Of a stretch of DNA of 32,590 nt, positions 1 to 32,590 are shown one piece after another. The first letter of the stretch is position 1. Each line of letters begins with the position of its first letter. Location of the stretch: positions 1-32,590 of the forward strand of contig CAWDPO010000022.1 of NCBI GenBank assembly GCA_963804165.1, in the 5' to 3' direction. The position numbers and the translations under genes are program-made. The notes below the pieces were generated by a model that saw only the letters and a program-made list of their open reading frames with translations, had not been told where the DNA came from and did no database searches. This DNA is from an uncultured delta proteobacterium (GTDB taxonomy: Bacteria > Desulfobacterota > Binatia > UBA9968).

Positions 1-24
1 CTCCATCAACGCAATCTCGAGCGA

Positions 25-61
25 CATCGCATTGAAGCGTCGTTCAGGTCAATCTTAGGCT
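25..61 (+). repeat. Repeat family A copy 1 (recombination-site-like)
   Basis: CATCGCATTGAAGCGTCGTTCAGGTCAATCTTAGGCT; same core at 513-545, 1526-1561, 4828-4852 and 14848-14880 (minus). Confidence 0.85.
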
Positions 62-217
62 AAAAATCTGGTTCTTCCGCGCAACCCGTGCTGGAAATGC
101 GCACCGATAGCAGCTGCTCGCAGCAACGTGACGCCAGAATTGCAATGTTGCGCTCCTGTTTCAGCGGTGACACGCTTATCGTTGAAGGCACCTAATTGAT
201 TAGGAGGGCATGACAGC

Positions 218-451
218 ATGAACTCCCAAACTACAGGATTGCTAGTGTCGAGCGTGGTGTTCGCTTCGCTGGCCATTGCGCAGCTGGCGCGGCTTGTAAT
301 ACGGCCAGAAGTGCTTGTAGGTGGTTATCCGATGCCATTGTGGCCAAGCGTTTTGGCTGTTATCGTTTTCGGCGGTCTGAGTCTTTGGTTGTGGAGACTT
401 GCTCGCACGCCTACCAGCGAAAACAGTGAGGCGAGGCGCATAAGCCGCTAA
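218..451 (+). CDS. Small two-TM membrane protein, cassette-like
   Basis: 77 aa with two hydrophobic helices; AGGAGG upstream; flanked by repeat A copies 1 and 2. Confidence 0.75.
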   Translation: MNSQTTGLLVSSVVFASLAIAQLARLVIRPEVLVGGYPMPLWPSVLAVIVFGGLSLWLWRLARTPTSENSEARRISR

Positions 452-510
452 CCATTGGATCTAACTCGGCGGGGAACTAAGAAAACCCGCTGTTGGTTTT
501 GGATTAGGCT
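445..510 (+). other. Possible decayed attC site
   Basis: Stop codon embedded in CGCTAAC and a GATTAGGC (GTTAGGC-like) about 55 bp later; internal pairing poor. Confidence 0.2.
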
Positions 511-512
511 AG

Positions 513-577
513 CATCGCGTTGAAGCGTCGTTAAGTTCAATCTCACGTCGATTACAGAATTTGACTGTAGGTTTGAG
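513..577 (+). repeat. Repeat family A copy 2 plus C-type module
   Basis: CATCGCGTTGAAGCGTCGTTAAGTTCAATCTCA followed by GTCGATTACA..TGTAGGTTTGA, resembling TTCGACTACA..TGTCAGGTTTGA at 9714-9741. Confidence 0.8.
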
Positions 578-649
578 GACTATCCACGAACGCGTTATGC
601 GAGTAAAAACGCTTTCAGGCCATTTGCGTCTTTAGGGATTCTGTAATGT

Positions 650-1294
650 TCACTGTTCGCTAACCTCAACGTCGTCGAGAGCCGTAAGAATACCGAGCTC
701 CAAGGCCGTGATTGGAAGCGTCGGACAGCCCGAGGGCCGTTTGGCCTCTGTGCCTTCACAATTTCGCGTCACCCGCTGGTAGTAACCGACGAATCCGCGC
801 TCCCCTTTGCTCAGGAACAGTTGAATCATCTGGTCGTTTAACCGTCCATTGGTCATCTCGCTGTAGAAGGCAGATAGCTCGCCGAAGTGTCCGGTTAAAG
901 GTCTTCCGATCCGGTACGAGTAATTGCCGTGAAACGCAACGTAGCTACGGTCATTGGCCAACCGGCGATCCGCTCCACCAAGGAACGCATTGGCGCAGGC
1001 TGAGTTACAGTACCCCAAGGCAACGGTCGACAGCCCTCGGCGTCGAATCTCGTGAGCAAGGGCTAACCCGATCAAATGTACCCCGCCCGGGCTGTTGGTG
1101 AAGACGACAGTTCGTATGGCTGGGGTTAGGTGCGAAAGGAATTTGTCGTAATCCAACTCGTTAATGAAACCGCTGAGGATGAGCTGAGAGCCGCTGACGC
1201 TCATCTCCATTGCTGAAGTGGGGACGGCTCCCAGCAGAAGCAGCGAGACGAACAGCCAAACGGGTAACTGTTTAATTAACTTCATCGGTTCCAT
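650..1294 (-). CDS. Secreted ClpP/crotonase-like periplasmic protein (COG3904-like)
   Basis: Signal peptide; motifs NSPGG, CNSAC..FLGG..R, FHG; exact start uncertain (1297/1294/1285). Confidence 0.7.
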   Translation of the reverse strand: MEPMKLIKQLPVWLFVSLLLLGAVPTSAMEMSVSGSQLILSGFINELDYDKFLSHLTPAIRTVVFTNSPGGVHLIGLALAHEIRRRGLSTVALGYCNSACANAFLGGADRRLANDRSYVAFHGNYSYRIGRPLTGHFGELSAFYSEMTNGRLNDQMIQLFLSKGERGFVGYYQRVTRNCEGTEAKRPSGCPTLPITALELGILTALDDVEVSEQ

Positions 1295-1393
1295 CAATTT
1301 CAGTTGATTCGACGTTTAGCGCCTCGGCTCGGTTCGTTGCAAGCGGCTCTCGGCTCGCTTTCAACTGCTCGATTGCGTGAAATGACACTATCT

Positions 1394-1489
1394 AACTAAC
1401 AAAGCGGTGGAGGGGAACGCAGCAGTCCTGCCGCTGGATTCCCTTATCGCTTCGGATCCTCAGCGCTCCCTCAACGCCAACGCTAAGGC
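1394..1489 (+). other. Degenerate integron attC-like site
   Basis: AACTAAC-AAAGCGGTGGAGGGGAACGC ... GCGCTCCCTCAACGCCAAC-GCTAAGG: R''/L''/L'/R' layout with paired inner arms; R' has GCT instead of GTT. Confidence 0.45.
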
Positions 1490-1570
1490 TGTAATTGAAC
1501 TGATTTCTCCTACGACTAAATCCTATGAGATTTGACTGAAGCGTCGTTCAGTTCAATCTCAGGCTGAATC
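1490..1570 (+). repeat. Repeat family A copy 3 (most palindromic)
   Basis: TGTAATTGAAC..AAATCCTA then TGAGATTTGACTGAA-GCGTCG-TTCAGTTCAATCTCA (1526-1561; 15-bp inverted arms, 13/15 match, 6-bp spacer). Confidence 0.85.
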
Positions 1571-1698
1571 CCGTCTTGTGGCTCGAAGAATACCTGTCGC
1601 TTTCAGTCGTAAATCTCAGTTTCCCTCTAATGCCGCCCGCGTGATACATAGCAATTGGTGTGGCTTCATGTGACGTTCTTATCCTGGATCAGAAACGT

Positions 1699-1729
1699 TG
1701 TATATTGGACCTTCGTCCAATATACACGC
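1699..1729. repeat. Palindrome family B copy 1
   Basis: TGTATATTGGAC-CTTC-GTCCAATATACA, perfect 12-bp arms. Confidence 0.85.
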
Positions 1730-1817
1730 AGAGCTTACGGCCACACTAACTCGCGCTGAAACTCGCTCGGTCCCTACGGCGCGAACGCGACGATTAACCG
1801 CAGCTGACTTCCATTCT

Positions 1818-3176
1818 TCAGAACACCAACTGAAGCCGTAACCCCAGGATGGTTCCCGTGCCTATGCTCTTTCTACTAAGGCGGGGCAGCAACCCCAAGG
1901 GACCTTGGCCGATGGTGACTTTGTCTTTCTGAGCCCCCCTGATAATCTGGATGTCCGGCGTCAGCAGCGCCCACGGCGTGATCGCAAAATTGTAAAAAGC
2001 CTCGAACCCGTACTCGTCGCGTAAAAGTTTCGTCGTTTGAAGCGGACCCTGAATGGTCGGGTTATGTATATTTATGAAGTAATAACCCAAGCCAAACTTG
2101 TCGTTGGGCCGGCTCTCGAACATGCCTTTGCCGCCGACGCCGAAGCTCGCGAAGAATTTCATAAAGTTCGGATTGCCGTCGGAAACGCCCAAACGCGTGA
2201 ACACGCCGACGCCCCGGTCGACGCCTTTTTTTGGCTCATACAGATACTGGTCGAAGTTGTAGTAAATGTTCCAAGAACCTTTCTTAGCCCTGAGCGCGCT
2301 GTTCTCGATGGTGTCCCTGTCCAACCTCTGATCGATCGAAGTAAACTTTTTGTTGGAAAAAGTCGTGCCGAAAAGCTGATGCCCCGTGAGTCCGAAAAAG
2401 TCCGTTCTCACCCGACCCTCGGCGGCAACGACGATGGCGTTGCCGTTCAAATCCTCAAAGCCCGAGGTAGTGGCATCACCATTGGCCGACATCACAAAGA
2501 AACTGACGACAGCCTCGTTGGGATCTTTGGTGGGTACTACGAGCAGTCCGGTGCCCAAGGTCGAGTAAGGCACCGTGACAGCAGTAAGTGGATTAACGTT
2601 AAATGCCTCGTTCATGAAATTGGTGTCGCCTTTACCGTGGGCAAACTCGTTCATGTCGCCGGAATTTGCGGTGATGGTGGCGAACTTACCTATAGTCAGC
2701 CCGAAGTAGGGAGAAAGATACTGCGTGAAATTCCATGCCGGCACGCCGAAAATATCACCAGGGGACAGTGGATAAAGCTGGTTGTGATTGACCGGCATGA
2801 GCGCGCCGGTTTTCGGGTTGACTGAGGACGCCCAATTACCCTCCATTTCAAAATTAAAAAAACCGCCGGGCCACAAACCGAGCTTGCCGCTGTCCAAATT
2901 GAGGATCAGGTCGCCGCGCCCGCCGTATTCCCATGCGCCGTTTTTGCCGCCGCCGACCACACCTTGGCCGACCTGGGTGATGCTCATATCGAGAGTCACG
3001 CCCTTGGCGGCTAATTCGTTGCGCAACCCACCCCAGTCACCGGTCAGTGTCGAACGCGACCAGAAGTCTCCTGAGTATGGGTCTTTCGCCGAGGAATCCT
3101 GTGCCCCAACGTGCGCGCCCAGCAACATTCCAAACCAAAATATGATCGGTCCAACAATCTTGGACGTTTTCATCAA
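1818..3176 (-). CDS. Carbohydrate-selective porin, OprB family
   Basis: Signal peptide, LTGDWGGLRNELAAKGV motif, YNFDQYLY, E.FYNFAITPW..LTPDIQ, C-terminal Phe. Confidence 0.92.
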   Translation of the reverse strand: MMKTSKIVGPIIFWFGMLLGAHVGAQDSSAKDPYSGDFWSRSTLTGDWGGLRNELAAKGVTLDMSITQVGQGVVGGGKNGAWEYGGRGDLILNLDSGKLGLWPGGFFNFEMEGNWASSVNPKTGALMPVNHNQLYPLSPGDIFGVPAWNFTQYLSPYFGLTIGKFATITANSGDMNEFAHGKGDTNFMNEAFNVNPLTAVTVPYSTLGTGLLVVPTKDPNEAVVSFFVMSANGDATTSGFEDLNGNAIVVAAEGRVRTDFFGLTGHQLFGTTFSNKKFTSIDQRLDRDTIENSALRAKKGSWNIYYNFDQYLYEPKKGVDRGVGVFTRLGVSDGNPNFMKFFASFGVGGKGMFESRPNDKFGLGYYFINIHNPTIQGPLQTTKLLRDEYGFEAFYNFAITPWALLTPDIQIIRGAQKDKVTIGQGPLGLLPRLSRKSIGTGTILGLRLQLVF

Positions 3177-3220
3177 GGCTCACCCTAGGGCGTGGCGGAA
3201 AAAACAGGTGGACCTCATCG

Positions 3221-3290
3221 ACTTTGCCACAACTTTGCCAGAACTATTTGCACGAATGTGTCTGCGCAAAATTTGGTAATAACTCATTGA
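3221..3290 (+). repeat. Integrase arm-type doublet (att relic 1) with IHF-like site
   Basis: ACTTTGCCAC-A-ACTTTGCCAGAACTAT identical to 11021-11047; TAACTCATTGA (3280-3290) is IHF-like on the minus strand. Confidence 0.6.
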
Positions 3291-3316
3291 CGGCCGTACG
3301 CGCATGTCCAGTTTGC

Positions 3317-3680
3317 CTACGCCTTGTTTTTGTTTAATCCGGTCCGCGCCTTTTTGCTGTGGCCGTCCGGCGGTTTCCAGGCTCTTTTTTAATGCCGCGA
3401 AAATATCAACGACTTGGCTGCGCCGCGGCGCCGGCGTGACGGCTTTGATTTCTGGCCTTCGACCTTTTGCTCGACCATGGAGCGCGCTCGCTCGCGGTAT
3501 TCATCGGCATAGCGCTCAGGCTCGAAGTCCGGCGAGAACATTTTCTCGATCAGGCTCATGCCAAGCTCTAGCTGCTCGGCGGGGAGCTTCACGCCTTCGC
3601 CTTTTGCGATCGCATCGAAGTCGCGGATCTCGTCTTTGAAAAACAGGAAGTGAAGAACGAGTGACCGCTCATTAGCGCGT
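3317..3680 (-). pseudogene. ku: Ku (NHEJ) C-terminal fragment
   Basis: LHFLFFKDEIRDF..LGMSLIEKM..FEPERYADEYRER, then after a frameshift VVDIFAALKKSLE; N-terminal part absent. Confidence 0.85.
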
Positions 3681-3802
3681 GTTGTAGTAAAGGCCATCGG
3701 ACGTCGCTGAGTGACGGCAGCGGGCGCTCGATCCTTACACTGTAATTGCACTTCTGCTACTCTGCGAATCGGTCGTAGATGGTGGGTCGATTGAGCTTGG
3801 AC

Positions 3803-4078
3803 ATGACTCAATTCAAGACTGTTTGCCTTGGGTGTTCGTTAGCATTTGGGATTTTGTTAGGAGGTAGCAGCATTGGTGAAAGCCACACTGGACTTGTTGA
3901 CGGCTACGGCTGTCATCGCGGTGCGGACAAGGTCAGCTATCATTGCCATCAGGGGCAGTTTGCCGGCCGGACATTCAAATCGAAGGACGATTTTCTACGC
4001 GAGTTGCGCGGCGGCAAGTCGCCGCAATTAGCTCCCAAAGAGAACCCGCCCCAGCCGCAAAGAAAGCCCGAAAAATAG
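3803..4078 (+). CDS. Small secreted YHYH-type His/Cys protein
   Basis: Signal peptide then HTGLVDGYGCH..SYHCH. Confidence 0.75.
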   Translation: MTQFKTVCLGCSLAFGILLGGSSIGESHTGLVDGYGCHRGADKVSYHCHQGQFAGRTFKSKDDFLRELRGGKSPQLAPKENPPQPQRKPEK

Positions 4079-4129
4079 CCACGGCTAAGCAGTTTGCACC
4101 GACTTGCTCTAGCGCTCAGGATCCGCTTC

Positions 4130-4270
4130 ATGAAACTGCCGCGCCCGGCCTTCATTCTCAGCGTCGTCGTTGCGGCCGTGTTGATCGTTGTCGGTTTCGG
4201 CGCTCTGCTTTTGCCGCGAATCGTCGACAGCCAGATCATCAGGAAAAATGTGAGCTCCGAATTGGCGAAA
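4130..4270 (+). pseudogene. AsmA-like N-terminal fragment
   Basis: N-terminal TM helix then LLLPRIVDSQIIRKNVSSELAKR; similarity ends abruptly. Confidence 0.4.
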
Positions 4271-4518
4271 CGATTCGCCGCCCTGACTTCAAATGTGCCG
4301 TTTCTGGCAATCGTCGAAGGTCGCAATTGGCTAAGGATCGGTGAGATTGGGTGGTGCGTGCGATTCTCGCTGTGATTCTCTACGGTCTGTTTCTTCACTT
4401 CCACAGAAATCTCTTTGGCGTCTCGCCGCTGCCGCTGTAGCAGAAACCTAAAGAAGTTGATCACTGGCGGTGAGCGAGTCTGATTCATGCGACCGTCGCC
4501 TGAGCGGGCGACGAAATC

Positions 4519-4740
4519 ACTTTGCCACAGCTTTGCCAGAACTATTTGTTCTAATCTGGTCGAATCGGTAACACCGATACTGACACATAGTCCCGGTACA
4601 GCAAGAGGACTGAAAATCCTCGTGTCGGCAGTTCGATTCTGTCCCTGGCCATACTCTCTCCTCTTTAAAATTCAATCAGTTACCCCGGTCTCGTCGGCGG
4701 GAATGAATTTTCGCCGCCACTTTGCCATTACTTTGCCAGA
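4519..4740 (+). mobile_element. attP-like junction of a tRNA-Phe-targeting integrative element
   Basis: CTTTGCCA doublets (11-bp period) at 4519-4539 and 4719-4739 flank a tRNA 3' half; IHF-like ATTCAATCAGTTA at 4670-4682. Confidence 0.7.
4605..4651 (+). pseudogene. tRNA-Phe(GAA) 3' half (att core), not a complete tRNA
   Basis: Anticodon arm GAGGA-CTGAAAA-TCCTC, T arm GGCAG-TTCGATT-CTGTC, acceptor 3' strand CCTGGCC-A; no 5' GGCCAGG or D arm upstream. Confidence 0.9.
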
Positions 4741-4827
4741 TTCAAGAAGCTCATACACTTGCTGTACATTTCGAGCGACATCTTTCTCTGATAATTGCGC
4801 GGTGCATTGGTTTTGACCACCTCACAA

Positions 4828-4852
4828 TGAAAGCGTCGTTCATCAATCTCAG
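4828..4852 (+). repeat. Repeat family A copy 4 (degenerate)
   Basis: TGAAAGCGTCGTTCATCAATCTCAG. Confidence 0.7.
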
Positions 4853-4871
4853 CGTCTAGGATTGGGTTGCC

Positions 4872-5641
4872 TTGATAGACCGCAGCCTGATATCTGGATA
4901 TACCAAAAGAGGTTGTACGTTTGAAGTCGCCGAAGCATATGAAGTGATGATGGGGCGCTGGAGCCGGCAGTTGGCGCCTTTGTTTGTGAAGTTTGTCGGT
5001 GTGCGGGACGGTGAGAACGTGCTCGATGTGGGCTGCGGCACTGGATCTCTTTCGGCGACGTTGGCGGGAGTGACGAAAACGTCGGAGATCGTCGGCATCG
5101 ATCCTTCCAAGGGTTTTATCGAATACGCCAGAACGCAAATTGCCGATCCTCGGGTAACCTTCGAGGTCGGCGATGCACAAAATCTGCCTTACCCAGACGC
5201 CTCGTTCGACCGATGTTTGGCTCTACTCGCGGTTGATTACATTCCGGATGCTCTGAAGGCAGCGATAGAAATGCGCCGCATTACCAAAATAGCGGGTGTC
5301 GTGGCAACCACGATGTGGGACCGTAGCCGCGCGAATGAGCTTTACGGCTGTTTTTGGGATGCTGCGGAAGCGATCGATCCGACAGCGCAACGGCCCTCTG
5401 CGAGGCGGGGATCGTACGGTTCTGCGGAAGCACTTTCAGATCTTTGGAAGGACGCCGCTCTCACCCACATCGAAGTTACAGACTTGACGATGCGGTGCCA
5501 GTTCTCTTCGTTTGATGAGCTGTGGCAACGTTATCTGACGGGCGAAGGCCCCCCAGGTCCGTAAATGGCGGGTCTTTCGACCCCGACGGACCATTTGCAC
5601 TTAATGCGAAAGCGTGGGCAGTGCGTGGTGTCGTGCCTTAA
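4872..5641 (+). pseudogene. Class I SAM-dependent methyltransferase, C-terminally disrupted
   Basis: YEVMMGRWS, VLDVGCGTG, GDAQNLPYPDASFD; premature TAA at 5562; remnant PDGPFALNAKAWAVRGVVP* in another frame to 5641; in-frame ACG at 4917 after GAGG may be a mutated start. Confidence 0.85.
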
Positions 5642-5717
5642 AGACGAAGCGCGCCTAGCGTTGCGCGATCCGGCAGACAGCGCGAGACCAAATGGAGTCT
5701 AAAATTGCAAGCTAAGT

Positions 5718-5753
5718 CATCGCATCAGAGCTGATCAAAGCCCTGATGCGATG
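5718..5753. terminator. Hairpin between convergent genes
   Basis: CATCGCATCAG..CTGATGCGATG 11-bp perfect stem; no clear U tract. Confidence 0.35.
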
Positions 5754-5857
5754 GAAGCGCGGGCGAAGACCTGAACGAGAGGAGCTAAGTCTCTAGCAAG
5801 CTAGGCCGCCCGCGCCGCCTGCTTTCATTCCCCGCACGAACACGGAAAAAAGCTCGC

Positions 5858-6514
5858 TCAGTATTTGGACAGTCCGGCGAGTAAGTTTCGCGCTCCGGCA
5901 GGGGGTTGTACCTTGCCCGAAAGGATTTCTTGCGCCGTGACCGGCCTTCCGTAGTATGCTTCATTGGCGTCATCTCGCACGCTGACGACTGTGCCTTCGA
6001 GCGAAACGCCGGCAAAAAATCCCTGGCTTAGGCTGTAACTATAGATCGCGCTTTGCAACGCCACGCTGGCCTCGGCCGTCCGTCCGACAGGACCCGCCGC
6101 CACGCTCAAGTTGCCGCCCAGTGTGACGTTGCCTTGTTTCGAGAAGGCCTCCACAGCAGCCGGAGTATTGAGAACCATCACGAACTCGGTAACTTCCACT
6201 CCGGCTTGAAAACCGAATCCGACCCCGCCGGTACCGATGGCTGAGGGACCGCTCCATCCTTTATTCAGCCGCGCGACAACAACCCCTTTGCCACCCCTGC
6301 CACTCGCAAGAAACCCAGCCTTTGTGACGGTAAGAATGGCTAGACCTCTGGCAGCTTTCATGACCGAGGGCGGAATTCCTTTCTCCGGAATCGCCTCGAA
6401 TCGCTGGATGACCGCCGCTGCCTGATCGACATCGGCTTGCGTTTCATCGCGCGAAGATGTCGTGGAGCACGAAGTCAACAATGTGGTAACGATAAGAAAA
6501 ATAATTGCTCTCAT
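5858..6514 (-). CDS. Lipid-binding SYLF (Ysc84) domain lipoprotein
   Basis: Lipobox LTSC; KAGF..GRGGKGVVVAR, WSGPS, GFQAG, AAGPVGR, GFFAGVSLEG. Confidence 0.92.
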   Translation of the reverse strand: MRAIIFLIVTTLLTSCSTTSSRDETQADVDQAAAVIQRFEAIPEKGIPPSVMKAARGLAILTVTKAGFLASGRGGKGVVVARLNKGWSGPSAIGTGGVGFGFQAGVEVTEFVMVLNTPAAVEAFSKQGNVTLGGNLSVAAGPVGRTAEASVALQSAIYSYSLSQGFFAGVSLEGTVVSVRDDANEAYYGRPVTAQEILSGKVQPPAGARNLLAGLSKY

Positions 6515-7062
6515 CCTGGCCCCTCCTTATATTATTTGCTTTATGTTTTTAATTCTTTTTTCAGGTCGCCTTTGGCGTCGTGCGCATTGCCCGATTGTAG
6601 AGAAGGCATCGGCATAGTGGGGCTTGAAACACCTTCCGCCGCGGCGCCGCACCAGCGTCAGTATCTACTCATTATCACCAATCTGATTGATGAGCAGATC
6701 AATCTCTCCTTGCGGGTCCTTTATTGCTGCGAACTCGTCAATCGTGAAAATCTGTTTTTTACCCCTGCCTCAATAATCAACTCGAATCCATCCTTGTCTG
6801 GAGATCCCGGCAGCTCAGGCGGTCGATCGGAATTTTCCGCTCGGCAGCCGTTTGCTTCAATTGCGTTACAAAACGGTCTCGTTGTTGAGCCATAGGTTAG
6901 TCCCTCCTATGATTCAACTTAACCGTTCTGAATGAGCCGTTCTAGGTCCGTCATTGTATTTGGGAATCCACAACTGGACACTTCGAATGGAAACATATCG
7001 CAAAGATAGCTTTGAGGAAATAGCGGAGCAGCGAAACGCGATCTATGTCCCCTGACGCATAA

Positions 7063-8039
7063 TCACTTGATCACTTTGTCCGCCCGATAGAGTACCGACT
7101 GAGGAATCGTGAGGCCGATCTGTTTCGCAGTTTTGAGATTGATGACCAACTCGAACTTCGTTGTTGCTCGACGGGGAGATTGGCGGGCTTGGCGCCTTTG
7201 AGGATTTTGTCTACGTAAACCGCAGCGCGGCGATATATATCTGTATAGCTCGGCGCATAGGACATGAGGCCACCAACTTCCACATATTCCGTCTGCGTGT
7301 ACATCGCCGGTAGCCGATTGTTTACCGCAAGGTCCACTATCCGTTGCCGGTGAGCATTTGTAAGGAGGCTTTGCAGCACGATGAGAGCGCCGGCTCGTTC
7401 CGTGGTTTGCTGCCCTGAACGCACCCTCGAAGTCGTTGGAACTCCGCACCTCCAGAGATTGAAGCTGAACACTTACTGCAGGGGCCACGACCTGAGTCTC
7501 TTTGAAAGTGACAGCGGAGCCTGGCGTGCTTGGATCCCAAAGTACAGCGACACGGGAGACTTTGGAGATAGTCTCTTTGAGCAGCTCTAACCTCTTCCCG
7601 CTCAACTCCGGAGCAAGGTTGGTGAGCCCCGTGATATTCCCGCCAGGCCGCGCCAGACTCGCGACAAAGCCCTGCGCGACGGGATCTTCAACAGTTGTCA
7701 TGACAACGGGGATCGTTTTGGTTGCATTCTTCAGAGCGCTGATGGCTAAAGCGCCCGACACCAGAATGACGTCAACCCTAAGACGGACCAGCTCCCCTGA
7801 GAGGTCGGGAAGCCGATCACGCTTTCCCCCCCATAACGATAATCGATTGTAATGTTCCGAGCGTCCTCGTAGCCTAGATCGCGAAGACCTTGCTGGAATG
7901 CCTCAATGAATCTAGCGTACGCGGAAGCGGAGGAGCCTCCGAGGAAACCTATCCGGTAGACTTTCTTCGGCTGCTGCGCCTCGGCGAGATTAACATAAAC
8001 GAGAATCAGAACCGGGAGCAGCCAATGCATTCTATTCAT
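7063..8039 (-). pseudogene. ABC transporter substrate-binding protein (ABC_sub_bind), frameshifted
   Basis: AQQPKKVYRIGFL, DPVAQGFVASLARPGGNITG, KRLELLKE, GGLMSY, KFELVINLKTAKQIGLTIP spread over several frames. Confidence 0.9.
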
Positions 8040-8080
8040 AGCCGTGCTCTTTCACCGCAATGGATATGCCACAAAGCCGG

Positions 8081-8161
8081 GCGTATGAAAATCAGTATTT
8101 TGTCGCGAGAGAAGCCGTTGAGCGTGACGATTCGACTACAGGAGCTGTATCGGATTTGATT
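8081..8161 (+). repeat. Repeat family C copy 1
   Basis: GCGTATGAAAATCAGTATTTTG..AGCGTGACGATTCGACTACA..TTTGATT also at 9682-9743. Confidence 0.85.
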
Positions 8162-8581
8162 TGTGGGGTGAGCGACAGCTCTCACCGATCACAACGCTTT
8201 TCGCCCAAACAGCCACGACCGGTAACAAATTGTCAGATAGGCGAACACCAAGCCGAAGGCGAGGCTCGCCACAAAGCCGAATGGGTGAATCCATCGCGCT
8301 ACGATGAGCAGCGAAATTCTGAAGGTGGTCCGCGATGGCTGATCCCCGTCGTCGAGAAACCGACAATGCACGTCTGCTCTTCATTGACGCGAAATGTCAA
8401 ATTATTGGCGTTTTGAGTAAAGTTTTTTCACCCGAAACTAGATTAGATTTACGCGTCGCATCGTCGTTCTATCGGTTACCCTAGAGCGGGCTTTTGTTAA
8501 CCGTGAAGTCTTCGTGCGGAATCGCGCCGGGCGCTCGATGGGTAAGCTGTACCCTGGCGCGGTTGGCATAACGGCCTATGT

Positions 8582-8731
8582 GGCCCCGTGTAGTCGGCCG
8601 GCGGGAGGCAGCACCCGTACGGGGAGAAACGAAGATGACGGGGCCTTCTCTCTGGTCCTTTAGATAGTTCCGAGAGAGACGGCAGGGAACATTGCCAGTG
8701 TTCCGCATGGGGGCGTCCGTGAAGCGCCCCC
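8582..8731. ncRNA. Candidate structured RNA (hairpin chain)
   Basis: Four stems in 150 nt; no family recognised. Confidence 0.3.
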
Positions 8732-8740
8732 GCCAAGTTT

Positions 8741-9110
8741 TTACTGTCTTTGGAAAAATTCCTGGCGGCCTGTTTTCTGTGTGTAGGCGGGATTTAGAAT
8801 TTTGTACCAAAGCGTCCGCTGTGAATACTTGCCGTCCTTCCGCTTCACCACTAGCCCTTCAAGATCACCTTTCTTGATCATCTCGAAAAGCTTCATCGCC
8901 TGCCGATCAACGTAGCTGACGTATCCGACACAAGCGGACTTACGCGGGATCGCCGAGCGAAGAATCTTTTTACGCTCGATCGAGCAGCGATAGGTTGCGA
9001 AGATCGCGCCCGTTCAGCCAGAGGATGTCGAACGCATAGTAAACGGCTTGGCATTGCCGCTTCATAAGGTCGTAAAAAGCAGGTTTGCCGGTGCCATCAA
9101 GGGCAACTAT
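8741..9110 (-). pseudogene. ATP-dependent DNA ligase (LigD/LigC-like) fragment
   Basis: Manual translation: IVALDGTGKPAFYDL..YYAFDILWLNGRDLR..(frameshift)ERKKILR..DLEGLVVKRKDGKY..WYKILNP; catalytic KxDG motif I absent. Confidence 0.85.
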
Positions 9111-9116
9111 TTTTTT

Positions 9117-9302
9117 TTAATCAGTCTGGTACGTCCGATAGTTGATTGGTTGGTATGGCCTATTTTTATAATAGCGCTCGCTGTTGTCCAGCGCCGAACA
9201 ACCGGACAACAGCAAGGCATCGAGGATCAAGAAGCAGAGCAGAACACCCGCCCACGCAAGACCACCCAGGAACCGAACCCCCACTGGTGTTAAGAATCCC
9301 AT
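9117..9302 (-). CDS. Small putative lipoprotein
   Basis: Hydrophobic N-terminus ending LLSGC; GGAGG upstream. Confidence 0.4.
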   Translation of the reverse strand: MGFLTPVGVRFLGGLAWAGVLLCFLILDALLLSGCSALDNSERYYKNRPYQPINYRTYQTD

Positions 9303-9441
9303 TCAATCACCTCCTACTTGCGCCCATGCCGAGCAACGAACAAATCAAGATAATCTCAAACTCCGACAGGTGACGTGTGGGAGACATCCCAAGGGCAGCC
9401 GACCCTGACGCGAATAATCGTTTCGGCGCAACTCACCGTCA

Positions 9442-9648
9442 CTACTTCGCGGCTGTTATTTGCATAGACTGATTCTGTCGCAGTTCCAGACCTTCCAGCC
9501 GCGATTCCAGTACAGCAATCTGCGCCTCCCCCTGTTTTATCTCCGCCGTGCGCTTCTCCAGCGCCTGCACCGCGATCATTAGAATCCCCGCCAGGTCACC
9601 AGAGTTAATCGTCGTCTCCGAGCCGATCTGTCCGACGCCGTCGTGGCC
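9442..9648 (-). pseudogene. Peptidase S74 / tail-fibre intramolecular chaperone C-terminal fragment
   Basis: Manual translation GHDGVGQIGSETTINSGDLAGILMIAVQALEKRTAEI.. coiled coil, stop at 9442. Confidence 0.6.
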
Positions 9649-9674
9649 TGGCTGTCAGCCGACCCAGCTGCAGA

Positions 9675-9743
9675 AAGGCGAGCGTATGAAAATCAGTATT
9701 TTGAGCGTGACGATTCGACTACATGGAAGTGTCAGGTTTGATT
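9675..9743 (+). repeat. Repeat family C copy 2
   Basis: As 8081-8161 but lacking 18 bp between TTG microhomologies; AAGGCGAGCGTAT shared with 14913-14925. Confidence 0.85.
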
Positions 9744-9814
9744 CGAGCAAGAATTTCTCGCGAAGATTTCCGAACCTCTGGCAACGTGTTTCGCGCGGAA
9801 TCCTGCCTCTCACG

Positions 9815-10219
9815 GTGACGGAGGCCGCAGCCAAGTCGTTGGGAATCAAACTTCAATCGCTGGAGGTGCGAAGCCTTGACGATTTTGAGAGCGCATTTGC
9901 GCGAGCGAAGAAAGAACGCTCTCAGGCGCTCATTACGACCCCAGGTCCACTTGTCGCTACTCAGCAACGCCAAGTGTTGGACTTCGCAGCAGAGAGTCGG
10001 TTGCCGGCGATGTACTCAAACAGTGAGTTTGTTGAGGCTGGCGGCTTGATGAGCTATGCGCCGAACTATATGGACTTGTTCCGGCGCACCGCTGACCTTG
10101 TAGACAAGATATTGAAAGGTACCAAGACCGCCGATCTTCGACCAACCGAAGAAGTTCGAATTCATCATCAATCTGAAAGCCGCCAAGCAGATCGGGCTCA
10201 CGACAAAGTGATTCGGTGA
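9815..10219 (+). pseudogene. ABC substrate-binding protein C-terminal fragment
   Basis: AAKSLGIKLQSLEVRS..RLPAMY..EAGGLMSY..VDKILKG, small deletions near the end; N-terminal half missing. Confidence 0.88.
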
Positions 10220-10365
10220 TAGTTTGTTGTCTCGCAGTAAGTGCTCTGCTCGTTGCGTGATTTTTACGAGATCAAAAGGATCTACAGCTCGCCGATCGCG
10301 TACGCTTGATCGAGCGCCAGGTTCGCTTCCTGTTCCGTAAGCGCGCGCCCTACTCATCATTTGGC

Positions 10366-10662
10366 CTAACGCTCCGCGGGGGGTTCGCTCCTGTGCTGTC
10401 TTTCTGGTGGTTTCACAACAATGGTCTTTCGCTGCTCCTCTGTTAATTGGTCCGCTCTGACGAACCCAAGTGCTTCGTACTGGCGAACACAACTGTTTAC
10501 CTGATTGTTGACCATGACGGCCGACGTAATACCGCGCCCCATGCCGGAACACTCAACTGTAGTACCATTTTTGAGATTCACGAGTAGAACAAATGGCGAG
10601 GCACACCCAGCGAACAAAAAAGCTGTAGCAATTGCGAAAGAAAATCTATTCGGCCGAGTCAC
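10366..10662 (-). CDS. Small lipoprotein, two Cys in mature part
   Basis: Lipobox FAGC; N..NGTTVEC..CVRQYEALGFVR pattern. Confidence 0.6.
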   Translation of the reverse strand: MTRPNRFSFAIATAFLFAGCASPFVLLVNLKNGTTVECSGMGRGITSAVMVNNQVNSCVRQYEALGFVRADQLTEEQRKTIVVKPPERQHRSEPPAER

Positions 10663-11020
10663 GTGTGCTTAACCAACCTGATTGATTGAATGATTGTATT
10701 GCTGCGCTAAAACAGCGTCAAGGAAAAGTTGGCTGCGTTACCGTGTTAGATGAAAGAACGTCCGATTCCTTAGCATCAGTTTGGAAATCGAATTTGTCGA
10801 GTGCGTTTAAGAGGCTTTTTATTGAACGGCTCTGTGCAAATCAGCCCTGAGCGGTCTTAAAAACAGACTAAAGGTAATACCATCAGATCTGGCTATCTTT
10901 GCAACGCACGGCGCGCATGGGCATCCATGGTCAGCACATATAATACTTGTGGCGAACCTGAGCGATGCATCTCAGGAGCCTTCTATTCAAAAAGCCTGCA
11001 GCATAAATCTTCGTAGCGTT

Positions 11021-11180
11021 ACTTTGCCACAACTTTGCCAGAACTATATGTCTCTATGTGTTCGAATCGGTAAAATCGACCGGCTGACAGCGCCGGTAAA
11101 CGCTTGGATAAATACCAATAGTGACCGATAGTGACACATAGTCCCCGTACAGCAAGAGGACTGAAAATCCTCGTGTCGGC
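11021..11180 (+). mobile_element. att relic 3: arm doublet plus truncated tRNA-Phe core
   Basis: ACTTTGCCACAACTTTGCCAGAACTA..TGACACATAGTCCCCGTACAGCAAGAGGACTGAAAATCCTCGTGTCGGC, colinear with 4519-4629 apart from a 49-bp indel. Confidence 0.8.
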
Positions 11181-11484
11181 CTTGACCTCGACGCTACTGG
11201 TTAATCTTATAAGTGTTTAATTTTATGGTTATTCGATTTACGAACCAGAACTTACACCGATGCCGGCGCGGGTGAAATGCGGGGCCTGCGTGGATGCTCT
11301 CTGATCCAAATTTCAGAAAAGAAAGCCGATGGTTTCGGATCTGTTGCTTTTGCTTGCCTCCCAGCTGCTCAAAGACTATCGATGTCGTCAGGCAACCGAC
11401 CGCTTTCAACTAATGGCCGGATGCCTTAGCGTGCAGGGTTTGAATCAGTTCCTCCAACGAGGCCCTGTGAAGAATTCTCCCCCA

Positions 11485-12231
11485 TTAATTCAAGTTGGGA
11501 TCAGGGGTGTGCTTTCCGCCGAAATCGGCCCGCAACACCGCGACGAGCGGAAGGTGGTCCGATGCCCTGGCGGACCAGCGTGTCACGAGCACGTGAGCGG
11601 CGATCGGCGTCAGACCGGCGGCATAGATATAGTCGACCCGCATCCCTCGCAGCCGTGCGTGGAAGGTCGCAGCCCGACCGTTCCCCGCGACTTTGAACGC
11701 GTCGGTGAAGCGCCTCCGTAGAAGGCGTGAGACGCGGCTTCGCGACACCGTGTTGAAATCACCCATCAAGAGAGCCGGCTCGTGGCCTCCATCCGTCACG
11801 ATGATCTCCCGGGTCAACCGCTTCACCTGGGCCATGCGCTCCTGGGGCACCAGCCCCAGGTGCGTCACGTAACAGCGAAGCGTGCCCTTCGGGGTGGTAA
11901 GGTGCGCCTCCAGGCAGGCCCGTCCGGGATGCGGCCGCACGGTGAGACTGTGGTTCATCACGAAGGTGGTCGCCCAGCGCGTGAGCAGCGCGTTGCCGTA
12001 ACGGCCTTGACGACGCGTACCGCCGATGATCGCGTGCATACTGAGACGATCGGCGAGCCATTGGGCTTGATTGACGTACCCGCTTCGACGCAACGCAAAA
12101 TCGACTTCCTGCAGCGCCACGAGGTCCACCTGCTCGGGCTCGATTACCCGAAGGATGGTGTGAAGGTCGTGGCCGTGCCGTCCAAAGCCACTGTGGATGT
12201 TGTAGGTCATGGCGCGGAGATTCACGGTCAT
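11485..12231 (-). CDS. Endonuclease/exonuclease/phosphatase family protein
   Basis: MTYNIH, DLVALQEVD, YGNALL, THLGL, GDFN, VDYIY, ASDHLP. Confidence 0.93.
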   Translation of the reverse strand: MTVNLRAMTYNIHSGFGRHGHDLHTILRVIEPEQVDLVALQEVDFALRRSGYVNQAQWLADRLSMHAIIGGTRRQGRYGNALLTRWATTFVMNHSLTVRPHPGRACLEAHLTTPKGTLRCYVTHLGLVPQERMAQVKRLTREIIVTDGGHEPALLMGDFNTVSRSRVSRLLRRRFTDAFKVAGNGRAATFHARLRGMRVDYIYAAGLTPIAAHVLVTRWSARASDHLPLVAVLRADFGGKHTPDPNLN

Positions 12232-13156
12232 CTACCGTGAGCAGAAAATGGGAACAGATTTATTCATTTCCGTTATCTCCGACTCACGTTCGTCGGTGCG
12301 CCTAACTGTAGTATACCGCCCAGCCGATATTAGTATCGGCAAAGACCGCGTGCAAGGCGAGGGGCGACTCTGCGATCCCCGCTGTGCTAGTTTTGTGCTC
12401 GTTCCATCAGCAACAGGAGCACTCACAGACAGAGAAAAGGGGAGAGAGGCGTTGGATTTTCTGTTGGTTTTTGCTGGTGGTTGTCCGTCTCGCTAGTCTT
12501 CACGAGACTCGAAATCAAGTGCACATCCGTGATTCTGATTTCCCTGGGCAGAGCATCATCAATTCTCGTGTCGGGTCGCTCCAGTCGCCTGTCCACGACG
12601 TCGTTTCTCATTGTCGGCCTTCACGCTGTTAAATCTGACACGTGGGTCACGCGCGTAATACTTTATGAAGAATTCAAGGAGATATGACACCTATGACCCG
12701 GGGTTGGAATGGCTACCTGGTGAGGGTTCTCAGAGAATTGGCTTCACTCACAGCTGAGTGCCGAGCCACTGATGCAACCTATCAAATTCCGATCCGAGCA
12801 AAGCATCAACGGGGTCAAAATAAAGCGGCTGGCATGCGGAGGAGGCGGAAAAGATAGTCCTCAGCGTCTGGTTCCGTATAATGATGGATTAGTTCCATGT
12901 ATATTGCAGCGCAGTGTAATATTCGTCACTTACACGTGCTACGAGAATCTCCAATCCTCGTGTCGCTGCGGTTCGATTGTCCGACCCTTGGGGCATCCAT
13001 TGTCTATGCTGTTAACAAGCTGCTCAAGCGAAGCGGACCGCGACTCTCGCGCCGATTGTGCCGCTGGCGCTAACCATGATGCCGCTGGAAGAACTGCTGA
13101 AAATGCTATTCGGCATGTTGTTCTAGGCCGGATCTTTATGCACGCCGATTCTCACA

Positions 13157-14155
13157 CTACGGCAGCGGCGCCGGCTTCGGCAGCCCTTGCCTGAGGCGTT
13201 GCGAGAAGGAGGCGTCGTCTTTGTCGGCCGCTTGCGCGCGTTCGTTCACGCGCGAGAGCTTTTCCAAGTCGGCAAACGGTTTCGCTGTATCGATGCGGCC
13301 GAGTTCGTAGAGATAATCGGGTAGATAGCCGCTCAGCAAAATTTTCCACGACATCGGCGGCGACTCGGGATTCATCCGCGTGTGCATGAGAATGGTCGTC
13401 GTGCAGTTGGTAGTCAGTGTATTGTAAAAGCGCGGATGCACGCACATGTCGTTCATCGCCTGAAGGTAATCGAGAAAGCTCCGCCGGATGTTTATCTGCG
13501 GCGTGCGTGTGCGGTAAATGTAAACATCTTCCTGCGGCTGGCGATACGTCGTCCGTACCCGGATCACGTCACGCTCGTCGGCGACGACGTAGTAAAGCTC
13601 GTACCGGCGAAAAAAACCCGCGAGGGTCGAATAACTCTCGCCCTTTTCCTTACGCGTCTCGATAGACACCGCCAAGTAGTCCTGGTCTTGGAACCCGAAG
13701 CTGACCATGATGTGGGCGACTGCTTTGCCTGACCAGTAGACGGCGATGATATCGGCGGAATCGAGCTTGCGCAGGTCGTAGGTTCGATCCTCCCAGCGCG
13801 GCGTAAAATCGCTCTCGCTCCGGTAGTCGAAGTTCCTCACACCGTGGATCGTCACCAGATCACCGTTCACGGTTGCGTGCGGCGTAACCGACACGTCAGG
13901 CTGCCAGTCGCGATCGTTAGACGCGGGTATGCGGAGGAACAAGATCACCAATACTGTGAAGATAGCGAGCGCGGCAACGGCCGTGCCCGGGGACGGCAGC
14001 AGTGCAAAGGCTAAAATACTCGCCGTCCCGTAGCTCGCAGCGGCAAGAGCGCGCCATCGCGCCGGCAACAGCGGCGAGAAATACAATGCGCCAACTCCCC
14101 ACAGCGCTATCGCCGTGATCGTGACCGAAAGTAAAATGTTAAGGAAAATTCTCAC
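13157..14155 (-). CDS. DUF4105 (Lnb N-terminal-like) membrane protein
   Basis: TM helices, SNDRDWQPDV, VRNFDYRSE, AHIMVSFGF, SIETRKE, FYNTLTTNCTT. Confidence 0.9.
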   Translation of the reverse strand: MRIFLNILLSVTITAIALWGVGALYFSPLLPARWRALAAASYGTASILAFALLPSPGTAVAALAIFTVLVILFLRIPASNDRDWQPDVSVTPHATVNGDLVTIHGVRNFDYRSESDFTPRWEDRTYDLRKLDSADIIAVYWSGKAVAHIMVSFGFQDQDYLAVSIETRKEKGESYSTLAGFFRRYELYYVVADERDVIRVRTTYRQPQEDVYIYRTRTPQINIRRSFLDYLQAMNDMCVHPRFYNTLTTNCTTTILMHTRMNPESPPMSWKILLSGYLPDYLYELGRIDTAKPFADLEKLSRVNERAQAADKDDASFSQRLRQGLPKPAPLP

Positions 14156-14251
14156 GCTCGCCTAACTACTCTCCTGCCGGATTCTCATCAAGATTGCACA
14201 TGCTTCCAGTTAATCAGGCAATTCTTTAGTTCTTAGCGCGGCAGGTTGTGG

Positions 14252-14329
14252 TCAAGGATCGGTCATCGCTAGCGTGCTCACCATGAGTTCTTCAAGTGTA
14301 ACGCGGTCGCTGTTGGATTGTTCGGCCAT
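14252..14329 (-). pseudogene. Truncated small hypothetical protein
   Basis: GGAG RBS then MAEQSNSDRVTLEELMVSTLAMTDP*. Confidence 0.3.
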
Positions 14330-14642
14330 GATTGCTCCATTAGTCGTGGGATTTCCGCCAACCGTTACCACAGTTGCGGCGACCATGCGTGGACGGTCGG
14401 ATCAGATCGGGCCACGGCAGGAACTCCTTTCTTTGGGTTAGGTTCGGGCTCCCGTCCTGCGGCCCCGGTAGGATAAGCTCAACCAGTTATTGGATAACCC
14501 ACAACGCTTTCAAACAGTCTAACGAATCGAGGCCGGACCGACTCGCCGAGACTAAGGGAAATCGTATCAAGGATCAGTAAAGCCCCGATGTTCAGCAAAG
14601 AGTGAGTCCGTTAAACTTGGAACCATGAGTATAGAGATAGGT

Positions 14643-14668
14643 CAGAAAAAAAGGTTGTTTAAATTTCC
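14643..14668 (+). promoter_or_regulatory. Motif D copy 1
   Basis: CAGAAAAAAAGGTTGTTTAAATTTCC; reverse complements at 19285-19309 and 20575-20595. Confidence 0.5.
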
Positions 14669-14847
14669 CAGCGAAAGAAGACTGCACGATGTCCAAATGG
14701 AGATTCCCCCAGTTGCCACGATGTCAATCAATTTTTGTTCGCGTTCATCCCAATATACCTGGTCAGTATAGTGCCAATATACCTGCACAGAACAGGTTAA
14801 TTCATTACCGATGAGCCGGACTACGAACCGCCTCTATTTCGTCGGAG

Positions 14848-14925
14848 GATTGAACTGAACGACGCTTCAATTCCATCTCACAGGATTTGTATGGAAGATA
14901 ACGTTCAACTACAAGGCGAGCGTAT
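14848..14925 (-). repeat. Repeat family A copy 5, joined to a C module
   Basis: Minus strand ATACGCTCGCCT-TGTAGTTGAAC..AAATCCTGTGAGATGGAATTGAAGCGTCGTTCAGTTCAATC; colinear with 1490-1558. Confidence 0.85.
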
Positions 14926-15019
14926 CGGGTGAGCACTGCCGGCGTTCCAGAAGTCGTGGGATGGGAAGCCGCATCACCGCGCACATTAGGTTAAGAGTGA
15001 TTCGCCGAAGTCGGCAAAG

Positions 15020-15205
15020 ATGAGACTAATCGGAAAAGTTTGTCCACGTTGCGGAAAGCCTGGATCGGTGCTCTATATGACGAAAGAGCGAATTGTCTAT
15101 CAGTGTCCAAGCGAACATCAGTACGAAACTAGGTTCAGCAAATTCAGTATCGCTACACCGCAACCTGCTTCTCAAGAAAACAAACCAGATCGTATCTTGA
15201 CATAG
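15020..15205 (+). CDS. Small zinc-ribbon-like protein
   Basis: CPRCG..YQCPSEH. Confidence 0.6.
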   Translation: MRLIGKVCPRCGKPGSVLYMTKERIVYQCPSEHQYETRFSKFSIATPQPASQENKPDRILT

Positions 15206-15280
15206 GCGTCCTTCTCTTGCCTGGCCGTCGTCTTCCGTCAGATTGACAATCCTCGCGTCGGGTTGGATTTATCCGTCACT

Positions 15281-15471
15281 GTTAAAGAGCTTGTCACTTG
15301 GTTCGTCATCAACCATGAGTGCGAGTCTATCATTTGGAAACCGAATCAGAACTTGCTTGGTATTTGGCTTGCCTGGAATGTGGGGCTAATGAGCCATTAG
15401 GTGTCGTCAAAAAATCCCAACGACCTAAAGCTCTCTCCGAAAAATACTCAGCGCAGAACGTCACAACGTGA
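15281..15471 (+). pseudogene. Decayed paralog of the 16736-16984 CxxC gene
   Basis: Colinear DNA similarity with 16787-16984 (GTTAAAGAGCTT, GAACTTGCTTGGTATTT, GTCGTCAAAAAAT, GCAGAACG..CAACGTGATAGGG) with indels. Confidence 0.75.
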
Positions 15472-15810
15472 TAGGGGAAGGACTGGCTTTGTACTGCCGA
15501 TGAGAGTCCCGTAGCCATCGTTATATTTAGTGGTTCGCTCAGGCTTGTCCGATGACTATCCGAACGGCCAGCGTTCTGTGGCGAGCGAGATTATTATTCG
15601 CATCCTGGCTGCAATCGGATTCCCCGGGTCGCGACCTATAGAATGCGTGGTCACTCCGTCCGATAGGCCGCATTCCCATTTTCTTTCTTCTAAGAAGATA
15701 CGGATGCCGATTTCAGGGATTTCCTGATAGGAATTTCTTGCCTCTAGTGTCAAAGCGGTCAGGGAGCGCCTCGGTGATTGAGAATTCAACAGTCCAAGGC
15801 GGGGAAGAGG

Positions 15811-15832
15811 CTATTGGACCAAAGTCCAATAG
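15811..15832. repeat. Palindrome family B copy 2
   Basis: CTATTGGAC-CAAA-GTCCAATAG. Confidence 0.8.
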
Positions 15833-15929
15833 AAAAGCTTTCCGCGCCTTGTTAGTTTGCGCTGGAACGCCATCAATTGAATCGCTATTGATCGGATAAT
15901 AAACCTAAACACTATATTAAGGAGACTAT

Positions 15930-16505
15930 ATGAAGCTATTCAGGATGATGCTTACGGGGATCATGCTTGTGGGTTTAACATCCGTCGCAATTGCGCAGCA
16001 GAAAGACAGCGATAACGGCGGAACGCCTGGTCGAGTTTCTGTGGACGTGATCAAATTGACCGGCACGGTTAAAGCGGTGGATCTTGAAAAGAAAACCGTC
16101 ACCGTCGAAGGTTCGGGTGGTCGGGTGGAGACCATCGATGCGAAGGATGCGAGAAATCTGGACCAGGTGAAAGTGGGGGACAAGGTTACGGTTACGTATA
16201 CGCAGGCGCTCGCGGTCTTCGTAAGAAAAGGCGATGAGCCTCCCAGCACATCGGAAAAACAAACGGTGCAACTAGCGCCAAAGGGTGAAAAACCGGGGGG
16301 CGTGGTGGCCCGGATGATACAACTGACGGGCACCGTACAATCGGTCGATGCCCGGAAGCGCATGGTTGACGTGAGGGTTCCCGCGGGAGACGTGAGAACC
16401 TTCAAGGTCGACCCTAGAGTGAAGAATCTCAGCCAAGTCAAAAAAGGCGATCAGGTCGTTTTGAGATACACTGAAAGCGTAGCGCTGAGCGTTGTGAAGC
16501 CCTGA
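15930..16505 (+). CDS. Secreted protein with two tandem beta-barrel (OB-like) repeats
   Basis: AAGGAG RBS, signal peptide, internal duplication LTGTVxxVDxxKxxV..NLxQVKxGDxV..YT. Confidence 0.88.
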   Translation: MKLFRMMLTGIMLVGLTSVAIAQQKDSDNGGTPGRVSVDVIKLTGTVKAVDLEKKTVTVEGSGGRVETIDAKDARNLDQVKVGDKVTVTYTQALAVFVRKGDEPPSTSEKQTVQLAPKGEKPGGVVARMIQLTGTVQSVDARKRMVDVRVPAGDVRTFKVDPRVKNLSQVKKGDQVVLRYTESVALSVVKP

Positions 16506-16510
16506 GCGCG

Positions 16511-16700
16511 ATATTCTTGCCTTCCCGAAATTCACAACGGTGGCCTTCCAGGGTTGGCGGTCAGTACGGTGACGGCGCGCTCCTCAAGCGGCGGCAAGAG
16601 ATTCGCAAACTGCGCACCGCCGCCGCGTCAATCGGCCACCAAGGCCGGCCTCCAACCATATCGCTACGCGCTCTTCTTCATGACGGACGAGGTACTGTTG
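16511..16700 (+). pseudogene. Second Ysc84/SYLF-family fragment
   Basis: Across frames: ILAFP..VGGQYGDGALL..TAAASIG..AGLQPYRYALFFMTDEVL. Confidence 0.6.
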
Positions 16701-16735
16701 CATCTTCTTTTTGACCGAAGGTTTCTACATCGTTG

Positions 16736-16984
16736 ATGAGGACAGCAATGGATCATTGGCTAAACAATGCGCCAGGACTGATATTTGTTAAAGAGCTTTC
16801 CACTTGGTTTATATTGAACCATAAGTGTGAGCCTGTTATTTGGATCGAAGGCGAGTCCGAACTTGCTTGGTATTTTGCTTGCGTCGAATGCGGAGCTAAC
16901 GACCGAACACAATTACCTGTCGTCAAAAAATTCCAACGACCTGAAGCTCCCCCCAAATACTCAGAGCAGAACGCCGCAACGTGA
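16736..16984 (+). CDS. Small HxC/CxxC protein
   Basis: NHKCE..WYFACVECGA; supported by a diverged paralog upstream. Confidence 0.6.
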   Translation: MRTAMDHWLNNAPGLIFVKELSTWFILNHKCEPVIWIEGESELAWYFACVECGANDRTQLPVVKKFQRPEAPPKYSEQNAAT

Positions 16985-17226
16985 TAGGGCAACTAACAGA
17001 CTGTGCATTCGACGCAGCGGTCATCAAATGATTCACCGAGGATATTAAAGTGTGCTTCGTCTAAGTTGAACTGGATCGAGCCGCCCCGCCGGAGACTGCG
17101 TGTGGCGATCGGCCCAATCCCGAGCGGATTTTACTGATACAACATCCAAGTAGTAGTGTGGCAACAGCCACAATAATTCCTAATGCGAAAATAGAATCGG
17201 AAATTTTGTTAGTGAGGGGTGCGGCC

Positions 17227-17439
17227 ATGGCAATAGAATTTCGGTCCGATCTCAAAGGAATCTGGCATTGGTGCTCCGACTGCCGATATTGGCCAGCAAA
17301 CTCGTTCGACATTCTAAACACCCAAAAACTTCCACCCGGTTTTAAGAGCTGCCCGGAATGCACGGTCCTAGCTCCCATCGATGGATTCATAGCGCTGTCC
17401 GAATCACCTTCACGATCCCTGCGTCCGAAAGCCCGGTGA
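17227..17439 (+). CDS. Small CxxC..CxxC zinc-finger-like protein
   Basis: GAGGGG RBS; WHWCSDCRYWP..CPEC. Confidence 0.65.
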   Translation: MAIEFRSDLKGIWHWCSDCRYWPANSFDILNTQKLPPGFKSCPECTVLAPIDGFIALSESPSRSLRPKAR

Positions 17440-17977
17440 GCACGAGAAAACTCGGTCATAGAAGATCAGACCGACGCCCTAAATCAGCAAACCAAACAAT
17501 CCACTACAAAGTCCAATCCTTAAAGAACAAGTAACTAAAGCGCGTTCACTCGGTTTGTATCCAGCCATTCGTTTGGTCGGAACGGGGACAACCAACCCGA
17601 CGAAGACCGAAACTGCTTCTCTATATCCGAGCCCACCCGGAGGTAATCGAGCCAGTTTTTTTCGTTACTTTGCTATTACTTTGGTTGGACATTTTTCCGA
17701 CACGCTAGAGCAGCTGTTTGGGCTTGTTGAGTTACGGCTCGGTTGAGTCTCGGTTGCAGGCTCTGGCGTACTGGGAATGAATTCAGAGCGCAACTTCGGT
17801 GGGGCACGAGACGCCATGGAAGCGGATCAGATGTAACCGCCGACGGGGCGCCAGGGCAGCGAGCCGCTGCATGAATTCCAGCGGCTCCAGGTTCTCCAAA
17901 TTCGTGCTCGCTGCAACTACGTAGGCTGGCATCAGCGTAGCCGGTCCGCGCTACCCTTACCAACAGCTCATTTGGCA

Positions 17978-18488
17978 TCAATACGGCGGATTGACCACGA
18001 CGTACTGCGATCCCTGGGGCTGATACCAGGTGCTTCCGCATTGTTGATAGACCATGCCACCATAGTTCACCGGCACGCAGCTTGGCGGCACGCTTCGCAC
18101 CATCGAGCCGACGACGGCGGAAGTCACGGCGACGGCAGTGCCAACCGCCGCTGCAGCCGCGACCGGATGGTAGTCATTGTCCCAGCCGCCACAGCAACCG
18201 CCATGACCTTCGACATTGACGTTGACGTCGCGGTCGACGTTGACGTTATTGACGCTAGTGCTGCGGACATTGTTGGTACGGGTATCAGCCCTGCTGTTGT
18301 CGACCTGCGCACTCTGCCTGGTGGCGCCACCAGGGGGCCCCACCACCGCCGCCTGCGGCGCGAGCACCACCACCCCCACCGCCGCCACCCCGAGCGGCGG
18401 CGGCATCAGCGTAAGGGGCTATGGCGAAGCTGGCGAGAACGAGAGCGGCCAACGAGGCCGGAAGCAACTTACCGAATGATCTCTTCAT
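17978..18488 (-). CDS. Secreted Gly/Asn-Val-rich protein (DUF6515-like C-terminus), one frameshift in the Gly-rich tract
   Basis: Signal peptide ORF 18285-18488 joins NVNV repeats and PPSC..YQQCGSTWYQP..YVVVNPP ORF; downstream of DUF2092 gene, AGGAG RBS. Confidence 0.8.
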
Positions 18489-18500
18489 GTTGGCGCTCCT

Positions 18501-19250
18501 CTACTTTGTTTTCACCGGAACAATCTCGATCCTGGACGCACCCTTGGGCGGCGTGAATTTGAAAACCGTGTCCTTGAAGATAGGTTTCAAATTCCAGTCG
18601 ATCAGGGAAACCGACTGCGGGCGCGCTTCGTCGGTGCGACTGGTGATCACGACCTTGCGTGCCAGCGGCCTGCTCCCGGTGGTAATCCAGATCTGCCAGT
18701 CGGCCTTGGCCTGCCGGAAGGCGTAGTGGTCACAGAGATCGTCGCCGACGAAATCCTGGCCGGCATTCATTGCCGATTCGATCTTGTCGACTGGCGCGGC
18801 TGGGGTACCCCAGAGGAAGAGATCCGCCAACGGGAGTTCCACACCGTACCGTTCCTCCAGCCGCTCGATCAGTTTGCCGATCGTGTCGGTGAATTCGACC
18901 GTCGAGTAATACTTTTGCGCCGGCGTATAGAGTGTGACCGTCTTGCCGTCGTAGACGAGCTCGCGTTCGGAACGGGCGCTATGCATCAGGGCGCGGATCT
19001 TGTTCGGACGCTCGACGTCCATATCGGCCGTCGCCGTATGCTGCAGCTTTTGGCCATCGGCCAGAACGCGCTCACCGGTTAGTTCGGTCGACACCCGAAA
19101 GCGCTTCAGTGTCTGAACGAACGCACCCATGTCCTTGAGGGCCTGAATCGACGCCGGATCGACAGCACTCGCCGGCGCAGTCTGCGCATAGGTGCACGGT
19201 GTCGCAAGCGACATTGCCAGCACGCTGAGCACCAGAATTTTTCGTACCAT
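18501..19250 (-). CDS. DUF2092 family periplasmic protein (LolA-like)
   Basis: GQKLQ, VERPNKIR, YDGKTVTLY, LPLADL, CDHYAFRQ..DWQIWI, KVVIT..PQ. Confidence 0.92.
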   Translation of the reverse strand: MVRKILVLSVLAMSLATPCTYAQTAPASAVDPASIQALKDMGAFVQTLKRFRVSTELTGERVLADGQKLQHTATADMDVERPNKIRALMHSARSERELVYDGKTVTLYTPAQKYYSTVEFTDTIGKLIERLEERYGVELPLADLFLWGTPAAPVDKIESAMNAGQDFVGDDLCDHYAFRQAKADWQIWITTGSRPLARKVVITSRTDEARPQSVSLIDWNLKPIFKDTVFKFTPPKGASRIEIVPVKTK

Positions 19251-19284
19251 GGTTATCTCCCGGGTTGAGAAAACTTTATGTATA

Positions 19285-19309
19285 GGAAATTTAAACCACC
19301 TTTTTTCTG
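19285..19309 (-). promoter_or_regulatory. Motif D copy 2
   Basis: CAGAAAAAAGGTGGTTTAAATTTCC about 35 bp upstream of the DUF2092 start. Confidence 0.55.
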
Positions 19310-19494
19310 GCCGGAGTAAATATAATCTGATCCGCCTTGAGATAGTTGATCAGCATTCCGACCGGAGCAATCGGCCCGACGCGGGCAGCGGAAAATGCTA
19401 TGCGACGATACTAAAGATAAAATCGAAATGGTATCAGGGTAGCCCTGATTTTCTGTGTCGAATCTCCCGATGAAAGTTTAGGGTATGGGAAACG

Positions 19495-19592
19495 CAAGCT
19501 CGTCAAGAACTGACGGCTGACCGAAGCGTTCAACAACCAAACGGCCCAGCTTGGCGCCGACCACCAGAACCGCGAGTCTGAACAGCACGGGC
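19495..19592 (-). pseudogene. Cation:proton antiporter N-terminal fragment
   Basis: VLFRLAVLVVGAKLG..VVERFGQPSVLDEL across a frameshift. Confidence 0.45.
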
Positions 19593-19734
19593 GCCTATTG
19601 GGAAGCCCCGGTAGATTCACCGCTGGCCGCTGCTATGGCAAGAAGACCGGATCAGACCGGTGTACGCGATTCCATCACCATAAAGTGAAGACGGGTTGCA
19701 GCGTTGTTGTCGTGTGTGCTATTGCGCCGGCGTC

Positions 19735-19825
19735 AAAAAGCGCGTGTCGACTGCTCGGGCTTGAAATTGGCGACAAGCGGATCGGTTTCGGGCCATCTGG
19801 TCGAGCACGGTTTTGAGGGACTCCG
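19735..19825 (-). pseudogene. NitT/TauT-like substrate-binding protein C-terminal scrap
   Basis: LKTVLDQM..ETDPLVANFKPEQ across frames. Confidence 0.35.
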
Positions 19826-19918
19826 GCGAGGGACGCGCTCAGGCAGGTGCTCCGCTTCGGCCCGCTCGGCTGGCATTGTTGAAGCGGAATCGACTCGATA
19901 TCGAAGCCGGTCATAGCG

Positions 19919-19956
19919 GGGTGGCGAGGCTTCGGTCTGCCGAAGCCTCGCCACCC
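19919..19956. repeat. Perfect 17-bp hairpin (REP-like or terminator)
   Basis: GGGTGGCGAGGCTTCGG-TCTG-CCGAAGCCTCGCCACCC. Confidence 0.7.
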
Positions 19957-20078
19957 ATGTCCGTCGGACGTGAACGCCGCAGCCGTGCTCGACTCCAGCA
20001 AACGTGAACCCTGATCGCCTCGCCTTCGGCGCGGTGATCGCGGCTACCTGTCCGCTGGCCGGTGGTTTACACCCCCGC

Positions 20079-20489
20079 TCAGTCGTATCCCCAAACTTTG
20101 AGGGTGGCCGTCGGTTTATTATTGAGGATCTTGTACTGGACCCCCACCGACTCGAGGCGCGCCTCGCGTAGTGGAGCATCCTTCGGAGCCGTTTGTCCTC
20201 CCGACTTCACCACTCCGACATTCGTGATGGTGTCGTCCTTACGATTGTTCCAGCGGAGGGTGACCTTCGTGATCTCCACGTCAGCGCCCTCGACCGAGAT
20301 CTTCGTCCTCTTGATGTCATCCTTCCATTTCTTCCCCTCTTCGGCTTTGATCTCCGTGCTTGGATCGGTGGCCTTGATCACCTTCTCGCCGAGCACGACC
20401 CACTGGTCAGCAGCGCTGGCGCTGCCAAGGGCGACCAGCAAGACGACGGACGCGAGGCCAATGCCCCTCCCTAGGTATCCTACCTTCAT
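20079..20489 (-). CDS. Secreted beta-sandwich protein (DUF2541-like)
   Basis: AGGAG RBS before ATG 20489; signal peptide; WVVLGEK..ADVEITKV..GGQT..LKVWG. Confidence 0.75.
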   Translation of the reverse strand: MKVGYLGRGIGLASVVLLVALGSASAADQWVVLGEKVIKATDPSTEIKAEEGKKWKDDIKRTKISVEGADVEITKVTLRWNNRKDDTITNVGVVKSGGQTAPKDAPLREARLESVGVQYKILNNKPTATLKVWGYD

Positions 20490-20574
20490 CGTTCTCCTGT
20501 CCTTTCTGATCCCCATTCGCCGGAGATCGTTGCGCCTACCGCCTGATGCGAGTTGCACAGCGGTGGGAGTCTAT

Positions 20575-20595
20575 AAATTTAAACAACCTTTTTCT
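20575..20595 (-). promoter_or_regulatory. Motif D copy 3
   Basis: AGAAAAAGGTTGTTTAAATTT about 85 bp upstream of the 20489 start. Confidence 0.55.
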
Positions 20596-21459
20596 TTTAC
20601 CTATCTCTAACGGACTCACTCTTTGCTGACTATCAGGGGTTTACTGATTTCTTTTGCTCTCGAAAGACTAATGGACTTGCGCCGGCGCGACTATCGGGAC
20701 TTCCCTAGTTCTGATTTCTAAATTCCTTATGAAGAGTCATTGCCCAATAACGCTCGGAAGAAGACGCTCGGCTGGCCCCGTTTCATTGAAAGAGCTGCTA
20801 CGGCGGGAGCCGCAGGGAGGTTCGACCTGCGTGGAGGCGCTACCGCCGTATCAGCCAGCGCCGCCATTTCAGGCGGCCGCTATCTCAACAAATCCCAGCG
20901 CCATTTTTCTTCCTGTAACTGAACCGTCTTTAAATTCGCCTTAGCCGACTCGCTTGTGCCTGATCACGGCCTGCTTCGGCCCTGCCTCGCTGCTTCAATT
21001 AGGAGGAGTACGACCAACGCGTTGCGATCTCGACCGAAGCGCAAATCCTTCTTATCTTCCTCGCTAACGGATTGGAGCCACTCTAGTAATTTTGTCGTGT
21101 CGCTTGGCGGGTTTTGTACTAAACGAATGTTTTCAATAGGCGTTGTCTTATCCATAGAAGTCACCTTCACTGCAGACTTACCGTGAAGGATGTCGGACTG
21201 CGCCAGCAGGCCGCTGCCGGGCAACCAGGATGAAAAGGCGATGAGATGAAATCCTAGAAACAAAGCCCAACGCCTACGTCGCCCTAAGAATCTCCCAACT
21301 TTGCATTTGTCCATAGCCGTAGTCTCCGCGAGTTCCCCGTGAATGGAACGTGATAACTCCGACTCCTCCCACTCTCTCCCCCTTTAATCGCGTCATTGGG
21401 ATGATCATCCAACCAAACAACTCTCGCACGGATGTTTCCTTTTCCGCCAAACACGTTGA

Positions 21460-21537
21460 TGCCCGCAAAGGACTTATTGCGTGCCACACAGATTCATCGT
21501 CATCGACAATGGCAATAGCCGCTTTAGTTTTGCTCAT
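21460..21537 (-). pseudogene. Response regulator receiver N-terminal fragment
   Basis: [17 protein letters not shown]; overlaps end of the sigma54 activator, then breaks off. Confidence 0.55.
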
Positions 21538-22642
21538 TTTGATTTTGCTCTTTTTTGACTGACCTGGCGGTCCTTGTGCCATTTTCTTTTCGAATACCCA
21601 GCTTAAGCATGCGTGAGCGCACGGTGCTGGGATGAAGGCCTAGGATCAAGGCAGCGCCTTTTGGACCCTCGATGCGCCATTTTGTTTGCTCAAGGACCCG
21701 CATTATGTGCTCCCTCGCCAGCTCGTCCAGTTTAGTCGTTTGAAAAGTCTCCTCAGCTTTCGACGCAACGTTCTCCCTGGATGCGGTCAAAACGCCCTCC
21801 GGTTTCTTTGGCTCGACACTCAGTTTCCACTCCTCTGGAAGTTGCAACACCCGACCCGTCGTCATCACTGCCGCCCGCTGAATTATGTTCTGGAGCTCCC
21901 TTACGTTTCCGGGCCAGTCGTAGCGCTGTAACGCCGCGAGCGCTTGCGGGGATATCGCGTCGAACCGCTTATCCAATTTCAAGCCCACCTGCCGCAAAAA
22001 TTCATTCGCCAATGCTTCTATATCTTCTCTCCGCTCCCTGAGGGGCGGTACACTGATCGGATACATGTTTAACCGGTAGTACAGATCCGAGCGGAAGCGA
22101 CCCTTCTGCATCGCCGCCAAAAGGGTTCGGTTCGTAGCCGCGATTACGCGCGCGTTCACCTTGATCGTTTTGCCGCTCCCCAACCGCTCAAACTCCCCTT
22201 CTTGCAATACCCGCAGCAGCTTCGCCTGTAGATTCAAGGGCAGATCGCCAATCTCGTCCAAAAAAATCGTTCCCCCATGCGCCAACTCAAATCGTCCTAT
22301 CTGCCGCGCCGTCGCTCCCGTGAACGCACCCCTCTCATGGCCGAATAGCTCGCTCTCAATCAGCATTGCAGGCAACGTAGCGCAGTTCACGTTGACCAGC
22401 GGTCGGTCTCTACGCGCGCTGCATGCGTGAATCGCGCGTGCCACCAGTTCTTTGCCGGTGCCGGTCTCGCCAAGAATGAGCACAGTCGTGTCAATAGAAG
22501 CCACCTGCTCGACGTAGAACCACACGCGTTTGAGCACATCGCTTTCACCGATCATGACGTTTTGCCCCGTACCGGCTCCGCCGCTTCCGGCGCGGTGCTG
22601 CTGCCCGTTATTCAGAGCATTGCCGATCTCTTCGCATTCCAT
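21524..22642 (-). CDS. Sigma54-dependent Fis-family activator (FhlA-like AAA+ and HTH) without sensory domain
   Basis: [48 protein letters not shown]-terminal HTH. Confidence 0.93.
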
Positions 22643-22739
22643 TAGTGAACTCCTGTTGAACTACTCACGTGAATCTTCGTTGCTGACGCCAGACAATCAT
22701 GGCGCGCGCTCATCGATCATTTGGATCGATCGCTAGCAC

Positions 22740-23132
22740 CTACGGTTGGCGAGAGATGTTGTTCTCCCCGCAGCACGGCATGGATCGCCGGAACAAGATC
22801 ATCGCCCGCCCTGAGCTTTAAACGTAACCCAAGGCACCGGTGGCCAATCTCTTTCTGCAGCAGCACTGGATAATTGTATACGGTCACAAACACGATTCTC
22901 GCGCAGGATCCTTCCGCAAAATCTGCCCTGCAGCCGCGATGCCGTTGAGGCCCGGCATGGCAATGTCGGTGACGATGACATCGGGAGCGAGCGTTTCGGC
23001 TGCAGCAACGAGCGCGTTGCCATCTCCGACAGTAGCGATCACCTCGAACTCCCGCTCCACCACCTCTCGGAGATATTCAATAACCTCCTGATGGTCATCG
23101 ATAAGTGGCGGCTGAAGTAATGGCTGCTGCAT
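22740..23132 (-). pseudogene. Stand-alone NarL-type receiver domain, frameshifted
   Basis: DDH, PDVIVTDIAMPGLNGI, then out-of-frame IVFVTV..GALGYV..DDLVPAIHAVLRG. Confidence 0.8.
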
Positions 23133-23641
23133 AGCAGTTTTTCGCCGGTAACGAAGCTCGGAAACCCGCCACTGCTCACGCGTGCGCATGCCGGTAGCGG
23201 TTCGATCGTTCATTTTTTAGGCCCTTTTCCATGCCGGTACGCTGCTGAACGAAAGGAAGCCAAATCATCGTACCGAGAGACAGTTTATGCAGCTTACTAT
23301 CTTGCATTCACCGGCAAGAATTCTGTCTAATATTGGACAATCTTGAAAAACCCGAGATCGTCCCGGCAGTGCGCGATGAGAGTCCAATGGGGTTGATATC
23401 GGTAACCCGTCCGTGTCCGCGTCCAGGAGGATTATGCTGTCCTTAGCCGTCTCGAAGAGGCCGCCGGATCATTCGCCCAGCCGACCGGGTAGTGGTTGAA
23501 CGTCTTCCACGTTCCCATATAGTCGGCTCGCTTCAGCACTTTCGGATGGCTTCCTTGACGCCGTTGGAGAACGTCAATCGCGTTGAGGACAAAAAATCAC
23601 GCTCCTGCGGTGCAGTGATGGACTCTAGCGAAGCGGGCGAA

Positions 23642-23667
23642 GCGTGTATATTGGACCTTAGTCCAAT
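23642..23667. repeat. Palindrome family B copy 3
   Basis: GCGTGTATATTGGAC-CTTA-GTCCAAT; left arm is the exact reverse complement of 1715-1729. Confidence 0.8.
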
Positions 23668-23760
23668 GGGGAGGGGAGGCGGCAGTGATTTGTGGATTCG
23701 GATCTAAATCAGGATTTGGCGGCTCATTGCGAGGCTACGAAAACGAAAATTGTTCCGTTG

Positions 23761-24357
23761 CTATTTCAGTGCGCCCTCGGTTTTCATGGCTGCGACGAGC
23801 TCTTTTGAACCTGATCCCCAGCGGGAAACAGATTGGACCGCCTGCGTGAAGGGAATGTCCAAGGGATGCACGCGTTCCGGGCTCAGAATGTACACGGCGC
23901 CCGCGAAAGGTGTGGGCACCGACGGCACGAAAATCGTAAAGCGCCCGTCCTCCAGTTCCTCAATGATAAACGCGGGAACGAGAGCGTCCTCGATCTCGAC
24001 CAGTGCCGGCTTCCAGACGTTTTCTTCACCCTGCCCCGCCAGTCGTTGAGTCAGACTCCGCAAAAGTGCGTAGCCGGGCAGTCTTTCGAAAAGGGTTTTC
24101 TCGATGCGTTCCCTGATTGCCCGACCTGTGGGGGTGCGCACGGCAACACCGACAAGGAAACAAACAATCAAGACTAGGAGGAGCGAGAGAAAATGCTCAG
24201 CGGGGAACCAATCCGGGAGCAGCATGGCAAATGGCTTAACAAGAGCCACTACCGATTGCGTGGCCTTGAGCAGCAGCAAGACGGCGAGGTAAAACGGCAC
24301 GAGGATGAGCAAGCCAGCGACCAACGCCCTCACAACGAATTCACCGAACTTTTTCAT
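23761..24357 (-). CDS. DUF502 family membrane protein
   Basis: AGLLILVP, ERLPGY, IFVPSVPTPFAGAVYI. Confidence 0.88.
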   Translation of the reverse strand: MKKFGEFVVRALVAGLLILVPFYLAVLLLLKATQSVVALVKPFAMLLPDWFPAEHFLSLLLVLIVCFLVGVAVRTPTGRAIRERIEKTLFERLPGYALLRSLTQRLAGQGEENVWKPALVEIEDALVPAFIIEELEDGRFTIFVPSVPTPFAGAVYILSPERVHPLDIPFTQAVQSVSRWGSGSKELVAAMKTEGALK

Positions 24358-24532
24358 AGCCGGGCCTTTCTTGTATAGAGATCACCGATCGGAGAACAAA
24401 AAACAAGATGTGCGGCATCGATTGCGCTCATCGTTTCATTTCAGCTGGGCGACCGAAGTCTCGTATTCCCGCTCCTTGCGCCTTACTCGATACGATCGAT
24501 CACGGCGGGCTCGTGCTCCAGCTCGACGGGTC

Positions 24533-24720
24533 CGTGCCCAGTAGATCACCTGGTTCACCTTGCCGGCGGTCTTGGTCAGCATCTCTTGGAGCATGAGATC
24601 TTAGTTGACCGCCGGCATGCCCCAGATCACCGCCTCGACAGCTCGACGTTGCAGCATGCGTTCAGCTAGTTCGGTTGAACTAAATGTCTGCGCAGATTTT
24701 GAAGCATCTTGTGCGCTCAT
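24533..24720 (-). pseudogene. DUF1254-family N-terminal fragment
   Basis: RRAVEAVIWGMPAVN*DLMLQEMLTKTAGKVNQVIYW with internal stop; AAGGA RBS. Confidence 0.7.
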
Positions 24721-24910
24721 GGTCTTTCCTTTCGCCTGAACAATAGATCTCTTAAAAATCTCGACTCGCCGGCTACGCCTCGAAAACTTGTACGCGCCGC
24801 TCAGAATCTCGGGCAGGATCAATAAAGTCGCGCGATGTAGTTCAGTCCGGTATGATCGGCGGCCTCTTCCACGTTGAACTTGGAACCTTGAACTTTTGAA
24901 CCGCGCAAGC

Positions 24911-25267
24911 CTAACCTTGCGACTTCCCTTCCAGCATGCAGTCTCGCACAACGATTTTATCGTTCACTTCCACGAACACGCTATCGCCTTTGTTCCAGAG
25001 AGTTGTTTTGCCATCGCTGTATCGAGCGCCCGAACCGGAGATCACATGCGGCAGCCGCAAGTCGCGGTCTTCGAACCGCATATTCACAAAGTCGTCTTGC
25101 GGCTCGAATCGCGCGATCACGGCTCGCCCATCCGGACAGCGAAAGCTCAGCCACCTCTGCTCCGTTTCGGCTTTAGTTGTGGAGCAACTCAATGTCATTG
25201 CTAGAACCATCGCGGCCGAACTGGCTTTGCCGAGGACTTTTGCCATCCGAAGAAGGGGATTGATCAT
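24911..25267 (-). CDS. MliC-family lysozyme inhibitor lipoprotein
   Basis: LSC lipobox, FRCPDG, ISGSGARYSDG..LWNKG..C. Confidence 0.88.
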   Translation of the reverse strand: MINPLLRMAKVLGKASSAAMVLAMTLSCSTTKAETEQRWLSFRCPDGRAVIARFEPQDDFVNMRFEDRDLRLPHVISGSGARYSDGKTTLWNKGDSVFVEVNDKIVVRDCMLEGKSQG

Positions 25268-25352
25268 ATCTTTTCTTCACCAAGAAGAAGTTACGCGACA
25301 CCTTTCAGCAATCTTGACCTCGCGCGACACATTTCACCCGGTGAAGAGCCGT

Positions 25353-25560
25353 CAGTTCCGGCTGGTCCCGCCGTAGTCATCTGCTCCATCACGCGCTCCA
25401 AGCTGAAGCTCGCTGGCTTTTGCCGCGGCGGAAACTGTTCAGGCCTTCGGCATCAGCTTCTCGACCACCTGATCGATACTGAAGCTGGCGCCGCGGGCGC
25501 GCGGCGGGAATTCTTTGAAGCTCTCAAGCCACTTCGCCAGCAACGGCGGCGCCGCGTACT
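25353..25560 (-). pseudogene. Two tandem arylsulfatase C-terminal tails
   Basis: WLESFKEFPPRARGASFSIDQVVEKL* immediately followed by QFPPRQKPASFSLERVMEQM. Confidence 0.65.
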
Positions 25561-26066
25561 GCACGTCTCGTTGCGCGTAGGGATAGATGTTCATGCCCGC
25601 GAGCGCAGCGCGACGTCCGTCATCCGTCGCATTTTTAACCCCCAAGGTGTTTGAAATCTTCAATTCGAAAAAGCTGCGTACGTGGTTCGGTCGAAAACCG
25701 AACAGCGGCACACCCACTTATGAAAATACAAAATCACCCGATAGGGTATCCGGCATACCCTGATTCTTGGGTGCGAGTTCCCCTAGTGAAAAGAGGAGCA
25801 CCGCCGCAGCTCACTTCGGCGTTCGCTGTGATACGCACCGGCTTGAGATAGATCCTTAAAATTACGGAAAATTTACTAGCGGCATCTAAAAGACAGCGCG
25901 GTGCGTCGCACTGGAGATGTGCGCAAACACAGCAGATGCCTCGGGCCTTAGCTCATTCCGTGGCTGACGATAGTGAAAGCTTACGATCAAACGGAAGAGC
26001 GCCAGGGGGCGATCGCTGACGCGATCACTCGCCCCGACGCTCGAAGCGGGAATTGCTTAGGGAAGC

Positions 26067-26817
26067 CTAATTAACTTTGATTTCGACCCTGCGATTCTTC
26101 GCTCGACCTTCTGCAGTCTTGTTATCAGCGATCGGTTTATTTTCGCCAAAACCTTGTCCAGAAACTCGGCCGCTGTCGACGCCCTTGCCAACAACATAAT
26201 TTTTTACCGAATTCACACGCCGTTCAGACAGCGCCTGGTTGTAGGCTTCACTACCGACATTGTCGGTGTAACCAGCGAGGTTTGCGCTCTTGTCTTTGTT
26301 CTCGGTCATAAACACGACCAGCCGATCGAGAATCTGCGTCGTTGCGGGCTTGACCGTGCTCCGGTCAAAATCGAACAACACGTCATCCAGGATGATCGTC
26401 CGTTCAGCCTTCGGCGCCGGTGGGGGTGGCGGCGGCGGCGGTGGCGGCGGTGGAGCCGGCTTTGGCTTCGGTGCCGGCGGCGGTGGCGGAGGAGGCGGGG
26501 CGGTGGCGGCGGTGGTGGTGGCGGTGGCGGCTCCGGCGTCAGTAAATACGCTAGGCCACCGCAAAGCAAAGCGCCGTCCGAAAAAACCGAGCGGGAATCG
26601 CTTTACCCCCACGGGTATAGCGAGGTGGCCGTTATTGTGGTATGACCGATCCCGACAGCAATCCACCATGTAATGCCGCAGAACAGCCGCGAGCAGTGGC
26701 GGTTACTGTGTTTTGGCGCCTCGTCCAACACCGTTGGCGACCAATTGTCAGTAGTCGCGCAGACCAGCAAGGAATACGCCAAGGACTTATCTAACTCAGT
26801 AATTTTTGTTTGTTCAC
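26067..26817 (-). pseudogene. OmpA-family protein with Pro-rich linker; N-terminus degraded
   Basis: VLFDFDRS, GYTDNVGSEAYNQALSERR, GRAKNRRVEI; GGAGGAG + GTG at 26817 followed by a broken signal region. Confidence 0.85.
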
Positions 26818-26994
26818 GAACTTCTCCTCCTTGCAACTCATAACAAAATTTCTACAACCCGGATGCTATATGCTTTCAAAAATTATTAACATCGGGAAAA
26901 CGCCAATTTTATACTTCGAGTTTCCTTAGGAGAAAATCGACCCGCTACCGTTCCAACTCCAGATCTTTGACTTCGACACGTCCAAAGAGGTCGG

Positions 26995-27165
26995 GAAGCC
27001 CATCAGGTACGGGCTGGCGCAGCTCGAACTTAAGCTTGCCCTAGCTGGACCACCTACTCGGGCGGTATGCCGTAGATTCTACTCGGGACGCATAAAACCA
27101 CGTCGCAGCCTGAGACGATGAAGTTTTAAACCCGTTGGCGGCGCAGATAGGCGAGTAGCTGAAGC
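26995..27165 (-). pseudogene. HAD-family hydrolase fragment, heavily decayed
   Basis: LLAYLR/ANGFK/FIVSG/FMRP/IYGIPPE*VV/GKLKFELR across frames. Confidence 0.65.
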
Positions 27166-27264
27166 TCCCTTGAAAGTGCTCGTATTTTTGATCGAAGAAG
27201 CTGCACGCATCCTGTGCACTCGAAACCGCAGGTTGCGGCTTGGATGCAAGTTTCTCTCCTCCGG

Positions 27265-28747
27265 TCAGACTCGTTTCGTCAATGCAAAGATGGAGTCCTG
27301 CCAGGGTGGCTCATCCAAGTAGAGTCCGCGTGCTTGTAAATCGTTGCCGTCCCGCTCGTAGATGGCGTCACCGAGTAAATCCTCCAACCGCCATTGACTA
27401 TTTCCGATGTCCGCAAACGGCAGACGCACGTAACATTGGCTCCGGTTCGGCGCATAGTTCACCGTCACCAGCAAGCGCTCGTCGTCAGGACCTTGCCAGA
27501 CAAAGACGACGAAACAGTCCGAGGTCCAGTTGCCCTCGCAGGCGGGCAAGCATTCGAGCAAGCGCCACCGCCCATCCCGGACCACCGGCTTGCGCAGTAC
27601 AGTCAGCAGCCGGTCGTAAAACTGTGCCAGCCTCTGGTCGATCGGTTCGTCGGGGCCGCGAACCAGGTGCGGTGAAATCCTTTTTGTCCGTCCCTCGAAT
27701 TGGCCCTGATGAAAGAACCGCAGCCCCGGTGACAGAAACGTAATGACTGCCGCAGCTTCATGAATTTCCGGCGCAAAAGTCGATGCCGCCCGCGGCTCGT
27801 CATGGTTCTCCAGAAAACGCGCTAGCTTGTTCTGGTAATCCAGCCCGGCATGGAAATGCTCGCGCACCGGCCGCGCGTGACCGTCGCGCAAGCGGTCGTA
27901 CAGCCGCTTATCGTAGGCATAATCGAATCCTTGCTGCTGCATCGTCCATTCCATGTCCCAGTAGACCTCGGCCATAAAACAGAAGTGCGGAAATTTTTCG
28001 CGCACGCATTGCGTAGCCTTGGGCCAGAATAAATTAGCTGCAATGCCCCACGTCCGTTCAAAAACCTCCGGCAAGACGAGCATCGCCATGTCGCAACGCA
28101 CGCCGTCGCATTGCCCGGCGATTCTCTCCAGCTCGCCGATCATCGCCTGCTGCAATTCCGGGTTGCCGTAGTTGAGCTGCAGCGTGTCGGGCCAGCCGTC
28201 AAAGTACGGGTCCCGACCATAGGCGAGCACCAGCGGCCCCTTTTTTGTTTGTACTCGGCAGTAGTTCCGCGGTGCGCGAGCCAGATCGCTCTCGCTGCCA
28301 TGGACGAAGTAGTCCGGATGCTCGTCAATCCACGGGTGATCCGGCGCCATGTGGTTCGGCACGAAGTCGAGCATCAGCTTCAGTCCGCGTTTTTGCAGCC
28401 GCTCTCGCAAACGTGCTAGCGCGGCTGCGCCGCCCAGATCGCGATGCACGGTGTAGTTTTGGATGGCGAACCCCGAGCCGGCGATGTCTTCTTCCTTGAG
28501 ATCCGGCAGCGTTTCGGCGAACTCGCGACGCCACTCGGGATTCGCGCGCGAAATCGCCTGCGCAGCCGGGCCGGTCTGCCACACGCTCAGGAACCAAACC
28601 CAGTCAAAACCCATCTCGGCCAGGCGATCCAGCTCTGCGTCCGGAATATCATCCAGCGTCGCGAGCCGGCCCAGAGCGTCGAGACAGCTCCGTCATCCAG
28701 ACGCGGGTGTTGATTTGGTAAAGCGAAGGATAGCGAAGATCGGGCAT
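27265..28747 (-). CDS. GH13 alpha-amylase-family protein; one frameshift near 28680
   Basis: MPDLRYPSLYQINTRVW start; LDFVPNH, DGVRCDMAML, AEVYW, RFLENHDEPR. Confidence 0.9.
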
Positions 28748-28849
28748 ATTCCCTAATTCCCCCTCGTCACTTGTCCCTGTCGCTTGTTCCTCACACTCGT
28801 CACTTCCTTACAGGAGGCAACAGAGAAAACAGAGTTCATCAATAATACG

Positions 28850-29758
28850 GGTAGTGACTCATTTTGGGGATAGTGTGACTACTGGACGAGATAAGAGCGG
28901 GCCACAATCGCTTTGCCGTGCCCCCGTCTGGCTTTGACATTTTCATACAGCCGGGCAACGTGTCGGTACTCGCAGCGCTCGCGGTTGAGCACAGGGAGCA
29001 AAGGCTTGGCGCATTTGGCCTTCAATGGTCTTGAGATTGGCCTGCACATGGTCGAGCTCGTCGAGCATCAATCGCAGCGCTTGTTGGGTGTGCGGTGGCA
29101 GCTTGGAGCAAAGCTCTTCGATGATCTGTCGGCCCCGCTTGCCAAAGGCGTCGCTGACGCCGTCGACCTTGAGCCCGTACTTCTCCAGAGTGGCGTGAAT
29201 ACGGTTCTTGAACTGGGTTCTCTGCTTGCTGAGCACCATGCGGGTGCGCGGCAGCTCGCGGGCATCACGAACCGCAGACGGCGCAATCCACACCGTCGGC
29301 AGGGTTCCGACTCTCTGCAAACGATTCATTCCCTTCGCATCGAGCTTGTCGCTCTTGTTCACGCTGCCGATCATCAGCTTGGCCAGTCGTGCGTTGACCA
29401 GTTGCGGCGATCCTTTCCCCGCCTCGATCTCATCGACTACCCAGTACCAGTTGCCCACGGTCTCAACCGCCACCGGGGTTCCCGGACTCCACTTGTTGGT
29501 GAAGTTCTTAATCGTTCCTCGACTATGCGCCAGTTTACACTCAAAGAGCTTCTGGCCTTGGTCATTTTCTACCCGCGCCCAGGTGTAATGCTTATGAACA
29601 TCCAATGCGACGTATTCCATTTGCGATTTCCTCCTCCAGCCGTCAGTCTATCTACCGACGCTGCGGATTTCATCGCTTTCATATTAATCAAAATGACACT
29701 TGTGGAGTTGTCATCCTGAACGAAGTGAAGGATCTGATTTTGAAATTGAGTCACTACC
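28850..29758. mobile_element. MITE-like unit with IS1-like terminal inverted repeats
   Basis: GGTAGTGACTCATTT (28850-28864) and AATTGAGTCACTACC (29744-29758), 14/15 inverted match; no clear target duplication. Confidence 0.6.
28879..29620 (-). pseudogene. IS110-family transposase with internal deletion
   Basis: YVALDVHK, VAVET, KSDKLDA, RTQFKNRIHATL; jumps to C-terminal LYENVKARRGHGKAIV; GGAGG RBS. Confidence 0.9.
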
Positions 29759-29838
29759 ATGCGCCTCCGTTAACTCTGTTAGCTCCTGTTGAATAGAATT
29801 ACCTCGACCCCACAACTTGAAACCCGACACCTGACACC

Positions 29839-32576
29839 TTATTTCCCCGCCCGCCTTTTCTCCGCCCACCTGCTCCCTCACGAGCCGGGCAGAAACTTGC
29901 GCGATTTCCATCTCCAAGTCTTTGGTCTCGACACGCCCGAACAGGTCGAGAAGTCGAGCGACCAGGCCCGTCCACCCCGTCTGGTGGCTGGCGCCGAGAC
30001 CCGCGCCGTTGTCACCGTGGAAGTATTCATGGAAGAGGATCAGATCGCGCCAGTGCGGATCGTCCTGGAACTTGGCGGTCCCTCCGTAAATCGGCCGCTG
30101 TCCGTTGGCGTCGCGCAGGAAACGTACTGGCCAGCCGGCGCGAGAGTTCCCGGGCCACTTCGAACAGCGTCATGTATCGCCCCGAGCCGGTCGGACACTG
30201 AACTTTGAATTCATCGCCGTAAAAGCTGTATAGGTTCAAGAGCGCCCGCACGATCAGGGCATTGACGGGCATCCAGACGGGGCCCCGCCAGTTGGAGTTG
30301 CCGCCGAACATTCCGGTATTCGATTCGCCGGGCAGGTACTGGACCTTGTATTCCTCACCACCGACGTGAAACACGAACGGATGATCGAGGTGATACCGCG
30401 ACACAGAGCGAATACCGTGGGGTCCGAGAAACTCGTTCTCGTCGAGCATGTAGGCGAGCACTCGCTCCAGCTTCTGCTTGTTGAGGATCGACAACAGACG
30501 CCGTCCTTTATAGCCGACGAAACCCTGGTCGGTCGGGGCCACATGGGACACCACCTCGGGATGGCGTTTGCGGAACAGGGCGATCATCTCCATCAGCTTC
30601 GGATAGCGACTGGCCGCATCCCCCTCGAACACCGTGGTCGCACAGAGCGGCAGGAGCCCGACCAAGGACCGCACCTTCAAACGCATCGCCTGGCCGTCGG
30701 GCAGCCGCAGCAGATCATAAAAAAACCCGTCCTGTTCATCCCACATCTCGTCGTGATGCTCACCGATGCGGTCCATCGCGTAGGAGATCCAGGTGAAATG
30801 CTCGACGAACTTGTAGGCGATCTCTTCGTACATCGGGTCGTATTCGGTGAGAATCAGGGCCATCTCCAGCATGTTCTGGCAGTAAAACGCCATCCAGGCG
30901 GTCCCGTCCGCCTGCTCCAGCGAGCCGCCCGTGGGGAGCTGGGCGCTGCGGTCGAAGACGCCGATGTTGTCTAGACCCAGAAATCCGCCGGCGAACACGT
31001 TGCGCCCGGCGGGGTCTTTGCGGTTGACCCACCAGCTGAAGTTCAGCATCAAACCCTGAAACGAGCGCTCCAGGAACCGCAGGTCCGCCCGGCCGAGGGT
31101 CCGCTCCGTTCTTGTAGAGGAAGATGGTGGCCCAGGCATGTACCGGCGGATTCACATCGCCGAAGTTCCACTCGTAGGCGGGAATTTGCCCATTGGGGTG
31201 GGCATAGAGACCGCGCAGCATCAGCAAGAGCTGCTCCTTGGCGAAATCGAAATCCACCAGCGACAGGGAGATCGTGTGGAAGGCCAGGTCCCAGGCCGCA
31301 TACCAGGGGTACTCCCACTTGTCCGGCATGGAGATCACGTCGGCGTTCAGCATGTGAAACCATTCCATATTGCGCACACCGTTGCGGGCGGATTCCATGA
31401 GCGGATGACTCTTGTGCTCCTGCAGCCATCGATCCAGATCGAAGTAGTAGTACTGCTTGCTCCAGAGCATGCCCGCCAGCGCCTGGCGGTGCACCCGCCG
31501 TTCATCTTCACTCAGCGCTCCGGCGTGATCCGTTCATAGAACTCATCAGCGTCGGCGATCCGGCTTTTGAATATCCGATCGAAACTCCCGAAGGCATCTT
31601 TTGCCTCGGCGGCCACCAAACGCAGCCGAACCGTCTTGCTGCCGCCGGCAGGCACCTCGAGGAAATAGTGGGCCGCCACCTTGGTCCCCGTCTTGGCGGG
31701 ATTCACCGCGTCGCTCTGCCCGAGATGATGTACGGCGTGGAACGCATCCTTGACGTAGGGAGACGCGTTGGGCTGGTTCCACAGACGCTGTGCATTGCTT
31801 TCATTTTCGGTGAAGAGCAAATCCGGGGCACCATCGCAATGGAGCCAGTACTCGCCAAGCTCATGATGTGTGGCCTGAATTGCGCCTTGCCCCGCTTCAC
31901 GCAGCGAAGGCTTCGGATGGGCCTCGCCCCAAGACCAGGTGTTGCGAAACCAGAGCGTCGGCAAGACCCGCAGCCGGGCCGCTTCCGGCCCGCGATTGTG
32001 CACGGTGATGCGGATGAGGACGTCTTCCGGGCTTTCCTTCGCGTACTCGACGAAAACGTCAAAGTAGCGGTCGTCGTCAAAGATGCCGGTATCGAGCAGC
32101 TCGTACTCGAACTCTTCCCGCGATCGTCTCCGGTTGGTTTCGATCAGGTCCCCATAGGGATACTCCCGCTGCGGGTACTTGTAGAGATACTTCATGTACG
32201 AATGGGTCGGGGTGCTGTCGAGGTAGAAGTAATACTCCTTGACATCCTCCCCATGGTTCGCCTCGCTGTTGGTGAGTCCGAACAAGCGCTCTTTCAGGAT
32301 CGGGTCGCGCTCGTTCCACAGTGCCAGCGCAAAGCACAACCGTTGCTTGTCGTCGCAAATTCCCCCCATCCCGTCCTCCCCCCACCGGTAGGCGCGGGAG
32401 CGAGCCTGGTCATGGGTGAAATAATCCCAGGCGTCGCCATCTTCGCTGTAGTCTTCGCGCACCGTGCCCCACTGGCGTTCGCTGAGATAGGGTCCCCACT
32501 TCTTCCACGGGATGCCCGCCTCGCGCGCCTCGTTCAAGCGTTTTTGCTCGGTGACATCCACAACCTCAGTTGCCAT
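29839..32576 (-). pseudogene. GH63-like (MGH1) glucosidase split by several frameshifts
   Basis: [82 protein letters not shown]; breaks near 31510, 31110, 30120; may be assembly errors. Confidence 0.9.
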
Positions 32577-32590
32577 TTCTTCTCTACCTA

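Follow-up and report, generated by a model that had tools for sequence, protein, structure and literature searches.

Short, nearly identical repeats flank small genes at the left end of this contig, raising the question of what they are and what moves the genes between them. From the letters of the window (the whole 32,590-nt stretch analyzed), the initial annotation read them as palindromic tyrosine recombinase sites delimiting single-gene cassettes in a system other than the integron, with the recombinase encoded elsewhere; it proposed scanning the genome and its relatives for the site, asking whether synteny breaks at the core, and looking for a recombinase gene that co-occurs with it. Having extended the analysis to the assembly, related genomes and soil metagenomes, we find that the repeats are probably the recombination sites of an integron-like cassette system, served by a dedicated XerC/D-like tyrosine recombinase rather than an integron integrase. 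One array ends in the window, where its last three sites and two cassettes lie (Table 1).

Table 1. Sites, cassettes and associated features in the window (positions in nucleotides; L, inner arms; R, outer arms)
Feature	Position	Strand	Parts and remarks
Site 1, composite cut by contig start	1..53	+	Last 4 nt of left spacer 1-4; L'' 5-15; linker 16-25; L' ATCGCATTGAA 26-36; spacer GCGTCG 37-42; R' TTCAGGTCAAT 43-53 (sequence read and pattern match)
Cassette A	54..513	+	ORF 218-451 (+), 77 aa, hydrophobic (by eye), no Pfam family
Site 2, right-hand simple site only, without left half	514..541	+	L' ATCGCGTTGAA 514-524; spacer GCGTCG 525-530; R' TTAAGTTCAAT 531-541
Cassette B	542..1493	-	ORF 650-1297 (-), 215 aa, no Pfam family; orientation opposite to sites
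Site 3, full composite, last of array	1494..1557	+	R'' ATTGAACTGAT 1494-1504; spacer TTCTCC 1505-1510; L'' 1511-1521; linker 1522-1529; L' ATTTGACTGAA 1530-1540; spacer GCGTCG 1541-1546; R' TTCAGTTCAAT 1547-1557
Remnant of ~105-nt ABC_sub_bind (PF04392) leader	1558..1662	+	
Decayed right-hand site	4822..4851	+	GCGTCG 4833-4838, then TTCA-TCAAT; outer arm 2 nt short
Solitary diverged composite site	14849..14915	-	17-nt core 14849-14865; left spacer TTATCT replaces TTCTCC

Within the window, the pattern TGAAGCGTCGTTCAGTTCAATCTCA, with three or fewer mismatches, matches at 33-57, 521-545 and 1537-1561 on the forward strand and at 14845-14869 on the reverse strand; none of 100 shuffled windows gave a match (4 in the real window, 0 expected). 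Of the five copies originally counted, these four stand, and the fifth (about 4822-4851) is decayed and falls beyond three mismatches. A methyltransferase gene (4872-5564) begins shortly after it, and methyltransferases are common array cargo. Copies 1-3 are, as described, direct repeats with one ORF between each pair. An Rfam search of the window matched no family. Across the assembly, 39 copies of the 25-mer were found at up to three mismatches and none of the reversed control, while the 17-mer core, at up to one mismatch, marks 51 sites, a count to which the 99.2%-identical contigs C21 and C22 contribute three duplicated sites. The same core occurs in 50 of 90 family genomes and 16 of 23 genera (reversed control, 0-1 matches). 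Sites in this assembly are clustered, with a median spacing of 1,716 bp as against 147 kb if the 51 were evenly spread. Thirty-three pairs of neighboring sites share a contig, 31 of them no more than 10 kb apart, and in all 31 the two sites point the same way. Some contigs of the assembly end in sites.

About 65 nt long, the full element joins two 28-bp simple sites in inverted orientation, each consisting of an 11-bp arm, a 6-bp spacer and an 11-bp arm, in the order ATTGAACTGAA-TTCTCC-arm, short linker, arm-GCGTCG-TTCAGTTCAAT. We collected 48 unique composite sites; hardly any variation is seen in the outer arms ATTGAACTGAA and TTCAGTTCAAT or in the spacers TTCTCC and GCGTCG, and the inner arms are degenerate versions of the outer-arm motif. 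Some copies comprise the right-hand simple site only, with good palindromic arms. This anatomy agrees with the tyrosine recombinase layout first proposed, in that inverted arms flank a 6-bp spacer in 11-6-11 geometry, but the unit is a pair of simple sites in inverted orientation and not a single palindrome. The 15-bp arms reported for the best copy describe copy 3 (complementary at 13 of 15 positions around GCGTCG) and do not generalize beyond about 11 bp. The flanks that had appeared shuffled between copies can now be assigned: what copies 1 and 2 have in common on the left is the site's inner left arm, ATCGCRTTGAA; the ~50 nt shared on the left by copy 3 and the minus-strand copy correspond to the left half of the composite; and the right flank common to copies 1 and 3 is a conserved 5' leader, ~105 nt long, that belongs to a family of paralogous binding-protein genes. 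We also considered this right flank as reverse-strand C-terminal coding sequence and rejected the idea, as the frames are broken in most copies and the segment is the 5' leader of ABC_sub_bind genes. When inner segment type was set against the upstream and downstream binding-protein genes, using a loose classifier, no association was seen (6/18 versus 7/25, p = 0.75; and p = 0.32). Single-strand folding of site 3 gave z = -5.2, and site 2 gave z = -0.3 with no hairpin. Inner arms matched at 6.55 of 13 positions within sites and 6.46 between sites, with the within-site value equalled or exceeded in 1436 of 5000 permutations; the inner arms thus show no compensatory changes that would support a folded substrate over a double-stranded one.

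Site 1 also exists in complete form, with the outer left arm ATTGAACTGAA-TTCTCC, on a sister contig (C21:9898-9965). The first ~25 nt of cassette A are a remnant of the binding-protein gene leader. Cassettes A and B travel together, being found also on C23 (256832-255309), and cassette B is present on C21, C22 and C23. The leader that follows site 3 is not succeeded by an ABC_sub_bind gene, and we therefore mark the end of the array there; the next gene encodes an OprB-family porin (1818-3176, minus strand). In soil, cassette B is covered at at least 90% identity by contigs of four runs from four studies. Cassette A is fully covered in one of the four runs and partially in one, and the low cover of positions 101-500 in three of the four gives no evidence that it is absent.

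Array cargo is diverse, encompassing ABC_sub_bind proteins, methyltransferases, TENA/THI-4, cupin, SnoaL-like, GNAT, TIR-methyltransferase and MgtC proteins as well as many proteins without a family assignment. Of 24 intervals of up to 1.6 kb, 18 have their longest ORF in the same orientation as the sites (about 17 of 22 after removal of two near-duplicate pairs), and in the other 6 short cassettes it lies on the opposite strand. Cargo genes ending just before a site are seen in arrays. Many ABC_sub_bind genes have the core about 130 nt upstream of their start codon, inside the conserved leader.

The claim that flanks are exchanged at the core is confirmed by comparison of duplicated cassettes. 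Positions 40-1558 of the window recur at 99.3% identity on C23 with different neighbors on both sides, the homology stopping at 1558, and five more independent pairs also break inside the core. Counting from the first base of GCGTCG as position 0, pairs that share their upstream side first differ at +12 or +18 (2/2 independent pairs), and pairs with a common downstream side have their closest mismatch at -2, -6, -7 or +5 (4/4). Together these bracket the breakpoint between +6 and +11, within the conserved core. A BLAST comparison of the arrays in genome G018 with this assembly gave no information on boundaries, with only paralogous binding-protein and TENA genes shared. Soil contigs of the four runs break at sites. 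One run has a contig joining 35 to 1539 with a 29-nt side, which is ambiguous because both sides are repeats; cassette circles, empty sites and direct recombination events were not seen in the contigs of the four runs.

An independent pointer to the exchange point is provided by an element that combines an integrase with an IS91-type (Y2) transposase. Among eight copies with their left end in view, seven sit exactly between the spacer and TTCAGTTCAAT (5 genomes), and the same junction is present on two soil metagenome contigs. No title or abstract that our literature search returned for IS91 with a tyrosine recombinase describes such an element. We considered the integrase of this element as the general cassette recombinase and rejected it: it occurs in 25 of 90 genomes, including genomes without sites. 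The arrays do not need it, since it is missing from the site-rich G018 at the survey threshold and present in site-free genomes.

The site is physically linked to another recombinase. In four related genomes of three genera, six copies of a gene encoding a ~307-aa protein end 6-7 nt before GCGTCG-TTCAGTTCAAT, such that the gene reads toward the array and its stop codon falls inside the site. The gene at L085:10406-11329 is of this type. This protein scores 205 bits against the XerC profile and 201 bits against XerD, both below the cut-offs, and 60-66 bits against the integron integrase model TIGR02249, through its C-terminus alone. We surveyed 80 metagenome loci encoding the recombinase or its relatives, 15 of which were not assessable. 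At 60% identity or more, a site is present at the 3' end of the gene in 47 of 54 loci; for more distant relatives the figure is 0 of 11. The 47 linked sites lead into 39 distinct flanks, and in loci L094, L095, L109 and L110 the recombinase is followed by cassettes ending in composite sites. A recombinase gene of the kind that the initial annotation proposed to look for thus abuts the site in relatives and metagenomes. Its location outside the window also holds, although the gene was not found anywhere in this 81%-complete assembly either. At E <= 1e-35 the recombinase is detected in only 5 of 90 family genomes, and the three site-richest genomes lack an intact gene (none in this assembly or in G056, and a frameshifted copy in G018). 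Sites also occur upstream of the recombinase gene, so that the gene may itself be one cassette among others, or else a selfish element with the sites as its target. As a candidate for the activity, service by the host XerCD system at dif was rejected, since the true dif has different arms and center and a separate recombinase paralog is linked to the sites. The lineage's own dif, ACGTCTGATAA-GAKATA-TTATGTMAACT, is single-copy and conserved in 5 of 5 relatives; a comparison by eye finds 6 of 11 positions in agreement with R' and 3 of 11 with the left-arm consensus.

The location of both recombinase-bearing units at or in sites would also be expected if the sites were mere landing pads for selfish elements, namely the Xer-like recombinase unit and the integrase and Y2 element, with shuffling produced by homologous recombination between cores. 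The rarity of the Xer-like recombinase and the lack of cassette circles in the soil-run contigs would fit this account, which we nonetheless judge unlikely. A 17-nt core that is near-invariant across 16 genera needs a selective agent, the uniform co-orientation of neighboring sites and the genes that end just before sites fit designed cassettes, and the breakpoints fall in one narrow stretch in all six informative pairs. Homologous recombination between conserved cores is thus an unlikely but conceivable cause of the shuffling.

We find it less probable still that the repeats are unusual attC sites, their arrays being clusters of attC sites without an integrase (CALINs) that the lineage's integron integrases shuffle in trans. 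CALINs with no integrase nearby are common, according to the cited portion of one study (PMC4889954), and 9 of 41 relatives have integron integrases that pass the family cut-off, as do the site-rich G018 and G056. The outer arms contain AAC...GTT, and G|TT at +10|+11 falls within the breakpoint bracket. However, taking a score of at least 265 bits against TIGR02249, the model with the IntI-specific insertion, as the mark of an integron integrase, none is present in this assembly, where the best score is 105 bits with model positions 182-245 missing and all that was found is a 30-residue C-terminal fragment. Nor was one found in G067 (99% complete, 6 sites) or G104 (97% complete, 7 sites). These sites are absent from all five of the integrase loci that we examined in relatives, and the integrase of G014 adjoins canonical GCCTAAC...GTTAGGC sites. 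The geometry is also at odds with attC, in which, as the cited descriptions have it, 7-bp R''/R' boxes (RYYYAAC/GTTRRRY) lie 5-6 nt from paired L''/L' boxes (PMC3458562, PMC8876359, PMC4889954, PMC8138268). Here the AAC and GTT are 14 nt apart, not 5-6, and the sequences in the canonical L'' and L' register (TCTCCAT and GAAGCGT) are not complementary. It is the Xer-like recombinase, and not an integron integrase, that adjoins the site in 47 of 54 loci. The original description of the system as non-integron is upheld on all three counts: the integrase content of this genome, the site geometry and the Xer-like gene abutting the site elsewhere.

Two further readings fare worse. Terminal inverted repeats of 11-13 bp and an internal doublet in the composite, together with the 18 Y1_Tnp matches of this assembly, might suggest selfish repeats of the REPIN or MITE kind: inverted doublets that a Y1 (RAYT-type) or some other transposase mobilizes and that happen to build up between accessory genes. 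We consider this very improbable: a Y1 transposase flanked by repeats and a dispersed distribution would mark such elements, but 15 of the 18 Y1_Tnp genes are near no site, the sites are clustered and co-oriented, the left flank of a copy does not predict its right flank, the empty-site pattern is absent, and right-hand-only sites exist. That the repeat is the operator of a transcription factor controlling the binding-protein gene family can scarcely be credited, despite its palindromic arms and its position about 130 nt from many ABC_sub_bind starts, since that fixed distance results from the shared leader, the core also precedes unrelated genes, follows the recombinase stop and terminates arrays where no gene comes after it, and synteny breaks at it.

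An integron-like cassette system with its own Xer-like recombinase can be placed among known systems by what it shares with each. With integrons it shares co-oriented arrays of mostly single-gene cassettes, each ending in a site of two inverted-homology regions, exchange near the 3' end of the site, and the occurrence of arrays without a nearby integrase. Integrons, too, have insertion elements that specialize on their sites, as seen here. In contrast to integrons, the recombinase here lacks the IntI-specific insertion and its gene reads toward the array with its stop codon inside the site, and the sites have 11-bp arms around invariant 6-bp spacers, with no covariation between inner arms in favor of a folded substrate. 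The closest published analog is the recombinase-associated acquired interbacterial defense (rAID-1) arrays of Bacteroidales, whose gene layout, as far as the cited passages of the preprint describe it, is likewise a gene for a XerD-like tyrosine recombinase with accessory genes downstream that read in the same direction (bioRxiv 10.1101/471110). This layout of a 5' XerD-like recombinase, a post-stop motif and intergenic repeats is found in the relatives and metagenome contigs, not in this genome. The two differ in phylum and habitat (soil Binatia-type MAGs here) and in cargo, which in rAID-1 is immunity genes in the same passages and here consists of binding proteins, methyltransferases and others; moreover, many arrays here lack a recombinase, and the site anatomy and crossover bracket have been worked out here.

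In site structure, the resemblance is to dif/Xer and the pdif modules of Acinetobacter plasmids. The relevant parts of the cited papers describe, as features shared with the present system, 28-bp 11-6-11 sites with one arm better conserved and the inner palindromic parts conserved, modules bounded by oppositely oriented simple sites, and insertion sequences that target the sites (PMC6449649, PMC10132070). The sites studied here differ in that the simple sites come as tight inverted pairs. Pairing is also known from the CTX phage attP(+) hairpin (cited in PMC3458562). There, as here, two inverted dif-like sites are near neighbors and could form a duplex site with an unpaired central region. Unlike that case, the inner arms studied here give no covariation sign of folding, and the sites lie in chromosomal cassette arrays, not in a phage.

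Taking the cassette system with a dedicated Xer-like recombinase as the preferred reading, we envisage the following mechanism. Each cassette ends in a composite site, whose arms would be bound by recombinase subunits, and the recombinase would catalyze strand exchange where GCGTCG meets TTCAGTTCAAT or just inside that boundary. Recombination between two co-oriented sites would release a circle carrying one gene and one site, and this circle could enter any other site, with the simple site overlapping the 3' end of the recombinase gene as one point of entry. On the array in the window, the recombinase would have to act in trans.

We tentatively go one step further and suggest, as a possibility that falls somewhat short of probable, that these arrays represent a widespread, IntI-independent class of gene capture in uncultured soil bacteria, with a Xer-derived recombinase, paired inverted sites of dif geometry and a specialized parasite of its own. 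Under this proposal, single-gene cassettes would be moved by a recombinase that has the 3' end of its own gene within a simple site and that exchanges one strand pair at the spacer/arm boundary, and the parasite would be the integrase and IS91-type element. That elements with unrelated spacers integrate at this boundary would follow from the exchange of one strand pair. Our literature search found no paper on integrons in Binatia and none, by title or abstract, on integron-like or XerD-like cassette systems in soil bacteria.

The textbook case of single-gene capture and reshuffling is the integron, whose definition rests on one integrase family and one kind of site. The site described here is short, near-invariant and dissected, and it could serve to fish cassettes from soil metagenomes; it also permits a bench test of a simple tyrosine recombinase acting on paired inverted sites. 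If our proposal is correct, a different site and a plain Xer-like recombinase do the work of an integron in an abundant, uncultured soil lineage. The system would then join the rAID-1 case of Bacteroidales and suggest that cassette capture arose from Xer recombinases more than once.

A 25-nt pattern for the repeat, TGAAGCGTCGTTCAGTTCAATCTCA, matches the window three times on the plus strand (33-57, 521-545, 1537-1561) and once on the minus strand (14845-14869), allowing up to three mismatches, and it had no match in any of 100 shuffled sequences. The initial annotation had counted five copies; four stand at this threshold, and the fifth (4828-4852) is present only in decayed form, as GCGTCG followed by the arm minus two bases. 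Copies 1-3 are direct repeats, as that annotation had it, each pair enclosing one gene (cassettes A and B); no Pfam family was found for either ORF. Across the window's own genome (G000; 7.5 Mb in 46 contigs, 80.9% complete, 5% contamination, 55.8% G+C), the 25-mer occurs 39 times at up to three mismatches, with no matches for a reversed control, and a 17-nt core (GCGTCG-R') occurs 51 times at up to one. Median site spacing is 1,716 bp, versus 147 kb expected under an even spread. Among 33 neighboring pairs on the same contig, 31 are no more than 10 kb apart, every one of these co-oriented; five sites fall less than 1.5 kb from a contig end. Window positions 1-3500 are duplicated on contig C21 (9912-13410, 99.2% identity), reflecting either strain heterogeneity or genuine duplication, so three of the window's sites enter these counts twice. 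The C21 version of the array has seven sites, of which the window has just the final three.

Alignment of the flanks yielded a full element of ~65 nt, of which 48 unique full copies were gathered in G000 and in loci fetched from its relatives. The order of arms and spacers along it defines a composite of two inverted 28-bp simple sites with 11-6-11 geometry; in each, the outer arm is well conserved and the inner arm degenerate. Some copies, including window copy 2, have the right-hand simple site alone, and several of these contain a near-perfect 11-bp palindrome (e.g., 11/11 in locus L025). Across 165 right-hand sites in distinct contexts, left arm conservation is highest at the TGA adjoining the spacer; conservation at positions 0-16 in this set (position 0 being the first base of GCGTCG) is by construction, since these positions were the search key. 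As single-stranded DNA, copy 3 folds strongly (z = -5.2), and no strong fold was found for copy 2 or the minus-strand copy. Inner-arm pairing within versus between sites is 6.55 versus 6.46 of 13 (1436 of 5000 permutations as high). With no better match within sites and a fold in copy 3 only, there is no positive evidence of hairpin selection, and the inverted arms are explained equally well as four protein-binding half-sites.

Components of the composite site, ORFs of the window cassettes and copies of the inserted element (C, contigs of G000; L, fetched loci)
Feature	Sequence or length	Location	Strand
Outer arm R''	ATTGAA(C/T)TGAA	leftmost in composite site	
Left spacer	TTCTCC	after R''	
Inner arm L''	xTCAxxxCAAT	after TTCTCC	
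Linker	6-10 nt	between inner arms L'' and L'	
Inner arm L'	ATyxxAyTGAA	before GCGTCG	
Right spacer	GCGTCG	between L' and R'	
Outer arm R'	TTCAGTTCAAT	rightmost in composite site	
ORF in cassette A	77 aa	window 218-451	+
ORF in cassette B	215 aa	window 650-1297	-
Integrase + Y2 element, two identical copies		G000 C23:251688-254223, 259579-262114 (L065 1689-4224, 9580-12115); element also in L079-L083	

The proposal that flanks are exchanged at the core is borne out by six independent pairs of sites, two sharing their upstream side and four their downstream side, all of which break around the core. The first difference lies at +12 and +18 in the upstream-sharing pairs, and the nearest difference at -2, -6, -7 and +5 in the downstream-sharing pairs. 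These breakpoints place exchange between +6 and +11, on the spacer/R' boundary or just within it. In the +5 case, a hybrid C23 site, R''-TTCTCC runs straight into TTCAGGTCAAT. Window positions 40-1558, spanning cassettes A and B, recur at C23:256832-255309 (99.3% identity) with other DNA on either side, and a 0.96-kb cassette is common to C12 and C20, where its neighbors differ on both sides.

The cassette sites have a parasite, a ~2.5-kb element with genes for a tyrosine recombinase (299 aa) and an IS91-type Y2 transposase; each of its two C23 copies interrupts the left half of a different site. The left end is visible in eight copies of this subfamily. In seven (three in G000 and one each in its relatives G060, G056, G066 and G014), that end falls precisely at the junction of a 6-nt spacer with TTCAGTTCAAT or a close variant, following GCGTCG in five copies and the complement of TTCTCC in two. 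The eighth copy (72% identical, on a short contig) is not so placed, nor are five left ends from a subfamily at 57% identity. Soil metagenome contigs join the same left end at window positions 1548 and 44. The element is bounded by an 11-6-11-like inverted repeat of its own, whose spacer is unrelated, and spacer identity is therefore unnecessary for integration. Its insertions point independently to cutting and joining of strands at the spacer/arm boundary. The element's recombinase was detected in 25 of 90 family genomes; it was not found, at the threshold used, in the site-rich G018, indicating that arrays can exist without it.

Another recombinase is linked to the sites themselves. One array in G018 contains a frameshifted XerC/D-like gene whose end is 6 nt short of a core; five of the 90 family genomes have relatives of this gene (E <= 1e-35). 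The ~307-aa copies in G055 (two), G050 (one) and G054 (two) likewise stop 6-7 nt ahead of a same-strand GCGTCG-TTCAGTTCAAT. The linked recombinase scores 205 bits against XerC and 201 bits against XerD, both under the cut-off, and just 60-66 bits against the integron integrase model; the usual catalytic motifs were seen in a by-eye reading of its alignment. A scan of metagenome contigs returned 80 loci, 15 of them unassessable because the C-terminus was missing or less than 45 nt lay beyond it. A site directly follows the gene in 47 of 54 assessable loci at >=60% identity, with a decayed copy in most of the remaining 7, and in none of 11 loci at 36-52% identity. Behind these 47 sites are 39 different 25-nt flanks, and on contigs that are long enough (L094, L095, L109, L110), cassettes ending in composite sites come after the gene. 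Same-orientation sites also occur upstream, which puts the gene within arrays, like an enzyme-carrying cassette. The initial annotation had placed the recombinase outside the window; consistent with this, the linked gene was found in relatives and metagenome contigs, and neither anywhere in G000 (80.9% complete) nor in G056. We infer catalysis by this enzyme, the exact cleavage position and movement of cargo cassettes, not just recombinase-bearing units, by this route.

Many inter-site intervals contain a single gene. Frequent cargo, by Pfam, are ABC_sub_bind (PF04392) binding proteins, some truncated; others include methyltransferases and TENA/THI-4, cupin, SnoaL-like, GNAT, TIR-methyltransferase, metallo-beta-lactamase-fold, lipocalin-like and MgtC proteins, a response regulator and a GH65 enzyme, and many cargo proteins have no Pfam family. 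A ~105-nt conserved stretch right of many cores (window 1558-1662 included) is the 5' leader of binding-protein genes, which start ~130 nt past the core and whose C-terminus (..ADKVIK) stops just short of the next site. In 18 of 24 intervals of up to 1.6 kb, the longest ORF runs in the direction of the sites (p = 0.02); allowing for two near-duplicate pairs, the independent figure is ~17/22. The right flanks of five G000 sites (C9:7345, C5:17059, C15:25793, C21:5539 and C24:175884) have in common a ~70-nt stretch in which the motif ATAGGCYGCSGA is repeated; the genes behind it are unrelated to each other, and it may be a second conserved cassette leader. Two truncated ABC_sub_bind fragments (window 7063-7761, minus; 9548-10219, plus) are inverted, with 53-nt arms at 83% and ~3 kb between them.

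The window contains further repeats. An intergenic, perfect-looking 26-28-nt palindrome, TGTATATTGGACC..GTCCAATATACA (1699-1729 and 23642-23667; weaker at 15808-15830 and 26707-26729), looks like an operator. A direct repeat family opening with ACTTTGCCACAACTTTGCCAGA (3217-3279, 4515-4629, 4715-4740, 11017-11180 and 17663-17683) has two copies reaching ~160 nt at 83-96% identity (4519-4629 and 11021-11180) and no Rfam match. Directly adjoining the solitary site at 14849-14915 is a ~95-nt inverted repeat pair (14573-14666 and 20575-20648; two blocks, 90-91% complementary), and the 5.9-kb segment between its members may be mobile or invertible. G000 also has an unusually large set of Y1 transposases (PF01797; 18 matches, many in ~320-aa frames).

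Host Xer genes in G000 are XerD (357 bits) and one resembling XerC that is split; a search with a short consensus found a single canonical dif, ACGTCTGATAA-GAGATA-TTATGTAAACT. Canonical dif occurs once per genome in five of five relatives. The cassette sites are not host dif, from which both arms and center differ. The layout, 11-6-11 with one arm better conserved, is shared with dif as described in PMC6449649.

The original non-integron reading also stands: neither the IntI-specific insertion nor attC geometry was found for the cassette system. No integron integrase reached the model cut-off in G000 (best, 105 bits), and matches skip the IntI-specific region. The AAC-GTT distance in each simple site is 14 nt, not 5-6 nt, and pairing at canonical L-box positions is absent, by the attC definition in PMC3458562 and PMC8876359. 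Among 41 relatives, nine have an integrase above cut-off. No cassette sites occur at five relatives' integrase loci; in G014 the gene is followed by canonical attC sites, in the site-rich G018 and G056 it lies on contigs other than those with cassette sites, and in G066 it is frameshifted. None was found in G067 (99% complete, 6 sites) or G104 (97% complete, 7 sites). Separately, a 30-residue C-terminal integrase fragment (C34:24302-24391) adjoins three canonical GCCTAAC...GTTAGGC attC-like sites (C34:25835, 27219, 27610), together a decayed ordinary integron within G000. Tandem 9-nt GTTCAA repeats (CGTTCAAnn, 4-6 units) occur at C10:~20850-20900, C34:~131200-131290 (beside a Y1_Tnp gene) and C45:~59750-59830, and in L015 (5433-5487, 5925-5965, 6246-6300) and L017 (~8030-8080); two relatives have such repeats 0.4-2 kb away from a gene for an integron integrase.

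Of the family's 90 genomes, 50 have the core (up to one mismatch; reversed control, 0-1 matches), and these represent 16 of its 23 genera; it is most numerous in G000 (51), G056 (42), G018 (28) and G066 (11). Family tallies (9/41, 50/90, 25/90, 5/90) take in the unpublished genomes G005, G059, G062 and G076, on which alone we base no claim. The repeat is also carried by records titled Candidatus Binatia or 'uncultured delta proteobacterium' MAGs. Four soil or rhizosphere runs, each from a different study, have contigs that cover cassette B at >=90% identity, and summed depth in these runs peaks 5- to 50-fold at sites. We found no literature linking Binatia to integrons or such arrays. The nearest published system is the rAID-1 arrays of Bacteroidales, in which, according to bioRxiv 10.1101/471110, an XerD-like recombinase is followed by co-directional genes, integron-like repeats lie between genes, and a motif comes immediately past the stop codon. 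The cassette system fails the two defining tests of an integron, IntI insertion and attC geometry. It works like one: it has co-oriented gene-plus-site cassettes, exchange close to the site's 3' end, arrays that lack a recombinase and insertion elements specialized on the site.
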